From the IMG/VR virus record IMGVR_UViG_3300014257_000015, positions 1 to 64,000 of that record: a DNA stretch of 64,000 nucleotides; one strand, written 5' to 3'. Made by a program: the position numbers and the translations under genes. Of this stretch, positions 1 to 64,000 are shown in pieces. Position 1 is the first letter of the stretch. Every line of letters starts with the position of its first letter. Below the pieces are notes generated by a model, which did not search any database, had not been told where the DNA came from, and was given only the letters and a program-made list of their open reading frames with translations. Source of the DNA: a virus.

Positions 1-2
1 AG

Positions 3-293
3 ACGTGCGGACGAACCGTCAAAGCAAAGTGTTCACGCTGTGGTGCAATCGATACCTCTTGTGGCAAGAGCGCGCAATTTTCGCTCAGCAGGCCTATTGG
101 CTTCGAGCGCGTATGGTATCACATCGAACACATCGAACCTGACCCAACACGCCACATTCGAGGTGGCGACAAAATCACATGCTTTGTGGACGATGTTCGA
201 TTGGACATGATGGTTCATTCCGATCAACCATCAACAAAGGTTTCCTTGGTACGCACCGGGGTGCAGCGTTATAATCCGATGGTGGAGGATTAG
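3..293 (+). CDS. Partial hypothetical protein (3' end), Cys-rich
   Basis: Frame open from the window edge to TAG at 291-293 (…TCGRTVKAKCSRCGAIDTSCG…NPMVED*); GGAGG before the next ATG. Confidence 0.6.
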   Translation, partial: TCGRTVKAKCSRCGAIDTSCGKSAQFSLSRPIGFERVWYHIEHIEPDPTRHIRGGDKITCFVDDVRLDMMVHSDQPSTKVSLVRTGVQRYNPMVED

Positions 294-297
294 AGCG

Positions 298-552
298 ATG
301 GAAGTCATCAGGTCATCTTCAATACCGGAATTGGTTGCGCACAAAAGCGTAGTTGTTGAAGGGACCGGGGTGATCACGCAATATGACGCAGTAGCACCCA
401 TCGGGACACTTGAAAGCGAAGCTAAGTGGTTGGCTTGGAGAAAAGTGATCACAGAATCTGGAACCACCACCACGACTGTGACAACTTGGGCCGACGGCGA
501 CGGCAGCTATGACAACGTAGCAACAGACCTTACAACATTGGCGTACTCGTAA
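298..552 (+). CDS. Small putative virion protein
   Basis: GGAGG RBS; W..W.K…WADGDG.YD…L.Y pattern typical of small phage structural ORFs; TAATG coupling to next gene. Confidence 0.65.
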   Translation: MEVIRSSSIPELVAHKSVVVEGTGVITQYDAVAPIGTLESEAKWLAWRKVITESGTTTTTVTTWADGDGSYDNVATDLTTLAYS

Positions 553-3179
553 TGTCATTCAATCCAGCAGAATGCATCGATGAGTGGTTGCTCAATTACC
601 CGAGCGGCCAAGGCACGTATTACGCAAATGTGATGGCATCGGGCTTCGTTGCTGTAATACCATACCAACCACTGGTGATTAAAACGCCTGTTTCAGAAGT
701 GCTTGGAGGTGGAGGGATCGGGGCGTCCGGTGAGTTGATGTTTTTCTATGATTCGCTCCAAGGGTATCTAGGGTTGAACAAGGCAATCCTGTCATACCCT
801 GTGTGTTCTGGTGTGAACATTACGTGGAATGTTTCTGATGGTGTGGATTATGTAACGACTGTTGTTGTTACCAACCCAAACGTTGCGTTCTTGCGCTTCC
901 AAATGCCAAGGGCATACGCCGCGCACACCACCGAAGATTTTGAACGAATAACCTCGCAGATTCGTGTGACCGGCAATGACCCGGCTAGCTCGCTGGCCTA
1001 TGACAAATTGAACGGCAAATTGGTTTTACACGACCACACCCCAGCGTTGGATCAGAGATACGGGAAAAAACCGGCCTCAACAAAAGGCAAAATCCACGCA
1101 TACGATCCGGTGAAGGCGATTGAATATGATACCGGCGTTGATTTGACAGAGATATTTTCAGGCCGCATCAACTTCTTCAACGCAGATGAGTGCGCAGACA
1201 AGAAGCTGCTTGGTTATGACACTGGAAATCCTGTGACGTATGACAATGGAATGATATCTGGGTTTATTCCTGTAACACCTGGGAGAACGTATGCCATATC
1301 CACTCCATCAGCAGAGATAGGCGGCGGGCAACCTGGGGCTGTTGTGTATTTTTATGACACCAACAAGTCATACTTAGGAATAAGCACAACAATAGGCTCG
1401 TACCCAATTGCTCCAGGCCAGACTGTCACAACAAACCTTACAGGAGGCGGGCGCGGCTATTCGAGATTGGCGTTGTCACAAGGCACTCCAATACGATACA
1501 TCAGATTCCACCTCACATCCGCATACACCACCCACACCACCGAGGATTTTGACAGAATCAGGAATGGAATTCAGGTTGAAGCGAATGCAGATTTTACGCA
1601 GTTTGTTACGCCTGAACAATTCTCAAACCCAAAGCTTCTCCCTAAGTCGCTGCCACAGCTCTACAGAAACAAGACGAAGATGATCAAATCAGGTTCTGAC
1701 CTGTACATCAGAACGCCTTGGTCTACAACGCACGATTTCGTCCAGAGGTTGGATCTGGGGCTGAACGGGGCGTCGTACGAAAACAACCCATTCAGATTCA
1801 CATCGGCGGGCCTGATTTTGAAATCGACGCTTGACAATAATGTTCCGGGTGGAACGTACGAAACGCAGTACATGTCCATGACAGACGATATCTGCCCTGC
1901 GAATTTCAATGGAACGTACATTGGAGCAAATCACGGCGCGGCGACGCTTGTTGTATTGACGGTATCGAGCCACGACAAGACGGTTGAAGACGTAGGTTCA
2001 GAATGGACAGACGGATTGTCAAGAAAGTGGTATCTGCTGCGCGTAGTGAACAATACGACGCTGTGGGTGATGTCAGAAGATACATCCGCCACCGATGTCT
2101 GGTCATTTTACACGTCGGCCAACGGCACGACATTGTCTCACAGTGCAAACGCAACACACCAATCAGACATCGTGTTTTCGTCACAAAGCGTAACACAGCT
2201 TTGGCCCGCTATAAAGAATCAATCCAAACAAATTTTGGAAGACGGACACTCGCCTGTCACCGAAGATGGCGTGTATTTGTGCGACTTCATAGACATCAAA
2301 CACACATACGACATATCACACGTTCCATCAATATTGGATTATGTGATCTCACAAGTCGGCGGTTCCAGCCAACCTGCGTTTGATCACGAATCGATCGATA
2401 ACTGTGCAAGATTCTCGATAACCTACCGCTTTCACCAGAACGGTTCTGTTACAATTTACCACAATTTCAAGGCATTGAAGCAAATCCAAATTGGGTACAT
2501 CGGGTTCATACAGTGCGCGCCATTGTTGTATCCTGGCGGAACGTTGCATGAGTACATCCCAAAAATAGGAACAATAACGGTTGGTGGAAATGCTTATGAT
2601 TTCAAAAACATCGAGGACATATCGAGTATTGCGGATAGTGTAGATCTGGCCAAGGCCGACTGGGACGATGCCGCAAACCCTCCAGAACGCTTTGTGCAAT
2701 TTGCGAAAGACTCAGGCGCACAAAAAACCTATGGAATATGCATTGGCTATAACCAAGACGTAGGGATCGGACAACCATCCATTCGTGCTTCAAATTCCGG
2801 CAGCGCGGCATTCATATACACATCCAAAAAACAGTATCCACGCGGCGTTTCATCAGGTAGCACAACGTGGCCATCCAATTTGATACCGGCCGGCACGGTT
2901 TTGGATATGGTGGCGTTTCGTGCTCCAATCAATTACACGCTGAATGAATCTCCAACCAACGCATCTTGGTATTTTGTCGGAGATGATTGCTATTTGATGG
3001 TGGATTTTCATGAAACATTCGATGGATGGTTGAATCTTCCTGACTATTTGATTGGGATGAAAATTGCTGTTGTCGAGTCGGACGGAATAACAATCAACAG
3101 CGGGTTCGTATCACCGGACGGCATAGCGCTGAGTGTTCCAGGAACGTACGGGACATTGGTTGCGAGGTTATACAAATGA
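552..3179 (+). CDS. Large beta-rich virion/appendage protein with a duplicated N-terminal domain
   Basis: 875 aa, rich in T/S/G/Y, structural context; two ~140-aa homologous modules. Confidence 0.65.
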   Translation: MSFNPAECIDEWLLNYPSGQGTYYANVMASGFVAVIPYQPLVIKTPVSEVLGGGGIGASGELMFFYDSLQGYLGLNKAILSYPVCSGVNITWNVSDGVDYVTTVVVTNPNVAFLRFQMPRAYAAHTTEDFERITSQIRVTGNDPASSLAYDKLNGKLVLHDHTPALDQRYGKKPASTKGKIHAYDPVKAIEYDTGVDLTEIFSGRINFFNADECADKKLLGYDTGNPVTYDNGMISGFIPVTPGRTYAISTPSAEIGGGQPGAVVYFYDTNKSYLGISTTIGSYPIAPGQTVTTNLTGGGRGYSRLALSQGTPIRYIRFHLTSAYTTHTTEDFDRIRNGIQVEANADFTQFVTPEQFSNPKLLPKSLPQLYRNKTKMIKSGSDLYIRTPWSTTHDFVQRLDLGLNGASYENNPFRFTSAGLILKSTLDNNVPGGTYETQYMSMTDDICPANFNGTYIGANHGAATLVVLTVSSHDKTVEDVGSEWTDGLSRKWYLLRVVNNTTLWVMSEDTSATDVWSFYTSANGTTLSHSANATHQSDIVFSSQSVTQLWPAIKNQSKQILEDGHSPVTEDGVYLCDFIDIKHTYDISHVPSILDYVISQVGGSSQPAFDHESIDNCARFSITYRFHQNGSVTIYHNFKALKQIQIGYIGFIQCAPLLYPGGTLHEYIPKIGTITVGGNAYDFKNIEDISSIADSVDLAKADWDDAANPPERFVQFAKDSGAQKTYGICIGYNQDVGIGQPSIRASNSGSAAFIYTSKKQYPRGVSSGSTTWPSNLIPAGTVLDMVAFRAPINYTLNESPTNASWYFVGDDCYLMVDFHETFDGWLNLPDYLIGMKIAVVESDGITINSGFVSPDGIALSVPGTYGTLVARLYK

Positions 3180-3835
3180 GCGGTCCTAAAGTGTGGAACA
3201 CAGGAAGTTCTTTTCCAATCGAAATATCCGTCATCGATGAATCAACTGGACAAGGCGTGCCTGGTCTAGCTTCAGCAATCGGCCTTCACATCCGAAGATT
3301 ATCTGATGGATATTGGTGGAATGGCTCTTCGTACATTTTATCTCCACCAGCACAATTGAACGTGGTTGAAGTAGATTCCACTAACCAGCCTGGACTTTAT
3401 CGCCATACATTTATGGGCAACAATTCTATCACAGAGGAGATGTATGAAGCTCGGTGGGACATTAGCGCCGTTGCACTTCAACGCGATGCATATGAATTGC
3501 ACGTTTGTCGGCCTTCGCTGTCTCCATCAGGAGCTTACCAAACAACAATCAGAGTTGTTGATACAGGGCTGTCACCTATCGTTGGGGCTACTGTTGCTGT
3601 CTTCGATGCATCCAACACATCCATGTTGGCGAAAGGGGTGACGGATAGCGGCGGCGAGGTTACGGTTGCCCTTGATGCAGCTACGTACAACATCAGATTG
3701 GCTTGCGTTGGCTTCACTTTCACAGTGCCGGAAACGCTTGTCGTTGCTGCAAGTGGTTCAATCGAGTATACTGGTGTCCAATGGGTGCCGGATATGAACG
3801 GATCTCCATTTGATCCACAAGGTGTGTTGCCATAG
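3176..3835 (+). CDS. Virion protein with Ig-like / carboxypeptidase-regulatory-like domain
   Basis: PIVGATVAV…GVTDSGGEV…AATYNIRL…GFTF pattern; ATGA overlap. Confidence 0.6.
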   Translation: MSGPKVWNTGSSFPIEISVIDESTGQGVPGLASAIGLHIRRLSDGYWWNGSSYILSPPAQLNVVEVDSTNQPGLYRHTFMGNNSITEEMYEARWDISAVALQRDAYELHVCRPSLSPSGAYQTTIRVVDTGLSPIVGATVAVFDASNTSMLAKGVTDSGGEVTVALDAATYNIRLACVGFTFTVPETLVVAASGSIEYTGVQWVPDMNGSPFDPQGVLP

Positions 3836-3844
3836 GAGATACAC

Positions 3845-4306
3845 ATGTCAGAGAAAGTTGCTGTCGAAATCTTGGTGCAGAAGGCCATCACGCTGATGAG
3901 CGGCGAGTCGCTGTACCAATATGAAGAGAATTTGCGAAACGCCGCGCGTGATGTGGTGAAACGAAAGTACAACTTGGCCAATGACGACGGGTCATACATG
4001 GCCGAAGTTTACGACGGCGCATCAATTTGGTCAGTGTACAAGAAAAACGAAAGCCCACCACACCAGTACATCATGATCGAGCACACCCGGGATGAAAACG
4101 GGAATTTCAAGTTTGGAGGCTCGATGAAGGTGAAACGCACCACCAAATATGAACCAGTTGGTGCGGTAGCAAAAGTCACGAAAGGTCGCTGGATCGAGGC
4201 CGAGGCGTCATCCAAAGAGTCGACAAAGAGCGATGAAGGTTCCACCGAGAAAGAGTGTGGTAAAGAGCGCGCTGTCAAAAAGGACTTTTGGAACGGCGTG
4301 TTTTGA
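3845..4306 (+). CDS. Hypothetical protein (head module)
   Basis: AGGAGA RBS, 153 aa. Confidence 0.65.
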   Translation: MSEKVAVEILVQKAITLMSGESLYQYEENLRNAARDVVKRKYNLANDDGSYMAEVYDGASIWSVYKKNESPPHQYIMIEHTRDENGNFKFGGSMKVKRTTKYEPVGAVAKVTKGRWIEAEASSKESTKSDEGSTEKECGKERAVKKDFWNGVF

Positions 4307-4314
4307 GGTGATCC

Positions 4315-5409
4315 ATGCCGTCAATAGCCAGAGGCCAAGCCAACACACAGTACATTCTCAACTGGTTTTTGACAGTCGGGGGAGTGCTAACAGACGCATA
4401 TGCTGTTGAGTATCGTATCCTTGACATAACCGGAGGGTTGCCAGGAACACAGGTGTTTCCGACTGTCGCGGGGACGTGGGAGGATGTGTCAAGCGGCGAC
4501 GGACACTTTGCCACAGGCTCGTACTATGCATATGACAACGCGCTGGCAGACGGGTGGACGTCTGCTGCCGCCGAACCAATTGGCACACATCGAATCGAAT
4601 GGCGATGGAAGTACATTGCCACTTCGGCGTATGTCTCCGGGTTTGAAGACTTTGACGTCAAATCAAGTTCAAGTCCAGATTTGTATATATCGCTGTCGGA
4701 CGTTCGCGCCGAGGGGCTTGATTCCACGGTAGCAGACGACGCCAAGGTGATGGCCGCCATCGAGCTTTGGCAGGCGATCATTGAGAGGGCGTGTCGACAA
4801 TGGTTCAATCCAAGAACGCTAATTTTGAAGGCTGATGGAACCGATTCGGACGCACTTCACTTCGGGGTTCCCATCATAGACATCGAATACCTGAAACTCA
4901 ATAACTCATCCGACGAGTTAGACACGGGGTTGTATCGGGTGTACAACAGCCGATCATATCCCGATGATCGTCGAAACCCGAGGATCAAACTGATTGGTTC
5001 TGAACGAGCGGATATTTACACGGCACCGTTGTGCAGCCGTCTTCGATTCGCGAAGGGACGGCAGAACCAAGAGATCAAAGGAACATTCGGTTTCACCGAA
5101 GAGGATGGAAGCACACCATTGCCAATAAAGAGGGCATTGTTATTGTTGGTGATCGAAAAATTGACAAAGCCGCCGTACCCGGGGAGTTCAACAACGGTCA
5201 CTCCTCCAGCAATTATTGGTGGAATCATCGAAGAGCAAACAGACGAACACCGGATCAGATATGGCGGCGCAGCGAGTACCACAGGCAAGATATCCGACCG
5301 AAGGCCAGGGCTGTCAGGGATAACAGCCAATCAAGAAATCCTAGACATCATCAAATTGTACAGAGCGCCGATCGGAATAGCCACCCCAGCCCATACGAGT
5401 CTTCAATGA
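4315..5409 (+). CDS. Head-tail adaptor/connector with N-terminal extension
   Basis: YISLSDVRAEG…IIERACRQWF…GTFGF…TPLPIKRALLLL motif series of connectors; GAGGTGA RBS. Confidence 0.7.
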   Translation: MPSIARGQANTQYILNWFLTVGGVLTDAYAVEYRILDITGGLPGTQVFPTVAGTWEDVSSGDGHFATGSYYAYDNALADGWTSAAAEPIGTHRIEWRWKYIATSAYVSGFEDFDVKSSSSPDLYISLSDVRAEGLDSTVADDAKVMAAIELWQAIIERACRQWFNPRTLILKADGTDSDALHFGVPIIDIEYLKLNNSSDELDTGLYRVYNSRSYPDDRRNPRIKLIGSERADIYTAPLCSRLRFAKGRQNQEIKGTFGFTEEDGSTPLPIKRALLLLVIEKLTKPPYPGSSTTVTPPAIIGGIIEEQTDEHRIRYGGAASTTGKISDRRPGLSGITANQEILDIIKLYRAPIGIATPAHTSLQ

Positions 5410-5807
5410 TCCCGAACCTTCTCCATCCCGTTCCAGTTGACGTGGAACAATTGGACAAGTCAGGGACAATCTATGACGACGATTTCAGGGAGCCAACACA
5501 ACAAGTTGAACACAAGACGGTCGTTCACCTCGAAGGCCAAGTGCATTGGGGTGAAATGAAGGAAGTTGGCGTGACACAAGCTGGCGTTGAAGAAAACGCA
5601 GCAGGGTACGTTGTGTTCAGGTACGTTGATTTGGAAGCGCAGTCAGTCGTATTGCGTCTCAATGATCGGATAACAAGGCTTGGGAAGCTTGACACAGATT
5701 TGTACATCACCAAATTGAAACCATCTGGACATTGGCCTGATCAAGGCGGCGCCACTCTGTTGAAAGCATATTTCATGGATCGGCAACCCTCTCGCCAGGA
5801 GGCGTAA
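5406..5807 (+). CDS. Head closure/stopper protein
   Basis: True start is likely ATG 5406 (ATGA overlap; MIPNLLHP…YDDDFREP); position after the adaptor. Confidence 0.6.
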   Translation: MIPNLLHPVPVDVEQLDKSGTIYDDDFREPTQQVEHKTVVHLEGQVHWGEMKEVGVTQAGVEENAAGYVVFRYVDLEAQSVVLRLNDRITRLGKLDTDLYITKLKPSGHWPDQGGATLLKAYFMDRQPSRQEA

Positions 5808-5808
5808 G

Positions 5809-6429
5809 GTGCCAGTTGCAACGATCAAATTCCACGGGTTCAAGAAAATTGAACATGCGTTAGATGACAAACGTTTCAGCACAGTGTTGAGGGCGCACAT
5901 CCGTAAGGCCAACGTCAAAATAGGTCTTCATGCGCGAAAAACGGTCAGAGATGTTGTCAAATCCAGCATCCTAACCAAAAACAGACCGCTCACAATCGCC
6001 ATCAAAGGGTCAGAAAAATCCATGGTTGATCGTGGAGATTTTTGGCAATCGTTGACGTACAAGGTGATCAGCGATCTTCAAGTTTTTGTCGGGGTTCTTC
6101 AGCAATCGGCCGAATACAACATTGCGAAAGTCCTTCACGATGGTGTGGTGATTCCAGTCACACCACAGATGCGCGGGTTGTTTTGGGCGTTGTGGCAAGT
6201 GTCAATCGGGGCAATGCCAAAGTCCAACCTGTCTGAACGCGGCCAAGAGCTGATCGAACAGATGCCCGAGGGATGGAAACCGTTGAAAGACAGCACCACA
6301 GCAATCATCATCCCTTCGCGCCCATTTATCCGCATCGCTTTTGAAAACAAATCGCTGGAGGCGTACGCTAGGCAAATGTGGTCGTCTGCTACGGCGGCTG
6401 CGTTCAAGGAATTGTCCACTAAGGGTTGA
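5809..6429 (+). CDS. Neck/tail-completion (virion morphogenesis) protein
   Basis: LTIAIKGS…MVDRG…LHDG…IIPSRPFI motifs; GGAGG RBS. Confidence 0.7.
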   Translation: MPVATIKFHGFKKIEHALDDKRFSTVLRAHIRKANVKIGLHARKTVRDVVKSSILTKNRPLTIAIKGSEKSMVDRGDFWQSLTYKVISDLQVFVGVLQQSAEYNIAKVLHDGVVIPVTPQMRGLFWALWQVSIGAMPKSNLSERGQELIEQMPEGWKPLKDSTTAIIIPSRPFIRIAFENKSLEAYARQMWSSATAAAFKELSTKG

Positions 6430-7664
6430 TTGTGAGACTAAAACGACTGATCAAAACGTTCTCGTTCACCAATGACAATCGTTCTCGCATAGCGCTGGGG
6501 GCAGGCGCGCGCCTTCACCCAACGCGCAACGCCATTGAGTTGTCGGAACCATACAGCACAGCAGCGGACATCCAAGCATCAACTTGGATCACCAATCCTC
6601 GTAATGTGAAACAATGGCTGGGATTCCAAGCAGTGGACAACCACCAGAAGGACGAGGACGGCGCGCCATATACGTCGCTCGGGTATCGGATCGGCGACGG
6701 AACAGACCAATATTGGTGGGACGGTGGCGCATGGGCTATCAACACTACAGATTGGAACACAGAAGCAGAGATAGCAACCAACATCACCACCTTTCCAGCA
6801 ACGTCAAAGCAACTCCAAGTGATTGTCAATTTGGTCACGACAAACGAATCCTACACGCCACAACTTTTCTCTGTCAAAGTGCTGTATTCGAGTGACATTG
6901 AATTCCAGGAAGACTTGATTTGGCGCTCGTTCATCCCAGAGCTTCGGGAGCAGATCAGACCAATATCCGATTGGCCAATCAAAATCACCACGGCTGGAAC
7001 TGAAATCAATTTGAACGATTACGCATTGGACACGCCGTACAACATCGTTGGGATAGATTCTGTATTCAACCACACGACTGATCCAAACCACGACACAGAT
7101 GCCTTTTCATCATACGACGATGTCACGAAAATCATCACTGTGAATTCAGCATTAGCGGTCGGTGACGTAGCGTGGGTCAGATTCACATATGAGCCTGAGG
7201 TGGCCGCAACCACGAGCCAGGAATACACCGAGATCGCAAAAGTACCTGCCATCACTATTGGCGACATTTCGTTGAAAAGATCTTCAGAAGTGACACGTGA
7301 TGACTCTGTGATCGACAAAGCAGCCGGAACAGCAGTGAAAGTCCTTGGGCCAATGATGGCTGACGTTGAGATGGTGCTGACAGCAATCACAGCCAGCGCA
7401 AAAGACAACGTGCGGTTGGCCGATGAATTGAAAAGGTTCTTTCGTAACAATGTTATGCTGCGATCACGTGGATTGGATGAATACTTTAGGCTTTGGATGG
7501 TTGATGAGTACAGCCAAGGCACTCTTCCGACCCAAACAAACATTCATGCCAGTCGGCTTCGTGTTCGCATTGTGAACGGGCTATTCTTTGAGCGCGATGC
7601 AGTTGAAGCATACCCCGTATTGAATTTTCATCTCACCGGAGACATGAACACGGTTGTTCAGTAA
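6426..7664 (+). CDS. Putative tail terminator with N-terminal extra domain
   Basis: Synteny between neck and sheath genes; 412 aa. Confidence 0.5.
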   Translation: MIVRLKRLIKTFSFTNDNRSRIALGAGARLHPTRNAIELSEPYSTAADIQASTWITNPRNVKQWLGFQAVDNHQKDEDGAPYTSLGYRIGDGTDQYWWDGGAWAINTTDWNTEAEIATNITTFPATSKQLQVIVNLVTTNESYTPQLFSVKVLYSSDIEFQEDLIWRSFIPELREQIRPISDWPIKITTAGTEINLNDYALDTPYNIVGIDSVFNHTTDPNHDTDAFSSYDDVTKIITVNSALAVGDVAWVRFTYEPEVAATTSQEYTEIAKVPAITIGDISLKRSSEVTRDDSVIDKAAGTAVKVLGPMMADVEMVLTAITASAKDNVRLADELKRFFRNNVMLRSRGLDEYFRLWMVDEYSQGTLPTQTNIHASRLRVRIVNGLFFERDAVEAYPVLNFHLTGDMNTVVQ

Positions 7665-7680
7665 TTGAGGAGAACGTAAC

Positions 7681-9957
7681 ATGGCACAACGAAGATTTGG
7701 CCCAACACGCGGCGCTGGCGTCGCCTTGGTCGAAAATGAAGGCGACAAACCCATCGAGGCAGCTGCGCTCGGGTATGCTGGGTATGCAGGGTTGTTCGAA
7801 AAAGGCCCTACAAATGAGCTAATCATTATCACCAACAAGAAGCAATTCTTGAAAAAGATGGGCAGTTACATCCCTGAGTCGTATGCTCCTGATGCATCTT
7901 TCGACTATTTTGACTTGGCCAACGGGGCGGGCGGCCTTTGCCTCGTGCGTGTCACCGATGGTAACGAGCTTCAAGCATCAGCCACGTTGTATGCTCGTTA
8001 TGGCAGCATCCTTACTCCAATGGGAACAATCAAAGCCAAGAATGGCGGTCGTTGGGGCGGGAAAGAAAACCGCTACACAGCGGACATGGCGAGTGGTGCT
8101 GACTTGGCAGAGACCACCTTGGACACCGGCCTTACCATGAAGACAGATGAATGGAAGGGCGGTTGGATCGAGCTTGAGCAAGTCCCCAACACTCGCTATG
8201 AGATCATTGGAAATACGACAGCGGGCGTCGTAACGGTGGCTGCTGATCAAACCATGAAGACAGATTGGGGAATCAGCGGCGATCTCCGCTACTACCTCGT
8301 CATCGACAATGATCGCGAGAAGGCAGTCAGTGTTCTGATCAGCGACGGCGAGGAGAATGCTAGCACAGAATTCAGCATGTCTGTGTATGTCGACGGTGTG
8401 TTCATCAAGAAATACCCCAATCTCAACACCAATCCAACGAGCGGTCGTTATTGGGTGAACGTCATCAACAACGACGGCGCAAATGACGAAATCGAAGCAG
8501 TTGACTTGTGGGTGGGGACGCACACCGCAGCGGTTCGCCCTGCCAATCACTACGGCCTCATCAGCACCGTCACCACGCTGGTGATGACAGCTGTGATCCA
8601 CGATTTCACAATCAATTCGCCCACCGGAGCAGACCCGACGTTTGCCATTGATGCTTCGGATGATGAGATGGTAGCGCAGAAGATCACCATCACAATGTCC
8701 AGTGCTACGGCAGGGACAGCGGCGAGTGACAAATTTGGCGCACTCGGGGCTGTCACTGTTGGAACGGCGTTCGTTCCCAACAACAAGTGGACACCAGAGT
8801 TCACGGTTACGGCGGGCGCCACACCGCTCGCCGCCGCTGATACTTTGGTGATCAATTACAAACCATTCGTTCCAAGCATGTTGGTTGGCGGGTACCTGTA
8901 CCCCGACAAGGTGAATGCTCCTTTTGTGAAATATCGCATTACCGCGAATGACCACGAAAGCATCACAGTTGCCGATGGATCAGATCTCACTGTCGACGGC
9001 GCCCCGGCGGACGAATTCATGGTTGAGGCGCGTATTGACCTCATCAATGGTCGCGACGGACACAGCGCTGTGACAGATGGGATCTACATCAGCAAGGCGT
9101 GGGACACGGGGCTAAGCCCGTTCAATCGCATTGCTGGTCGAAATCTCGGGTTGGTGAAGATGGCTACGCCTGGTGTTAGTTCGACCGCTGTTCAGAAGGC
9201 CGGGGCGGCCTATGCGGCAGCGAAAAATCACCAATACAGATATGAATTCCCGTCATCCATTGTGACCGAACAGGGCGCAATCGATTACATCAATGAAACA
9301 ATTGGTCGAAGTGATTTTGCTGTCGCCGCTTTTCCATCGTGGGGATACGTCCCAGACCCAGACAGCATCGACGGCAAATTGAAGTTGGTCCCCAACACAG
9401 GGATGATTCACGGGCGCGAGGCGCGAATTGCCGCTGACTACAACGGGTATCACAAGGCAGAGGCGGGCATTGATGCAACGTTGCCTGAGCTTTTGAAGAT
9501 CACAACGGCTGATGCCATCCTGGACGAAGAGCAGCTGAACCCTGTTGGTATTGCTGTTGTGAAGAAGGTGAAAGGCAATTTCGTGATCTGGGGTGATCGG
9601 ACGTTGTACACCGATGCCAACTGGAAATGGAAGCACCAGAGAGAGCAGATGTCACATTACGAACACACGCTCCAAGAAAATTTCGATTGGATTGTGTTCA
9701 TGATCAACGATCCAGACACAGAAAAAATGGCTCTTACGTCGCTGAAGACGTTTTTCTTGCCGGAGTTTACGAAGCGGGCGTTGCGTGGGAAGACGTTTGA
9801 AGATGCAGCAATCTTCAAAGTCGATGAAGAGAACAACACCGATGCAACCCGCGCGGCGGGCGACATGTATGCGGAAGTCTCGTTGAGGCTTGCCGACACG
9901 GTTGAGCGATTCATAATCAGAATCGGCAAGCAAGGCATCTTCGAGTCTGTGTCGTAG
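7681..9957 (+). CDS. Contractile tail sheath protein
   Basis: FEKGP near the N-terminus; C-terminal LNPVGI…IWGDRTL…WIVF..ND…ERFIIRI sheath signature. Confidence 0.92.
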   Translation: MAQRRFGPTRGAGVALVENEGDKPIEAAALGYAGYAGLFEKGPTNELIIITNKKQFLKKMGSYIPESYAPDASFDYFDLANGAGGLCLVRVTDGNELQASATLYARYGSILTPMGTIKAKNGGRWGGKENRYTADMASGADLAETTLDTGLTMKTDEWKGGWIELEQVPNTRYEIIGNTTAGVVTVAADQTMKTDWGISGDLRYYLVIDNDREKAVSVLISDGEENASTEFSMSVYVDGVFIKKYPNLNTNPTSGRYWVNVINNDGANDEIEAVDLWVGTHTAAVRPANHYGLISTVTTLVMTAVIHDFTINSPTGADPTFAIDASDDEMVAQKITITMSSATAGTAASDKFGALGAVTVGTAFVPNNKWTPEFTVTAGATPLAAADTLVINYKPFVPSMLVGGYLYPDKVNAPFVKYRITANDHESITVADGSDLTVDGAPADEFMVEARIDLINGRDGHSAVTDGIYISKAWDTGLSPFNRIAGRNLGLVKMATPGVSSTAVQKAGAAYAAAKNHQYRYEFPSSIVTEQGAIDYINETIGRSDFAVAAFPSWGYVPDPDSIDGKLKLVPNTGMIHGREARIAADYNGYHKAEAGIDATLPELLKITTADAILDEEQLNPVGIAVVKKVKGNFVIWGDRTLYTDANWKWKHQREQMSHYEHTLQENFDWIVFMINDPDTEKMALTSLKTFFLPEFTKRALRGKTFEDAAIFKVDEENNTDATRAAGDMYAEVSLRLADTVERFIIRIGKQGIFESVS

Positions 9958-10020
9958 TATTGGTATTGGTAAACAACACGAAAACAGTGCACGCTTAGTG
10001 TCTCTGAAAAGGAGTTGGTG

Positions 10021-10431
10021 ATGACGGTAACATTGAAAGAAAAATTGGGAGAAGCCGGATCGTTTTTGGACAGATCATCCGGCAGCGACAATCTTTACGA
10101 TGTGTTGGTGGCGATGCACCAATGGATGACAACGGTGACAGCCGAGGTCAACGCAATCAACGGCGGGGCGTCCATCGTGACACAGTTCAACCAACTATTG
10201 GCTGATCACAACGCGTTGGCCGGTGAGTATTCGCAGTTACTTTCTGACTTCAATGCATTGTCAGCGCAATACACGCAATTCGTGACAGATTACAATGCCA
10301 CGACAGCACCCACAACGGCTACCACACCAGGCGATTCAACAGCTTCATCTGTCGCAGATTCAACGGCTGAAGAGTTGGCTGAGCCATCAGGTTCCAGCAG
10401 CGATATCGCAGCAACCATCACGGTTGAATAA
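10021..10431 (+). CDS. Coiled-coil hypothetical protein between sheath and tube
   Basis: AAGGAG RBS; three 14-aa repeats followed by a T/S/A-rich tail. Confidence 0.7.
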   Translation: MTVTLKEKLGEAGSFLDRSSGSDNLYDVLVAMHQWMTTVTAEVNAINGGASIVTQFNQLLADHNALAGEYSQLLSDFNALSAQYTQFVTDYNATTAPTTATTPGDSTASSVADSTAEELAEPSGSSSDIAATITVE

Positions 10432-10461
10432 CGCCAACAGCTTAACACAGGAGAAGAGCCG

Positions 10462-10899
10462 ATGAAAGGCACAATAAAGCCAGACCACATCCCGGTCAAC
10501 AAATACAAGCTGTTGGTGCTTGGGTTGCCCGAGATCACTGCCACCGAGATATCTGGACTGGAAGACGAGCTTCAAACAACAGAGCTTCCAGACAGGACAG
10601 TGGCCAGCGGCGGGAATCGAGGCCCGACTGAATTCACCATCATGGTCCCAATGCACCACACTGTCGAACAGGCAGCGATGGAAGTTTGGTTCAGGGAGTC
10701 ACAAGACCCCGTTCTGCCAACGTACAAGAAGGCAGGGACAATCATCCATTACAGCATCAGCGGACAAGTCGACCGTACCTATTCTCTGATTGGCGTTTTC
10801 CCGTCGAAGCGTGCAACGCCCGACCTTGAAATGGCCAACGAAGGCGAGATGGCTGCTGTTGAATGGACGTTGAAGGTTGACGACGTTCTACCATTGTAA
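10462..10899 (+). CDS. Tail tube protein (T4 gp19-like)
   Basis: 145 aa after the sheath; EISGLE…W…KKAGTI…GVFPSK…DL. Confidence 0.85.
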   Translation: MKGTIKPDHIPVNKYKLLVLGLPEITATEISGLEDELQTTELPDRTVASGGNRGPTEFTIMVPMHHTVEQAAMEVWFRESQDPVLPTYKKAGTIIHYSISGQVDRTYSLIGVFPSKRATPDLEMANEGEMAAVEWTLKVDDVLPL

Positions 10900-10957
10900 A
10901 CAACACATAACACGGCTGGGCCATCACAAGGGTTCCAGAACTGATTGGAGGTGAGCC

Positions 10958-11815
10958 GTGAAAGAAGCACAAGAACAAGACATCGGCTCTTCGCAAAAGA
11001 GCAAAATCACCAAATCATTGCTCAAAGATCTTGGACCCCGGCTCCCGCTCGGGGTCATTGATTCATCGGGCGCGTATGTGAAAGACTTGGCTGTTCGCCC
11101 ATGGCGCTTGAAAGAAGAGCGTGAGTTGGGGGAGATTCGAGACCAAAACCGAGACGCCAATGTGGCGCAATTCGTTTCAATGGTTTTGGGGACTATGTGC
11201 ACTCGAATTGGGACGCATGAATTGGAGACAATCAAGCTTCCCGAACGTCGAGTCATCGTTTCACAAATGTTCATGGGCGACGTTTTCTTTGCCTACATCT
11301 GGCTGAGAATACAGGCCCTTGGACCAGAGTTGAAGGTTGATCTGACATGCCCGAATTGCTCATCCAAATTCCCGTTCAGTGCAGATCTCGAAACCATCGA
11401 GGTGACCAGCGCAGAAACTTTGAGCGATGCGCTATGGGAGTACAAACTGCACCACCCCTTCTCATTGCGCTCACGTCAAATAGAAAGACTCCAACTAGGG
11501 CCAGCCAGATGGAACGGGCTGGAGATGATGAGCAACTCAGGGTCACTTAACACGGGTGCAGCAAAAGCCGGAATCATTCGAGCTTCTGTTCATGGCATCC
11601 CGGACAAAGACGGCAAGTTCACTTCAACAGCACTAGGCGAGTATGAATTGGATGAGATGTCAAAACGCGACATCGAAGAGATTTCCAACCAAATCGATAA
11701 GCACGCGATCGGCGCAAATATGGCCATTGAAGGCAAGTGCACAAAATGCCGTTACTCCTTCAAGATGCCTATTGATTGGGGATATGACGGTTTTTTCGCT
11801 GTTTCTGGCCAGTAA
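10958..11815 (+). CDS. Tail assembly chaperone (G-like) with CxxC motifs
   Basis: Between tube and tape measure; CPNC and CTKC; GGAGGTG RBS. Confidence 0.75.
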   Translation: MKEAQEQDIGSSQKSKITKSLLKDLGPRLPLGVIDSSGAYVKDLAVRPWRLKEERELGEIRDQNRDANVAQFVSMVLGTMCTRIGTHELETIKLPERRVIVSQMFMGDVFFAYIWLRIQALGPELKVDLTCPNCSSKFPFSADLETIEVTSAETLSDALWEYKLHHPFSLRSRQIERLQLGPARWNGLEMMSNSGSLNTGAAKAGIIRASVHGIPDKDGKFTSTALGEYELDEMSKRDIEEISNQIDKHAIGANMAIEGKCTKCRYSFKMPIDWGYDGFFAVSGQ

Positions 11816-11997
11816 GCAGTCGTGAGTCATTACTGGAACAGATTTTCGCACTCACGTATTGCATGGAAGGGATGACATATCGTGATGTCGTGGAAATGGA
11901 CGGAAAAGACCGCGAATGGTTCTTGACTCGACTGCACAAGCAATTGAAGCGAGAATCCGAGGAGATCAAACGGAGTAGTCGGGGAAAAGGAAGGTGA
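11791..11997 (+). CDS. -1 frameshift extension of the tail chaperone (GT-like)
   Basis: In-frame slippery T TTT TTC at 11791-11797; -1 frame open from 11788 to TGA at 11995-11997 (…LLEQIFALTYCMEGMTYRDVVEMDGKDREWFLTRL…). Confidence 0.8.
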   Translation, partial: FFRCFWPVSSRESLLEQIFALTYCMEGMTYRDVVEMDGKDREWFLTRLHKQLKRESEEIKRSSRGKGR

Positions 11998-12003
11998 AGA
12001 CAA

Positions 12004-15000
12004 ATGGCGCTTGAAGCAATTGGGTTAGGGGGCGTCTTCACCTTCGACAACTCGCAGGCCAACCCACAGATTCGCCAATCTAGAGATGAACTAGGCCGTT
12101 TCATCAAGGCATCGGATGGCGTTGCCCCTGCTATGCAGCGAATGGGGCAATCAGTCTCGTCAACCGTAGCGCAGATCAAAGCACAAGTTGCCACGTTGAA
12201 GGTTGGGATGAAGTCGGCCGTGGACGGAATGCGCAACGCGGCGATGGGGATGTTGCCGGTGACATTGGCGGTAGGGGTTGGCGTAAAACAATCGGCTGAA
12301 TTTGAGAAACAGATGAGTGCCGTGGCATCTGTCACCCGAGCCAGCGCAGTTGAAATGGACACGATGAACAAGAAGGCCCTAAACATGGGTATGACTTCTG
12401 TGTTCACGTCAACACAAGCTGGCCAAGCAATGGAGGCGATGGGCCGCGCTGGCGCGACCACCTCAGAGATTGTTGACGGTCTCGGCGGTGTCATGAACGC
12501 GGCGGCGGCAGACTCGATGCCGTTGGCATCAGCAGCCCAGATTGTAAGTCAAGTTGTTCGCGGCATGGGCATGGAATTCAAAGACTCTGCTCACATTGCT
12601 GACGTTCTTGCTCTTGCTTCTGCCACCACCAATACAGACATCACAGCATTGGGCGAGTCGTTTGTGTACGGCGCTTCCCAAGCCCGCGCCATGGGCTTTA
12701 AGCTTGAAGAGGTCACAGCAGCGTTCGGCGCCCTAGCTAACGCAGGCCAGCGTGGGTCTCTCGGCGGCACCACTTTCATGAACATGTTGGTGAAGCTGTC
12801 GAAGCCTAGCCGAACCGCTGCTGGATTGATGGACAAATGGGGGATATCGTTGGTCAATGCCGATGGATCGATGCGAAAATTAGCTGACATCGTCGAAGAC
12901 TTTCGCGCCAACATCGAGCAGATCCCGTCAAAAGCACAACAGGCAGCCACGGCAGCTGAAATTTTTGGCTTGAGAGGTGCCCGTGCCTACAACGCACTAT
13001 CTGCCGCAGGAAAAGACTGGCTGCTGTCACAAGAGACTTTGCTACAGGATGCATCCGAGGGTGTGGGAGCGGCACAGGAAATGGCGGAGAAGCGCCTAGA
13101 TAACTTCATGGGCTCTTTGACGCTGTTCAAATCTGCTGTTGAGGCGTTTTCAATCGGAATGTTCAGCCCGATGCTGAAAGAATTCACCACCACGACAAAG
13201 CAGATCACTGATGGCCTAAGCAGCGTGCTCCAAGCAATGCAAGGGTTGACGGATATCGAGAACAACCTGAATCTAGAGCGACAAAAGAGTGCCGAAATCA
13301 TCGGGGCGAATTCCGCAGCCATCGCTGTCAATATGGGAGTATCCAAAAAACAGCAGAGCGTGGTGATGAAGTACATGAAGGTGCTCGGCGAAGGCGCAAT
13401 GGCCGAAGGGGAGTTGACCGGGAAACAAAAAGAGCGCCACGCCCTGGCCACCAAGCGGCTGACAGAAATCATGAGCAGGGAGAAGCTGCGAGGGAATATG
13501 ACTGTTGATCAGGCCATGAAAATGATCCAATCTGATCAACAATACCAAGCATCACAACTCAAGACCAATGATGTTTATCGTGCACAGATGTTTGAGCGAA
13601 AGAAGATGGCCGAGATCGAGAACAAATATGGCCGAACAGCAATGGTAATTGCCCAGGGGCTGAAGGATGCCATCGATGACATCAAGAATGCTTGGCGTGG
13701 CGCCGTCGGGTTGGTGAAGAAGTTTGGGGACATGGTGCGCAGCAAACTGGGCGAAGATGGATTGCGAACGCTTGTTCGAGTTGCCACAACGTTTGCGATC
13801 ATAGCCGCTGCAATGGCGCCGGTAATTCTTGGCCTATTGGCGTTCAGTTGGACCATGGGGAATGTGATCAAAATGGTGATGGCATTCAAGACGATCGCAT
13901 TTGCCGCTCTTGGATTGGTGAAAAGCGGCATAATAGCCATGGCTACTGCGTTTTGGCCTGTTACTGTCGCACTCGGGTTACTTGCTTTGGCCTTCGTAGC
14001 GTTCAGGAAAGACGGCGAAAGCATCGGCGACACACTACGCCGCGCCTTCGGGATGATCAAATCAGCAGCAATCATGGTTTACGACACAGCCATCAAACCA
14101 TTCATCCAGGGCATTCGTGATGCTTTTATCCCAGTTTGGGAAGAGGTGAAAGTGGTGGCGTTGGGAGTTTGGGATGTATTGAAGGGAACGTTCAACGAAA
14201 CTTGGCTAGCGATCAAGGCCACGATGTCCGAGATTGCCGCTGAGTTCATGGGAACTGCGCAAGGCGCGGAAATCAACTGGAGGGAATTGGGGCAACAAAT
14301 CATCGCCATCATCGGGGCCGTTGCGGTGTCGACGATTCAGCTGGTTGGATTCATAACCAACACCGTGATGAAGGTTGTACAATTCCTACTCCCAACGCTG
14401 AAAATACCATTCACGTCGATGATCAATTTTTTCAAACTGTTCATCTCAGGATTCCAAGACATCATGAACGGCGATTTCATGAATGGGTTGAACAAGATCG
14501 GCATCGCAATCTTTGATACGCTGACAATGCCGTTCCGTGCTGCCATCCGAACCATATTGTCGTTGGTGGAGAAGGTTCCAGGAGCTTCAAAAGTTCTGGG
14601 CAGCGGATTCGGGAAAGCTGCGAAGCAATTCGCCGAAGGAGGCTTGGCCAGTTTCACATACCCGTTGATGAAAGCACAGAACAAGGCAATAGGTGCCCCA
14701 GATTCAGCGGTTCCAGACAAGCTCGTGCCGCCGGTTGATTTGCTTCAAAAGAAGCTCGAATCGATGAACGATCTCAAGACACAGCAGGCCCGTCGACAAG
14801 CAGAGAAAACCAGTGTCAACGTTGAGCTCACCGACAAGCGCCAAATCAACGTGAACACAGACGTGAATTTGGACGGGGAGAAGGTTGCACAGTCGACCTC
14901 TCGCCACAGACAAGAGATCAGTGATCGCGCCGGGTTCAAGAGCACCCCATGGTCGCGCCGTATGTCGGCCGAACAGGGGGCAACGCTCCTTCGTGGCGGC

Positions 15001-15015
15001 GCAGGAGTTGGATGA
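12004..15015 (+). CDS. Tape measure protein (TP901-type core)
   Basis: 1003 aa, Ala-rich and helical; FEKQMSAV…GSLGGT…MAEKRLDN core. Confidence 0.92.
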   Translation: MALEAIGLGGVFTFDNSQANPQIRQSRDELGRFIKASDGVAPAMQRMGQSVSSTVAQIKAQVATLKVGMKSAVDGMRNAAMGMLPVTLAVGVGVKQSAEFEKQMSAVASVTRASAVEMDTMNKKALNMGMTSVFTSTQAGQAMEAMGRAGATTSEIVDGLGGVMNAAAADSMPLASAAQIVSQVVRGMGMEFKDSAHIADVLALASATTNTDITALGESFVYGASQARAMGFKLEEVTAAFGALANAGQRGSLGGTTFMNMLVKLSKPSRTAAGLMDKWGISLVNADGSMRKLADIVEDFRANIEQIPSKAQQAATAAEIFGLRGARAYNALSAAGKDWLLSQETLLQDASEGVGAAQEMAEKRLDNFMGSLTLFKSAVEAFSIGMFSPMLKEFTTTTKQITDGLSSVLQAMQGLTDIENNLNLERQKSAEIIGANSAAIAVNMGVSKKQQSVVMKYMKVLGEGAMAEGELTGKQKERHALATKRLTEIMSREKLRGNMTVDQAMKMIQSDQQYQASQLKTNDVYRAQMFERKKMAEIENKYGRTAMVIAQGLKDAIDDIKNAWRGAVGLVKKFGDMVRSKLGEDGLRTLVRVATTFAIIAAAMAPVILGLLAFSWTMGNVIKMVMAFKTIAFAALGLVKSGIIAMATAFWPVTVALGLLALAFVAFRKDGESIGDTLRRAFGMIKSAAIMVYDTAIKPFIQGIRDAFIPVWEEVKVVALGVWDVLKGTFNETWLAIKATMSEIAAEFMGTAQGAEINWRELGQQIIAIIGAVAVSTIQLVGFITNTVMKVVQFLLPTLKIPFTSMINFFKLFISGFQDIMNGDFMNGLNKIGIAIFDTLTMPFRAAIRTILSLVEKVPGASKVLGSGFGKAAKQFAEGGLASFTYPLMKAQNKAIGAPDSAVPDKLVPPVDLLQKKLESMNDLKTQQARRQAEKTSVNVELTDKRQINVNTDVNLDGEKVAQSTSRHRQEISDRAGFKSTPWSRRMSAEQGATLLRGGAGVG

Positions 15016-15782
15016 TGATACGAAACATTTTCAGATCATGGTTCATGCTCAACACCGATACAGGACAACTGTTGAAGGGTGACTTCGCACCGGTAAGCAC
15101 AACCGAAGAGGTGAAAGCCAATTACGCACAACACACGTCGCTCGGGATGCAAAAGACCATCCTGCAATTTCTACATGGAGAAGCGGACAAAGTCAGCGCA
15201 ACCATCCGCCTTTTCAACGCCCATAGCCTTGACTACAACGCAGAGAAGACGTTGACGTTGTTAAAGTTGTGGACGAAAAGAGACGCACTGCTCCAGCGGC
15301 CACCGGTGTGTTCATTTTGGGTTGGTGATGCGCACGTTGAAATGACCGATTGTGTGATTGAATCTCTATCCGGGATCACATACGGCCAACCATCGTTTTT
15401 CGGCGGCCTTCGTGACGTTTCGTTGACGATGAATTTGCTGAAATATGAGCAATACACGATCGACGAAAAGGGCGTGTACGAAACCCGTTACCACCGCATG
15501 AAACAAAATGATTACTTCGAGGCGGTTTGCCAGCGTGAGTACAACAATCCAATGTTGGGCGATGTCATCCGCCACCGCCATCCCACGAACGTCAACCCAC
15601 AGATTGGCGACGTGGTGAAGTTGCCTTCAATCGAGGCAATCCGAAAAGAAGTTGTCGAGCCAAAATCAATCCCACTCAATGGCGCGTATTCAAAAAAGGA
15701 AACACCACAAAGGGCGCGCAGAATCGAGATGTTTGATTTGAGAAACGTCGCGTATGTGAGCCATGTTATGACAGAGTATTGA
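15012..15782 (+). CDS. Tail tube initiator / LysM-like baseplate protein
   Basis: PPVCSFWVG…VIESLS; C-terminal LysM-like segment (IGDVVKLP); start set to the ATGA overlap at 15012. Confidence 0.7.
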   Translation: MMIRNIFRSWFMLNTDTGQLLKGDFAPVSTTEEVKANYAQHTSLGMQKTILQFLHGEADKVSATIRLFNAHSLDYNAEKTLTLLKLWTKRDALLQRPPVCSFWVGDAHVEMTDCVIESLSGITYGQPSFFGGLRDVSLTMNLLKYEQYTIDEKGVYETRYHRMKQNDYFEAVCQREYNNPMLGDVIRHRHPTNVNPQIGDVVKLPSIEAIRKEVVEPKSIPLNGAYSKKETPQRARRIEMFDLRNVAYVSHVMTEY

Positions 15783-15783
15783 C

Positions 15784-16962
15784 ATGCCAATTTACAGCAG
15801 GGCGCCTGACACTCTAGCACCTTTGTTTTCGGTTGACGTTCAGGGGCAACCAGTGCCGAGTGGCATTACACAACTCATCCAGAAAGTGGAATACGAAAGC
15901 TGCGATGGGATGGCCGACGTGGCGAGAATTACAGCCATCAATCCAGAATTCAAGATCACCGATGCAAAGGTGTTCCAGGCCGGTAATGAAATGGATATCT
16001 GGATGGGCTACGGGCGCGAGGGGATGAAGCATATTGGTCGTGTGGTGATTACGAAAACGAGACCGACATGGCCTGAGTCAGGGATCCCAACGATTCAGGT
16101 CGTAGGATACACGAAAGACGCCTTTATGGCGGACAACGCTCCAACTGTTAAAAAGCCACCCCCGAAGAAGCCGCCGAGAGGCCGCGCATACAAAGACATG
16201 CGTTACAGCGATGCTGTGAAGAAAGTTGCTGAGTCCAGCGAATACAATTTCGACACAGACATTGACGAAACACCAGAAACACCGACAACCTTCATACAAA
16301 AGGTTGGCCTCAGTGATTATGATTTTGTTAAAGGGTTGGCCAACGTGACTGGGTTCATGTTCTGGGTTGAATACAATATTGGAAGTTCACGATGGACATT
16401 ATTCTTCAAAAACCCCAACACTTATGAGCTTCAAGACAAAGAGTACACATTTAGATATGACTATGGTGATGACTCGACGTTGTTGAGTTTCACTCCAGAG
16501 TTGAACATCAGAGGGTTCCAAACAAAAATCACAGCACAAATCAAGGTTCCTGGGACTGGAAAGATGATGACAGTGGAAGTTGAGGAGGAGTCTGACAAGG
16601 CGCCGGACATGGACGCCACTTCACAGCTCACCGAAGACTTGAAAGGTGATTTCACCACTGCCAGCGACGTGAAACTGTACTTTCAGGACTTCTGTTTCGA
16701 CGTCATCGCCAATCTTAGAATCGTTTCTGAAGCAGAGTTGAAGCATTGGGTAAAGCAATGGTATCGTCGCCAACGCGAAAACTTCATCATGGCAACGGGC
16801 AAAGTCATCGGGATAGAGGAGTTGGAGGCGCGACAAGTTCACACCATCGAAGGAGTCGAAGGCGGATATGATGGCAAATACTATTTTTCACGCGTGAAAC
16901 ACATTATCGACGAAGGCGGGTATGCGTGTGAGTTCAATGCGAGAAAGGTGGTTCCAAAATGA
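15784..16962 (+). CDS. Baseplate hub (P2 gpD / late control D-like)
   Basis: IWMGY…SDYDFVKGLA…GKYYFSRVKHII…GY. Confidence 0.82.
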   Translation: MPIYSRAPDTLAPLFSVDVQGQPVPSGITQLIQKVEYESCDGMADVARITAINPEFKITDAKVFQAGNEMDIWMGYGREGMKHIGRVVITKTRPTWPESGIPTIQVVGYTKDAFMADNAPTVKKPPPKKPPRGRAYKDMRYSDAVKKVAESSEYNFDTDIDETPETPTTFIQKVGLSDYDFVKGLANVTGFMFWVEYNIGSSRWTLFFKNPNTYELQDKEYTFRYDYGDDSTLLSFTPELNIRGFQTKITAQIKVPGTGKMMTVEVEEESDKAPDMDATSQLTEDLKGDFTTASDVKLYFQDFCFDVIANLRIVSEAELKHWVKQWYRRQRENFIMATGKVIGIEELEARQVHTIEGVEGGYDGKYYFSRVKHIIDEGGYACEFNARKVVPK

Positions 16963-17909
16963 TTGCCGAAACCTATCCAGCCACAGTGACATCCATTGAC
17001 GATCCTGAAAAGCGCGGTCGAATCAAAGTGACATGCGCTGGAATTCTGGGCGATGAAGAAACCGAGTTGCCAATGTTCATAGCGCCTGTCCACCAATGGG
17101 GTTGGTTTTTCATACCGGACGTGGGCGAAAGCGTTGAAATTGAAGTCGTGACAAGCGGCGATGAAGACGAACAATTTGGACAATCATCAATCAACAACCT
17201 CGACATAAAATGGCGCGGCGCTCGTTATCACACAGACGCAGAACTGGAAGAATCGATCAACGAACCTCGTCCAGTACATTCTGACTTCACGGCCGAGGCA
17301 TACGGGAAGCGCCGGGGATTCGCGACGCCGATGGGCCATGTCATGATTTTTGACGACACGGAGAAGGCCCCGAGAATCTATCTCACGATGATGACAGAGA
17401 AGTTGGATCCACCCGACTCCACCCCGGACGAAACCAAATTCACGAGAGTTGAAATTGAACCGGATGGATCGATCAAGTTTGGTGCTTTGGCAAAACAAGT
17501 GTTTCACCTTCAGACCGAAGGGAACCAGCTATTGGTGACGTTGGACGAAGAGAAACACAAATTTGCTTTGGATGCCAACGGGCCTTCATTTACCGTGGAG
17601 TTGGATGGAGCGAAATACAGCATGAAACTTGACAGTTCTGCGCTCGAAGTGAAACTGAATGGCGCCACTTTGAAGAGCGAGGGGATGGGGCCGGGTGCAA
17701 AATTGACCGTTGGGAATGGGGCGATGCACGTAGCGATTGCTGAAACGCTGCAAATTTTGTACGAAACGTTGAAAGCCAATTTGACACTGTTCGCTAATCA
17801 CATACACCCAACTGGCGTTGGGCCGAGTGGCACCCCTCTTCCGCCGTTGGTCGTTCCGCCTTGGAACGCCGCGATTAAATCCACAAAAGTGAGCATACCG
17901 AATGGATAG
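16959..17909 (+). CDS. Baseplate central spike (gpV/gp5 OB-fold)
   Basis: DDPEKRGRIKV…PDVGESV OB-fold; C-terminal HxH metal motif (NHIHPTGVGPSG). Confidence 0.85.
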   Translation: MIAETYPATVTSIDDPEKRGRIKVTCAGILGDEETELPMFIAPVHQWGWFFIPDVGESVEIEVVTSGDEDEQFGQSSINNLDIKWRGARYHTDAELEESINEPRPVHSDFTAEAYGKRRGFATPMGHVMIFDDTEKAPRIYLTMMTEKLDPPDSTPDETKFTRVEIEPDGSIKFGALAKQVFHLQTEGNQLLVTLDEEKHKFALDANGPSFTVELDGAKYSMKLDSSALEVKLNGATLKSEGMGPGAKLTVGNGAMHVAIAETLQILYETLKANLTLFANHIHPTGVGPSGTPLPPLVVPPWNAAIKSTKVSIPNG

Positions 17910-17912
17910 CAA

Positions 17913-18671
17913 ATGGCAGCGATAGATGATTTCAAGGCCGCCATGAAGGCGTTGTTCCAGTCGATGCCCGCCACGGCACAAGCGGCGGCGTACGGACAAT
18001 GCGACAACATCGCTGCATATGTTGCTGCTGTAGGCGGCGGTGGCGGGGCGATGCCCGGGGAGATCTTGAACAACGTCACTCTCAACCCTTGGGTCGACAA
18101 CGTTGTTCCGCATACCCTTGGCCAAGCATACGAAGGCATTGTTGTCGTTCGACCTCGAAGCGTGATTTGTGATTTATGGGCGCACACCGGCGGGGTGCAT
18201 TCGACCGCTCCAGGGGCGCTAGTGAGATTACCGTTGAACACCATCGGGTATGATCGAGGAAGTAATTGGGACACTTCGCTGTATCAGATGGTGGCACCGG
18301 TTGATGGTGATTATCTTGTTGATGGATTGGTGTATTGGTTGGATTTATCAACTGGCTATTATGTTCAGCCTGGGTACTACGTTGGTTCAACAAATCAAGG
18401 CGCAGCAAATAACGTATGTTACGGCGCCACCACGCTTCGTCTCAAGTTTGGTGAATATCGCCAACCAATGTCACAGGGAGATATCCTGTATTCATACAGC
18501 TATCATGCTAATTTATCAGGCGCAGCAACTAACAAAGATGTCGGCGGCGAGATTAGAGTTTCATTGATCGATGACGGCGTGGTGGAAAGCCCTACCGTCA
18601 ATCCATCGCCGAGCACACAACTCATCCTTCGCACATCATACAAACGCACAGTCGACCTGTGGGTATTTTAA
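17913..18671 (+). CDS. Baseplate-associated protein with C1q/TNF-like domain
   Basis: YDRGSNWD…APVDGDYLV resembles the C1q F.AP..G.Y motif. Confidence 0.5.
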   Translation: MAAIDDFKAAMKALFQSMPATAQAAAYGQCDNIAAYVAAVGGGGGAMPGEILNNVTLNPWVDNVVPHTLGQAYEGIVVVRPRSVICDLWAHTGGVHSTAPGALVRLPLNTIGYDRGSNWDTSLYQMVAPVDGDYLVDGLVYWLDLSTGYYVQPGYYVGSTNQGAANNVCYGATTLRLKFGEYRQPMSQGDILYSYSYHANLSGAATNKDVGGEIRVSLIDDGVVESPTVNPSPSTQLILRTSYKRTVDLWVF

Positions 18672-18681
18672 GGAGAATTCC

Positions 18682-19068
18682 ATGGCCGTTGGTTTGAGAT
18701 TGCCTTGCGGAGTTGACCCAACCGGCGGCGCAGCCCTCGTCAGCAAAGACTCCAACAATGAAAAAATCATCAAAACGGCCTTGTCCAATTGCTACAGCAA
18801 CAACGCATTCCAGCAAGATCTTGGATTGGGCGATGAATTCGTTTTTGACATCACAGACGCCACTTTGAAGGCTAGAGTGCAACGCAAATTGGTGAAGTTG
18901 TTCAAAGAATTCACCATCCAGAAAAGATTCCAACTGCTTACAGACACCATAAAATGGTCGGAAAACGTGGAAGATCAAGAATTGATTATGACTTTCAAGT
19001 ACCATGACATGGAAGCGGACGAAGAAAAAGACATCACGCAGGTATACTCTGCCAGCGGAGGTGCTTGA
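18682..19068 (+). CDS. Baseplate wedge subunit (gp25/GPW-like)
   Basis: AAGGAG RBS before ATG 18682; size and position before baseplate J. Confidence 0.65.
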   Translation: MAVGLRLPCGVDPTGGAALVSKDSNNEKIIKTALSNCYSNNAFQQDLGLGDEFVFDITDATLKARVQRKLVKLFKEFTIQKRFQLLTDTIKWSENVEDQELIMTFKYHDMEADEEKDITQVYSASGGA

Positions 19069-21227
19069 TGCCCAACACTATAGTCACAATCCCTGATTTT
19101 GATTTCGCGGCCTATTACTACCCGCAGATTCTTGAAGCGTTGATCGCGTACAAGCGCCGAAACGTCCCTGAATTGACTGATGAGTCGGCATACGAACCGT
19201 ACACGCAGATGATGCGGATGATAGCGTTAGTGGGACACCTCAACAACGTCCTTCTCGATGTAGTGGCCAATGAATCAACACTAATAACGGCGAAGCTCGC
19301 TGAATCCGTACGCAACCACCTTCGGCTGATTGATTATGAGATGAACCCCGCTTCACCAGCATCAGTTGACGTGGTGTACGAGTTGTCAAAGGTCTTCACA
19401 GCACAATTCGAATTGATCAGCGCTGATGCCCAGGCGGCCACGCAACGTTCAGGGACAGACCCTGTAATCTATTTCGAGGCGCTAGAGCGGTTGCTAATCG
19501 ATCGTACTGATGAACATTCGTACGTGTTCGCCGAAGAGGATGGGGTGTTCGTGGATTACACGTCGGACGCCAACAGCGACTCTCCAACAGATGATTTTGA
19601 CCCTTGGGTTTCCCCTGGGGTGAAAGATGCTATTTATTGGGGGCATGCCCACGTAATGTGGGATACGCTCAGCGTGTTGATGACAGCTTACGGTTCAAAT
19701 TTCGAAGGGATATGGGAATACTTTGACGGCGATTGGAGTGATGTTTCTCCCACATCTGTAACAGACATCGGGGGCGGACAGCTTGAAATAGACCTCACCA
19801 GTTTGCTTGGGTCGGAAAACAGACAAGGCACACAAGTAAAAGTACAATACAACCCAACCACAGCATACGAGGTTGTCGAGGCAGAGTGGGACGGCTCGAA
19901 GAACAAAGCAACGAGCGGCCTATTAGGGCAAACGTCTCCATCAACCGATGTGGTGAATTATTCAATCGGCGTTCAATGGAAACAAGTGGAGATCGAAGAC
20001 AACGAAGTAGGCGACTTTACGGCAAATGGTGACTTGGAATATCTGCTACCACAGACGTTGCTCCAGAATTGGAGAACGACCGAAGTGAATGGCGTGACAG
20101 CATATTGGTTGCGTTATCGAATAATCACAATTTCCACACCAGTTTCGCCAACAATCCGTCGCACAAGGATGGACGGCGGGAAACAATACGCACTCAGAAG
20201 TTGCACACAAGGGCAATCACACTTAGACAGCCCGCTTGGTTCATCAACTGGACTAGCAAACCAACGCTTCCCGCTGTCGAAGGAGTATTTTGTCAGCGAA
20301 TCTGAGGAGGTATCGGTTGACGGAACCCTCTGGACAAGGGTTGAAAACTTCTTGGGGTCAGTGGCCACGGATAGACATTACACAATCGAACTGGGCGAGA
20401 ACGATCGAGCGACGGTTGTGTTTGGGGATGGCGTGAATGGGCGAATTCCGCCGCTTGGTGTTGGAAACATATCTGCTGATTATCGGTGGGGCGCCAATTA
20501 TGATGGAAACGTCGGAGCCAACACAGTCGTGGTGGACAAGACGGGATTAACATTCATCAACAAACTGTGGAATCCGAGACTAGGAACTGGATGGAGTGAA
20601 GCCCAGGGCGCCAATGAAGCAAGCCTTGAACGTGCTAAGATCGAGGGCCCAGCCAGCCTACGAACGAAAGACGTTGCTCTTGGGCCTGCTGATGTTGAAG
20701 TGTTGGCGCTGGCGTGGACTGATGAAGATGGAAGCTCGCCATTTGGACGAGCCAAATCATTTGAAGAAGGCTATGGGCCCAAGACCATAGAATTGGTGTT
20801 AGTGGCGAAGGGTGGCGGCGCAGCAACCTCATCGCAGATAGACAGCATCACAGAATACTTCAATGGCAACCAATTGGTTCACCCTCCTAAAACAAAACAC
20901 CTTGTCGCCAATCAAGAGGTCGTGGCTGTCAACTACACACCGAAGTTGATTGACATCGTTGCCACAGTGTACGGTGACGTTGACCAGACGGCCATATCCA
21001 CCCAACTTAGCCAGGTGCTTCAGCCCGATGCGTTGAAAGAGGATGGCGTGACATATGAGTGGCAATTCGGCGGTGACGTTCCGCTATCTCGTATCAACCA
21101 TGAGATATTCGCATCAGTTGACGGAATCACCAAGGTTGAAATATCTTCCCCGGCGGCAGACGTTGTTTTGGCGTCTCGGGAATTACCAAAAGCAAACACC
21201 ATCAGCATCACAGTTGTGACGCCATAG
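19068..21227 (+). CDS. Baseplate J-like wedge protein
   Basis: ELTDES…NESTLITA; SSTG.ANQRF; FGDGVNGRIP…YRWG. Confidence 0.88.
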   Translation: MPNTIVTIPDFDFAAYYYPQILEALIAYKRRNVPELTDESAYEPYTQMMRMIALVGHLNNVLLDVVANESTLITAKLAESVRNHLRLIDYEMNPASPASVDVVYELSKVFTAQFELISADAQAATQRSGTDPVIYFEALERLLIDRTDEHSYVFAEEDGVFVDYTSDANSDSPTDDFDPWVSPGVKDAIYWGHAHVMWDTLSVLMTAYGSNFEGIWEYFDGDWSDVSPTSVTDIGGGQLEIDLTSLLGSENRQGTQVKVQYNPTTAYEVVEAEWDGSKNKATSGLLGQTSPSTDVVNYSIGVQWKQVEIEDNEVGDFTANGDLEYLLPQTLLQNWRTTEVNGVTAYWLRYRIITISTPVSPTIRRTRMDGGKQYALRSCTQGQSHLDSPLGSSTGLANQRFPLSKEYFVSESEEVSVDGTLWTRVENFLGSVATDRHYTIELGENDRATVVFGDGVNGRIPPLGVGNISADYRWGANYDGNVGANTVVVDKTGLTFINKLWNPRLGTGWSEAQGANEASLERAKIEGPASLRTKDVALGPADVEVLALAWTDEDGSSPFGRAKSFEEGYGPKTIELVLVAKGGGAATSSQIDSITEYFNGNQLVHPPKTKHLVANQEVVAVNYTPKLIDIVATVYGDVDQTAISTQLSQVLQPDALKEDGVTYEWQFGGDVPLSRINHEIFASVDGITKVEISSPAADVVLASRELPKANTISITVVTP

Positions 21228-21233
21228 GAGTGA

Positions 21234-21650
21234 ATGATGTCTATGTTCGATGATTTTGAAAATGATGTTTTGGACGCAATGTTGGGAGCAACCGCCACGC
21301 TTCTCGCTTCTGGTGTTGAAATTGGGCTTTCAACGACCACCCCAACGGAAGCAGGAGGGAACATCACAGAGCCATCCGGCGCCGGGTACGCTCGCGTGTA
21401 TGTGAACAATGATGGGTCTGAATGGCCAGCGTCAACTGTCGGTGAAAAGGCCAACGCCAATACGCTCACCTTTCCGCAAGCATCCGGGGGAAACTGGGGG
21501 TTGGTTACGCATTGGGTGATGTATAGTTCCAGCGTGCCCGTGATTTGGGGGATATTGGACGACGGGGCCGGGGCTGCCTTGCCACGTCAAATCAATGACG
21601 GCGATGTGTTCCGGTTTTTAGCAGGGCAACTCAGAATTTCATTGGATTGA
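21234..21650 (+). CDS. Small tail-fibre/baseplate protein
   Basis: EPSGAGYARV…TFPQASGGNWG.VTH…INDGD.FRF..G.L family pattern. Confidence 0.7.
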   Translation: MMSMFDDFENDVLDAMLGATATLLASGVEIGLSTTTPTEAGGNITEPSGAGYARVYVNNDGSEWPASTVGEKANANTLTFPQASGGNWGLVTHWVMYSSSVPVIWGILDDGAGAALPRQINDGDVFRFLAGQLRISLD

Positions 21651-21654
21651 TGCC

Positions 21655-22386
21655 ATGGCGTACGTTGATGGTTATGGGTTGTGTTCTGTGTCTTGTGAAG
21701 CCCTCGGGCAAGGCACGCTGCTCATCGGCGGCGGCGGCGTAAGCGAATGTCCATCTGAGGCGCTAGCCAAACCGTCATTCATCTTCGGCGGCGCCGGGTT
21801 GGCAGATTGCCAATTGGTCGCGCTCGCAAAATTGTCTTGCTTGGTAAAAGTGAGCAGCATCACCCCAAGCCACGAAGTTCTTCGTGTGTTGTTTGATCGT
21901 CCGATGAAATTGGATGATGAGTTGTTGGCATCCTACAATTACACAACGGTGGTCAACACGCCCGGGGCCGCCCCGATAGTGGTAAACACAGTCACACCAG
22001 AAGAAGAAGCGAGCAACCCTGAATACGTTGACTTGGGCGTTTCTGAAATGACCATCGGCGCGTCATATACGTGCTCAGTTTCGACAACGGATGGGCCTGT
22101 GGATGTAGATGACACACCTATTGATCCTGCGAACAATTCTGACACATTTGCGGGCGTAGGTGAGTATCCAGAGGTGCTACAATTGATTTCACAGTCATCC
22201 AATAGAATTGATGTTGTGTTCACAGAGGCGATGAAAGACAACGCCGATATTCGCAACGCAAGTAAGTATGCATTCGACAACGGCCTGTTGGTGTTGAATG
22301 TGTTGGACGTGGACGGTGACACCGTAAAGTTGGTCACATCAGACCAATCCCCCGGGATCGCTTACACGCTTACGTTGACGCCGTAA
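21655..22386 (+). CDS. Virion protein with tandem Ig-like domains
   Basis: Two V.F…M…NY/KY…V.L…G..YT repeats. Confidence 0.55.
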   Translation: MAYVDGYGLCSVSCEALGQGTLLIGGGGVSECPSEALAKPSFIFGGAGLADCQLVALAKLSCLVKVSSITPSHEVLRVLFDRPMKLDDELLASYNYTTVVNTPGAAPIVVNTVTPEEEASNPEYVDLGVSEMTIGASYTCSVSTTDGPVDVDDTPIDPANNSDTFAGVGEYPEVLQLISQSSNRIDVVFTEAMKDNADIRNASKYAFDNGLLVLNVLDVDGDTVKLVTSDQSPGIAYTLTLTP

Positions 22387-22396
22387 GGAGTGCGCC

Positions 22397-23656
22397 GTGG
22401 CCATACAAGATCTCGTAGGTAATGCGCTACAGCCGGGCGCCACCGGTATGGTGCTGGGATACGTCGAACCGTCGGACGTCAGTGAGCTCCTATCATTGGA
22501 GATGTACGATTTTTTGATTGAGCCGATTAGGTTCAAGGATGCACAAGAAGGCGCGCTGTTTCTGAAAAGATTCCTCGCAGGGCCGCAAGAAATATGGCGC
22601 CAAACACAAGAAAAAATACACGGCATAAAAGACCTTTGGAACATATCGAAGGCTGATCACGAACAACTTCACCGACTGAAACGGCATGTTGGATGGACGC
22701 CTGACCTGGACAGCATCACAGAACCTCTCGACACCAATACGTTGCGCAAGCTCGTCGCTGCCTCGATACCATTGTGGAAGAGTCGAGGGCCGGAAGATGC
22801 GATCGTTCGAGTGTTGCTGCTGGCGACCGGGGCACGTTCCAGAGTGTGGAATTGGTTTGATTTCAGATGGGTGTTGGATGAAACAGCATTGGAAGAGGAA
22901 CATGCTGGGCGAGATCCGCACTTGATTAACCTTCCTGGCCCACCTTCCATGGATGAATACAGATCCAATGTTCGAATCGTTGATGATGATACATTGAATC
23001 GCGATTTGGTTGAGGGATTGATACGGTTGATGCGCGCCTCGGGGGAACGAATCGAGGTATCATACATCGATTTCCTCGACCTCTTCACCTATGACGGTGA
23101 CACAACGCAGTGGGTCACATCTGTAGGGCACCAGTTGGTTGTCGAAGGCGGCACAGCGTCGTTGTCGAATTCAGCACAAGAACAGATGGTATTTGCGTCC
23201 ACGAGCAAATCTTCACAATGGCAATCGCTGGTTTCATATGTGAGATTGCGTGGTTGGAGTATTTCGCCCGGCGCAACGTTCGGCGTCGTCTTCTGCTACC
23301 AAGATGAATTGAATCACTACAAGGTGAAATTCGACACCAACAATCACAGCTGGGAGCTAGCGGTTGTTGAATTGGGCGTTGAGACATCGTTGGCCAACGG
23401 GATTTTGGCGCCAACAATCGGATACATCTGGCCAGACGTGTACTATGGAATTCGCGTTCATTCAATTACTGTTGGAACAGAAACGCTGATTGAGTTGTTT
23501 TTTGATGGACAATTGTTCTGCTCGTTCGACTCGTACACGCCATTCACAACTGGCTCATTTGGGGTGTATCACGATAACCAATCACGTTGTGAATTTGACG
23601 AGGCTGAAGCGTTCGAGCTACCGTTGGATACGGTGTTGATCGACATCAACACTTGA
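22397..23656 (+). CDS. Baseplate wedge (P2 gpI-like) with C-terminal lectin-like beta domain
   Basis: L..LKRHVGW…LRKLV….LWKSRG motif; beta-rich C-terminus. Confidence 0.65.
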   Translation: MAIQDLVGNALQPGATGMVLGYVEPSDVSELLSLEMYDFLIEPIRFKDAQEGALFLKRFLAGPQEIWRQTQEKIHGIKDLWNISKADHEQLHRLKRHVGWTPDLDSITEPLDTNTLRKLVAASIPLWKSRGPEDAIVRVLLLATGARSRVWNWFDFRWVLDETALEEEHAGRDPHLINLPGPPSMDEYRSNVRIVDDDTLNRDLVEGLIRLMRASGERIEVSYIDFLDLFTYDGDTTQWVTSVGHQLVVEGGTASLSNSAQEQMVFASTSKSSQWQSLVSYVRLRGWSISPGATFGVVFCYQDELNHYKVKFDTNNHSWELAVVELGVETSLANGILAPTIGYIWPDVYYGIRVHSITVGTETLIELFFDGQLFCSFDSYTPFTTGSFGVYHDNQSRCEFDEAEAFELPLDTVLIDINT

Positions 23657-23669
23657 TAGGAGTTTTGTT

Positions 23670-26600
23670 ATGGCATCAGGTCTGAGCTACGCCAATTATG
23701 AGGCCAAAAGCCTAGTTGGGGTGACTGATTTGCGCGACGGCACGTTGGAATATCTGCGTTTGTCGATGCGCGAGCATTTCATGATGACTTACCAGGAAGA
23801 CGGCGTGTTTGGAACGTTGGGGCTTTCTGGAGATGGTGGAAAGAAATTCAAGATCGATGGAGTGGATTTCTGCACCGATGGTCAAGGTTACCTGTTCGAC
23901 ATTGACACATTCGGCCATTGTACCGGTGTAGCATTCGAAAACGCCGCAGGGATCCCGTATTACGTGGCATTGAAATTTGAAGCAATCCCTACTGGAATTC
24001 AGATCAATCCTCGTAGCGGGATGCCTGAGTGGGAATCTTGGGAAGAGGGCATTGGACAAGGCGGTGAGCCAGACAGCGTCACTGTTGTCAGCGGACACTT
24101 AGTGATGGTGGTGGATGGAATCACAGAAACTGGTGTTTCCAATGCTGAACGCAGGGTGTTGGTGTACAAGAAAGTTTTGGACCGTTACGCCATCCTGACC
24201 AGTGTGGCGATGGAAGAGTTGACCGTTCAATACACAGGCGGCCAAAACATCATCACCACCAGCGCGAAATTCGGGCAGTTCACAGCGTCAACAGACCCCG
24301 CTGATTACCGGGTAGTTCTTCTCGGCCCAACAGTGAAGCGCAACACAGACTTGCGCCTCAGCACAGAACACTGTTTCATCGGGATTGTGACAGGAATCGG
24401 TGGATCAGGAACCCCCACCACGTTCGACACAGCCGATCAACAAAGCCTATCTGGTTCGCTTTCGCAATTGTGGCAGATCACGCGCCAAGCAACCAATGGA
24501 CGCATGAAGGTTGACGTAAAATCAATAGCCGGGGAATCAGGCGAAGATCAAATCAGAGTCACCAATACAGCCACCAGCACCATTGTGTTTACGGTTGATG
24601 AGGCGGGGAACGTGTACTTGGCTGGAGATCTTGAGGTGGCTGGCCAAACCACACAGCAGAACCTCGTACAAGTGAACTCCTCGGAAACCATCACAGATAA
24701 TCTGACGGCAGGCGACAATGACGCTGTTGACTCGCACACCATCAAAGGAACATGGCTTCACACAAACACCGCTGGAACGGCCTACCACTTCTATGTCAAC
24801 GGTTCTACTGGGCAGGTTGGCATCGGCGTAAATCCATCAGCAGGATGGGATGTTCACATCGGCGGCGATACCAAAATTGATGGCGTTGTCCGAAGCGAAA
24901 GCATAGCACCTCTGTATCAATGGAGCGAAACAGATGCCACGCCAACCACGGGCGGCCTGTGGCGATTGATGCTTAACACTGGGAATATCTGGTTTCAAGA
25001 GAACACTGCTGTCAGCGCCGATTTCGCGACATCCAAAGTGTGGTGGTTTACCAGTAGAGCGAACAACAGAATTCAATTTGGCGTTGATGTCACACCGCAA
25101 GCAGACGACACCAGCGACTTAGGAGTGTCTGGGCTAGAATGGAGGAATCTGTACGTTGATGGCGTGGCATATCTGGACACGCTCTCGCTGTCCACGACGG
25201 CGGGCGAAGGCGTCGCTACGTCAATACACCCAATAGCCACAGACACTTATAACCTTGGCTCGGCAACGTATAGATGGAACGACGTCCACGCCAGGACCAT
25301 CACACTAGACAACACAATTGGATATGGCGTTGGTTCAAATTTAGCTCCAACGGCAGACAACACATACAGCATTGGAACGGCGACGCGCCGATGGTCATCG
25401 CTGTACGTAAATACATTGGTGTTTAGTGGGAATTTTCTGCCGCTTACGGACAACGCACAAGATGTCGGCAGCGCCACATATCGTTGGAGAGATTCGCATT
25501 TTTCAGGAACGATGACTATACACAACAACAACATCGTCCCAGCTGCTGATTCTGTTGGAGGGGTTGGTACATTGTCATACCGTTGGTATGACGTCCATGC
25601 GATGCGCTTGTACGCATCTGAGTACATTTTCTTTACCACAGACAATACAACAGATATTGGCTACACAACGACGTACGGCAAATCTCTATACATGTACAAT
25701 ATCTACACCAAGTTGTGGCAATCTGTTGAGTCTGAATCATTGGTGAGGCCGCTCGTAACCAATGCTGTGAATTTCGGCACCACATCGTATCGTTGGGGAA
25801 ATATGTGTGGGAGCGGCATCGATGTGTACGCGAACAGCAGCATCACCACAGCAGGGAAAGCTTTCAATGTCCAAGCGGGCACCAGTTATGATGTGCCGTC
25901 CACTGAAGAACCGTTCGCGAGAATATCAGATTTAGCCACCATTAGCACATATCCTCCATATCGGCGTCAAACGTTTTATGTTCAGGCTGCATCTCGATTC
26001 AACGCCGCCAATGTATGGCAGGAATACTATGGAGCGTTCATAGATTTCAAACTGGGAGTGGGGGCTGCCTCGTCGGAAATCACAGAGGCCGCCGCGCTCT
26101 ACATCGCTTTCTCGCACACCACAACAGAAGTGACATACATTGAAGATTTATACGGCCTGTACATCGCCACGCATTCTGTTGGTGCTTCTGTCGGCGGCGT
26201 GTACGGTCTGTACGTGAATGAGCCGAGAAATGTTAGTGCAGCGGCGTGGTATAGCGCGTACATCATCGGGAACACAACGTTCATTTCAGGCGGCGGAACA
26301 TCCACAGTTGAATTGAGGGTAACCGAAACTGTCCATCAAGATATTAGGCCGTACACAGACAACACATACGACTTCGGGACATCCAGTTATCGTGTGCGGT
26401 ATCTTCGATCTCAACGGTTTGTTCCCAGCACCGTAGCTGGCGAGGGATGTTTTGACAATTTCGTCCCAGCATACAACAATTCACTCACATGCGGTAGTTC
26501 ATCGTACTATTGGTCAATGGTGTACGCTGAAACCTTCAGGTGGAAGACTGCTGGAACGACTTTTGACAACATTGACGACTTAGCGCTCATTGACGGATAC

Positions 26601-26864
26601 GAGCCAAACGGCGATACGATTGAAGTGGAAAAAGGTGGAGAAAAACGCACCATCGTGAAGAGCAACAATAGCCTTCCTTGGCCCATGCTGGCCGGGGAGA
26701 AATCGCCTGATGGTGAACACTTCATGGATATGGCTGATTCGGCCACATTCTTGATCGGAGCAATCAAGCAACTTCACGCCAAACACAAAACAGAGGTTTC
26801 CAATCTCAAAGAAATGTTGGCAGCGATGGAGTCTAGATTGGCTGCTGTAGAGAGTTGCGCATGA
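23670..26864 (+). CDS. Tail fibre with repeats and C-terminal chaperone-like coiled coil
   Basis: Nine P..D…D.G….RW..(L/V)Y repeats; ends LIGAIKQL…RLAAVE. Confidence 0.8.
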   Translation: MASGLSYANYEAKSLVGVTDLRDGTLEYLRLSMREHFMMTYQEDGVFGTLGLSGDGGKKFKIDGVDFCTDGQGYLFDIDTFGHCTGVAFENAAGIPYYVALKFEAIPTGIQINPRSGMPEWESWEEGIGQGGEPDSVTVVSGHLVMVVDGITETGVSNAERRVLVYKKVLDRYAILTSVAMEELTVQYTGGQNIITTSAKFGQFTASTDPADYRVVLLGPTVKRNTDLRLSTEHCFIGIVTGIGGSGTPTTFDTADQQSLSGSLSQLWQITRQATNGRMKVDVKSIAGESGEDQIRVTNTATSTIVFTVDEAGNVYLAGDLEVAGQTTQQNLVQVNSSETITDNLTAGDNDAVDSHTIKGTWLHTNTAGTAYHFYVNGSTGQVGIGVNPSAGWDVHIGGDTKIDGVVRSESIAPLYQWSETDATPTTGGLWRLMLNTGNIWFQENTAVSADFATSKVWWFTSRANNRIQFGVDVTPQADDTSDLGVSGLEWRNLYVDGVAYLDTLSLSTTAGEGVATSIHPIATDTYNLGSATYRWNDVHARTITLDNTIGYGVGSNLAPTADNTYSIGTATRRWSSLYVNTLVFSGNFLPLTDNAQDVGSATYRWRDSHFSGTMTIHNNNIVPAADSVGGVGTLSYRWYDVHAMRLYASEYIFFTTDNTTDIGYTTTYGKSLYMYNIYTKLWQSVESESLVRPLVTNAVNFGTTSYRWGNMCGSGIDVYANSSITTAGKAFNVQAGTSYDVPSTEEPFARISDLATISTYPPYRRQTFYVQAASRFNAANVWQEYYGAFIDFKLGVGAASSEITEAAALYIAFSHTTTEVTYIEDLYGLYIATHSVGASVGGVYGLYVNEPRNVSAAAWYSAYIIGNTTFISGGGTSTVELRVTETVHQDIRPYTDNTYDFGTSSYRVRYLRSQRFVPSTVAGEGCFDNFVPAYNNSLTCGSSSYYWSMVYAETFRWKTAGTTFDNIDDLALIDGYEPNGDTIEVEKGGEKRTIVKSNNSLPWPMLAGEKSPDGEHFMDMADSATFLIGAIKQLHAKHKTEVSNLKEMLAAMESRLAAVESCA

Positions 26865-27442
26865 AGCTGTTGATTGTTACGGCTTGGTGGCCGACGAAAT
26901 CAGGTTGTTTCCAACAATATTCAGCCGCCACGTCTGAACTGTTGCAACACCTTGCTCGCGAGGGGATCGAGTCACAACTATTCATCACCACGCATTACCA
27001 TGAATCCAAATTTGGATCCATTGTGGGGGCCCTTACACAAGGGCAACAATGGGCAATCGAAAAAGGGTTCACCCACCTGCTGATCCTTGAGGCCGACAAA
27101 GTTCTGCCGCCGCTGTCATTGAAAAGCCTCATCGCATCCAACGCAACCGTCATATTAGCCGGGCGAGGCGGTGGAAGTGGTAAAAGTCGTTATGATGTAC
27201 GAACACAAGACATCGGGTACGGATGGGGATGTACTTTGATTGCAACGGAATTGTTGAAGCAATACCCGTTGGACTCGGGGGCGATCCGAGACCATTACAC
27301 GCCTGATCGAGCTTGGTTCAAGAGGTTGATGTTAGATGGTGTTCCGATTTTGATAGATCACGAGGCACCAGTAGAAACGCTAGAACCAGCAGCAACTGCA
27401 CCGCAACGAGCGTTCAAACCAAAGGAGAACATTCATGTCTGA
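26861..27442 (+). CDS. GT-A fold glycosyltransferase-like protein
   Basis: THLLILEAD (degenerate DxD), GWGCTLI, PD..WF…GVPILID. Confidence 0.55.
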   Translation: MKLLIVTAWWPTKSGCFQQYSAATSELLQHLAREGIESQLFITTHYHESKFGSIVGALTQGQQWAIEKGFTHLLILEADKVLPPLSLKSLIASNATVILAGRGGGSGKSRYDVRTQDIGYGWGCTLIATELLKQYPLDSGAIRDHYTPDRAWFKRLMLDGVPILIDHEAPVETLEPAATAPQRAFKPKENIHV

Positions 27443-27653
27443 GAAATCTTTGAAAAATATTGTGATGTTTATGGCCGGTGATGGCGGCCAAGGCATCCCG
27501 ACCAGGGCATTCATCACATACGACGTGGTGACAGGAAAGGCAGAGAAAAACGGGTGTTTCTATGAATTGCCTGATCCAGATTGGGAACAAGGATTAGACA
27601 AGATTTGGGCTTCGGCCGTAAAACAAATCAGGTCCAACGAAGGCATCAAATAA
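27435..27653 (+). CDS. Small hypothetical protein (paralog of next gene)
   Basis: AAGGAG RBS; ends KIWASAVKQIRSNEGIK. Confidence 0.7.
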   Translation: MSEKSLKNIVMFMAGDGGQGIPTRAFITYDVVTGKAEKNGCFYELPDPDWEQGLDKIWASAVKQIRSNEGIK

Positions 27654-27680
27654 CCACCTAAAACAGAAGGAGAAGATGCT

Positions 27681-27899
27681 ATGGCAAGAATATTAGCTGG
27701 CCAAGGCCAAACACGATTGGTTATCAAGGGCAACAGCGGAGGGCCAACAGAAATGCACGCAGAGTACAGAGTGCATGATGGAGATCTTCGCGAAGCGCCC
27801 CAAAGGCTAAACTTTGATGGAACGGATTTCACCAGCCCTGCGTCAAAAGTGTGGAAAGACGCATTGGAAACCGTAAAGGCAGAAGAAGGAATCAAATAG
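27681..27899 (+). CDS. Small hypothetical protein (paralog of previous gene)
   Basis: AAGGAG RBS; ends KVWKDALETVKAEEGIK. Confidence 0.7.
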   Translation: MARILAGQGQTRLVIKGNSGGPTEMHAEYRVHDGDLREAPQRLNFDGTDFTSPASKVWKDALETVKAEEGIK

Positions 27900-27948
27900 C
27901 AGTCCAACTTTCTGATTGGCCACATTAGATGGCTCAATGGAACTAATT

Positions 27949-28332
27949 ATGAACCAGAAAAAGATCAAAGAAGCGCAACAAATGTCGTGTGGCACCCCCG
28001 CGCATGAACAACAGCCGGAAGCTCCACAATCCAACCCGCCACCCCAGAACCATCGGCGCGGCCTACAAGCCATGAAAGAAAAAGATGTCAATGAATACAT
28101 GGCCAAGCTGCTAGATGAAGATTCCAACACATCATTGGAAGGGTTGGAAGGGGAAGTGTTAGGGAATTTTAGAGCTGTTTCTGTCGAATCAAATCGAGCA
28201 CAGCAGCGCCTCAACGCCGTCCGCCAAGAAATGGAACGACTCACCGTTGCCATCCAAAGATTCCAAGGGCAATTGGATGCTTATGCCAACCTATTGGTAG
28301 CAGCCGAAGACGCCAGGCGTGCAGCGAAATAG
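27949..28332 (+). CDS. Coiled-coil hypothetical protein (start uncertain)
   Basis: Helical C-terminus; fills the gap between neighbours. Confidence 0.55.
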   Translation: MNQKKIKEAQQMSCGTPAHEQQPEAPQSNPPPQNHRRGLQAMKEKDVNEYMAKLLDEDSNTSLEGLEGEVLGNFRAVSVESNRAQQRLNAVRQEMERLTVAIQRFQGQLDAYANLLVAAEDARRAAK

Positions 28333-28385
28333 CTTTACGTCACCCCGGGCGGTATAGTTTTGTCACCTCAATCAGGAGCACAAGC

Positions 28386-28916
28386 ATGAAAAAGTTTTGG
28401 TTGTTTTTTGGAATTGTTCTTGCGCTATTGTTCGTTGGAAATGTTGGACTAGCACAGACTGAAGAGCCGAGCGGCGTTGTAGCCGCTGGGACGCCTACGG
28501 TTGTGCAAAATGAAGCTGCCGTTCCATCGACAGAAGTGGCCCCTGCTGCTAAAGCGGAAGCACAAGACGAAGTAAGCGAGGAACCGGTTGGATCACAAGA
28601 AGTCTTGACGGATGTCGAAAAGGTGATCAACAGCTGGAAAACCATCGGATGGTTGGCTGGTTTGATTGCACTCATCCAGCTATTGATGAAGCTGTTGCGT
28701 TTTGGACCAATTGACAATTGGTTCGAGGCGAACAAGAAGAGGTGGATGAAGCCATACATTGCTTCAACCCTCGGCGCTATCCTCGGCGGTCTAAGCACGT
28801 ATGCTACCAATGCCAATGTCTTGAACAGCATCATCACAGGGCTGATCATCGGGACAACGTCTGTTGGCTGGAACGAGTTGATCAACAAATTCCAGTCAGA
28901 GAAGCGGGTTGTGTAA
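28386..28916 (+). CDS. Membrane protein, holin-like, with signal peptide
   Basis: N-terminal signal-like segment plus ~3 hydrophobic helices; AGGAG RBS. Confidence 0.6.
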   Translation: MKKFWLFFGIVLALLFVGNVGLAQTEEPSGVVAAGTPTVVQNEAAVPSTEVAPAAKAEAQDEVSEEPVGSQEVLTDVEKVINSWKTIGWLAGLIALIQLLMKLLRFGPIDNWFEANKKRWMKPYIASTLGAILGGLSTYATNANVLNSIITGLIIGTTSVGWNELINKFQSEKRVV

Positions 28917-29210
28917 GTGATGAAACTGTGGCCGTTGGTCAAGAGGTATTGGTGGTTGATTCTGGGTGCTGTGATCGCTATCATCTGTGGCGTGACAAAG
29001 GTGATACCCGCTCCAAGGTCCAAGCAGAAAATCTTAACCAAGGCCAAAGAAAAAGCCGCCACGTTGAAACAAAAGCGTGACGAAGAAGTCCAACGCATTA
29101 AGCAAGACACACAAGCCAAACTAGCAGAAATCTCAGACGCAAAAGACACTGCAAATGAAATGGAGCGACTGAAGAAGCTTGCTGACTTGGCTAACAGGAA
29201 GAAGTCATGA
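28917..29210 (+). CDS. TM plus coiled-coil protein (i-spanin-like)
   Basis: N-terminal TM followed by a charged coiled coil. Confidence 0.5.
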   Translation: MMKLWPLVKRYWWLILGAVIAIICGVTKVIPAPRSKQKILTKAKEKAATLKQKRDEEVQRIKQDTQAKLAEISDAKDTANEMERLKKLADLANRKKS

Positions 29211-29584
29211 AGTTGGCGTGTGCGTTGGTGATAGCATTGATTCTTCCCGTCTGGGTTGTTCGTGCCGACGAAGTCACGCCAGTCCAGACGGGAAAACCAG
29301 CCCCATTCACAGGACTCCTCGTGCCAGAGGATAGGTTTGTTCAGTTCTTGGAGGCTGAGGCAAAGTTGGATGGCGCTCAACGCGAGTTGGAGCAACAGAA
29401 GAAGTATTCGAGCGACCTCGATGCCATGTATAGAAAACAACTCGAAGAAGCCGTGAAACCTGAACCATGGTACATGGACCCTAGACTACATGCATCGATA
29501 GGGTTTATCATAGGAGTCGCCACCACCACGTTGGCCGTGTACGGCGGCGTGAAGATTGTCGAGGCGACTGGTAATGGGCATTGA
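29207..29584 (+). CDS. Exported/membrane protein (spanin-like partner)
   Basis: Signal peptide, G.PAPF.GLL motif, coiled coil, C-terminal TM. Confidence 0.5.
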   Translation: MKLACALVIALILPVWVVRADEVTPVQTGKPAPFTGLLVPEDRFVQFLEAEAKLDGAQRELEQQKKYSSDLDAMYRKQLEEAVKPEPWYMDPRLHASIGFIIGVATTTLAVYGGVKIVEATGNGH

Positions 29585-29834
29585 TGGCGCTGTAACAAAG
29601 CTGATCGAACAGGGGATTCTTGGGATCGGCGTTGTCTTTTTGGCCATTGCATACATCCGCAAAGATAAACAGGTTACGGCGTTGTACACTCGGCTCGTCG
29701 AGAAATCCGAGCGAGACGCACAAAAATATCATGAATTGGCTGAAACTATGGATGGCACTCTGAAAGAAATGTCACAAGCCATTAAAAGTCGCAGCCCAAG
29801 GAGCACAACCAATGGTGTTCAGACGACTGATTGA
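29574..29834 (+). CDS. BhlA/UviB-like holin
   Basis: EQGILGIGVVFLAIAY TM followed by coiled coil (ERDAQKYHELAE). Confidence 0.55.
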   Translation: MGIDGAVTKLIEQGILGIGVVFLAIAYIRKDKQVTALYTRLVEKSERDAQKYHELAETMDGTLKEMSQAIKSRSPRSTTNGVQTTD

Positions 29835-30108
29835 TGCCGTTTTTGGTGTTGATGAATGGAGCGAATACCCGGCGGCGGGTTCGGGGCGGCGAGGCGATTG
29901 GGTTGAGCAGGAGCACAACGCAAGGCTGAAACGGACAATTGGTGCCAAAAAGTCAGCAGCCATCCAGCAGGCCGACGAAACATCCAAACAAAAATTTGAG
30001 CGCATGGACAAACACATACGACAATTGAATGAGATACGCATTGGGATTCGCGAGAGAATGGTTGAGGCAGCAAAAGAGTTTCGACCGGCCAACGCCAAAA
30101 GCAGCTGA
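29812..30108 (+). CDS. Hypothetical protein
   Basis: AAGGAG RBS; 98 aa. Confidence 0.55.
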   Translation: MVFRRLIDAVFGVDEWSEYPAAGSGRRGDWVEQEHNARLKRTIGAKKSAAIQQADETSKQKFERMDKHIRQLNEIRIGIRERMVEAAKEFRPANAKSS

Positions 30109-30135
30109 AAATACCCAAACCCCATAGATAGGCCG

Positions 30136-31602
30136 ATGGGGATAACGCTCAGCATAGACAATCGATATGTCACGATTCGAGGCGCTTCGCGAAAGACAAT
30201 GCGCCTCATTGAATCGCTCACCAGCTACTTTGTCGCTGGGTTCATGTATTCGCCCGCATTCCGTTCGAGACGGTGGGATGGCCGTGAACACCTCCTACGA
30301 TTCAGTATGACGCATGGATACCGAGCACCCATAGGATTGCTGTTAGATGTGGCAGCTGCCCTTCGCGGACAAGGGCTGGACTTTGACGTTGATGTTTCAA
30401 AACGATTGCTCCCTGACCACAGAATTGAGTACGACTGGAACAATGAAATCACGTTGAGAAAGTATCAGCGCGAAGCCATCGCTGCGATCACGAAACCGGG
30501 AATCACACGCGGTTCGGGAATCGTCAAGATGCCCATACGCAGCGGAAAAACAAAAACAGCGGCCGGAATAATCCGGGCACTCGGCGTTCGGGCCTTCTTC
30601 TTTGTGCCCAGCCAGATGCTATTGTACCAAACGCGTGCAGCCCTCGAAGAAGCGTTGATGACGGACATCGGGATGATCGGTGATTCTGAATGGAACGAAC
30701 GAGATGTCACTGTGGCCACGATACAAACCATCACGAAGGCCCGAGGTGGCAAACGTAAGGACAAGCTCGGGAAGACAAAAAAACTTCCGAGAGATCCCCG
30801 ATACAAAGATTTGATCAGACGATATCCCCTTGTGTTGTTCGATGAATGCCACCACCTACGCGGCGACGCATGGCACGACACCATGATGGATTTTGATTCG
30901 GCATACAGAATAGGACTCAGCGCCACAGCATTTTTGGACAATGTTCGTGAAAATGAGAGAGGCGCAATTTGGTTGAAGGCTTGTTGTGGACGAATTCGTA
31001 TTGACATCCCGACTTCGAGGTTGATTGATGAAGGGTATTTGATGAAGCAAAATGTTGAGCTTCATGTGGTGCGAGAACCCGACCTTCACGCACATGGATG
31101 GAGCCAAGCGCTTCACAATGCCGCCGTCTATGAGAATGACACCAGAAATGAAATGATTGCATCTTTGGCCAAAGAGAAGGTCGATGAAGGGTTGTTCACG
31201 CTCATCGTAAGCAATCGCCTGAATCAGATATCGAGACTGGCCGATGCTCTTGAACAACGCGGCGTTTCATACCATGTCATTACAGGCGATGACAAAATAC
31301 ACACCAGAGAAATGCGCGTTGAAGAATTCAAGACTGGCGACGTCAAGGTGTTGCTCGGCACTGTGTTCGGCGAGGGCATAGACATCCCAGAGGTTGAATG
31401 CGTGATCAACGCCGAAGGCGGGCGTGACATCAAAGCAACGGTTCAACGCATGCGAAATCTCACCCCGCACAAAGGCAAGGACCACGCTGTGTTCATCGAT
31501 TTCATGGACATGACGAACAAGTATTTTGCGCAGCACTCAAAAGATCGTCTCGAAACCTACCGCTCTGAACCTGCTTTTGACGTAAAAATAGTTCAACGGT
31601 AA
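30136..31602 (+). CDS. Superfamily 2 DNA helicase (UvsW/XPB-like)
   Basis: LRKYQ, MPIRSGKT, DECHH, GLSAT, GEGIDIP, QRMR. Confidence 0.92.
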   Translation: MGITLSIDNRYVTIRGASRKTMRLIESLTSYFVAGFMYSPAFRSRRWDGREHLLRFSMTHGYRAPIGLLLDVAAALRGQGLDFDVDVSKRLLPDHRIEYDWNNEITLRKYQREAIAAITKPGITRGSGIVKMPIRSGKTKTAAGIIRALGVRAFFFVPSQMLLYQTRAALEEALMTDIGMIGDSEWNERDVTVATIQTITKARGGKRKDKLGKTKKLPRDPRYKDLIRRYPLVLFDECHHLRGDAWHDTMMDFDSAYRIGLSATAFLDNVRENERGAIWLKACCGRIRIDIPTSRLIDEGYLMKQNVELHVVREPDLHAHGWSQALHNAAVYENDTRNEMIASLAKEKVDEGLFTLIVSNRLNQISRLADALEQRGVSYHVITGDDKIHTREMRVEEFKTGDVKVLLGTVFGEGIDIPEVECVINAEGGRDIKATVQRMRNLTPHKGKDHAVFIDFMDMTNKYFAQHSKDRLETYRSEPAFDVKIVQR

Positions 31603-31645
31603 TCGCATCTTTCAGCTGCCACGTACGTTTCACGAAAGAAAACGC

Positions 31646-31674
31646 TTGCCCGCCGCCGATCGAGGCGTTAGGGT
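31646..31674 (+). promoter_or_regulatory. Putative sigma70-type promoter
   Basis: TTGCCC-17 bp-TAGGGT; predicted +1 near 31681, the first base of the structured RNA. Confidence 0.45.
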
Positions 31675-31680
31675 CACAGA

Positions 31681-31791
31681 GCTTTGAGGGTATCAAGCTA
31701 ACAATTCGATGTTGGTCCGCAACCGTGGCGCCGTTCGTCCAACCTTCAAAGCAAACCAGCGGCGTCTCGGTTGCGGCCATTTAGGCCGGGC
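31681..31791 (+). ncRNA. Putative structured (pseudoknotted) 5' leader or ncRNA
   Basis: Helix 31717-31735/31758-31776; its loop (31742-31752) is complementary to 31681-31691; extra hairpin 31697-31716; G-U pairs favour the + strand. Confidence 0.55.
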
Positions 31792-32127
31792 ATGAAAAAG
31801 GTAGCATCGAGAGATGAAGTGAAATCACCCGATGCTCAGCCTGTACCCATCGAAAAAGCCTACGAAGAATTAACACACGCTGCTTATGCTGTATGGACAT
31901 TGCTGATGGTGATCGGCGATGACGTATTGGTTGGCGGTCGAACAGATTTAGCAAAACACATCGGGCACTCCCAGTCCAGAACCAATGAGATATTGCGCGA
32001 GTTAAAAAACAAGGGATACATCCAATTGATTGGTGGAGAATCGATAGGCGAACCTACCAAAATACAATTGGAACTGTTGGCAATGATCAGTGGTCGAAAC
32101 CATTTCGTGAGGCTTTCCGATGGTTGA
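31792..32127 (+). CDS. Winged-HTH DNA-binding protein (possible initiator N-terminal domain)
   Basis: RTDLAKHIGHSQSRTNEILRELKNKGYI. Confidence 0.75.
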   Translation: MKKVASRDEVKSPDAQPVPIEKAYEELTHAAYAVWTLLMVIGDDVLVGGRTDLAKHIGHSQSRTNEILRELKNKGYIQLIGGESIGEPTKIQLELLAMISGRNHFVRLSDG

Positions 32128-32347
32128 TTGGAATGATAGAAGATACGCCAATCAACCATTCAATTCCCATAGTCTGTTGTATCAACTCCAATCGCATAAA
32201 ATACCAATCTATTGGTTTTCCAATCAAAAATTGGAATTCAAATTACACAAGACTATGGTTATAACGATTGGAGTGCTATTTCAAAACTCCAATCGCCATC
32301 AAAATTCACACTTTAACAATCGGTGGAAAATTAACAACAACTCCAAT
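32021..32347. repeat. Cluster of (T)CCAAT/ATTGG(A) direct and inverted repeats in AT-rich DNA; putative replication origin
   Basis: ACCAAT-ct-ATTGGT 32203-32216; TTCCAAT-5-ATTGGAA 32218-32236; CGATTGGAGT-11-ACTCCAATCG 32265-32295; CTCCAAT at 32186 and 32341. Confidence 0.6.
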
Positions 32348-32743
32348 ATGAAGTTACTGTGCAAACTGAACATTGCGTTATGTTATTTGTATGGCTATTT
32401 TTCACATCAGCAATTCGGTGGGAAATCATTCCACCATCATTCTGCGCACCTAGTGGCGGAGCGACTCGAATTTGAACAAGTTACATCTGGTGGACAACTC
32501 GAATACGATCACACAACTTTGTGTTCATCGAAGGCTGTTTCACAGCACATCTATAAACCCATATCTCATGCAAAAAGTGCAGTGAATTTTGCCACTTTCT
32601 CCAATTTTGCAAATTTTGTGTTTCCACCACACCACAACTCAAAATCGTACACAAGATGTTGTGTATTTTTAACAACTCTGGCATGTTCTGTAATTTATTT
32701 CTTGTATCACAGAAATATAAACACAAGAACATGGAAAGGATGA
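32120..32743 (+). CDS. AT-rich ORF of doubtful coding status
   Basis: 207 open codons with atypical N/H/F composition; same frame as 32750-33931. Confidence 0.3.
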   Translation: MVDWNDRRYANQPFNSHSLLYQLQSHKIPIYWFSNQKLEFKLHKTMVITIGVLFQNSNRHQNSHFNNRWKINNNSNMKLLCKLNIALCYLYGYFSHQQFGGKSFHHHSAHLVAERLEFEQVTSGGQLEYDHTTLCSSKAVSQHIYKPISHAKSAVNFATFSNFANFVFPPHHNSKSYTRCCVFLTTLACSVIYFLYHRNINTRTWKG

Positions 32744-32749
32744 ACGACT

Positions 32750-33931
32750 ATGGGTGGACAGTGTGGAAAGTCAAAAACTGGGAGTTTTTCCAGGTTGAAA
32801 TCGGTGGCAGCATTGGAATCCAAGATTGGAATGGCAATCTCCAAGCTGACAATTGGTGACGACGGAAAGTCATCAATAGTGTTAGTACGAACAAGGATTC
32901 CACCACCACCAACTGATTCTGAACAAGAAGAAGACGATCGAGAAGGCGACAAACCGAACCAACCATCAGTAACCAGCAAGGTTACTGGCACCGATAGCAG
33001 GCAGTCTATAGTTAGTAAAAATACGTCAAATCAACCAGAAAATACACTGGAACGAGAATTCAATCCAATACGTGGCCGGAAAACAGATAATGGGCAAAAA
33101 AAAATACCCCACCCTATTCATAAATATATAGATTCTTTATCTAGTAAAAACAGTTCAGGAAAAAAGAAAGTAAACCAATCAGAGAAAAACCAAAAAGGAA
33201 AGGAAACGGGGCAGGGCAAAAAAATTGGAATCAAGAATCTCGATTGGGACAAGATTGATTTGACTGGAAAGCCTGCGTTCAGATGGGACATGTGCGATGA
33301 AGACCGCGTGAAGGTGAAACACATACTCGCCCGCCCAGCACGTGATTGGGGTGCTCGCCAACTGACCAACAAGCTCACATCTGAGTTCAGGCGCTATTAC
33401 ACCAGGTACAGAATCGAGGTCTTGAAAGCCAAGGGATGTCAACCGCAAGGCTACACATTCATGGATCGTGAAGTGCGCTACGCTCGGCAATGCGCAATCC
33501 TATGCGTTGTGAAAGGCGTAACACCGCGACAGTTGCTTGAATACTGGCACGTCAACATTGGGAATTTTGCCGACAGGAAAATGAAGATCCCGCCCATTGC
33601 GTTCCTTGCTTGCCCAGCGAACATCGACTCAGTAGCCTGCGCCGTCGATGCACAGCAGGAAGAAGCGTGTAAAAAATGGCGTCCTGGAGACTTTACGCGC
33701 CAAGTCACAAATCACGGCTTCAGCGACGAGAGCACGCTTCACAAAGATCTGCGTCGGACCATCGAAGCGGCGGGCATTGACACTCGTGAGTATGACGACA
33801 GGTTCCTGCTTTCGGTGCAACATGCTGCCCGGGCGAAAGCTCGGGGGACAAGCATTTTTATCAGCAACACAATGAAACCAATGGTGAAAGCGGTTTTGAA
33901 GTTGTTTCGCGAGGTTGAGGATGAGGACTGA
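32750..33931 (+). CDS. Putative replication initiator (start uncertain)
   Basis: Directly upstream of and overlapping the DnaC-like loader; disordered basic N-half, globular C-half. Confidence 0.5.
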   Translation: MGGQCGKSKTGSFSRLKSVAALESKIGMAISKLTIGDDGKSSIVLVRTRIPPPPTDSEQEEDDREGDKPNQPSVTSKVTGTDSRQSIVSKNTSNQPENTLEREFNPIRGRKTDNGQKKIPHPIHKYIDSLSSKNSSGKKKVNQSEKNQKGKETGQGKKIGIKNLDWDKIDLTGKPAFRWDMCDEDRVKVKHILARPARDWGARQLTNKLTSEFRRYYTRYRIEVLKAKGCQPQGYTFMDREVRYARQCAILCVVKGVTPRQLLEYWHVNIGNFADRKMKIPPIAFLACPANIDSVACAVDAQQEEACKKWRPGDFTRQVTNHGFSDESTLHKDLRRTIEAAGIDTREYDDRFLLSVQHAARAKARGTSIFISNTMKPMVKAVLKLFREVEDED

Positions 33932-34646
33932 AACAGAGGTGGAGGAATTCAAGGCACAGGCCCAGGATGCGTACATCCTCAGATGCAAGGTGTGTGGCGG
34001 GGATGATCCGGCTTGTTCTTGTAATGTGAAATTTCGCATTGCTGTCGCGGCGTATGAGGCCGGGATACCAAGGCTATTTTGGAACAAAACGTCCAAAAAT
34101 GTCCGCCGTAACAAGAGCATCTTCAATGGTGTGGTGGCTCCATATGTTGAGCGTTTGAAGAAAGCGCGTCTTCACGGATATGGGTTGTTGTTCGTTGGGG
34201 ACAATGGAACTGGGAAGACAATGTTTGCGACGTATGTGTTGATGGAGGCGATACGCAAGGGATACACGGCATACTACACAACAATGCCACAATTGGATTG
34301 GGATATCAAGGCCGGATTCAAAGAGCACAAGGCCGAAGATCGGCTAAACTGGCTGTTGTCGTCTGACTTTGTGGCTATTGACGAAATGGGGAAAGAACGA
34401 CACGGGAAGAATCCCAACGACACATACTTGAACACCCAGGTGGAAAGGATTCTGAAGCAGCGATGTGATGACGATATGCCGTTACTGTTGGCCACGAACA
34501 TGAATACCAATGACCTGTTCGAGCACTATGGGCCGACTGTTGAGTCAATGGTGGGAGGAAAATTCCAGGTAGCGGCGTTGACACCGGGTGACTATCGAAA
34601 ACGACTTCAGAAGCAGATGCAAAAAGACATGGGATATGGCGAATGA
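33921..34646 (+). CDS. DnaC/IstB-like helicase loader ATPase
   Basis: CKVC…CSC Zn motif, GDNGTGKT, IDEMGKE, ATNM. Confidence 0.85.
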   Translation: MRTETEVEEFKAQAQDAYILRCKVCGGDDPACSCNVKFRIAVAAYEAGIPRLFWNKTSKNVRRNKSIFNGVVAPYVERLKKARLHGYGLLFVGDNGTGKTMFATYVLMEAIRKGYTAYYTTMPQLDWDIKAGFKEHKAEDRLNWLLSSDFVAIDEMGKERHGKNPNDTYLNTQVERILKQRCDDDMPLLLATNMNTNDLFEHYGPTVESMVGGKFQVAALTPGDYRKRLQKQMQKDMGYGE

Positions 34647-36028
34647 CAGTGAAGTTTGACAAGGATTTTGAAGAAGACGTGTTGGCCTGTGCGTTGCTTG
34701 ACACGGCGTATTTGAAATCAGCGTCGAGACTTTTGGAAGCTCACCACTTCCACTCAAAGCAGCACGGGTGGATTTGGTCAACGATGAAGAAAATATGGGA
34801 GGTGCACAAGGAACGCGCCACCGGGAAGTTGATTGTTGCGCACGCCCGTAGGGATTGGCCGGATGATGAAGAGCGCGAGACGGTGATCGAGCTGGCTCGC
34901 AAGGTGATCAAACTTCGTCCAGCCGCTGGCAAAGCGACGTTGGAAGAATTGGCGAAGTTTGTGAAATTCGCCTCTGCGCAAATGGCACTAGAGGCGAGCG
35001 CGAAGGCTTTGGAAAAGGGCGACGTTGATGATGCGTACAATGAGTTGCGTCGCTGCGTTCGCAAGAACATTGACCCGAAGGCGTACAGCCACATACCATG
35101 GTACGAGGGGTTGGCTGAACGAATGGCTGACCGCAAGTATCGCAAGGAACACCCAGAGGAATTCCCGCGCGTCCCTACTGGATTTGATAGATTGGATAGG
35201 ATATTGAGTGGCGGGTTGGAAATAGCTGAGATGGGTATGGTGCTCGGAACGACAGGAAAGGGGAAGTCAATCTGTCTCACCAACATGTGTTATTCTGGTG
35301 TTGTGAAAGGAATTCCATCGGCGTATTTTTCAATGGAAATGCCTGCGTCGCAAATTGGAATGAGACACGACGCACGCTGGCTGAAAATACCGTATCGCAA
35401 GCTGAAAGAATTCGATTTCACGAAGGTTGAGATTGATGAGATATCACGAAAGCGTCGCAGATTCAGAAAAAAATTCGAGAACATGCTTCACATCATCGCC
35501 ACCCCGCTGAGACAATGCACCCTCGATACCATCCGATTTGCCCTCGATGATCTGTATTCTGACTACAAGTTTCGCCCCAGGGCTGTTTACCTGGATTCAG
35601 CAGACCACATGAGCCCGATCACAATGGGTGCTCGCGAGGAATATCGCTTGCGCCAAGCCGCCGTGTACTGGGAAGTTGCTGACTGGTGCGGCGAAGAGGG
35701 GATTGCTGTGTGGACATCGACGCACGCCGGGCGTGATTGGGCTGATAAGATCGCTGAAGTTGAATCAGCGGGCGAAAGCTATGACAAGGCGCGAATTGTT
35801 GATGTGGCGTTTTCATTGAATCGACCAAAAAAGAAAACACGCTCGTCTGTTGTGACGGATGATGACGATGATGGCGAGGAAGTAAAATCACGCTGCAAGG
35901 GCGATTACATGGAGTTGCGATTGGGAAAGTATCGCGATGGAAAGAGCTTGATCACCATTCCAATCGATGCTGACTTTGCGATGATGCACATGTCTGAGAT
36001 CGAGGAAGATGAAGAGGAAGAAGCATAA
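34643..36028 (+). CDS. Replicative SF4 (DnaB-like) helicase
   Basis: PTGFDRLD..LSGG, GTTGKGKS, FSMEM, YLDSAD, KYRDG. Confidence 0.88.
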   Translation: MTVKFDKDFEEDVLACALLDTAYLKSASRLLEAHHFHSKQHGWIWSTMKKIWEVHKERATGKLIVAHARRDWPDDEERETVIELARKVIKLRPAAGKATLEELAKFVKFASAQMALEASAKALEKGDVDDAYNELRRCVRKNIDPKAYSHIPWYEGLAERMADRKYRKEHPEEFPRVPTGFDRLDRILSGGLEIAEMGMVLGTTGKGKSICLTNMCYSGVVKGIPSAYFSMEMPASQIGMRHDARWLKIPYRKLKEFDFTKVEIDEISRKRRRFRKKFENMLHIIATPLRQCTLDTIRFALDDLYSDYKFRPRAVYLDSADHMSPITMGAREEYRLRQAAVYWEVADWCGEEGIAVWTSTHAGRDWADKIAEVESAGESYDKARIVDVAFSLNRPKKKTRSSVVTDDDDDGEEVKSRCKGDYMELRLGKYRDGKSLITIPIDADFAMMHMSEIEEDEEEEA

Positions 36029-36558
36029 TGAGCACGAAGATTTACTATGCTTGTAGGGTGCGAATTCCACAGTTGAATCGGTTGATTGATTTCATGCGTG
36101 ATCAAATGTTTCGCCTTGCGGCTGATATGTTCTCTCGCAGTTATGGCCTGGAACTTGGTGAAGATCAGAAGACAGCGTTCAATCGTGCATTTGATCAACT
36201 TGCAAGCACCCCAGAAGAGTTTCGGAATATTGATCTGGAGTGCGGGTTGAACGTCTGGATTCATGGGCATTACTCGTACATCATTCCAATAGCAACAAAA
36301 GCAATTCTTCGTGAAATTCATTGGCCTGAATTTGCAGAAGATTACAGTTATTGGAACAACACAGAAGAACCGGATGGTGTGACGCGCTCCCAATGGGCAA
36401 ATCGTGGAAAGACTTGGGGGAGAATAAATTGCGGAGAAGGTATTTCAGATCACAACGCGCGCCGAATGTACCACGCTGTTGTTGAGTTTCAGGGGAATGA
36501 TTGGGGCGTAAGGCGTGAGTTGGCTATGAGAATGAACATTGTTGGATATGGGGAATGA
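36028..36558 (+). CDS. Hypothetical protein
   Basis: TAATG coupling; DYSYWNNT..PDG…W..R…W phage family pattern. Confidence 0.7.
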   Translation: MSTKIYYACRVRIPQLNRLIDFMRDQMFRLAADMFSRSYGLELGEDQKTAFNRAFDQLASTPEEFRNIDLECGLNVWIHGHYSYIIPIATKAILREIHWPEFAEDYSYWNNTEEPDGVTRSQWANRGKTWGRINCGEGISDHNARRMYHAVVEFQGNDWGVRRELAMRMNIVGYGE

Positions 36559-37036
36559 TTTGATGCCGCGTGTCGTGAGTTTCCCTCTGTTGGATGTGTA
36601 TTCAAAGTTGGCACGTGGTTTGATCACTGTGGAAGAGTTTGCGAATGAAACACGAGGCGACGGGTTAAAGCCTGTGGTGAAAGAAGTTGGAGTTTTGGAA
36701 ATGAGCAAAAGAGAAGACACCAGACAAATTGACATTGACGGAATCGTTGTGGAGAGGATCATTGATGTAATAGCCAGGGCGATTTCCACAGATAGAAAGG
36801 CTGTTGAAATACTTTTGTCTGTTCGGGTGCCTTGCTCCGAAGATTTGACGCAAGATCCATCCATTCAGACAGAGCGCGATGCGGACGGCGATCCAATTTT
36901 GACTGTAAAAGGGTTGCTGGCCGGGATAGCCGGTTGCCACGAAGGCGGGGAACCGAAGTTGTCTTTTGTGTACAGGACTGAAGACGAAAAACACAGACCA
37001 TCATTTCTACTCGGGGTGGAGTCGGTGCGACAGTGA
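36548..37036 (+). CDS. Hypothetical protein
   Basis: Overlaps both neighbours; start uncertain. Confidence 0.55.
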   Translation: MGNDLMPRVVSFPLLDVYSKLARGLITVEEFANETRGDGLKPVVKEVGVLEMSKREDTRQIDIDGIVVERIIDVIARAISTDRKAVEILLSVRVPCSEDLTQDPSIQTERDADGDPILTVKGLLAGIAGCHEGGEPKLSFVYRTEDEKHRPSFLLGVESVRQ

Positions 37037-37716
37037 GCAAAGTCAGATTGATTTTGGATGACGCCATCGCGGGCATCCAGCGGCTCGAAGATTCTAGTGT
37101 GGATTTGGTGCTGACAGATCCGCCGTATGAGTCGTTGGAAAAGTGGAGGGCGACGGGAACCACAACACGATTGCGCCATAGCAAGATGAGCTCGAATGAT
37201 TGGTTTGAAATCTTTCCGAACGAAAGATTCAATGGGCTGTTCGCCGAATGTTTTCGTGTGATGAAAACGGGTTCGCATTTATACATGTTCTGTGACGATG
37301 AAACCAGCGATATTGCGAAGGCAGAGATGGTGTCTGCTGGTTTTTGTGTTTGGAAACGGCTGGTGTGGGATAAGAGGGTGATTAGCACGGGCTATCACTA
37401 CCGAAACCAGCATGAGTTCATTTTGTTCGCAGAAAAGGGACACCGCAATCTGAATGACCGATCGATCCCGTCGATTTTGCGGTGCAAACGCATCGCGAAA
37501 GGGTACCCGGCTGAAAAGCCGGTTGAGCTTCAAAACATCCTCGTGTCACAGTCCGCTTCCGAGGGCGATGTGTTGCTGGATCCGTTTTGTGGTTCTGCGT
37601 CCAGCGGCGAAGCGGCGTTGAATTTTGGGCTAGACTATATTGGCGTGGATATCAGCGAGAAGGCATTGAAGATCGCTGTGAAGAGGCTAAAAGGCAAGGG
37701 CGCACGTGTCATTTAA
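37033..37716 (+). CDS. DNA methyltransferase, N6-A/N4-C, beta class
   Basis: LVLTDPPY before P.EKP…LDPFCGS. Confidence 0.9.
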   Translation: MSKVRLILDDAIAGIQRLEDSSVDLVLTDPPYESLEKWRATGTTTRLRHSKMSSNDWFEIFPNERFNGLFAECFRVMKTGSHLYMFCDDETSDIAKAEMVSAGFCVWKRLVWDKRVISTGYHYRNQHEFILFAEKGHRNLNDRSIPSILRCKRIAKGYPAEKPVELQNILVSQSASEGDVLLDPFCGSASSGEAALNFGLDYIGVDISEKALKIAVKRLKGKGARVI

Positions 37717-38725
37717 TGTGGCAGATTATGCTTCGTCGAAGCTTGAAGGCGTTCGGATAGGCGCAGGTGGCGAAATCAACGCTACGTGCCCGTTCTGTGG
37801 CAAGTCAGGTGGTTTTTACATCAACCCGAAGACTGGCGCGTACATCTGTCACAAGCTTCACTGTGATCAACGCGGTCGCACCATCGTCGGCCTCATCGCA
37901 CACGTTGAAGGGATTTCCAGGGCTGAGGCATACGGGTGGCTTTTCAAGGAGTCGGTGCGATGGTCAAGGCGTGAAGAGACGCCCGAGACGTTGCTAGACA
38001 AGATACGAGAATTGCGAGACATCGAAGGCGACGAAGAAGATGAGTTGGTGGAAGCGCCTTTGCCCGTCGGATTCAAGAGCGTATGGGATGCAAAAAAAGG
38101 ATGTTGGCGATACCCGAGTTATTTGAAGCAGCGTGGAATCAAAAAGAAAACGGCGAAAGAGTGGGGGATTGGATACTGTGACAAGGGCCGTTTCGGCGGT
38201 CGAATCATCATACCAATCGATTGTCCCAATGGACACAGCTTTACCGCAAGGGACGCGACAGGAGAACAACAACCCAAATACCTCAATCCAACTGGTGTTG
38301 ATCACGGGCGCCTTCTCCTCGGTTGGAATCAATGCGAATTGGATGGGGATGTGGTGTTGGTAGAGGGGCCGTTGGATGTGATCACGATGTGGCAGCACGG
38401 TATTTCTAGCATGGCATTGCTCGGGAAAGTGTTGCACCCAGCGCAACTCGCCATGTTGTTCAAAAAGCCTCTTGATTCTGCGATAACTGTCCTGTTAGAC
38501 CCAGATCAGCCAGCTGCCCCCTATGACGTGGCGAAACAATTGACATGTCGATTCGATCACGTGTATGTCGCTCGATTACCTGACGGGGTTGACCCTGGCG
38601 AATCGACGTTGGAGCAGGCGAAAAAAGCTGTGTCAAATGCAAAGAAATACAAGGGTGAGCGGAATCCAGCATTGATGGCTAGATTGGAATCGGTGCAGAA
38701 AAAATTGGAAAACATGTATGGGTGA
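37706..38725 (+). CDS. DNA primase (Zn finger plus TOPRIM)
   Basis: CPFC…CHKLHC; KYLN; VEGPLD; LLDPD; DPG. Confidence 0.88.
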   Translation: MSFNVADYASSKLEGVRIGAGGEINATCPFCGKSGGFYINPKTGAYICHKLHCDQRGRTIVGLIAHVEGISRAEAYGWLFKESVRWSRREETPETLLDKIRELRDIEGDEEDELVEAPLPVGFKSVWDAKKGCWRYPSYLKQRGIKKKTAKEWGIGYCDKGRFGGRIIIPIDCPNGHSFTARDATGEQQPKYLNPTGVDHGRLLLGWNQCELDGDVVLVEGPLDVITMWQHGISSMALLGKVLHPAQLAMLFKKPLDSAITVLLDPDQPAAPYDVAKQLTCRFDHVYVARLPDGVDPGESTLEQAKKAVSNAKKYKGERNPALMARLESVQKKLENMYG

Positions 38726-38726
38726 A

Positions 38727-38755
38727 AGGTACTTTCAATCCAAAAAAAAGTACCT
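38727..38755. other. 9-bp inverted repeat after primase (possible terminator or operator)
   Basis: AGGTACTTT-11-AAAGTACCT. Confidence 0.4.
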
Positions 38756-38772
38756 CTGTACGTCGATTTTGG

Positions 38773-38801
38773 TCGACTTCCAATTCAATTGGAGCTAGAA
38801 T
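38773..38801 (+). promoter_or_regulatory. Sigma70-type promoter with a palindromic operator in the spacer
   Basis: TCGACT-17-TAGAAT; spacer contains TCCAATT-C-AATTGGA. Confidence 0.55.
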
Positions 38802-38831
38802 CATAATATAACGAAACGAAAGGAACCGGCC

Positions 38832-39236
38832 ATGAAGATCACGATCAAAGACGATTTCGCAGGGAACATCGAAGTCGACACGTACAGAAGAGACAAAGTG
38901 GTATACAAAAAGGGCGCAATGATTTGTTTCGTAGCGCCTTGGTCTAATTCGGGGTGCCCGCTTACCCTTTCGATTTCCATATGTCCAGATGGCTCTATTT
39001 TGCATCGAGGTTGGAGTTGGACTGGCGATCGTGCTTGCAATTATCTCCATACGACAGCCAAGGCAGAAGACGTTGAGGTCACTTCGGAGATGGAAGAAAC
39101 TTTGGCAGGGCTTTGGAGCGGTCGCATCAAGGTGGACGGAATCAAGATCGCCGTGGGAGCAACGCCACAACGCATTTGTCCAATCAATCTCGATGATGAA
39201 GAGAAACGAGCAGGCAAAAAATTATTTGTGGCTTAA
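38832..39236 (+). CDS. Hypothetical protein
   Basis: AAAGGA RBS; 134 aa. Confidence 0.65.
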   Translation: MKITIKDDFAGNIEVDTYRRDKVVYKKGAMICFVAPWSNSGCPLTLSISICPDGSILHRGWSWTGDRACNYLHTTAKAEDVEVTSEMEETLAGLWSGRIKVDGIKIAVGATPQRICPINLDDEEKRAGKKLFVA

Positions 39237-39259
39237 CAAATCAGCCAGGAGAATCGGCC

Positions 39260-39595
39260 ATGTCGCAGAAAATCCAAATCAACGAAAAAGTCAGTCTGGT
39301 CATGAACCAATGGACGAAGCATAGCCGAAGCATCATAGTTGTGAGCCTACAAGACGGCTATTGGATTGAAATCAACGTTTCACAACACACTCGTTGGAAA
39401 GACAGCGCTCCAGAAGAAGTGAAGATCAATTGGCCAGCTATTGGCGGAACGACTGTTAAAAATACACAGGAGTTCATGTCATTGTTGTCGATAGCAGCAT
39501 TCGTGGCCACCAAAATTGAATCTATCAGCGAATGGAAAGAAGTTGAAAACATCGAAGAGATCTTTGGTACAAAGATTGGCGGCGAGGTGAAATGA
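39260..39595 (+). CDS. Hypothetical protein
   Basis: AGGAG RBS; 111 aa. Confidence 0.65.
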   Translation: MSQKIQINEKVSLVMNQWTKHSRSIIVVSLQDGYWIEINVSQHTRWKDSAPEEVKINWPAIGGTTVKNTQEFMSLLSIAAFVATKIESISEWKEVENIEEIFGTKIGGEVK

Positions 39596-40755
39596 TGGGA
39601 AGTGTACGAAGTAGACTTGATTCGAAGGGGCGTGAGAAAGTCCAATGCATGGTCTGCAATGAATGGCACCATCGTTTGGATGTGCACCTTAGCAAGAAAC
39701 ATGGCATGAATGCGAAAGAGTACACAGTCAAGTATCGAGGCGCCCCGACAATCTCTGAAGCAGCGAAGGAAACAGCCCGTGCAGCGCAGATCAAGGCTGG
39801 TGAAGAGCGAAAAATCATTGCATCTGCTGACATGGGAACCGGGGAAGACCTGACATCATTCAGGATTGGTGTGGTGGTGTTGAATCGTCGAACAGCGCTT
39901 TCAGAGCAAGACAAAGCTCGAATCCCAAAACACGATGAGCGTTGGATACCTGGGAAGCGTGAGAAGGAACAAATGGAGTGCATTGCACTCGGCATTAGCA
40001 ATCGCGAAAACATCTTTATCTTCGGTCCGACGGGATGTGGAAAAACCACCATCATCGAAGAAATGGCTGCATTACTTGACCAACCATGTATTCGTGTACA
40101 GGCAAATCGCAAGTTGACCATCGAGGATTTCGTTGGCCAGCAATCACTTTCGGTCGTGGACAACCAACACGTCACAGAATGGCAAGACGGCGTTCTGACG
40201 CAAGCCATGAGAAACGGGTGGTGGATCGTGCTGGATGAAATCACCGGGGCCGAGGCAGGGATTTTGCTGCGACTTCAGGCTGTGCTTGAAGGGAAGCCAT
40301 TGGTGCTCACCGAGAACGGCGGCGAGATTGTAGAACCACACCAGCACTTCCGAATCATCGCTAGTGACAACACAAATGGCCGGGGGGATAACAGCGGGTT
40401 GTACGTTGGGACAAACTTGATGAATGAAGCAACGCTAGACAGATTTGGTGTTGTGATCAAGGCCGAATATCCTGACGCCGCGACAGAGAACAACATTTTG
40501 ACATCGAAGGGCGGCGTGCCAAAGGACACTGCGCGGAAGATGGTTGAGGTGGCGGTGCGGGTGCGCGAGGCGATGTCCAACGAGACGTGCTATTGCACAT
40601 TCAGCACTCGTCGATTGATTTCTTGGGCTGCGAAAGCGCAGCAACTGGGAAACGTACGTATGGCTGCGAAGATCTCAATAACAAACAAATTATCCCCCGA
40701 AGACGCCAAGTTTGTCGACGGTTTGATACAAAGATACTTCGGAGGAGACATCTGA
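39592..40755 (+). CDS. CobS/CbbQ/MoxR-family AAA+ ATPase with N-terminal Ros/MucR-like Zn finger
   Basis: C..C…HL..KHGM…EY; FGPTGCGKTT; LDEI; NEATLDRF; FSTRRL. Confidence 0.85.
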   Translation: MMGSVRSRLDSKGREKVQCMVCNEWHHRLDVHLSKKHGMNAKEYTVKYRGAPTISEAAKETARAAQIKAGEERKIIASADMGTGEDLTSFRIGVVVLNRRTALSEQDKARIPKHDERWIPGKREKEQMECIALGISNRENIFIFGPTGCGKTTIIEEMAALLDQPCIRVQANRKLTIEDFVGQQSLSVVDNQHVTEWQDGVLTQAMRNGWWIVLDEITGAEAGILLRLQAVLEGKPLVLTENGGEIVEPHQHFRIIASDNTNGRGDNSGLYVGTNLMNEATLDRFGVVIKAEYPDAATENNILTSKGGVPKDTARKMVEVAVRVREAMSNETCYCTFSTRRLISWAAKAQQLGNVRMAAKISITNKLSPEDAKFVDGLIQRYFGGDI

Positions 40756-40792
40756 TAAACCAATAGGTTTTGCCTTTGTGGCAACTTTTCTA

Positions 40793-40822
40793 TTGACTTA
40801 TGCGGTGTCGCTCGGTTAGAGT
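40793..40822 (+). promoter_or_regulatory. Sigma70-type promoter overlapped by an inverted repeat
   Basis: TTGACT-18-TAGAGT; ATGCGG…CCGCAT at 40800-40830. Confidence 0.5.
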
Positions 40823-40844
40823 CGCCGCATGATGAGGACCGGCC

Positions 40845-42626
40845 ATGATCAGAAAAACAGGACACTTTGAAGCCATCGCCCGCGCCATGGCGAGGAATCA
40901 CCAGATCAAGGTGATCCCCTCTGGCGCCGAGTGTTTGACTGATGGCGAAAACATTCTGATCCCATTCAATTCAGATCACTTTGACGAGGCGAGTGCGAAT
41001 GTGTTACACGGCCTATTGGACCATGAAGTGGGCCATGTGAAAGAAGAACGTCGACACAAAGATGCTGGTCGCAAATCCCCGTTAGAAATATTGAAATCAG
41101 CGAAAAGCGACAAAGAACGATTGGTGTTTAATGCTTTCGAGGACATCAGGATTGAGCGTTCTGAATCACAGCAGTTCATTGGGGTGGCTGAGAATCTCGC
41201 TGCTGCAAGTCGGCACGAAATACAGCGATTCAAAGATAAATATGCCGCCGAAGGCGGATTGGTAAATGCGAATTTTTGGCACACGTTCGTCTGCGCCATT
41301 ATAGCAACAGCGCAAGGCGATGATGTTTCGTGGATCCCGAGCGAATACAACAAATACCTAGCTGTTGTGTCGGATGAAATTGCCGCATCGAATTCAACAT
41401 CATGGGGGCAAGAAACACACCAATTAGCGGTCAGCGTGGTGAAGAAGATCGAAAAATTCGCTGAAGAGCAGAAACAAAAACTCGAAGCAGAAGAAAAAGA
41501 AGACTCTGAAGATCTTTCAGCCTCGAAGCCGAGCGAAGGTGGCGATGAACAAGGGAAATCAAAGGCTGGCGGGTTGGAATCGGAAACACAGAAACAAGAC
41601 GACGGCGAGTTGATAAAAATCGAAGTTGCAGAAGGGGCATTAGGCGAATCGGATACAGCAGACATCAAAGATGAAACAAAAGAGCGAATCAAGGAGATGG
41701 TGCGAAGGGACATCGATCTCAACAACCGTTACATCCCGCACCCTGCAGCCGTAGCGAGAGACAAAGTCATCAAACCATTAGGTGACATAGTTGATTACAA
41801 CCGCTGTCGCGATATCGTTTCTGATCAGATAACAGGCCTTCGCGGAAAACTTCTTTCGCTCATTCGTTCCAGGCAACCATCGGTTGAATTGTCGGGGCGT
41901 CGTCACGGTAAATTGGACACTAGACGTCTGGGAACAATTGCTTCAGGAAACACCAATGTGTTCAAGGTTGAAATTGAAGGTGAGAAGCTGGACACAGCAA
42001 TCACTGTGCTGATTGACATGTCTGGTTCAATGGGCAGCGGGCATTGCCCAGGACACCCAGCACACCAAGCCAAATTGATGGCCATTGCGTTGGCAGAAAC
42101 CTTTGAAGCGCTCCAAATACCTTTTGAAGTGATTGGATTTGAAACTGATACACCAGAACGATGCGTTGGAAAAGAGGAAATAAGTGATGTGTATTCTCGG
42201 TATTCTCCGATGTTATACCATGAGTTCAAATCGTTCGATCAAAAGCACAGAACAGTAAAGCAACGGATGTCTGACATTGCCGGCTCTTTAGACAATGACG
42301 ACGGCGAGGCGCTTCTGTACGCTGCGAAGCGATTGATCCAACGTGAAGAATCGCGCAAAATCATGTTCGTTCTTTCAGACGGTTGCCCGGCCACCAGAGA
42401 TGCATCGCACGAAAGGCTAAATGGACACTTAGTCGAGGCCATCCAGCAGGCAGCATCATGGGGGATTGAGATGTTTGGAATAGGTGCATGCTCTGATCAC
42501 GTCGAACAGTTCTATACCAAGAAGTTCAACAGCAGTTGTATCGTAGTCAAGGACATCAAAACATTGGCAGTCGATGTGTACAAACTGATGCGCGATCGAC
42601 TCCTGTCGACGAATAGGAGTGTGTGA
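40845..42626 (+). CDS. CobT-like vWA protein (partner of the AAA+ ATPase)
   Basis: HEVGH…NAFEDIRIE; MIDAS DMSGSM; VLSDG.P. Confidence 0.85.
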   Translation: MIRKTGHFEAIARAMARNHQIKVIPSGAECLTDGENILIPFNSDHFDEASANVLHGLLDHEVGHVKEERRHKDAGRKSPLEILKSAKSDKERLVFNAFEDIRIERSESQQFIGVAENLAAASRHEIQRFKDKYAAEGGLVNANFWHTFVCAIIATAQGDDVSWIPSEYNKYLAVVSDEIAASNSTSWGQETHQLAVSVVKKIEKFAEEQKQKLEAEEKEDSEDLSASKPSEGGDEQGKSKAGGLESETQKQDDGELIKIEVAEGALGESDTADIKDETKERIKEMVRRDIDLNNRYIPHPAAVARDKVIKPLGDIVDYNRCRDIVSDQITGLRGKLLSLIRSRQPSVELSGRRHGKLDTRRLGTIASGNTNVFKVEIEGEKLDTAITVLIDMSGSMGSGHCPGHPAHQAKLMAIALAETFEALQIPFEVIGFETDTPERCVGKEEISDVYSRYSPMLYHEFKSFDQKHRTVKQRMSDIAGSLDNDDGEALLYAAKRLIQREESRKIMFVLSDGCPATRDASHERLNGHLVEAIQQAASWGIEMFGIGACSDHVEQFYTKKFNSSCIVVKDIKTLAVDVYKLMRDRLLSTNRSV

Positions 42627-43810
42627 TGGCAGTGAACTTCAAAGACGGCTACACAGTGCCATCGCACGTTCGTGAGATGTATCCTGATTTGGAGAAAAAT
42701 TTGCTGCCATTGATTAAACGTCGAGCACAACAAATGCGCCATGCCATACCCGGGATCGACGTGGAAGATGCAATACAAGAGGGGCGTCTTGCTTTGTTGT
42801 CTTGTTTGACTCGGTATGATGCTAACAAGTGTTCGTTTGATTTGAAACGCTACGTGTCCAAGACATTACGCAACACATATGCTATGATGTTGTACGAGGC
42901 GTTGGCTCAACGTCGCACTCCTCGGGCACACATACAAGACGGCGAAGGGAATTGGGGTGTTGCGCCGCGTGTCCCGATTAGTCTTGATGAAATGTTGACG
43001 TACGAACCTGTTGAAGGCGATCTCAGCCCCGAGGCGCGCATCATCGAGATGGAGCGATTGAGCTCATGCATTCGAATCAAAATGAAAATGATGGAGATGT
43101 TGACCGGGCGAGATCTTGATGTGTTCAAGTCGATGCTTGAAACGTCGTGCGAATTTCTGGAACCAGAAGAGATCCGACGCATCATAATCAGAGAGGAGCA
43201 AAGGAAACAGACGGGCGAACCGCTAAAGCACGATGGGTGCTTAGCAGCAGTGGACGCGGCCGGCGGCGACGTAAATTCATTGTCCAATATTTTGGTTGCC
43301 AATTATCTCAACATCAACAAGAATATGATTGATTGGTCCATCAACAAAATTCGCATGCTGTTCTCCAAATTGGTGAAACAAGAAGAAGTTGAAGCGCCCA
43401 ATGTCTTGGAGGCGATGGAAAAGCGTGGCCTTCCAGCAATACAAGTGAATCGAGGAACGCACTTCAGCGCAAGTTTCGTTCGTTCCGTGATGACTGTGCG
43501 GAATTTGCGTGACGAAGAGCCGCACATAGAAATACAGAGCGCATCGCATCGGGGTTGCACAAATTATTGGATGCGGAGGATTGAGCGCCACACGTGGGGG
43601 GCGGTGTTGGTCCTGAAACGCGGCGGTGAATTTGTTACCGCTGTGATTGAAGGTCGTTTGAATTTGTTGACTGGCGACGTATTCAGCCTTGAATTGGGCG
43701 GGGCGAGAGATAAACTGCCGGTTGAATGGTATCAACAGTTGTCCAGAAGATTGTCGGAGGTGTACGGTGGCCAGGAAAATACGGATGCCACATTGCGTCG
43801 GGCAGTATGA
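42626..43810 (+). CDS. Sigma70-like factor with C-terminal extension
   Basis: Region 2: DVEDAIQEGRLAL…RYD…RYV…LRN; ISLD. Confidence 0.72.
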   Translation: MAVNFKDGYTVPSHVREMYPDLEKNLLPLIKRRAQQMRHAIPGIDVEDAIQEGRLALLSCLTRYDANKCSFDLKRYVSKTLRNTYAMMLYEALAQRRTPRAHIQDGEGNWGVAPRVPISLDEMLTYEPVEGDLSPEARIIEMERLSSCIRIKMKMMEMLTGRDLDVFKSMLETSCEFLEPEEIRRIIIREEQRKQTGEPLKHDGCLAAVDAAGGDVNSLSNILVANYLNINKNMIDWSINKIRMLFSKLVKQEEVEAPNVLEAMEKRGLPAIQVNRGTHFSASFVRSVMTVRNLRDEEPHIEIQSASHRGCTNYWMRRIERHTWGAVLVLKRGGEFVTAVIEGRLNLLTGDVFSLELGGARDKLPVEWYQQLSRRLSEVYGGQENTDATLRRAV

Positions 43811-44654
43811 GCCGAAGAATGATGTGTGCAATGGAGATCCGTCGAAATCGAAGGATACCGAAGATGGTGTGCCGTGTTGGTGTCGCGATAGATGCATAGC
43901 ACTTCGGTTGTGGTGTGGTGAGCGGGGGAAAGAACCGGATCACTTTGTTGCCTTGCAAATTGTGAAAGAAAATGGTGTAGAGATGACAGCAGCCGTGCCA
44001 AAGATGAGCAACGAGATATTCGCAAACACGCTCGATAAAACCATTGCCAATTATGGCGTAATCAACGGACGCATCACCAGACCAAACAAGGGCGGTGCAC
44101 CAAAGAAGAAAATACAAGCACCCGCGCCAACCAGAGGGAAACCTGGCCCGAAGAAGGGGAAGCGGCCTTGTGTTGAGGCAAGAGTGAAATCGCGCCGGGC
44201 AGTAATAGCACGTGCGAAAGCTCGACGAGAAGAGTGCAAGTTGTTGTTCGGCCATTTCAAGAAACATCTGGAGGTGGCCTTGCATGGACAGAAGTGGAGT
44301 GCTAGAAATTCAGCTATTGCTGCTGATAGGCTGTACATTAAAGACAGGTTTGACAATTCCGGCTACGCTACGGTGTATTGCAAAACGAGGATAGGGCGGG
44401 ATACGCCAGTGGTGACAGCAAGGCTGAAAACGGCGACGTTGACCTTGATGATAGGGTTGCCGGTGACTTTAGAACAGCTGGAATCACAGATAGGAAAGGC
44501 CACGTGCAAAAAGCTATCCCCATACAGAATATTGGACGGATATTTCATCACAGCCGTGAACAACGTCGACAAAGAGCGTGCTGCTTTGATCGCAGAGACT
44601 ATCGGCCGACTGGTGAAATCAGGTATTATAAATTTGCCTGCCGCCGCGCAATGA
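43785..44654 (+). CDS. Basic hypothetical protein with Cys-rich N-terminus
   Basis: AGGA RBS before ATG 43785 (MPHCVGQY…C…PCWCRDRC). Confidence 0.6.
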   Translation: MPHCVGQYEPKNDVCNGDPSKSKDTEDGVPCWCRDRCIALRLWCGERGKEPDHFVALQIVKENGVEMTAAVPKMSNEIFANTLDKTIANYGVINGRITRPNKGGAPKKKIQAPAPTRGKPGPKKGKRPCVEARVKSRRAVIARAKARREECKLLFGHFKKHLEVALHGQKWSARNSAIAADRLYIKDRFDNSGYATVYCKTRIGRDTPVVTARLKTATLTLMIGLPVTLEQLESQIGKATCKKLSPYRILDGYFITAVNNVDKERAALIAETIGRLVKSGIINLPAAAQ

Positions 44655-44670
44655 CGCTGCAGAGCGGGCA

Positions 44671-44724
44671 GGGGCGAGCGATTGGATTCTTGGGCCTTGG
44701 CCGGTTCTCTCCAACGCTCGCCCC
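44671..44724 (+). promoter_or_regulatory. Long GC-rich hairpin upstream of the nucleotide-modification operon
   Basis: GGGGCGAGCG-a-TTGGA…TCCAA-CGCTCGCCCC; no U tract. Confidence 0.55.
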
Positions 44725-44742
44725 GATCCATCGAGCAAATCC

Positions 44743-45705
44743 ATGAGAAAACGTGTTGTGATAGTTGGGGGTGGAGTCTCAGGGCTCATAGCATCGTATG
44801 TGTTCAGCGGAATCCCCGGTGTAGAAACAAGAGTATTTGAAGAGAAAACAACCGGCGGCGAATTTCTAGCTGGCGGCTTGAAGTACATCCACCACACAGA
44901 AGCAATGGTGGATATGTTTGATGAGCTAGGCCTGTGTCACTCAAATTTCATGGTGAATGGTGGCATATTGTTGAGCGACGTTGTTCAGCCGTACCCAAAG
45001 TGCTTCCAAGACATGGCACCCGAACGAGCCGCCCGCATCCAGGATGACCACTGGAGGAAGACGCGCCGATCAGAGCCGGGTTCTGATTCCAAGAAAGCAA
45101 TGAATGATCCGGCGAGCACGAAGCCAAGGCAAGCCCTTCGCTGTGACTTTGTGGATATGATCAATGAGCTATCAGATTGCGCAGCGATCACCAACGCAGC
45201 CGTAGTTGAGATCAACCAAAATGATTTGCTGACCAGCCAGAAAGAACGGGTGCTGTTTGATTTCGCGGTGGTGACTTTGCCGCTGTGGGTGATTAGGGAA
45301 TTGGTGAAGTGGTATGTGCCGCACGGTATGGCTATGGCCCTCAACGTGGCAAAGGTGAATGTTCGCGGGGATCGCTTTGCGCGCTGGGATTACGTCTACA
45401 CGCCCTACACGCCGTCCAATTGTGTCCATCGATTTTCACCGGTGGCAGGCGGATATTCGGTTGAGACGAATGGTGAATTGAATCTTGGTGAAATCGAGTC
45501 TGACTTGAATTTCCTTTGGCCTGAAGGTTGGGCAATGATGGAACTGAAAGAGGGGCTAAAGGGCCACCTGCTTTCATTGGACACTAAGCCTGATTGGCCG
45601 CGTAACATAGCACCAATCGGAAGGTTTGCAAAATGGGACAGCCGGGCAACCATCGATGTAGCGTTGGAAGACTCGATAGCGTTAGCCAAGAGGTGGCTTG
45701 GATGA
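44743..45705 (+). CDS. FAD-dependent oxidoreductase (UDP-galactopyranose mutase / amine-oxidase-like fold)
   Basis: VVIVGGGVSGL Rossmann motif; GG; C-terminal IGRFAKW. Confidence 0.75.
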   Translation: MRKRVVIVGGGVSGLIASYVFSGIPGVETRVFEEKTTGGEFLAGGLKYIHHTEAMVDMFDELGLCHSNFMVNGGILLSDVVQPYPKCFQDMAPERAARIQDDHWRKTRRSEPGSDSKKAMNDPASTKPRQALRCDFVDMINELSDCAAITNAAVVEINQNDLLTSQKERVLFDFAVVTLPLWVIRELVKWYVPHGMAMALNVAKVNVRGDRFARWDYVYTPYTPSNCVHRFSPVAGGYSVETNGELNLGEIESDLNFLWPEGWAMMELKEGLKGHLLSLDTKPDWPRNIAPIGRFAKWDSRATIDVALEDSIALAKRWLG

Positions 45706-46649
45706 ATCTTTGGTCAGAGATGTGGGAAAGGCAGAAGAAGCAACAGGAGCACTTCAACCTCGACCCCAAAGCGATGTCACCAATCGTGAAGGCTGGTGTT
45801 GCGAAGGATTTGACGCTGGGATTGCTTGAAGAGGCGGGGGAGCTTTCGAGGGCTGTGGCTCGATTCAAGGCACACCTTTTGAAAGACAGGCCTGTGGACA
45901 AGATCAATGTCTGCGAAGCTTCGGTTGATGTGCTGAAATATCTGATAGCGATTGCGCAATTATATGGCGTCTCGTCTGAAGAGATGTTCAACACTTTCAT
46001 GCGAAAAAGCGACGTTGTTGATGACAAGGCGCGTTGCGAACGGGTGGAACTGGAGCGCCACACCAAGCTGATTGTGAGTGATCTGGATGGTTGCATTGCA
46101 GACCTATCTTCGTGGCAGGACGAAATGGATCGACAGCGCGGGAACGCTCCGATGAATGATGCCACATTGGCGATGCTCGAAAAATTGAAAGAGGAGTTTT
46201 ACAGATGCGGCGGGTTTTTGAATTTGCCGCCGATACCTGGAGCAATCGAAGCAACCAAGAAGATACGTGAAGCAGGATACAAACTGGCCATCATCACAGC
46301 CAGGCCAGACTGGCAATACAAAAGAGTGTACGCTGATACAATCCAGTGGCTTCAGAAACACGACATACAATATGATTTGATTTTGTTTCAGAAGGACAAG
46401 GCAGAAGCCGTGGTGGATCACATCTTTCCGGCGCGCCCTCTGTGTTTCGTTGAAGATAGGAGTAAACACGCCATCGAGGTCGCTAGCATTGGTGTGCAAG
46501 TGTTGTTTCTGACTTCTGGCAAAAGCGAATTGGCGCCTCACCCTTTGATTCAGCGAGTTCAAGGCTGGGGTGAAATCGTCGAGTACATCAATGCAACACA
46601 AGATGGGAGAAGTGAATATGGGACACCCACATTTGATGGGAACAGTTGA
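45702..46649 (+). CDS. MazG/all-alpha dNTP pyrophosphatase fused to a HAD 5'(3')-nucleotidase
   Basis: EEAGEL…EASVD..KY; DLDG..AD, IITAR, FVED. Confidence 0.8.
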   Translation: MNLWSEMWERQKKQQEHFNLDPKAMSPIVKAGVAKDLTLGLLEEAGELSRAVARFKAHLLKDRPVDKINVCEASVDVLKYLIAIAQLYGVSSEEMFNTFMRKSDVVDDKARCERVELERHTKLIVSDLDGCIADLSSWQDEMDRQRGNAPMNDATLAMLEKLKEEFYRCGGFLNLPPIPGAIEATKKIREAGYKLAIITARPDWQYKRVYADTIQWLQKHDIQYDLILFQKDKAEAVVDHIFPARPLCFVEDRSKHAIEVASIGVQVLFLTSGKSELAPHPLIQRVQGWGEIVEYINATQDGRSEYGTPTFDGNS

Positions 46650-47784
46650 GTACAGGCCGGTAACGTTTAGCAGCGGGAATGGCCCTTGGCTGTATGTTTA
46701 TCATGATGGAGAAACAAAGACAGATTATCTGGACTTTTTCTGTGATGTCGGAACGTCCAGCCTTGGTTACGGCGGGAAAGAACAACAGGATGTCATTTCC
46801 AGGATGTATCATTTGCCTGCTCACGCGCCGAACATATTTGGCTTCGATGAGCGAGACCGAGCGGCACGGCGCCTTTGTGAAATGACGCAAATGGATCGCG
46901 TGTTCTTTTGCAATAGCGGAGCAGAATCAGTTGAGGCGGCAATCAAACTGGCGCGGCTTTGGTCGTACAAGAAAGGCTGTGGCGCTGATCACATCTACAG
47001 TTATGTCGGCGGATTCCATGGGCGGACATACGGGGCGTTGTCCGCCGGTGACGGCGCGCCATATCACTACGAAGGTTTCGGCAAGATGTTGGACGGGGTG
47101 TTTCACTTCAAAGAAGCATGGGAAATCACAGACCCCGAAACTTGCGCCATCATTCTCGCCCCCTGCTTCGGCAACAACGACATTCGAGAGTACCCGGATG
47201 GTTGGTTGAAAGATCTCAGAGAATTCTGTGACAACAACGGGATTCTACTGATCTTTGATGAGGTGCAAACAGGCTCGGGGCGCACCGGCATGATGACGTA
47301 CGCGCAACGATGCGGCGTGAAGCCAGACATTATGACGTTGGCGAAGGGCATTGGGATGGGTGCCCCTGTAGGTGCCATGTTGGCGTCGGCTGACATCGCC
47401 GAAGTGTTCACGCCAGGAACGCATTTCAGCACATTCGGCGGGAATCCGTTGTCTTGTGCCTTCGTGAATGGGATGTTGGACTGGTTGGAACGTCCTGGAA
47501 ATCTGGAGTCTGTGAATCGAAAGGGCGAGTTCATAAAAGAAACATTGCAACGATTCGGATGGGCAAAGAACATTCGCGGCCCAGGAATGCTGATTGGATT
47601 TGATATCGACATTGACACATCTGAATTCGCGGCCCGCTGCTTAGAAAATCAGTTGCTCATCGGGGCCTTTAGAAAGGGGCCTGGGGCTGTAAAAATCAGC
47701 CCGCCGCTGAACATCGAAAAAGAAGACATCATCAAGGGATTGACCATATTGGATGAATCCTACAAGGAGCTGATCAATGGCTGA
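46618..47784 (+). CDS. Class-III PLP aminotransferase (ArgD/OAT-like, divergent)
   Basis: NSGAESVEAAIK, FHGRT, DEVQTG.GRTG, TLAKG (PLP Lys), STFGGNPL. Confidence 0.9.
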   Translation: MGHPHLMGTVEYRPVTFSSGNGPWLYVYHDGETKTDYLDFFCDVGTSSLGYGGKEQQDVISRMYHLPAHAPNIFGFDERDRAARRLCEMTQMDRVFFCNSGAESVEAAIKLARLWSYKKGCGADHIYSYVGGFHGRTYGALSAGDGAPYHYEGFGKMLDGVFHFKEAWEITDPETCAIILAPCFGNNDIREYPDGWLKDLREFCDNNGILLIFDEVQTGSGRTGMMTYAQRCGVKPDIMTLAKGIGMGAPVGAMLASADIAEVFTPGTHFSTFGGNPLSCAFVNGMLDWLERPGNLESVNRKGEFIKETLQRFGWAKNIRGPGMLIGFDIDIDTSEFAARCLENQLLIGAFRKGPGAVKISPPLNIEKEDIIKGLTILDESYKELING

Positions 47785-48724
47785 GCCGAAAGTCACATTG
47801 CTGACTTGGACGAAAGACCCGTTGGAAACTGTGTACTCTGTATGGTGGCAGTCGAAGAACGAAAAACCGTTGATGACACCGGATGAGGTGAAAGAAAATG
47901 TCCCGCCGTCTGAGGTCGAAGAGCTATTCAAAGCGGTAATAGCACAACGAATCCCTGTTGGAGAACACCTGGATTTCGTGTTTGTTATGGAGAACGTTTC
48001 TGTGTCTTGGCGTGAGCAGGCCGTTCGCCACCGCATCGGGGTGAAAGTAGGCGGCGAACGTTTAGGGGTGGACGTAATACCGAACCTGGCTGATTCAAGC
48101 TGGTGGTCACAATCCATGCGCATCCAGAATATGGGAAGTTTCTTCAGCAACGGCGCATACAGGATGCCAAAATCATTGGATGCTCACCCGGAAGCTAAAG
48201 CTGTTTTTTGCGACATCATGTGTGACATCGAGGCTGCGTACAATAATCTGATTGACATGGGTGTGCCGATGGAAGACGCCAGAGAGGTTATCCCACTCGG
48301 CGCGCAACATCGGATCAGCTGGAAGCTTAACATAGGCGCTCTCCAGCACATCATGGAAAAGAGAGGTTGCTGGATACTGCAACTTGGAACGTGGGGGCCG
48401 ATCATTACCGGGATGGTGGATGAGTTGGCCAACAAGGTTCACCCTGTGTTTCGCGAATTGGTGACGCCGCCTTGCATCCGAGGGGATAAATTCAACTCGT
48501 GTGTGTTCATGGAAGAGTGTCGCCGCCGTTTGACAGGTGATGATGAATTGCCACCGTGCCCACTCCACTACAACTACCACGTTCTGCCTGAATCGCAACG
48601 TGGAATGATTCCGCTGTTGGTCAAGAAATTGGAAATCCCGATGAAGTCGGAGATGATGCGACGGTCGGAAGATTATGCGAATTTTTGGGGCCGAGATCCG
48701 TTCACAGGTGAAAAAATTGTGTGA
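47777..48724 (+). CDS. ThyX-like flavin-dependent thymidylate synthase (divergent)
   Basis: EQAVRHR…SWWSQSMR; EDAREVIP; H..EKRGC. Confidence 0.8.
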   Translation: MAEPKVTLLTWTKDPLETVYSVWWQSKNEKPLMTPDEVKENVPPSEVEELFKAVIAQRIPVGEHLDFVFVMENVSVSWREQAVRHRIGVKVGGERLGVDVIPNLADSSWWSQSMRIQNMGSFFSNGAYRMPKSLDAHPEAKAVFCDIMCDIEAAYNNLIDMGVPMEDAREVIPLGAQHRISWKLNIGALQHIMEKRGCWILQLGTWGPIITGMVDELANKVHPVFRELVTPPCIRGDKFNSCVFMEECRRRLTGDDELPPCPLHYNYHVLPESQRGMIPLLVKKLEIPMKSEMMRRSEDYANFWGRDPFTGEKIV

Positions 48725-49301
48725 CAAGATAATCGTGTTGGACGGGGTGAATGGGACAGGGAAATCAACGAGCGCAAAAGTTCTGCGCGAATTGACAGGG
48801 TGGCCCATCATACGGGCGTTTCGTGATGACTCTGATTCACATCTAGGATACAACGCGCCTATGGAGGGAGAACTCAAAAAACTCGGCGTTCCTGTGAACA
48901 CATACGTTGATGACTTGTACGTTGCTGATTTTTTGCGCGCAACACGGCGAGGAGCGATATTGGATAGATCGATGCCATCGGCATTGGCATATCCGATGAT
49001 GCGCGGCGAAGAGATAACACCAAAGACAGCAAAAAAATTGGTTGTTGTTTGGGAGCAGATTCTGCGCGCTGCGAAGATACCTGTGGTTTATGTTTGGATG
49101 CAAGCATCGCACGAAGTGGTGAAAGAGCGTTGTGTTGGACGGTGGCATCCAAACAAAGCACAATACGCCAAATTGGAATCGACTTTCAAGAGAGTTTTCG
49201 TGACGTTGTCGCTGTGCAAAAGAAGAGTGGTGACCACAGAGCTTAGTGAAAACGAAACGATCAAAACCGTTCGCCAGGTGGTGGATGATGCCGACGATTG
49301 A
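48717..49301 (+). CDS. dNMP (thymidylate-like) kinase
   Basis: LDGVNGTGKST P-loop; ILDRSMPS..AY; TTG start after AGGTGA. Confidence 0.8.
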   Translation: MCDKIIVLDGVNGTGKSTSAKVLRELTGWPIIRAFRDDSDSHLGYNAPMEGELKKLGVPVNTYVDDLYVADFLRATRRGAILDRSMPSALAYPMMRGEEITPKTAKKLVVVWEQILRAAKIPVVYVWMQASHEVVKERCVGRWHPNKAQYAKLESTFKRVFVTLSLCKRRVVTTELSENETIKTVRQVVDDADD

Positions 49302-49620
49302 TGAAATCAGAGTTTGGTTGAGTGGCCAAGAGATCGAAGGATTGCCCGCTTTGCGTGAGCGTGAGCGTGAGCCAGAAGCGAAACATCCGCCGAAGGCAAT
49401 GAAAACGCCTGCCGATATGCGCAACCAAGGGAGATATCGGCTGCACCGTGATGACTCCGGTCACGTCATCGATGCCACTTTGTATTTTGGAAAGTACAAT
49501 GGGTTCTGCCTAAGTAAACTTTCAACCAATAGAGAAGGGAAGGACTACCTGTCATGGATGTTGAAACAGGACTTCCCTGGTGAATTGGTGGAGTTGATCA
49601 CCAGTATGGGATGGGCGTGA
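49285..49620 (+). CDS. Small protein with FGKY.G (ExoX C-terminal-like) motif
   Basis: LYFGKYNG…DYLSWML. Confidence 0.6.
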   Translation: MMPTIDEIRVWLSGQEIEGLPALREREREPEAKHPPKAMKTPADMRNQGRYRLHRDDSGHVIDATLYFGKYNGFCLSKLSTNREGKDYLSWMLKQDFPGELVELITSMGWA

Positions 49621-52600
49621 TGGAAGACTTTGTAGGGTTGCACAACCATTCGGATGCTAGCCAACTAGACGGTGCTGGGAAAATATCCGAATACATCAAG
49701 GCCGTAGTCGAACGCAAGGCGCCTTCAATCGCTTTCACCGAACACGGGACAATGCGCGGGTACCAGACGCAATATGATCAATGCAAAGAACACAACATCA
49801 AGCCAATTTATGGGATTGAATTCTATGTGGCCAATGACATGCGTCGAAAGGGCCTAACCGAAGACGAGCGCGCGGACATCACGAAAGGCAAACCTCGAAG
49901 CGAGCACAAAGATGCCATCAAGAAGTATGAAGAGCAACACGGCATCCGAGACAGATGGCATTTGACGTGCTGGGCGAAGAACGCAGAGGGAATGCGGAAT
50001 ATGATGCGCTTGGCGTCGCTTGCATACACCGAGGGGTTCTACTACAAGCCGCGCATTGACTTGAACGAACTGTACAAGTACAAAGAGGGGTTGGTGGTGG
50101 CGACGGGATGTTGTTCCAGCGTCATCTATGACAGGGCCGTGTTGGGGAAAAAGAAGCTTGCATTAGAAATTGCCGATGAGATGCGTGAACAATTTGGGGA
50201 AGATTTGTGGATTGAGATACAACCGCACGCAATCGAAGAGCAGGTGATCTCCAACCAGTTGGCACTGGAATTGAAGGATAGGTGGGGGAAGAAGGCGCGC
50301 CTGCTTGCAACGCAAGACGCACATTATGTCAGGCCGGAAGATTGGGAAACGCATGAAGTGATGCTCTGTATCGGAACCAATGATGTGATGAGCAACCCCG
50401 AGCGTTTTCGTTTCACCGGGAATGATTTTCATTTCAAAACCCGAAAGGAAATGTTTGCGAAGTTCAGATCAACACACGCTTACTTGACCAGAGAGCAAGT
50501 CAAAGAATCTTTGGACAACACGTTGGTGTTCATGGACACAATATCTGATGGCCTGGTTACCATCGATAAAGACAAGTGTCTCATGCCACCAATACCGGTT
50601 CCTGAGAAGTATGACGGCAATGAGTTCGCATACTTGAAGGATTTGTGTTTGCGCGGTTGGGCATGGCGTGACATACCGGCCCGCGCCACTCTGTTGTCAA
50701 AGCGCGAGGGCGGCGACGAAGCAGAATGGCTGAAACGATACGTGGCAAGGTTGAAAAGAGAACTGACAGCAATCAAAAGCCAAAAGTTTGTTTCATATTT
50801 CCTTCTTGTTCACGATTTATACAATTGGGTGCGCCAGCAGGAAATCATGTGTGGGCCTGGACGAGGCTCAGCGGCGGGTTCGCTCGTTGCATACCTGACC
50901 GGCATCACATCGGTTGATCCGATAGAGCACAATCTGTTGTTCGAACGATTCATAAGCCCAACGCGTGTCGACCAGCCCGATATTGATATGGACTTTGAGG
51001 ATCGGCGCCGACAAGAGATCATCGAGTATCTGCGAAACAAATACGGCAATGATAAGGTGTGTCAGATTGCCACCGTAGGCAAGCTTTCGGGGAAGGCTGT
51101 AATCAGAGACATATCGCGTGTTCTTGAAGTGCCGTATGCAGCAGTAAACCAAGTCACCAATTCCATCATCGAAAGAAGCAGCGGCGACGAGCGGGCCAGC
51201 CAGACGGTTGAGGACTCTTTCAAAGAATTCAAGGTGTGTCGCGAATTCAACGCCAAATACCCGGATGTTCTGAGATATGCGAAGAAGCTCGAAGGAATGG
51301 CCAAGACGCTTGGAATACACGCAGCAGGCGTCGTGACTTCTCCTGAACCGTTGATGAATCTTGTCCCATTGGAGACGAGAAAGCATGATGGCCGTGACGT
51401 TGTGGTGAGCGCCATCGATATGTACGGGGTGGCAGCGTGTGGGTTGCTGAAATTGGACGTTCTTGGGCTGCGAACGCTGAGTGTCATTCGTGAATGTCTA
51501 GAAGCAGTTGAACAACACACTGGTGAAAAGATCGACCTCGAACGCATTGATTTGAATTTGAAAGACGTTCTTCAAGGATTCACAGATCACGATTATTGTG
51601 GCGTGTTTCAGTATGATTCCCCGGGTGCCGACAAGATTTGCACAGGCGTTGAGTTCAAACACTTCGAGGACATCGCTGCCATGACAGCGTTGAATCGACC
51701 GGGCACCGCGCGAAGCGGCCTAGCCACGCAATATGTGGCACGAAAGCGCAACCCGAAATTGGTTGAAAAGGCATCGTTTCACCCAGCGGTGAGTGAAATC
51801 ACGAAAGACACATTGGGAATCATCGTGTATCAAGAGCACGTGATGCGTATTTTCACCGACATAGCCGGGTTTGCCCCAGCAACGGCGGACAGCTTGCGCA
51901 AGAAAATAGCCAAAAAATTTGGCGATGAGACGATTGGAAAAGAACGCGAGAATTTCATTAAGGGTGCGATGGAAAATTGGGGTGACCGAGGGATGACCAA
52001 AGAGATCGCAGGAAAGATAATGGATGCGATCACGTTCTTTGGATGTATACCTGGTGAATCGTTGGTTTTAGTGGTCGAGGGAAGTGATGAAGACTTGTGC
52101 GCATTGCGAGAGGAAAGTGTTGGCAAGGGGATTGTGCTCAATACACTACCAGAGGGAATACAGGAAGGAAAGAACGGTGATCGGGAATCCTGTGAGTTCA
52201 GAGCACAACAAGATAGGGGTGCTTGGGCGCGGGTGGAAGTCAGCGCCTGGGGCGAGGGTCATTGCGTCGAACAAGTTGCAATCCAAGAAGATAACAGGGG
52301 CATTAAATCCGTCTTGGAAGGGCGGACACATCAAAAACTTCAAACTAGCAAGGAACAGGTTGTTGAAGGAAGAGAAGGGATGTTGTCGTTGCGGCACTTC
52401 GTTGATCAAGGGATCAGGGCCGAATCAAAAGTCATTTCACATCCACCACAAGAATCGAAACAAAGCGGACAACCGAGAAGAGAACTTGGAAGTGCTGTGT
52501 CAAAGTTGCCACAGCAAAGAACACACGAAAGAAAAAATTGCTGGGCGACTTGGAAAGAAATCGAAACGCTAAAGGTTGGTGATTGGATAGTGTCTTTTGA

Positions 52601-54371
52601 TGACGACATTCGCCCCGAGCTAAATAGAGTGAAAAGAATAGAGTGCACAGGGGTGAAGCCTGTCCGCAGGATGACACTCGAACAAGGCGAAATTTGGGCG
52701 ACCGGATCGCATTGGTGGATGAATAGCACAGGGGAATATATAGAGACAAAGGATTGCACGCCTGGTACAGAATTGCGTGTTGGTGATTCGATTTTCAAGG
52801 TTCTTGGTAATCGAAAAGATGGGCGATTGAAGACTTGGGACTTGGAGTGCGAATTCGAACCTAGCAACTATGCCGTCAGATTATTCAACAGCGATTCGTG
52901 TAATTACTTGATAAGCCATAATAGTTATGGATTCAACAAGTCGCATGCCACCGCATATGGAATCATCGCGTATTGGGAAATGTTCTTGAAAATACGCCAC
53001 CCGATCGAATTCTATTGGGCGCTATTGAAGAACGAACCTGACCGAATACGAATCCAACAGATCGCTAAAGATGCTAAAAAACATGGCATAGAATTGTTGC
53101 CGCCGTCGGTGGTGAATAGCGGTAAGCATTTCACAATAGACAGAGCAAATAATGCCATTCGTGGTTCGCTCGTCGACATCAAGGGCGTAGGTGATGCTGC
53201 GTCTGAATCAATCATGGTCGCCCAACCATACAAGGACTTCGGTGACTTGATTCAACGCGTGGACCGCCGAAAAGTACACAAGGGTGTCATTGTGGCATTG
53301 GCGAAGGCCGGGGCGTTAGATGACGTGGTGCCGAATCCTAAGTGGCTGATAGAAAACATCGAAGATTTTTGGACAGAGTTGGGGAAGAAGGGGTGGACAG
53401 AGAAAACAGAAAGATTGTTGCGAGATTCGGCTGATGCTCCGCAGTTCACCACCGAAGAGAGGCAGGTTGTGGCCTCGAAGGTTAGTCCACTCGCATTCGG
53501 GAAACATCCGCTCGATGCGTATGCGAATTTCATGGAACGTAGTGTGAAGGTTCCCATCGCGGCAATGTCTGATGAAGACTTTTTCAAAGACAATGACAAT
53601 CAAGGCGTATTCATCGCTGGCGTCGTTGTTGAGGTGAAGTACAATCAAATTGGAGATTTCAACACAGGTGAGCTTCCCAGTGAGTTGGAAAGGAAACAGA
53701 TGTTCTGGGGCCGCCGTTACGCCAATGTTAATGTCGAAGATCTTGGCGGGAAACAAAATAGGATCAAAGTGGATTTTGACATCTTTGATGATTATCGAGA
53801 TGTGGTTGATTCTGGAATAGGAACGCCTGTTGTTCTTCATGCTTTTGTGAACGCGAGGTTTGAGAATTTACGTTGTCATTTCATGATCAATCTGGAAGAG
53901 TACAGGCTAGCAGTCGAAGCAGGACAAGAGTTGACAGTGTGGCAAAGCATAGTCGCTGGTCGCCATCCAGCCAAAGAATATGAATGGAAAGATCCGTCAA
54001 AGTTGATCAAATACAAGACCCCAGAGGGCGAAGAGCGCGAGGTGAAAAGGCGTTCCAATGCAATCAGGAACAAAGCATTTTGGGATCGCGTATCACCTTC
54101 GTTTGTTGGCGTTGTCACGCACGTTCGGCCAAAATATGACAAGAATGGAAACCGGATGGCATTCTTGGGATTGCTGGACGGTGGTTCGCGATTCATCAGC
54201 GTGATAGCATTCGCATCCAGTTGGACAAAAGAAGTGCGACGTGTTTTGAAACCCGGGGCGTTGGTGAAAATAGAATTGGACTCCAAAAGAGACAAACGCA
54301 GTTGGTCATATTTCTACAACGGCGGAAAACTCAGGGTTCTGAGGTCAGCGCCATCAACCACATCACCATAG
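49611..54371 (+). CDS. dnaE: DNA polymerase III alpha subunit, intein-containing
   Basis: PHP domain (HNHS..S.LDG, TEHG, GIE, DAH); GRGSAAGS; PDIDMDF; HAAG; K.D.LGL; YQE; YGFNKSHA; OB folds. Confidence 0.96.
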   Translation: MGVMEDFVGLHNHSDASQLDGAGKISEYIKAVVERKAPSIAFTEHGTMRGYQTQYDQCKEHNIKPIYGIEFYVANDMRRKGLTEDERADITKGKPRSEHKDAIKKYEEQHGIRDRWHLTCWAKNAEGMRNMMRLASLAYTEGFYYKPRIDLNELYKYKEGLVVATGCCSSVIYDRAVLGKKKLALEIADEMREQFGEDLWIEIQPHAIEEQVISNQLALELKDRWGKKARLLATQDAHYVRPEDWETHEVMLCIGTNDVMSNPERFRFTGNDFHFKTRKEMFAKFRSTHAYLTREQVKESLDNTLVFMDTISDGLVTIDKDKCLMPPIPVPEKYDGNEFAYLKDLCLRGWAWRDIPARATLLSKREGGDEAEWLKRYVARLKRELTAIKSQKFVSYFLLVHDLYNWVRQQEIMCGPGRGSAAGSLVAYLTGITSVDPIEHNLLFERFISPTRVDQPDIDMDFEDRRRQEIIEYLRNKYGNDKVCQIATVGKLSGKAVIRDISRVLEVPYAAVNQVTNSIIERSSGDERASQTVEDSFKEFKVCREFNAKYPDVLRYAKKLEGMAKTLGIHAAGVVTSPEPLMNLVPLETRKHDGRDVVVSAIDMYGVAACGLLKLDVLGLRTLSVIRECLEAVEQHTGEKIDLERIDLNLKDVLQGFTDHDYCGVFQYDSPGADKICTGVEFKHFEDIAAMTALNRPGTARSGLATQYVARKRNPKLVEKASFHPAVSEITKDTLGIIVYQEHVMRIFTDIAGFAPATADSLRKKIAKKFGDETIGKERENFIKGAMENWGDRGMTKEIAGKIMDAITFFGCIPGESLVLVVEGSDEDLCALREESVGKGIVLNTLPEGIQEGKNGDRESCEFRAQQDRGAWARVEVSAWGEGHCVEQVAIQEDNRGIKSVLEGRTHQKLQTSKEQVVEGREGMLSLRHFVDQGIRAESKVISHPPQESKQSGQPRRELGSAVSKLPQQRTHERKNCWATWKEIETLKVGDWIVSFDDDIRPELNRVKRIECTGVKPVRRMTLEQGEIWATGSHWWMNSTGEYIETKDCTPGTELRVGDSIFKVLGNRKDGRLKTWDLECEFEPSNYAVRLFNSDSCNYLISHNSYGFNKSHATAYGIIAYWEMFLKIRHPIEFYWALLKNEPDRIRIQQIAKDAKKHGIELLPPSVVNSGKHFTIDRANNAIRGSLVDIKGVGDAASESIMVAQPYKDFGDLIQRVDRRKVHKGVIVALAKAGALDDVVPNPKWLIENIEDFWTELGKKGWTEKTERLLRDSADAPQFTTEERQVVASKVSPLAFGKHPLDAYANFMERSVKVPIAAMSDEDFFKDNDNQGVFIAGVVVEVKYNQIGDFNTGELPSELERKQMFWGRRYANVNVEDLGGKQNRIKVDFDIFDDYRDVVDSGIGTPVVLHAFVNARFENLRCHFMINLEEYRLAVEAGQELTVWQSIVAGRHPAKEYEWKDPSKLIKYKTPEGEEREVKRRSNAIRNKAFWDRVSPSFVGVVTHVRPKYDKNGNRMAFLGLLDGGSRFISVIAFASSWTKEVRRVLKPGALVKIELDSKRDKRSWSYFYNGGKLRVLRSAPSTTSP
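52044..52922 (+). mobile_element. Intein in DnaE (293 aa, precursor residues 812-1104)
   Basis: FFG|CIPGESLV (block A); IETLKVGD; ATGSH (block B TxxH); TWDLEC (block F); ISHN|S (block G); removal restores FFGSYGFNKSH. Confidence 0.93.
52084..52572 (+). CDS. HNH homing endonuclease nested in the intein in the +1 frame
   Basis: C..C…ARGLC..HY; NPSWKGG; CCRC…HIHHKNRNKADNREENLEVLCQSCHSKEH; GAGG RBS at 52077 before GTG 52084 / ATG 52087. Confidence 0.9.
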   Translation: MMKTCAHCERKVLARGLCSIHYQREYRKERTVIGNPVSSEHNKIGVLGRGWKSAPGARVIASNKLQSKKITGALNPSWKGGHIKNFKLARNRLLKEEKGCCRCGTSLIKGSGPNQKSFHIHHKNRNKADNREENLEVLCQSCHSKEHTKEKIAGRLGKKSKR

Positions 54372-54392
54372 GCTAAAAGCAACGAGGGTATC

Positions 54393-54734
54393 ATGTCAAG
54401 TCTATTGACGGCGGCGAAACGGGCAGGGCTTCACCCGGCGCGATGCGAAAACTGCCACCGAAAAATAAACACAAAAGCAGCAGTCAAAGAACTGTTCAAC
54501 ACAATCATACAGATGTGTGCCGATGGCGAGGTGGTACGCATCGACAATTTTGGCGTTTTCAGACTTCGCCTCCACCAGGGACGCACCATTGAATCTTCAG
54601 TCCTGCCTGGTGGAAGGGCAGAATTTGAAGACAGGATGGTGTTGAGTTTTAGACAGAGTGTTGGCGTGAAGAATAGGCTGTCGAAGATCATCAAGGCCAA
54701 CAACAACAAGAAGGAAAGAAAGGGCAAAAAATGA
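54393..54734 (+). CDS. HU/IHF-like DNA-binding protein
   Basis: GEVVRIDNFGVF…GR…LSFRQS..VK. Confidence 0.8.
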   Translation: MSSLLTAAKRAGLHPARCENCHRKINTKAAVKELFNTIIQMCADGEVVRIDNFGVFRLRLHQGRTIESSVLPGGRAEFEDRMVLSFRQSVGVKNRLSKIIKANNNKKERKGKK

Positions 54735-55258
54735 GTTTTAGCCAAGTAGAGTTGGTGGTCAACGGCGACAAGGTTCAGGTGGACCTCGAAGAAATTCTGT
54801 CCATACAAGACATCAGCCGTGACATGGACCAAGTAGCCTCTCAGATGAGCTACTGGGGAGCGGTATGGGCGGCAGCCGACGAAGAAAGCCAGAGGGCTGA
54901 CGCGCACTATCGAAAGTGGCGAGCAGAGACTGGACAACGAATCCTATCAGCCAACGAGAAGACTGCTGAGTGGAAAGTGAAACAAGACATCGAGTCTGAT
55001 GAAACGTTCCTGAAGCTCAAATCTAGTCTTGCGCAAGCAGCACACAATGTCACACTAGCCAAAGCCATCTTCGAAGCATTCAAGATCAAGGCCAACATGC
55101 TTCAGTCCAAGGGTGCCATGGCACGAGCAGAGTTGGATTCAACTGGAATGGCCACGAAAGTCGAGGCGCCGAAGCGCAGCAGCGGCGAAGACGAAGAAAG
55201 GAAGCTGCGCGAGAAAGAAGAGATCGTGAAGCGCGCCTTGAAAAACAAGAAGAAATAA
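54731..55258 (+). CDS. UvsY-like recombination mediator (putative)
   Basis: All-helical, 175 aa; adjacent to SSB and RecA. Confidence 0.5.
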   Translation: MSFSQVELVVNGDKVQVDLEEILSIQDISRDMDQVASQMSYWGAVWAAADEESQRADAHYRKWRAETGQRILSANEKTAEWKVKQDIESDETFLKLKSSLAQAAHNVTLAKAIFEAFKIKANMLQSKGAMARAELDSTGMATKVEAPKRSSGEDEERKLREKEEIVKRALKNKKK

Positions 55259-55289
55259 CAGACAAATCCAACGCCAAAGGAGAAAATCA

Positions 55290-56546
55290 ATGGCTATCGA
55301 CATGAAGAAGATGAAGAAACACAAAGAAGAACTGGCCACTGGCGGCGAGTTCCTCACATACCCATCGGGCGAGACGCGAATATACATCCACGGGCAATGT
55401 CGCCCTGATGATGAGACGCCACCCACCGCTGGATTCCCTTGGGTTCCTATCACTGTTCATTTCAATGTTGGCAAGAACAATGCGATGTGTGTTTGCCTTG
55501 ACAAGAACAGAAACGAGATTTTGAAACACCCGTATTTGAAGGGAATGTTGAAGGCGCGAAAGAATGCGCCGAAGCTCGATGGGACGTGCCCTGTTTGTGA
55601 AGAGATTGAAAACGGCGGGATGGATTCCGAGGAAGCCACAGAAGCTCGCCCACAGACGAAGTGGTTGTGGGGAACAACCAAAATCGCGTCGCGTGGCAAA
55701 GGTGATGATGATTGGAATGCGCAATCATTCAAGCCGGGCGTGACGATGGCTAACAAGACCATACACACCGGATTCATCGACATTTTCGACCAGGCTGGCG
55801 ATGTTACGGATGTGCAAGAAGCCACGTTGGCCATTGTTGGACGAGAGGGGAAAGGGAAAAATGACACCAAGTACAAGGTGTCTGTTGATGTTCCAACGAT
55901 AAAGAGTCCATTGAAATTGGACAAGAAATGTCGTGGCGCTTTGAAAGTCGCTATGAGCGAGGGCGGCGATTGTGATTTGTTCAAGATCGCGGCAAATATG
56001 ATCAAATCACCGGCCGAAATCAGAGCAATGCTGACTGGTGTAAAAATGGAAGACCCTGATGATGACGATGACGACGAGGCTGAGTTGGAAGAGTCGTTGA
56101 AGAAGGGGAAAAAATCGCGCATCATCGACGATGACGACGATGATGAAGACGAGCCGCCTAAGAAGTCAAAGAAAAAGGTCGTTGTCGATGAAGATGACGA
56201 CGATGACGAAGACGAAGACGAGCCGCCTAAGAAGTCAAAGAAAAAAGCCGTTGTCGACGATGAAGATGACGACGAAGACGAAGACGAACCGCCGAAAAAG
56301 TCAAAGAAAAAAGCCGTTGTCGATGATGACGATAATGATGATGAAGACGATGAAGACGATGAAGACGATGAAGACGATGATGAACCGCCGAAGAAGTCAA
56401 AGAAAAAAGCCGTTGTCGAAGACGACGATGACGATGACGAACCACCTAAGAAGTCCAAAAAGTCAAAGAAAAAGGATGAAAGCGACGAGCTAGACGATTT
56501 GGACGACGAGCTGGAAAGAATCACGAAATCAAAGAAGGGGAAGTGA
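55290..56546 (+). CDS. gp32-like ssDNA-binding protein with a long D/E/K repeat tail
   Basis: H…C…CPVC Zn ligands; G.G..DTKY; AAGGAG RBS. Confidence 0.75.
   Translation: MAIDMKKMKKHKEELATGGEFLTYPSGETRIYIHGQCRPDDETPPTAGFPWVPITVHFNVGKNNAMCVCLDKNRNEILKHPYLKGMLKARKNAPKLDGTCPVCEEIENGGMDSEEATEARPQTKWLWGTTKIASRGKGDDDWNAQSFKPGVTMANKTIHTGFIDIFDQAGDVTDVQEATLAIVGREGKGKNDTKYKVSVDVPTIKSPLKLDKKCRGALKVAMSEGGDCDLFKIAANMIKSPAEIRAMLTGVKMEDPDDDDDDEAELEESLKKGKKSRIIDDDDDDEDEPPKKSKKKVVVDEDDDDDEDEDEPPKKSKKKAVVDDEDDDEDEDEPPKKSKKKAVVDDDDNDDEDDEDDEDDEDDDEPPKKSKKKAVVEDDDDDDEPPKKSKKSKKKDESDELDDLDDELERITKSKKGK
56125..56475 (+). repeat. Five imperfect (D/E)n-EPPKKSKK(K.VV) coding repeats
   Basis: EPPKKS units start at 56151, 56220, 56286, 56382 and 56439. 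Confidence 0.95.
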
Positions 56547-56547
56547 A

Positions 56548-57612
56548 GTGAAAGATTCCAAGAAAAAAGCTGGCGATAGGCCTGGCGGCGCAGATATCGC
56601 CAGCGAAGTGTTGGAATCAATCAACGATAAACTTGGTGGCAAGGACGTTGCACAGATGTTAGGTAGCGAGGGCCTTGCCATCAAGATCAGGGGTGTGATA
56701 TCGACAGGCTGCGCCACCATCGACGCCGCATCAGGACGTGGTGGCGTGCCTCTCGGTAGGTTGATAATATTGCATGGGGCTGAAGCGAGCGGAAAAACAA
56801 CATTGGCACTCCAGATAGTTGCACAAGCGCAACTTCAAGGCGGTGTCGCTGTATACATGGACACAGAATATAAGTTGGATCCAGATTATGCGGCAGCCCT
56901 TGGTGTGAATACCAAGAGGATGATCAATGTCCAGCCGAGCTATCTGGAGCAGGCTTTTGCTGTCTGTGAAGGGGCGATCGAGCGCGCGGCCAAGCACAGA
57001 GAAAGCACAGGGCTATCGACGCCAATCTTGATCGTTCTCGATAGCATGAACAGCACCATTTCAAAATCACAATTCGAAGGCGAGTGGGATGATCAACATT
57101 ACGCTCCTCAAGCGCGCGTATTCTCCGCGCTCCTTCCCAAGCTGATGCCTAAAGTTTCACGTGAAAATGTCTGTCTGCTGTGGGTAAGCCAAGTCAGAAA
57201 GAAAATGGGGGTGATGTATGGTGATGACGAAGAGATAGCGGGCGGAAACGCACCACGATTTTACGCCAGCCAGGTGCTGAAAGTGCGACGAATCGGAACG
57301 GTGAAAAAGGGCGAAGAAAAAGTCAAGGTGGCTAACAAAATCACAGTTGAATTCGTGAAAAATCAGGTTGCGCCACCATTCAAAAAAGCCGAGTGTGAAC
57401 TTGAATACGGGAAGGGATTCAACCAGCCGCTGGCCATACTCACACAGGCTGAAAAATGGGGGATTGTTGAAAGGGATGGGAACACATACCGCTATGAAGG
57501 GAAAAAGATCGGCGGTTCCATAGCATATGCTGTAGCAAAATTGGATGATGATGATGAATTGCGTGAGAAGATCTTGTGCGCCATTCGCGACGAGGGCAAA
57601 TGGAAATGGTAA
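56548..57612 (+). CDS. recA: RecA recombinase
   Basis: ISTG…D…G.GGVP.GR; GAEASGKTT; SQVR.KMG; GGNAPRFYAS; KNQVAPPFK. Confidence 0.95.
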   Translation: MKDSKKKAGDRPGGADIASEVLESINDKLGGKDVAQMLGSEGLAIKIRGVISTGCATIDAASGRGGVPLGRLIILHGAEASGKTTLALQIVAQAQLQGGVAVYMDTEYKLDPDYAAALGVNTKRMINVQPSYLEQAFAVCEGAIERAAKHRESTGLSTPILIVLDSMNSTISKSQFEGEWDDQHYAPQARVFSALLPKLMPKVSRENVCLLWVSQVRKKMGVMYGDDEEIAGGNAPRFYASQVLKVRRIGTVKKGEEKVKVANKITVEFVKNQVAPPFKKAECELEYGKGFNQPLAILTQAEKWGIVERDGNTYRYEGKKIGGSIAYAVAKLDDDDELREKILCAIRDEGKWKW

Positions 57613-57911
57613 TGAAAGCTGAAGATGTAGCAAAACTATGGCGCGAGATGCTTGAACACGAGATGAGCATCAAACCAGAAGACGAAAAGCTGGTTGCTTT
57701 TTTGTCTGCTGAATTCCTTTCAAGATGGAAGAGCACAGCGATCAAAGAGTCAGAGAATGGCGGTGATGAACTGCTCAGGTTTCATTCGTTGTACATCGAA
57801 AACAAGGGCAATGCGTTGGTTGCCATTATTGCTTTGCTAAAGGCGATGCGCATGATTAGTGTTGGTATCGGTTGCAACTTGATGGTTGCGGAGCATCCCT
57901 GTGGAACGTAG
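57612..57911 (+). CDS. Hypothetical protein
   Basis: TAATG coupling to recA. Confidence 0.5.
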   Translation: MKAEDVAKLWREMLEHEMSIKPEDEKLVAFLSAEFLSRWKSTAIKESENGGDELLRFHSLYIENKGNALVAIIALLKAMRMISVGIGCNLMVAEHPCGT

Positions 57912-59013
57912 GTATAGAGCTGCGTTCATCGCAGACATACACGGTAGCAACAAGCTTCCATATTCCAAGCCCACAAAACAAGATCGCACCGACAGACTAG
58001 ACGACCAAATAGCGCTGCTACGTCGCTTCAGAGCTTCGGCCGAAGAGTATGATGTCGATGCCATCTATGTTCTAGGCGACCTCTATGACAAGTCGCTGGT
58101 GGACCCGGTAACACTAACGCACATAGTTGAAGAGGTCGTGTCTTGGCCATTCAACACATACATCCTCCCAGGCAATCACGAAGCAAATAGTCTTCGAGGT
58201 GGACGTTTTGCTGTTGAGGCCTTTGGTGTGATGGGTCGGGATCATCTGTTTGTGATTGGCAATGATGTTGAGCCTGTGATCATTGATGATTGGTTGAATT
58301 TCTGGCCAATAGCGTTCATGCCAGTCGGGGCAACAAAGCGGCGAATCGAAGCGATACGCGGGAAAATCAACAAGAAATGCACTAATGTTCTTCTTATGCA
58401 CAACAGCGTTCTGGGAGCGAATCACCAGGGCTGGACGTGTGATGACGGTCTGTTGGTAGAGGAAGTGTGCAACGGTTTCAATTGGACGTTATCAGGCCAT
58501 TTCCATACACCACAGAAATTTGGTGGGACAGGCTTGTATCTCGGCGCACCAATGCACCACCATTACGGTGATGTGGGACGAAAGGCCGGTTGGTGGATTA
58601 TGGATTTCTGTGGTGGCGATCTCAAAAGGAAGTTCATCGACGGCGCTGCGCCACGATTTCACATATTGGATGGGATAGACAAAAAAACAGCATCGAAAAT
58701 CAGCAAAGGTGATTATGCGCGAATTGAAATCAACGCAACAAGCGAAGATTGGGTGAAGATGAAGCCCGAAGTCAAGGCGTATTGTGCTGCACTTGATGAA
58801 AAAGGCATCAATTCATCTTTTCGACACATCCCGATTGCTCGTCATGGAATGCGTATGGCATCGTCGAAAACGGCGGCGATGACGCTTGACGAGGCGGTGG
58901 CCAAATACCCAGAAACAGCTAGCGTTGAAATTGGTTCGTTGGACAAGAAAAAGTTGAAATCAATTGGGCTTGAAGCGCTTCAAGCGGCGAGAGGTGAATA
59001 TGGAGTTGCTTGA
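57901..59013 (+). CDS. SbcD/Mre11-like metallophosphoesterase nuclease
   Basis: ADIH, GDLYD, PGNHE, SGHFH. Confidence 0.9.
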   Translation: MERRYRAAFIADIHGSNKLPYSKPTKQDRTDRLDDQIALLRRFRASAEEYDVDAIYVLGDLYDKSLVDPVTLTHIVEEVVSWPFNTYILPGNHEANSLRGGRFAVEAFGVMGRDHLFVIGNDVEPVIIDDWLNFWPIAFMPVGATKRRIEAIRGKINKKCTNVLLMHNSVLGANHQGWTCDDGLLVEEVCNGFNWTLSGHFHTPQKFGGTGLYLGAPMHHHYGDVGRKAGWWIMDFCGGDLKRKFIDGAAPRFHILDGIDKKTASKISKGDYARIEINATSEDWVKMKPEVKAYCAALDEKGINSSFRHIPIARHGMRMASSKTAAMTLDEAVAKYPETASVEIGSLDKKKLKSIGLEALQAARGEYGVA

Positions 59014-60892
59014 GGTGGGTGGAAAGGATTTTGGGCCATTCAGCGAATTCTCTCTTCAATTGCACAACCAGGGGTTGGTTTGGATTGGAGGGGTGAACAA
59101 TGACTCCAAGGCTGCTAAATCAAACGGCTCGGGGAAATCACACATATTCAAAGCAATCACGTGGTGTTTGTGGGGAGAAGCGATTGACAAAGAAGTAGGC
59201 GACAAGGTCATTCGCAATGGGACCAAAGAGGCGACAGTGTATGTCAAGTTGGGTGGCGGGTGGAAGGTGTGTCGTGTGCGGCGAAAAGGTTCGCCACGCC
59301 TTTCACTCATCACACCAGAAGGGGAATCTTGGAAGGCCATAGGCAAGGATGTACAAGAGAAGATCAATGAATTGGTTGGTTTAGATTTCAAGGCTTTCAA
59401 AAATACAGTCCTGTATGGTCAAAACGATTCTCTTCGTTTTGCCAATCCTTCGACACGCGACGGCGATCGCAAGGACATGCTCCATAAGATTTTGCGCACC
59501 GAGTTGTTGAAGCATTGTCACAATTGGGTTAAGGAACAATCCAAACAATTGAATGCCAAACTATCGGATGTACAATCACAATCATCGTCCGTGAAGGCGC
59601 GCCTTGAAGAGCAGGACGTTTCAGGGCTCCAGGAAGAGCACGACGAATGGGAAGAGGAACGGCAAGAAGCAATTGAAGAGCACAAAGAGTCAGCGAGACT
59701 CAAAAAGTCATTGGCTGAAGCTGAGCTGAAAAAAACGGTTGATGTCTCGAAGTTGAAATTGGAAATCAAAAAGCTTAATGCCGTCGTTGAAGAAGGTGTA
59801 GTTGCTGAAAGGGACATTGCTGCGCTGGACAAAAAATTGGATGTTCTTAGATTCACTAGGGAAAATTGTTCCAACGAGTTGGCTAGGATGGAGACAAAGA
59901 TCGAAGGAACGATTGAAAGGTTGGAACAGATGGATGAGGATGAGTGTCCCATCTGTAGGTCTCCAATGGGCAAAGGCGTAGCTCTTCGCACAAAAAAGAA
60001 CCTGGAAAAAATCAAATCCATAATCGAGAGCGAAGCAGAGGAGAAAAAGGCCAACATCGTAGGGTTGGCTGAAGACATAAGTCGTGTTGCCGAAGAGAGG
60101 AAAGCGAAGTCCAAAATTGTTTCAGCTGCCACGGATGCCTCAGGGGAGATATCTGACTTGAACGCAAAGATAATGGCAGCGACAGCAGTCAACGATCGTG
60201 TCGATGCGTACATCGCCGCCGCTCGCGAATCTCTCAAACAAGCGAAGGCGAAAGCAGCAGAAAAAAACCCGTACGCTGCGCGCCTAGCCACAGCAGAATC
60301 CAAGGCAAAAGCATTCCAACAACGCCTACATGAGCTTCAGGAAAAAGAGTCAGAAATCAGCAATGAGCTCGCACACGTGAAGTTCTGGGTGAAGGGGTTT
60401 AGCGGCGCTGGGTTGCCGTCGTTCATCCTCGACAGCGTGATGCCGTACATCACCGAGCGCGCCAATCACTATCTGGGCACATTGGCGGACGGCGACATCA
60501 AACTGAATTTTGATACGCAACGTGAATTGAAGAGCAGCCGGGGCGAATACAAAGACGAGATTGAGATCAGTTGGGAAATTGAGGGGGCAAGCGACACATA
60601 CCCGGCCAGCGGTGGTCAACTGAAGAAAATCGAAATTGCCACAGATTTGGCGCTGATGGATTTGGTGGCAACTCGGGAAGGCGGCCATGTTGATCTACTG
60701 ATGCTCGATGAAGTTCTGGATGGTTTGGATGAAGAAGGCCGACAGCGTGTGCTCATGCTCCTTCAAGAATTGAGAGCCAAAAGAGGTTCGATATTTGTAA
60801 TCAGCCATGAAGTTGACATGGCCGAGATATTCGAGAAGTCTGTGATGGTGAAGAAAGATGGTGGGGCGGCCATATTGGAGTTGGCAGCATGA
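59000..60892 (+). CDS. SbcC/Rad50-like ATPase
   Basis: SNGSGKS; coiled coil with CPIC hook; SGGQ; LDEVLDGLD; ISH. Confidence 0.92.
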   Translation: MELLEVGGKDFGPFSEFSLQLHNQGLVWIGGVNNDSKAAKSNGSGKSHIFKAITWCLWGEAIDKEVGDKVIRNGTKEATVYVKLGGGWKVCRVRRKGSPRLSLITPEGESWKAIGKDVQEKINELVGLDFKAFKNTVLYGQNDSLRFANPSTRDGDRKDMLHKILRTELLKHCHNWVKEQSKQLNAKLSDVQSQSSSVKARLEEQDVSGLQEEHDEWEEERQEAIEEHKESARLKKSLAEAELKKTVDVSKLKLEIKKLNAVVEEGVVAERDIAALDKKLDVLRFTRENCSNELARMETKIEGTIERLEQMDEDECPICRSPMGKGVALRTKKNLEKIKSIIESEAEEKKANIVGLAEDISRVAEERKAKSKIVSAATDASGEISDLNAKIMAATAVNDRVDAYIAAARESLKQAKAKAAEKNPYAARLATAESKAKAFQQRLHELQEKESEISNELAHVKFWVKGFSGAGLPSFILDSVMPYITERANHYLGTLADGDIKLNFDTQRELKSSRGEYKDEIEISWEIEGASDTYPASGGQLKKIEIATDLALMDLVATREGGHVDLLMLDEVLDGLDEEGRQRVLMLLQELRAKRGSIFVISHEVDMAEIFEKSVMVKKDGGAAILELAA

Positions 60893-61062
60893 ATTGTCCC
60901 AATTGTGGAGCTACAATGGTGGCCATCAGATCGACAAAAGTTGAAGCGGACGTCATCGATTCAACTTCCACAGAGACCACCGACGTTTTGTTACCAATTT
61001 CGAAGAGCGAAGAAGTAAATGGTCTGACGTGTGAAAACTGTGGCTATCTGGAGGAATGGTGA
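60889..61062 (+). CDS. 57-aa Zn-ribbon protein (missing from the ORF track)
   Basis: MNCPNCG…CENCGYLEEW*; ATGA overlap, GGAG RBS; fills the gap exactly. Confidence 0.7.
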   Translation: MNCPNCGATMVAIRSTKVEADVIDSTSTETTDVLLPISKSEEVNGLTCENCGYLEEW

Positions 61063-61622
61063 TGGTTTCCACGAAGCTGAAGGGAAAGAACGTGTGGCTC
61101 CACGTCGAATTGGACGATGAGGAAAGAGCTGCTATGGTGTCTATCCAACGCAAAATGCGTCCATTGATGGATATCGGCGTCATATGCCCTTGTTGTCGAC
61201 GCAAGTGCAAGGTGTACAAGCAGCGGATATCGTCAACGATGGCAGCAACGTTGTATTGGATGCATAGAAGGTCAAAGAAAAACGGCGGCAAATACATTCG
61301 AATGTCTAGGGTTGCTCCAAAATGGGCAGTGGCAGCACCTGAGCGTGCGCGTCTTGCTAAGTGGGGGTTGATAAAAGCGAAGCCGCTGGGCGGGGAAAAG
61401 GGAAGACTGAAGAACAGCGGAAAGTGGAAGATAACGCAAAAGGGGATCGATTTTTGTAAGGGCAAAATAGCAGTCGAGAAATACGTTTGGCTTTTGAATA
61501 ACGTTGTGATTGAAAGATCAGAAGAAACAACAGATCTACAAAGTTGTCTTTCGAACAAATTCGATTACTCTGCGTTGATGCGTGGCGAATATGACGATCT
61601 AGAGTCGATACCAAGGAGATGA
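61062..61622 (+). CDS. Hypothetical winged-helix-like protein
   Basis: GGAGG RBS; CPCC; LAKWGLI…G.WKIT.KG..F. Confidence 0.6.
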   Translation: MVSTKLKGKNVWLHVELDDEERAAMVSIQRKMRPLMDIGVICPCCRRKCKVYKQRISSTMAATLYWMHRRSKKNGGKYIRMSRVAPKWAVAAPERARLAKWGLIKAKPLGGEKGRLKNSGKWKITQKGIDFCKGKIAVEKYVWLLNNVVIERSEETTDLQSCLSNKFDYSALMRGEYDDLESIPRR

Positions 61623-61623
61623 T

Positions 61624-62325
61624 ATGGGTTTGAAAGTCATAGGCGCCGACATTTCGCTGAATCACGGCGCCCTTGTCGAGATTACGGATGGAGAGTTGTC
61701 CAATTTTTGGTATTGGACTGACGTTGCATCATCAGCATCCAGGAGCAAGCGTGGATATAGGATGGTTGTTCTGAACACGAAAGATCGTGGGTTGAAATCA
61801 ATACACCGATTGGCCAATATCGAGAGGTATCTGTACGGCATATTGGAGGGGGCCGAGCCGGACTACATTGGCATCGAAGACTATGCCATCAGAGAAGAAC
61901 AAGGAGCGCACTACCTCGGAGAAGTGGGTGGCATTTCGAGGATGTTATGTTGGAAATTGAACATTCCGCTTCGCCTTCACGACCCGACCAGTGTGAAGAT
62001 GTTCGTTGCGCATGACGGAACGTGCCAAAAGGATTCAGTCGAACGTGCTGTGTTGGATAGGTGGGGTGTCGACTTTTCAAGGTTCAACCAACCAATAGCG
62101 AAACCAAACAAAAAAGTGAAACAACCGAAACAATCCCGCCGCACCAGCGAGGATCTGTGTGATGCATTTGGAATAGCACACATGGTTTGGACTGAAGTAC
62201 AGCTGCGTCGGGGAGAAATCGCCATGTCATCGCTTCATGAAAAGGAAATCAGAGTCTTCAATAGAGTCACCAAGACTTACCCAGTTAACTTGTTGGATAG
62301 GGAATGGATCAAAAGATGCGACTGA
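61624..62325 (+). CDS. RuvC-like Holliday junction resolvase
   Basis: IGADISL..G, IEDY, P.SVK.F, K..V, DLCDAFGIA. Confidence 0.82.
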   Translation: MGLKVIGADISLNHGALVEITDGELSNFWYWTDVASSASRSKRGYRMVVLNTKDRGLKSIHRLANIERYLYGILEGAEPDYIGIEDYAIREEQGAHYLGEVGGISRMLCWKLNIPLRLHDPTSVKMFVAHDGTCQKDSVERAVLDRWGVDFSRFNQPIAKPNKKVKQPKQSRRTSEDLCDAFGIAHMVWTEVQLRRGEIAMSSLHEKEIRVFNRVTKTYPVNLLDREWIKRCD

Positions 62326-62579
62326 TGGAAGCGATCGGGTGGATTGGGACGTTTTTGTATGCTGTGGCTGGGTGGCCGCAAGCTATCAATTCAATTCGTC
62401 GTGGGAATTCGGACGGCGTTCGCATTGGATTTTTATCGATGGTGATCGTTGGAGGTTTCTTGCATGTTGCCTACAGTTTGCATTTAGACTCTTCACCCCT
62501 CGTGGTTTGTAACACATCAACCATTTTGGCGATGGGCGTGGTTATGAAATATCGATTGGCACCGAGGAGAATTTCATGA
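62325..62579 (+). CDS. SemiSWEET/PQ-loop-family small transporter
   Basis: Three TM segments; GW…WPQ…R…DGV; conserved N in TM3. Confidence 0.7.
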   Translation: MEAIGWIGTFLYAVAGWPQAINSIRRGNSDGVRIGFLSMVIVGGFLHVAYSLHLDSSPLVVCNTSTILAMGVVMKYRLAPRRIS

Positions 62580-62803
62580 GCGAAGAATGGTCAACAGACG
62601 ACATCATCGGGGCGTCTGATTACGATGGTGAGACGGTCGGTGTCAGCTACGAAGGAATCGAGTATGTAACTAATCTTGCCGCTAAAATAATCATCGATGG
62701 AGAAAAGTTTTGGGTGCCGAAGTCAGTCATTGTGGACGCGGACGACGAAACTGTGATCGTGAAATCATGGTGGGCAGAAAAAGAAGGTTTGGAAAGCTTT
62801 TGA
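62576..62803 (+). CDS. Hypothetical protein
   Basis: GAGGAG RBS; WVPKS.I…W.A..EGL phage family pattern. Confidence 0.7.
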   Translation: MSEEWSTDDIIGASDYDGETVGVSYEGIEYVTNLAAKIIIDGEKFWVPKSVIVDADDETVIVKSWWAEKEGLESF

Positions 62804-63042
62804 CTTGTCCGTCTTGTGGATTGGATTACAATGATTTCAAGACTGGTTACAAGTATGCAGATGTTTGGTTGTTGCTGTGGAGCGGCAGTGAAGATCCTGC
62901 GACTTGGAAGTACAAAAGGCGCAGTACGGTGCTGGGACTTTGGCACCAATTGAAGATGGAGATGTGGAATTATCACACAGAAATGTGTTCGTTGCAGGCA
63001 GAATGTGAAAGCACGCAACAGAACGACGAGGTGCCATTTTGA
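62800..63042 (+). CDS. Small hypothetical protein with CxxC
   Basis: TTGA overlap; TCPSCG; ends DEVPF. Confidence 0.55.
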   Translation: MTCPSCGLDYNDFKTGYKYADVWLLLWSGSEDPATWKYKRRSTVLGLWHQLKMEMWNYHTEMCSLQAECESTQQNDEVPF

Positions 63043-63959
63043 AGGCAGACACACTTATATTCGATGGGAAACACCTGCTTTGGCGTTGTGCCGATGCATT
63101 CAATACGCTGTCGTACGAGGTTGAAGGCGAAGAAATTGGGACAGGTGCGATATACGGTTGGCTGTCGTGCGCGATGCGCGTACGGATGCGATACGGGGGC
63201 CGTGCAATCGTGGCGTGGGAAGGTTCGAACAACTTCAGATACAAATTGTATCCCGAGTACAAAGCAAAGGATGAGCCTGACGAAGAAAAACGGCTGTTTC
63301 TCGAAGATATGAAGAAACAGGAGAAGCGTTTGAAGGCTGTTCTTCGTGCCATTGGAATGCCTCAATTTCTCGCCAACGGCGGTGAAGCGGATGACGTCAT
63401 CGGGACATTAGCAGCCAGACACGAAATGGCACACCGTCGCGTTGTCATATACAGCGGTGATTCTGACTTGCGCCAACTCGTCACTAGCAAAATCTCAGTT
63501 GTTTCCCCGGGGTTCAAGGGTAAAGAAACGATGTATGGGGATTCAGCAGCAGTCAAAGAGAAGCACGGCGTTGATCCGATGCTCATACCCGACCTGAAGG
63601 CGTTGGCTGGTGACAATTCTGACAACATTCCGGGGATGCCTGGCATAGGAGACAAACGAGCGGTCCAGGCCATACAAGAGTGTGGTGACATTGACGAGAT
63701 CATCACGGCGGCAAAGAGCGGCAAACCCATTGGCATCCCCGAACGATTCAGGGCTGTGTTGATAGACAACGAGGAATCTCTTAGGCTGTACAAGAGGCTC
63801 ACAACGATCAATCTTGGCGTTGGAATGGATGCGATTAAACCAAAACGCAGCAGAAAAAGGGTGGCGCAGTATTTCATGGCATACGGCTTTCGGTCGTTGA
63901 TGGAAGCTCCTGAAATGGAAGCTGTGATGGCGCTCGGGGATGAAGACGACGAAGATTGA
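63039..63959 (+). CDS. 5'-3' exonuclease / flap endonuclease (Pol I N-terminal-like)
   Basis: FDG; FR…YPEYKA; EADDVIGTLA; SGD.DL.QL; LAGD.SDNIPG..GIG.K. Confidence 0.93.
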   Translation: MKADTLIFDGKHLLWRCADAFNTLSYEVEGEEIGTGAIYGWLSCAMRVRMRYGGRAIVAWEGSNNFRYKLYPEYKAKDEPDEEKRLFLEDMKKQEKRLKAVLRAIGMPQFLANGGEADDVIGTLAARHEMAHRRVVIYSGDSDLRQLVTSKISVVSPGFKGKETMYGDSAAVKEKHGVDPMLIPDLKALAGDNSDNIPGMPGIGDKRAVQAIQECGDIDEIITAAKSGKPIGIPERFRAVLIDNEESLRLYKRLTTINLGVGMDAIKPKRSRKRVAQYFMAYGFRSLMEAPEMEAVMALGDEDDED

Positions 63960-64000
63960 TCAATGTTGAATCGAAAGCTCAAGGCATTGGATAGGATTGA

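Follow-up and report, generated by a model that had tools for sequence, protein, structure and literature searches.

Several phages replace a canonical base before replication, including T4 (hmC), SPO1 and SP8 (hmU), and RB69 and DLP3, which use a 5-hydroxy-dCMP synthase together with a dNMP kinase (PMC13326640). These systems pair a thymidylate-synthase homologue with a matching dNMP kinase and a dNTPase or nucleotidase. The first two suffice for a new base to be incorporated by the pre-replicative route (PMC13326640). Other phages, among them M6, ViI, PaMx11, PhiW-14 and SH-Ab 15599, hypermodify thymidine after replication (PMC8989533, PMC13458397), where 5-aminomethyl-dU is a natural DNA intermediate made by the FAD lyase PaMx11 gp47 (PMC8989533). 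In pseudouridimycin biosynthesis, the flavin oxidase SapB and the class-III transaminase SapH convert the CH2OH of a nucleoside to CH2NH2 (PMC10127198).

The locus described here belongs to IMGVR_UViG_3300014257_000015, the complete 105,429-bp genome of an uncultured myophage for which no close cultured relative was found; the window analyzed comprises its first 64,000 nucleotides. As in the pre-replicative base-replacement phages, the genome groups a C5-transferring enzyme with a dedicated kinase, an enzyme that would destroy the competing pyrimidine dNTP/dNMP, a dCMP deaminase (at 65518-65964 of the genome, outside the window) and the polymerase of the phage itself. This contrasts with those systems in that the C5 enzyme is of the ThyX rather than the ThyA type, and nothing in them corresponds to the flavoprotein or the class-III aminotransferase.

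Comparison with the thymidine hypermodification phages reveals a shared likely product class, namely thymidine bearing an amine on its C5 methyl carbon, and a shared use of flavin and PLP enzymes, together with varying combinations of tailoring genes among relatives. In place of the decarboxylase of those phages, the PLP enzyme of this locus is a transaminase. The published thymidine hypermodification route was rejected, as the genome encodes neither 5-HMUDK (PF18723) nor AADT (PF18724) nor a ThyA-type hydroxymethylase (PF00303); given the absence of the known post-replicative genes, a pre-replicative route is the natural reading. The CH2OH to CHO to CH2NH2 logic of SapB and SapH, applied to a pyrimidine nucleoside by a flavoenzyme and a class-III (fold type I, subclass II) aminotransferase, would have a parallel here, although SapB is a GMC oxidoreductase with a fold other than that predicted for the phage flavoprotein, the phage aminotransferase is ArgD-derived, and the setting is a phage replication operon rather than an antibiotic gene cluster. 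We assign a probability of about 35% to the reading that this locus is a conserved pre-replicative operon converting a dUMP/dTMP-derived CH2-X group to CH2-NH2.

Layout and conservation of the operon

Five overlapping enzyme genes occupy 44743-49301 of the + strand directly upstream of a small ORF and dnaE (Table 1), so that gene content, positions and downstream order all agree with the preliminary description. Alignment with relatives and Shine-Dalgarno-like sequences led to corrected starts for the fusion (ATG, preceded by GAGG), the aminotransferase (ATG) and the kinase (TTG, at ~48717). With these starts the junctions still overlap by 4, 32, 8 and 8 bases, and the five genes are therefore probably translationally coupled. 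The 88-nt gap upstream of the operon contains a GC-rich hairpin without a T-run, which a consensus terminator scan did not call; it probably marks a boundary of transcription units.

Table 1 Features of the operon and its flanks (positions in the window)
Feature	Coordinates	Strand	Remarks
GC-rich hairpin	44671..44724	+	~14-15 bp stem, 23-nt loop; read from sequence
FAD320 flavoprotein	44743..45705	+	320 aa; Rossmann motif, predicted fold
MazG-like/NT5C fusion	45702..46649	+	Longest ORF from 45633; NT5C and MazG matches
Class-III PLP aminotransferase	46618..47784	+	Longest ORF from 46570; Aminotran_3
ThyX	47777..48724	+	Thy1 match
TMPK/deoxynucleoside-kinase-type P-loop kinase	48717..49301	+	Longest ORF from 48675; dNK, PHROG 761
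Small ORF	49246/49285-49620	+	PF12843 weak match
dnaE	49611..54371	+	1586 aa, intein; DNA polymerase III alpha domains

Gene-neighbourhood co-occurrence, a check suggested by the preliminary description, indicates that the module is real: the five genes are conserved, co-inherited and adjoin the polymerase gene. Of 27 distinct related viral loci, 18 have the set in this position, with identities down to 24-50%, where 16 loci were identified by tblastn and two (L022 and L030) were added on the basis of a divergent flavoprotein (hhalign probability 80% and 96%). Retention of the same genes in the same order across these loci places the arrangement far beyond chance. Trees of ThyX, the flavoprotein and the kinase are correlated (Pearson 0.77, 0.67 and 0.50). 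An aminotransferase is always retained, with variable type and position. The aminotransferase tree departs from the other three, which counts against a tailoring function. Relatives also carry methyltransferase-like ORFs, a sulfotransferase or a second aminotransferase inserted in the module; such variable tailoring genes are typical of modification clusters, which the module thus resembles.

The flavoprotein and the aminotransferase

In the flavoprotein, FAD320, Pfam and NCBIfam recognize nothing beyond an N-terminal GxGxxG Rossmann motif (Thi4, E 8e-5; protoporphyrinogen oxidase, E 3e-4). Its predicted structure (pLDDT 92) is that of an FAD enzyme with two to three domains, which together with the motif upholds the original assignment as an FAD oxidoreductase. 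The best structural match is the UDP-galactopyranose mutase (UGM) 3ukk (Z 26.7, rmsd 3.1 over 314 residues), followed by protoporphyrinogen oxidase (Z 23.6) and bacterial UGM (Z 21), and the predicted fold is of the UDP-galactopyranose mutase/protoporphyrinogen oxidase/amine oxidase type. FAD320 resembles these enzymes further in bearing a C-terminal GRFAxWDxRxT motif, yet at 320 aa it is far shorter (390-510 aa for UGM and protoporphyrinogen oxidase) and belongs to no sequence family. All 179 homologues are ~320 aa long, unnamed and encoded on similar viral contigs; invariant residues include H103, K106, T107, R108, M120, N121, Y219, H275, R294, W298 and R301. By these sequence criteria FAD320 is a new putative flavoprotein family restricted to these phages, and this confinement leaves no housekeeping role to borrow. 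The fold lies outside the usual alcohol-oxidase families, which speaks against the earlier proposal that FAD320 oxidizes its substrate to a carbonyl.

The structural match to UDP-galactopyranose mutase, which binds UDP/dTDP-hexose, would also suit a scheme in which FAD320 and the aminotransferase aminate the C6-OH of a UDP-hexose and the resulting amino sugar glycosylates DNA or a surface structure. Neomycin-type 6'-amination, where a C6-OH becomes an amine, provides the model. The module of one relative (L007) contains an inserted gene resembling UDP-sulfoquinovose synthase (488 bits), another C6-modifying UDP-glucose enzyme. That gene is limited to this single locus, however, and a Pfam scan of the larger ORFs returned no glycosyltransferase or sugar-nucleotidyltransferase. 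Nucleotide-sugar tailoring is the least probable of the readings considered.

The class-III PLP aminotransferase was correctly named, with an Aminotran_3 match of E 9.5e-75. Its family profile has Aquifex aeolicus ArgD (2eh6) as the closest sequence relative (E 3e-101), and the PLP lysine, D230 and the arginine of FHGR152T are shared. In contrast to ArgD, the phage enzyme falls below every curated ArgD/AstC cut-off (309 vs 372 and 287 vs 410 for NCBIfam ArgD), has Lys in place of the C-terminal Arg, and carries APxxGNNxV where ArgD has EPxQGEGG, such that the Glu of the QGEGG gate is gone. It is also not surrounded by an arginine pathway: AA_kinase was not found in the whole 105-kb genome, nor were arginine-pathway partners among the ORFs scanned, in keeping with the description of a lone ArgD-like gene. 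Inspection of these features indicates that the protein is not a bona fide ArgD; it is a putative ArgD-derived enzyme (fold type I, subgroup II) with an altered substrate pocket.

ThyX, the fusion protein and the kinase

ThyX matches Thy1 (E 5.6e-19, 69 bits) and scores 48.7 against the TIGR02170 cut-off of 87.9. An insertion of 20-25 residues splits the RHR...SxR signature motif, and a C-terminal extension bears four conserved cysteines. The predicted fold superimposes on Thermotoga maritima ThyX (Z 13.2, rmsd 3.3 over 197 residues), with residues 87-111 modeled at pLDDT < 50. The family comprises 407 homologues. Residues R84-H85-R86, S113, R115, R169 (Tm R147) and R196 (Tm R174) do not vary, and all dUMP and flavin residues are kept. 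The protein is thus divergent, as first described, and its sequence places it in what is a distinct subfamily of predicted flavin-dependent thymidylate synthases. The same subfamily occurs in unrelated phages (L025, L028 and L031) without the other four genes. Together with the complete set of canonical dUMP/FAD residues, this argues against a hydroxymethyl or other non-methyl product; we know of no ThyX-type hydroxymethylase or aminomethylase.

A different chemistry could reach the same product. ThyX would transfer a methylene to dUMP, and glycine or another amine would capture the exocyclic methylene, in the manner proposed for MnmEG. FAD320, working as an oxidative C-N lyase in the way of MnmC(o) or PaMx11 gp47, would give 5-aminomethyl-dUMP, and the 2-oxo product set free would be recycled by the aminotransferase (glyoxylate to glycine, for instance). 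C-N bond oxidation is known in the superfamily of FAD320, the signature-loop insertion of ThyX is conserved, its C-terminal extension could form an extra binding site, and the methyltransferase-like genes beside the module in relatives recall the MnmC methyltransferase domain. Such chemistry is set out for flavin-dependent uracil methylases in the discussion of PMC8989533. Amine-adduct release is, however, known for no ThyX, FAD320 has no detectable sequence similarity to cultured-phage proteins including PaMx11 gp47, and a recycling function would scarcely explain why the aminotransferase is so strictly kept. We consider this full scheme improbable.

The preliminary description of a MazG-like pyrophosphatase fused to a HAD nucleotidase agrees with an NT5C match above its cut-off (32.4 vs 24.8 bits), a MazG match narrowly below (21.0 vs 22 bits) and a HAD motif I of DLDGCIAD. 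The fusion is retained among relatives, and its domain content suggests that it can degrade pyrimidine dNTP to the nucleoside. Among solved structures it lies nearest the cytosolic and mitochondrial 5'(3')-deoxyribonucleotidases (cdN/mdN). The similarity of NT5C to these dUMP/dTMP-specific enzymes and the preserved uracil, phosphate and flavin contacts of ThyX point to U/T deoxynucleotides as the substrates.

The genome has no Thymidylate_kin-like match other than the last enzyme of the operon, whose placement in the TMPK/dNK superfamily (dNK, 29 bits against a cut-off of 27; PHROG 761 'thymidylate kinase', E 6e-14) supports the predicted dNMP kinase. Hits of the kinase family profile include SPbeta YorR (2axp, E 4e-11), Aquifex TMPK (E 6e-8) and a deoxynucleoside kinase (E 7e-6), and the protein contains GxNGxGKS and LDRSxPSAxAYG motifs. 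Deoxynucleoside kinase is its best Pfam family, which would fit amination of the sugar 5'-carbon: from a thymidine nucleotide MazG/NT5C would yield the nucleoside, FAD320 the 5'-aldehyde and the aminotransferase 5'-amino-5'-deoxythymidine, whose amine the kinase would phosphorylate. The end product would be a small-molecule effector or a building block for DNA containing N-P backbone links. This is the sole scheme with the nucleotidase on the pathway, and its sequence of phosphatase, flavin oxidase and class-III transaminase is established in pseudouridimycin biosynthesis (PMC10127198). Against it, a natural N-P backbone is not known, the phage ligase and exonucleases would need to handle such DNA, the LDRSxPSAxAYG motif and full-length solved matches of the kinase lie nearer TMPK, and the conserved basic residues of FAD320 hint at a phosphorylated substrate. 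We regard 5'-amination as a long shot.

The small ORF has a PF12843 match under the cut-off (E 3e-4) and a weak motif of the ExoX-like C-terminal/QSregVF_b type; a longer homologue (L016) matches ExoX-like_C. Present in many but not all relatives, it probably encodes a replisome accessory protein outside the pathway. DnaE shows PHP, DNA_pol3_alpha, finger and HHH_6 domains interrupted by a gap at 789-1159. It shares at most ~35% identity with cultured-phage polymerases and is presumably the enzyme that uses what the module makes.

Pool supply, restriction and a candidate amination route

The genome strongly avoids restriction palindromes, with CTCGAG seen 0 times against 23 expected and CCGCGG 0 against 10, and CATG and GATC are avoided genome-wide (z < -12). 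It also encodes an N6/N4 and a C5 DNA methylase. The phage DNA therefore seems still exposed to restriction, which opposes a complete protective replacement of T.

Unmodified DNA would be compatible with these observations, and four of the five operon genes are ordinary phage nucleotide-metabolism genes, which counts against tailoring. Ordinary dTTP supply with pool sanitation is only slightly less probable than the tailoring reading: dCMP deaminase, ThyX and the kinase would lead to dTDP, MazG/NT5C would clean the pool, and FAD320 and the aminotransferase would serve another infection need, whether polyamine remodeling by a polyamine-oxidase-like flavoprotein and a putrescine-aminotransferase-like enzyme, or amino-acid or one-carbon metabolism that is merely co-transcribed. 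MazG, NT5C, ThyX and TMPK-like genes are widespread in phages, the ThyX subfamily stands alone elsewhere with its canonical residues complete, the protein-atlas clusters nearest to FAD320 are Amino_oxidase, and the aminotransferase matches putrescine aminotransferase at E 1e-50. In contrast, this explanation does not account for retention of the unique flavoprotein and the aminotransferase across 18 divergent loci or for the inserted tailoring genes, and if T were the goal, a dUMP/dTMP-destroying fusion encoded beside a dTMP synthase would set up a futile cycle.

The proposal of a base-modification pathway consequently stands in part. The conserved module, the non-ArgD aminotransferase, the phage-only flavoprotein and the absence of known hypermodification genes favor it, whereas the canonical residues of ThyX, the oxidase type of FAD320 and the signs against full replacement of T do not. 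In the preferred pre-replicative reading, dCMP deaminase and ThyX, by homology, would feed dUMP into C5 one-carbon transfer, and FAD320 and the aminotransferase would jointly process a dUMP/dTMP-derived substrate. The CH2-X carbon would become CH2-NH2, most likely giving a 5-aminomethyl-dU-type nucleotide, either because a 5-hydroxymethyl group is oxidized to the aldehyde and then transaminated, or because an amine adduct undergoes oxidative C-N cleavage and the transaminase deals with the resulting carbonyl compound. Phosphorylation of the modified dNMP would fall to the kinase, the MazG/NT5C fusion would deplete the competing dTTP/dUTP pool, and host NDP kinase followed by phage DnaE would carry the modified nucleotide into DNA. 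In some relatives, the inserted methyltransferase-like and sulfotransferase genes may decorate the product. That is to say, the five genes look built for an amine-bearing, thymidine-type DNA building block.

Gene layout and inheritance of the module

Inspection of the plus strand at 44743-49301 bears out the five-gene cluster proposed in the preliminary description. The flavoprotein among the five products has 320 aa and is named FAD320 below. Comparison with relatives, together with Shine-Dalgarno-like sequences, places three of the starts at 45702, 46618 and ~48717, and the genes still overlap with these revised starts, by 4-32 bases. An 88-nt gap that holds a GC-rich hairpin sets the operon off from its upstream gene, and on the other side the small ORF and dnaE come directly after the module, as had been described. 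The coordinates of this hairpin and of the other features discussed here are collected in the table.

To what extent the five genes occur together in other phages had been put forward as a check on the proposal, and the module recurs in related viral loci. Among viral contigs, 34 loci were retrieved, which reduce to 27 distinct ones; L008 and L029 are truncated by contig ends. All five genes are present at the same position in 16 distinct loci as judged by tblastn, at identities as low as 24-50%. In two more distant loci, L022 and L030, the flavoprotein in this place is divergent and is detected by profile comparison only (hhalign probability 80% and 96%, respectively). The conserved place of the module lies between a sigma-like gene and a conserved unknown gene on one side and dnaE on the other. 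Trees of ThyX, FAD320 and the kinase are correlated (Pearson 0.77, 0.67 and 0.50), and the aminotransferase tree is uncorrelated with the others (0.1-0.24). The aminotransferases fall into two deep types, with or without an insert of ~25 residues, that are scattered over the phage tree, and their gene lies either 5' or 3' of ThyX; in L017, the extra gene in the module is a second aminotransferase. Despite this changing type and position, some aminotransferase is retained in every case. Homology and conservation lend good support to the view that the five genes are inherited together and belong with the polymerase gene.

Relatives also carry variable genes inserted in their modules. A methyltransferase-like ORF with zero family matches recurs in several of them, and L008 encodes a class-I SAM methyltransferase in addition. 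A UDP-sulfoquinovose synthase-like gene and a sulfotransferase each occur in single relatives. Such combinatorial insertion of variable genes is the pattern of tailoring pathways.

Coordinates of features in the genome and in related viral loci
Feature	Coordinates	Details
Methyltransferase-like ORF	L003:9180-9983; L010:11136-11888; L002:6430-7200; L005:9192-10004; L008:2-178 and L008:180-1070	~260 aa; motif ELFGGSGW; in L008 listed together with the class-I SAM methyltransferase
UDP-sulfoquinovose synthase-like gene	L007:10969-12180	Between ThyX and aminotransferase; NF041015 488 bits vs cut-off 575; one relative
Sulfotransferase	L022:12488-13261	Directly 3' of module kinase; Sulfotransfer_3, E 6e-8; distant relative
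GC-rich hairpin	window 44671-44724	Stem 14-15 bp, loop 23 nt, without T-run; just upstream of operon
DnaE domain gap	residues 789-1159; window 51978-53085	Finger-to-HHH interval ~370 residues; DnaE 1586 aa
ComEB-type dCMP deaminase	genome 65518-65964 (L039:1492-1938)	1.5 kb beyond window; PF00383, E 2e-28
N6/N4-type DNA methyltransferase	window 37033-37716	E 7e-28
C5 cytosine DNA methyltransferase	genome 78946-80010 (L036:14946-16010)	E 1e-69

Enzymes encoded by the module

The ThyX had been called divergent, a description that holds: the protein matches Thy1 (PF02511) well above threshold (69.1 bits, cut-off 24.8; E 5.6e-19) and reaches 48.7 bits with TIGR02170 against a cut-off of 87.9. Structural comparison confirms the fold against T. 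maritima ThyX (1o26; Z 13.2, rmsd 3.3, 197 residues), with the best 47 entries all being ThyX or PolB. The contiguous RHRxxSxxxxSxR signature is absent, such that the invariant R84-H85-R86 and S113-x-R115 are split by 20-25 extra residues; this insertion, at 87-111, is a low-confidence part of the model. Ile or Leu takes the place of the final Tyr. The dUMP-activating arginines are kept: R169 and R196, both invariant, occupy the positions of T. maritima R147 and R174 in an alignment to 1kq4. That is to say, every canonical contact is retained (RHR, S113/R115, R169 and R196). Four cysteines (C198, C233, C242 and C261) are conserved throughout the subfamily, three of them in a C-terminal extension, and may form a metal site.

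The ThyX family comprises 407 metagenomic proteins, many of them from contigs of 90-116 kb. A strict tie between this odd ThyX and the module was considered and rejected: the subfamily occurs without the rest of the module in L025, L028 and the PolA phage L031. These solitary occurrences, along with the fully canonical catalytic residues, favor ordinary dTTP supply combined with unrelated auxiliary metabolism, the main rival to pre-replicative synthesis of an aminomethyl-type dU nucleotide and an explanation that we regard as only slightly less probable. Locus L026 holds ThyX and an aminotransferase only, and neither FAD320 nor the kinase has a relative among its adjoining ORFs. In the PolA-type phage, the ThyX gene lies beside genes for a nucleoside 2-deoxyribosyltransferase-like protein, a YfbR-like HD 5'-deoxynucleotidase and a DUF6378 protein (L031:7748-9704), which is a different nucleotide-pool context.

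In the MazG/NT5C fusion, the NT5C domain, a 5'(3')-deoxyribonucleotidase type, scores 32.4 bits against 24.8 and carries the HAD motif I DLDGCIAD, with cdN and mdN as the closest solved chains. The MazG part falls just short of its cut-off (21.0 vs 22 bits) and gives weak matches to the small MazG-like chains 2q73 and YpjD. Invariant features of the kinase include the P-loop GxNGxGKS, D97-R98-S within the motif LDRSxPSAxAYG, and the lid arginine R152. Its dNK domain scores 29 bits against a cut-off of 27, and its best profile matches are SPbeta YorR (E 4e-11), TMPK (E 6e-8) and deoxynucleoside kinase (E 7e-6), in that order; matches to TIGR00041 and PF02223 cover the P-loop only. No other kinase of the TMPK/dNK type is present in the genome. 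Assignment of U/T deoxynucleotides as the substrates of the module is well supported by sequence comparison.

The aminotransferase belongs to class III (PF00202, 252 bits, E 9.5e-75), and its PLP lysine K259, D230 and FHGR152T are invariant in the phage aminotransferases. ArgD is the closest family, as judged by the family profile against 2eh6 (E 3e-101). Identity with ArgD was nonetheless rejected because all curated scores fall below their cut-offs (PRK01278 309 vs 372; TIGR00707 287 vs 410; all other ArgD/AstC models likewise), the EPxQGEGG motif with its gating Glu has become APxxGNNxV in 20/20 phage aminotransferases, and arginine-pathway gene context is missing. On this last point the preliminary description had reported no arginine-pathway partners in the window, which extends to the complete genome for AA_kinase and to zero arg genes among the scanned ORFs. 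Searches of cultured-phage records with the aminotransferase return host-like contamination only.

FAD320 has no GLF or Amino_oxidase match in Pfam, where the N-terminal Rossmann motif alone is recognized. Its 179 homologues are all ~320 aa in length, unnamed and located on the same kind of contig. The predicted structure is confident (pLDDT 92) and best matches a eukaryote-type UDP-galactopyranose mutase (3ukk; Z 26.7, rmsd 3.1, 314 residues), followed by protoporphyrinogen oxidase (Z 23.6), bacterial UGM (Z 20-21) and amine or amino-acid oxidases (Z 20). In a protein atlas, FAD320 lies nearest Amino_oxidase clusters. A renalase-like role in NAD(P)H repair, raised by Foldseek, was rejected since renalase is not among the best 50 rows when ranked by Z, which reach down to 20.3. 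Basic residues are prominent among the invariants (H103, K106, R108, H275, R294 and R301) and may hint at an anionic substrate. For both FAD320 and the aminotransferase, the view that these are not housekeeping loans is well supported by the comparisons made.

Genome context and the published hypermodification route

The module resides in a complete viral genome that has direct terminal repeats and measures 105,429 bp; the window covers its first 64 kb. Genes for a tail sheath, tape measure and baseplate indicate a myophage. The phage encodes replisome genes of its own, including a DnaB-like protein, a primase-like protein, a DnaE-type polymerase, RecA, an SbcCD-like protein and a 5'-3' exonuclease, and CobS/CobT-like genes are also present. 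The gap of ~370 residues in DnaE is consistent with an intein. Comparison against 50,697 phage records gave zero matches for operon DNA (blastn) and for FAD320 (tblastn), and no close cultured phage was found; the best identities to isolate proteins are <=29% for ThyX and <=35% for DnaE. Neither a dUTPase nor a ribonucleotide reductase is encoded in the genome, and no glycosyltransferase was detected by Pfam among its larger ORFs. One phage gene, at genome 77598-78422 (L036:13598-14422), has a product that matches Peripla_BP_3 (E 4e-21), a sugar-binding domain of the LacI-family periplasmic-binding type.

In addition to the two DNA methyltransferases, the genome as a whole shows strong depletion of restriction-type palindromes. 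CTCGAG and CCGCGG are absent where 23 and 10 are expected, TCCGGA is absent where 6 are expected, GCCGGC occurs 6 times against 24 expected, and CATG and GATC are depleted at z < -12. Restriction still seems to exert pressure on the DNA of this phage, which is a further point in favor of ordinary dTTP supply.

To our knowledge, all characterized routes to amine-bearing thymidines in phage DNA act post-replication and require 5-HMUDK and an amino-acid:DNA transferase. Genes that define that published system find no match here: the complete genome has none to 5-HMUDK (PF18723), to AADT/aGPT-Pplase2 (PF18724; the control genomes are also without a match) or to a ThyA-type dUMP hydroxymethylase (PF00303; 10 of 14 control genomes match). 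The published post-replicative route was rejected on these grounds.

A candidate pre-replicative route

Our tentative first choice is pre-replicative synthesis of an aminomethyl-type dU nucleotide, with predicted chemistry and a probability of about 0.35. This ranking draws on three precedents. SapB/SapH, a flavoenzyme and a class-III transaminase, replace the primary alcohol of a nucleoside by a primary amine (PMC10127198); phages naturally form 5-aminomethyl-dU as an intermediate (PMC8989533); and a thymidylate-synthase homologue together with its own dNMP kinase suffices to bring a new base into DNA by a pre-replicative route (PMC13326640).

For this aminomethyl-type route, the dCMP deaminase would supply dUMP to ThyX, and the MazG/NT5C fusion would lower the competing T/U pool. 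Amination could take place at the base C5, via an aldehyde or via an amine adduct with oxidative cleavage, at the sugar C5' or at the C6 of a hexose. One very improbable alternative has the 5' carbon of thymidine aminated by successive action of the nucleotidase, a flavin oxidase and the transaminase and then N-phosphorylated, such that DnaE would build DNA with an N-P (phosphoramidate) backbone. We know of no natural N-P backbone modification of DNA; if true, this reading would add a new kind of natural backbone modification.

No description of the five-gene set was found in the searchable literature, and the module is a candidate addition to phage nucleotide and DNA modification pathways, pending chemistry. 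With no match to 5-HMUDK or the transferase, it brings a ThyX and a transaminase together with a flavoprotein family that occurs nowhere else, and an entire clade of uncultured ~100-kb phages retains it. Should the module make a modified dNTP, its biosynthetic logic would be new to DNA hypermodification. The module would then include the first ThyX-type enzyme and the first transaminase used in DNA hypermodification, and would offer an enzyme source for making amino-functionalized DNA.

Follow-up and report, generated by a model that had tools for sequence, protein, structure and literature searches.

An uncultivated environmental phage (105 kb) has, within its essential dnaE gene, a contiguous class-1 intein whose homing endonuclease is probably encoded by a separate gene that overlaps it. 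We put the probability of this reading at about 0.8; splicing, internal initiation of translation and nuclease activity are putative components of it, deduced from sequence and predicted structure. What appears to be new is the position of the HNH gene near the start of the intein, in an unusual loop, as no published report was found of an overlapping endonuclease gene placed after residue 13 (the S1 position).

Architecture of the dnaE intein

In the window, the whole 64,000-nucleotide stretch of DNA, the following features were delimited (HNH residues are numbered from the Met at 52087):

49611-54371, + strand: dnaE (DNA polymerase III alpha) precursor ORF, intein included, 1586 aa (from the ORF list and translation)
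52044-52922, + strand: class-1 intein, 293 codons, between Gly and Ser of FFG-SYGFNKSH (from intein-less alleles and the AF2 model)
52044-52082, + strand: intein block A, residues 1-13 (Cys1-Gly13), first Hint-fold strands (from alignment A4; pLDDT 92-96)
52077-52080, + strand: GAGG Shine-Dalgarno-like site, 6 nt before the ATG at 52087 (from sequence; putative function)
52083-52544, + strand: polymerase-frame filler, 154 codons, in the -1 frame of the HNH gene (no domain, predicted disordered)
52087-52572, + strand: HNH homing-endonuclease gene, +1 frame, 161 codons plus TAA (from Pfam, PHROG and the +1 ORFs of sister inteins)
52545-52922, + strand: remaining splicing domain, 126 codons, including block F (from alignment A4, pLDDT and Foldseek)
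52701-52712, + strand: block B TGSH of the intein
52917-52922, + strand: terminal HN of the intein
52923-52946, + strand: C-extein start, Ser+1 of SYGFNKSH (Ser+1 codon at 52923)

The dnaE precursor contains the PHP, DNA_pol3_alpha, finger and HHH_6 domains of Pfam, and homologues of DnaE without the intein measure 1297 and 1283 aa. An initial annotation of this DNA had proposed that DnaE is broken at FFG-SYGFNKSH by a 293-codon intein with the expected motifs. This is borne out at 52044-52922 by ten intein-less alleles that read uninterrupted DAITFFGSYGFNKSH or variants of it differing in one or two residues, and that set the exact junction: the insert measures exactly 879 nt, is in frame and lies inside a conserved host motif. 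Over 15 occupied and empty alleles the 16-residue junction motif is conserved (12 have that of the window, and four differ from it at one or two residues distant from the junction), with an invariant FFG-SYGFN core and a DNA identity of 32-39 positions out of 48. Joined by removal of the intein, 52020-52043 and 52923-52946 would form the presumed homing site and putative nuclease target.

The class-1 catalytic set of the intein is complete (Cys1, T220-G-S-H223, H292-N293 and Ser+1). C1, H223, H292 and N293 are invariant across the seven-intein alignment A4, in which Gly13, like Cys1, is unchanged throughout. The 13 block-A residues are followed by 154 motif-free residues and then by the strand WKEIETLKVGD. 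The lack of recognisable motifs in this intervening stretch, remarked on in the initial annotation, extends to conserved domains: the polymerase-frame filler matches nothing in Pfam or PHROG, and 1.8 billion representative proteins include no homologue of it. When proteins were searched by word index with the intein-frame sequence, those of 161-513 aa gave zero matches and the DnaE-sized ones only the window's own cluster. In members of this cluster, recorded on about five contigs (JGI/IMG and Logan), the 293 aa of the intein frame are the same.

In the AF2 model of the intein, pLDDT is mostly above 90 over the splicing domain (residues 1-20 and 165-293) and below 50 over the filler (residues 37-160). 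Foldseek aligns this model with the Npu DnaE intein (4kl5; E 2.2e-6, TM 0.77 on target, rmsd 1.7 A) and returns 43 further matches at E <= 0.001, nearly all of them inteins or Hint-fold splicing domains and mini-inteins among them, so that the intein is predicted to adopt the horseshoe-shaped Hint fold. Some out-of-frame HNH inserts have no splicing element at all (PMC11855218), and the dnaE element might by analogy have ceased to splice, the polymerase functioning with the 293-residue insert kept, as proposed for the ShiLan methylase insert. We consider such retention very improbable, given that all intein catalytic residues are retained, that the predicted Hint fold has high confidence and that the insert breaks a polymerase motif with an invariant core.

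Two other kinds of element were considered and rejected. A group I or group II intron with an HNH ORF is at odds with an Rfam search of 51500-53500, which gave no match at E <= 1, and with a host frame that is open and leaves a ribozyme no space outside the ORF. A fractured gene with a split intein is at odds with a host that consists of a single 1586-codon ORF with a stop-free polymerase frame.

The overlapping HNH gene and its relatives

The +1 frame is open from a TAG at 52069-52071 to a TAA at 52570-52572 and holds, in agreement with the initial annotation, an intact HNH gene with its own GAGG and its own TAA. The gene starts with the ATG at 52087, with a GTG at 52084 as an alternative. 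Its GAGG is formed by the Glu12 and Gly13 codons of block A, and its TAA falls, again as first described, within the Leu-Lys codons of the intein motif ETLKVGD. The product has an N-terminal finger (CxxC...C..HY) and a C-terminal HNH core (CxxC...HH...N...N...CxxCH); it scores above the gathering cut-offs of the Pfam families HNH (PF01844; 26.8 bits against 21.4) and HNH_3 (PF13392; 26.1 bits against 24.8) and matches more than 20 PHROG HNH families (best E 2.5e-10). Profile searches of both frames, suggested as a check in the initial annotation, were positive for the HNH frame, while Pfam intein models gave no match to the intein frame, for which the support comes from motifs, alignment and predicted fold. 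The AF2 model of the HNH protein has a mean pLDDT of 63, with a core at 70-87 that includes a strand-strand-helix at residues 118-160, and its Foldseek matches, nearly all to HNH nucleases, have E >= 0.1 and are not significant.

A scan of viral contigs using the HNH gene alone gave no match, and a phage DNA collection yielded no nucleotide match and a single weak protein match (Xanthomonas phage DES1, 39%). In distant free-standing HNH relatives the other frames are closed, with open spans of 21-32 codons. Closer relatives reside in inteins. Five other phage DnaE inteins (L005, L012, L064, L068 and L072) occupy the same site and also have a +1 HNH gene, which in four of the five is homologous to that of the window, at 42-54% identity and with the Cys, His and Asn motif residues invariant (C99, C102, H120, H121, N133, C138, C141 and H142 across the five HNH homologues). 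A DNA pattern scan for AITFFGC returned 46 loci, of which about six are real DnaE sites and the remainder mostly chance. Occupied and empty alleles are interspersed among related phages, as expected of a mobile element.

According to alignment A4, the HNH gene lies in the canonical endonuclease region in L005, L064, L068 and L072 and after Gly13 of block A in the window and L012. These last two are sister inteins that hold mutually unrelated HNH genes past the second Hint strand, and the splicing domain of the window is closest to that of L012 (41%). The initial annotation had envisaged the invasion of a mini-intein by a free-standing endonuclease gene. The overlapping gene itself stands, but its direct free-standing origin need not hold: since sister DnaE inteins already have the nearest HNH relatives (42-54%) as +1-frame overprints at their canonical site, a pre-adapted overprinted cassette that moved would be at least as likely a source. 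Trees of the five HNHs and the seven splicing domains contain zero supported branches, so such a move between the canonical site and S1 could have gone either way.

The same loci bear on how the HNH protein would be produced. Sites comparable to the GAGG of the window precede the overlapping gene in L005 (GGAGG, 6 nt, ATG) and L068 (AGGAGG, 5 nt, ATG), clear Shine-Dalgarno-like sites being present at only three to four of the six loci. Programmed +1 frameshifting from dnaE, yielding a fusion of N-extein, IntN and HNH in place of internal initiation, could draw on the fact that the HNH frame opens just five codons upstream of its ATG, within the G-rich GAGGGAAG. We regard it as highly unlikely: an in-frame TAG (52069-52071) stands immediately upstream, no known shift-prone motif is seen, the ATG has a well-spaced GAGG, with stronger Shine-Dalgarno-like sites in L005 and L068, and the fusion, at over 800 aa, would be an odd homing enzyme.

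The genome being a metagenome assembly, two compensating indels introduced by sequencing or assembly might also be imagined to mask an ordinary in-frame HNH domain. This explanation is exceedingly improbable, as two pipelines gave the same intein-frame protein on about five contigs, the same +1 offset recurs at five other loci from unrelated samples, the HNH gene has its own start, stop and Shine-Dalgarno-like site, and the polymerase frame, were it unread, would have no reason to avoid stops.

Selection on the two frames and proposed mechanism

Both overlapping frames are held open by selection. Of 100,000 synonymous-codon permutations of the HNH gene, 3 had an open polymerase frame (mean of about seven stops against zero observed), so that the absence of stops from both frames over about 160 codons, noted in the initial annotation, is beyond chance; the third frame has 9-10 stops across the HNH overlap. 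At each of the five sister loci the overlap has zero host-frame stops, against 4-11 expected. Every polymerase-frame stop corresponds to NNT-AA, NNT-AG or NNT-GA in the HNH frame, and T-ending HNH codons occur before AA, AG or GA codons in 0 of 57 cases, against 23 of 103 elsewhere. Because a T-to-C change, silent in the HNH frame, suffices to remove any such stop, +1 is the cheap register, and this rule may explain its use at all six loci.

The comparison of selection per frame proposed in the initial annotation gave the outcome anticipated there. Among homologous loci the HNH frame has an identity of 41-61% and a pN/pS of 0.30-0.61, against 16-32% and 0.98-1.49 for the polymerase-frame filler, the ratios being rough because pS is saturated. 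The identity of the filler to its relatives equals that of the closed third frame. These values point to purifying selection on the HNH frame and to stop avoidance only on the polymerase frame, with a filler that drifts as non-coding sequence would.

One may ask whether the HNH ORF is instead an intact-looking but disused relic, only the polymerase frame being selected and the intein inherited vertically. The terminal branch of the window HNH (1.18) is the second longest among the five homologues, only that of L072 being longer, and close copies of the gene were not found in viral contigs or phage records. Stops would nonetheless accumulate quickly in an unselected 161-codon frame, and this ORF is complete, retains all Cys, His and Asn residues of its family together with its start codon and Shine-Dalgarno-like site, and gives pairwise pN/pS values of 0.30-0.61 against its relatives, so that we judge disuse unlikely. 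Selection, predicted disorder of the filler and the predicted Hint fold together lend computational support to the reading first advanced in the initial annotation, namely a separate HNH gene and a filler that is spliced out.

Under this reading of a separate overlapping gene, ribosomes translating dnaE would pass directly through the insert and produce the 154-residue disordered filler, which would bulge from the hairpin past intein residue 13. The Hint domain would fold around this loop, and protein splicing, which would proceed in cis given the unbroken host ORF, would excise intein and filler in one step and rebuild the conserved polymerase motif FFG-SYGFNKSH. A separate ribosome start at the internal GAGG/ATG (52087) would yield, in the +1 frame, an HNH nuclease of about 18 kDa that presumably cuts the intein-less dnaE of co-infecting relatives, whereupon repair would copy the whole intein in (homing). 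Internal initiation, splicing competence and the activity and target of the nuclease are all inferred here. HNH output may be low, since dnaE-translating ribosomes traverse the internal ribosome-binding site. Splicing might be slower or less effective with 154 residues inserted at residue 13; the persistence of the insert in an essential gene suggests that it is tolerated, and a natural Hint domain apparently accommodates a long disordered insert at S1.

Relation to known overlapping and split inteins

The initial annotation took the arrangement to be a third kind of intein-endonuclease association, a claim of novelty that does not hold in general. Inteins with the endonuclease gene in another frame or on the opposite strand were reportedly described already in 1998 (Gorbalenya), out-of-frame and antisense homing endonucleases have been described in actinobacteriophage inteins (Gosselin, Arsenault & Gogarten, bioRxiv 10.1101/2025.01.02.630785), and an out-of-frame one in a cyanobacterial DnaX intein (Phillips, DeSimone & Gogarten, bioRxiv 10.64898/2026.09.14.751524). 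An endonuclease out of frame within an intein is therefore a published kind, through Gorbalenya 1998 and the work of the Gogarten laboratory in 2025-26.

The actinobacteriophage inteins resemble that of the window in being contiguous, in carrying the endonuclease out of the intein frame on the same DNA and in having a featureless host-frame stretch; a free-standing phage endonuclease origin has been proposed for them as well, and their hosts are likewise essential phage genes, polymerases included. Their endonucleases, however, are all found in the usual region, flanked by splicing blocks, whereas that of the window follows block A in the N-terminal splicing half, is of the HNH class and uses the +1 frame. 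The DnaX intein, whose LAGLIDADG gene occupies an overlapping +2 ORF (reportedly first described in Gorbalenya 1998), shares with the window a Shine-Dalgarno-like site ahead of the overlapping ORF, a disordered in-frame segment, a low dN/dS for the endonuclease frame alongside a raised one for the host frame, the coexistence of mini-intein and empty alleles and a proposed secondary invasion of a mini-intein. It differs in nuclease family, host gene and organism, and its overlap is placed between the two splicing domains (N and C) instead of at S1. The hidden HNH insertion of ShiLan type in phage DNA methylases (Arsenault et al. 2025, PMC11855218) has, like the window, a stop-free host frame, a start a few codons into the insert and a TAA at its very end. 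That element involves no intein or intron, has no detected ribosome-binding site and leaves its filler in the host protein, whereas splicing should remove the filler of the window along with the intein around it. The overlapping-HNH DnaE family adds an HNH-class, +1-frame phage case to the few published inteins with overlapping endonucleases, and it strengthens the view of intein origins in which the splicing domain came first and the endonuclease invaded later.

In fractured genes (Dassa et al. 2009, PMC2677866), as here, an endonuclease gene breaks the intein of a phage replication gene, and at 15 of the loci reported there, as in the window, its 3' end overlaps the downstream intein part. 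The host of the window, in contrast, is one unbroken ORF in which IntN is not followed by a stop and IntC has no start of its own. The insert follows the second strand, at residue 13, which corresponds to the S1 position of the atypically split inteins VidaL and PolB16 (PMC13014065), where IntN measures 15-16 aa, against 10-12 aa in engineered S1 inteins; the link to split inteins with short N-fragments drawn in the initial annotation is accordingly a reasonable one. A single C-to-T change, silent for HNH, would terminate the polymerase frame after the S1 insertion point and so produce the VidaL-type fractured layout, with an IntN of about 13-20 residues and an IntC on either side of a free-standing endonuclease gene. 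We tentatively suggest, as a possibility somewhat against the odds, that the window and L012 represent an unbroken intermediate on the way from a mini-intein to a naturally atypically split (S1) intein. If so, S1 split sites would arise in the same way as canonical S0 ones, from the place at which an endonuclease gene lands, and this DnaE family would provide natural Cys1/Ser+1 inteins tolerating a 154-residue insert at S1. The residue-13 arrangement offers a plausible unbroken precursor of split inteins with short N-fragments, which are useful tools for protein semisynthesis. The arrangement also has consequences for annotation, in that nested nuclease genes are missed by gene callers and the filler is labelled as polymerase sequence.

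The dnaE gene, its intein and the overlapping HNH gene

The window spans the opening 64 kb of a phage genome recorded as complete in IMG/VR (105,429 bp, with direct terminal repeats), in which dnaE sits within a block of nucleotide-metabolism and replication genes.

dnaE and its neighbors in the window
48675-49301, thymidylate kinase-like gene (PHROG 761), upstream of dnaE
49611-54371, DNA polymerase III alpha subunit ORF of 1586 codons, with PHP, NTPase, finger and HHH domains
54393-55258, small DNA-binding protein (PHROG 379) and an unknown protein, downstream of dnaE

A further ORF without any match (49246-49620) overlaps the kinase-like gene at its end and dnaE at its start. In DnaE homologues from related phage contigs (1297 and 1283 aa), the sequence ...DAITFFGSYGFNKSH... 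is uninterrupted, and eight further intein-less (empty) alleles were obtained from metagenomes. Relative to empty alleles, Gly and Ser are separated in the window by a precise insertion of 879 nt, which encodes the 293-aa intein proposed in the initial annotation, and all of its expected residues could be located: Cys at the start, T-G-S-H (the TxxH motif) at 52701-52712, block F, and the terminal His-Asn followed by Ser+1. The stretch of roughly 154 residues after block A, described as devoid of recognizable motifs, indeed matched neither a Pfam nor a PHROG family, nor any of 1.8 billion representative proteins. An intron was ruled out, since no Rfam family was found in the intein/HNH region.

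The +1 frame is closed by a TAG at 52069-52071, and the next 166 codons are open, ending at a TAA (52570-52572).

Candidate starts of the HNH gene
52084, GTG
52087, ATG, with GAGG 6 nt upstream

The GAGG before the ATG is formed by the Glu12-Gly13 codons of intein block A. The TAA falls within the conserved strand ETLKVGD, as originally noted, at the codons for Leu and Lys. The claim of an intact +1-frame HNH endonuclease is borne out by profile searches, in which the product scores above the cut-offs set by Pfam itself for HNH and HNH_3 and has hits to over 20 HNH families of PHROGs. Its structure model is of moderate confidence (mean pLDDT 63, core 70-87), and Foldseek matches were almost all HNH nucleases, none of them significant.

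To evaluate the co-occurrence of two frames remaining stop-free for about 160 codons, synonymous codons were shuffled while holding constant the HNH protein and its codon usage. Under this permutation approximately 7 polymerase-frame stops are expected on average, and 3 of 100,000 permutations were free of them (0 of 20,000 in a repeat run); the third frame contains 9-10 stops. The two open frames over the same DNA are thus more than chance. Polymerase-frame stops arise where an HNH-frame NNT codon precedes AA, AG or GA; T-ending HNH codons occur at none of the 57 positions before codons starting in this way, and at 23 of 103 elsewhere. Because of the genetic code, such stops can always be erased by an NNT-to-NNC change that is silent for the nuclease, and this ease may be the reason why all six loci described here use the +1 register. 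Judging from cluster members on about five contigs (JGI/IMG and Logan assemblies), all with the same 293 aa in the intein frame, the two-frame layout is unlikely to be an artefact.

Sister inteins and frame-specific selection

Scans of viral and metagenome contigs revealed five further inteins at exactly the same DnaE site.

Sister inteins (contig coordinates)
L005, 3937-4779, intein
L012, 3943-4929, intein (identical to L010; IMG/VR contigs of 105,469 and 78,231 bp)
L012, ATG 4013 to stop 4574-4576, +1-frame gene with two HNH_3 modules and a C-terminal CxxC...C..HY finger
L064, 2583-3500, intein
L068, 2625-3500, intein
L072, 2610-3500, intein

All five combine a complete +1-frame HNH ORF with zero polymerase-frame stops, for which synonymous permutation predicts 4-11 stops and a probability of remaining open of 0-0.006. 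The HNH ORFs of L005, L064, L068 and L072 are homologous to that of the window (42-54% identity), with all motif Cys, His and Asn residues invariant among the five; the L012 gene is different, its two HNH_3 modules being detected at E 2.2e-19. The L064 intein has an extra 12-residue insertion immediately before block F, and no clear Shine-Dalgarno-like site precedes the candidate starts (2851 and 2863) of its HNH gene.

Pairwise comparison of the five homologous cassettes yielded the predicted contrast between frames. Amino acid identity is 41-61% in the HNH frame, with pN/pS of 0.30-0.61 (rough ratios, because pS is saturated), versus 16-32% and 0.98-1.49 in the polymerase frame; identity in the unread third frame is 18-34%. 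These sequence comparisons indicate that the nuclease is under purifying selection and the filler under stop avoidance only.

The host-frame filler of P0010, a 1098-aa metagenome DnaE fragment, aligns end to end with the sister inteins, and this protein is probably a seventh +1-frame HNH case. P0010 begins with the tail of another, upstream intein (..VVHN|C), showing that dnaE holds two inteins in some relatives; in the second intein of P0010, the filler is of the type expected where an HNH gene is overprinted at the canonical position. Insert-free mini-inteins also occupy the same DnaE site (P0012, 141 aa; L042, 154 aa), and in free-standing distant HNH relatives the other frames are closed. 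Two metagenome proteins, a family-A DNA polymerase and a terminase-like protein (P0009 and P0011), contain two inteins each with in-frame HNH-like motifs such as 'HHKN...N..L', and hence HNH inteins of both the in-frame and the out-of-frame kind are present in these phage populations.

Cassette position and predicted intein fold

Alignment of seven inteins identifies two insertion points. Four cassettes (L005, L064, L068 and L072) lie where intein endonucleases ordinarily do, between blocks B and F. Those of the window and L012 directly follow the invariant Gly13 of block A and precede the strand x-I-x-x-L-K-x-G-D, with the HNH stop codon in both falling within the Leu-Lys codons of that strand. 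Residue 13 of the window intein corresponds to S1, the position near the N-terminus at which short-N-fragment split inteins are divided: the N-fragment measures 10-12 aa in engineered S1 split inteins (PMC3620165), and 16 aa and 15 aa in the natural inteins VidaL and PolB16, whose break lies 'immediately following strand beta2' (PMC13014065). The fillers of P0010 and the window align in an order swapped relative to the splicing blocks, which is consistent with the cassette having changed place. The splicing domain nearest to that of the window is L012's (41%); the trees are poorly resolved and do not indicate whether the S1 or the canonical position is ancestral. The occurrence of unrelated nuclease genes at one unusual post-block-A loop points to a permissive hot spot.

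An AlphaFold2 model of the intein, built with a seven-sequence alignment, has pLDDT mostly above 90 at residues 1-20 and 165-293, and below 50 at residues 37-160. It matches the Npu DnaE intein 4kl5 (E 2e-6, target TM 0.77, rmsd 1.7 Å), and nearly all of 43 other matches (E ≤ 0.001) are inteins or related Hint-fold domains, including VidaL.

Precedents and proposed homing mechanism

The initial annotation suggested a third, possibly new arrangement, yet the general arrangement, an overlapping endonuclease gene within an intein, is already known. Gosselin et al. (bioRxiv 10.1101/2025.01.02.630785) describe inteins with a frame-3 gene resembling endonuclease VII and with LAGLIDADG and Vsr-like genes on the antisense strand, citing Gorbalenya 1998 for the first antisense case, and Phillips et al. 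(bioRxiv 10.64898/2026.09.14.751524) report LAGLIDADG genes in the +2 frame of DnaX inteins from cyanobacteria, along with SD motifs and a dN/dS that depends on the frame. The HNH examples of Gosselin et al. are in-frame, whereas that of the window is in +1, and their out-of-frame and antisense genes all lie in the endonuclease region rather than the S1 loop. Arsenault et al. (PMC11855218) report an out-of-frame HNH in a methylase, without an intein, and Dassa et al. (PMC2677866) the broken-gene counterpart. Our full-text literature search found no report of an out-of-frame HNH inside an intein, nor of an unbroken intein whose S1 loop holds an overlapping endonuclease gene. It is the S1 placement, shared by two sister inteins whose HNH genes are unrelated, that merits further study.

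Sequence analysis confirms the overprinted HNH gene in the DnaE intein as a whole, and supports, as far as it goes, the following mechanism. Ribosomes translating dnaE would read through the insert, yielding a disordered loop around which the Hint domain would fold and splice, restoring the conserved polymerase motif; the nuclease would be made by separate initiation at the internal ribosome-binding site, and should cut empty dnaE alleles. Across 15 alleles the junction motif is conserved and its FFG|SYGFN core does not vary, and related phages carry a mixture of occupied and empty alleles, a pattern that fits homing. P0006, a cluster member encoded on a 61-kb contig, equals the window's DnaE (P0001) except for AYGII to EFDRV at P0001 residues 1115-1119 (window ~52953-52967), 11-15 residues past the C-terminal splice junction; this five-residue change may represent either local variation or a conversion tract beside the homing site.
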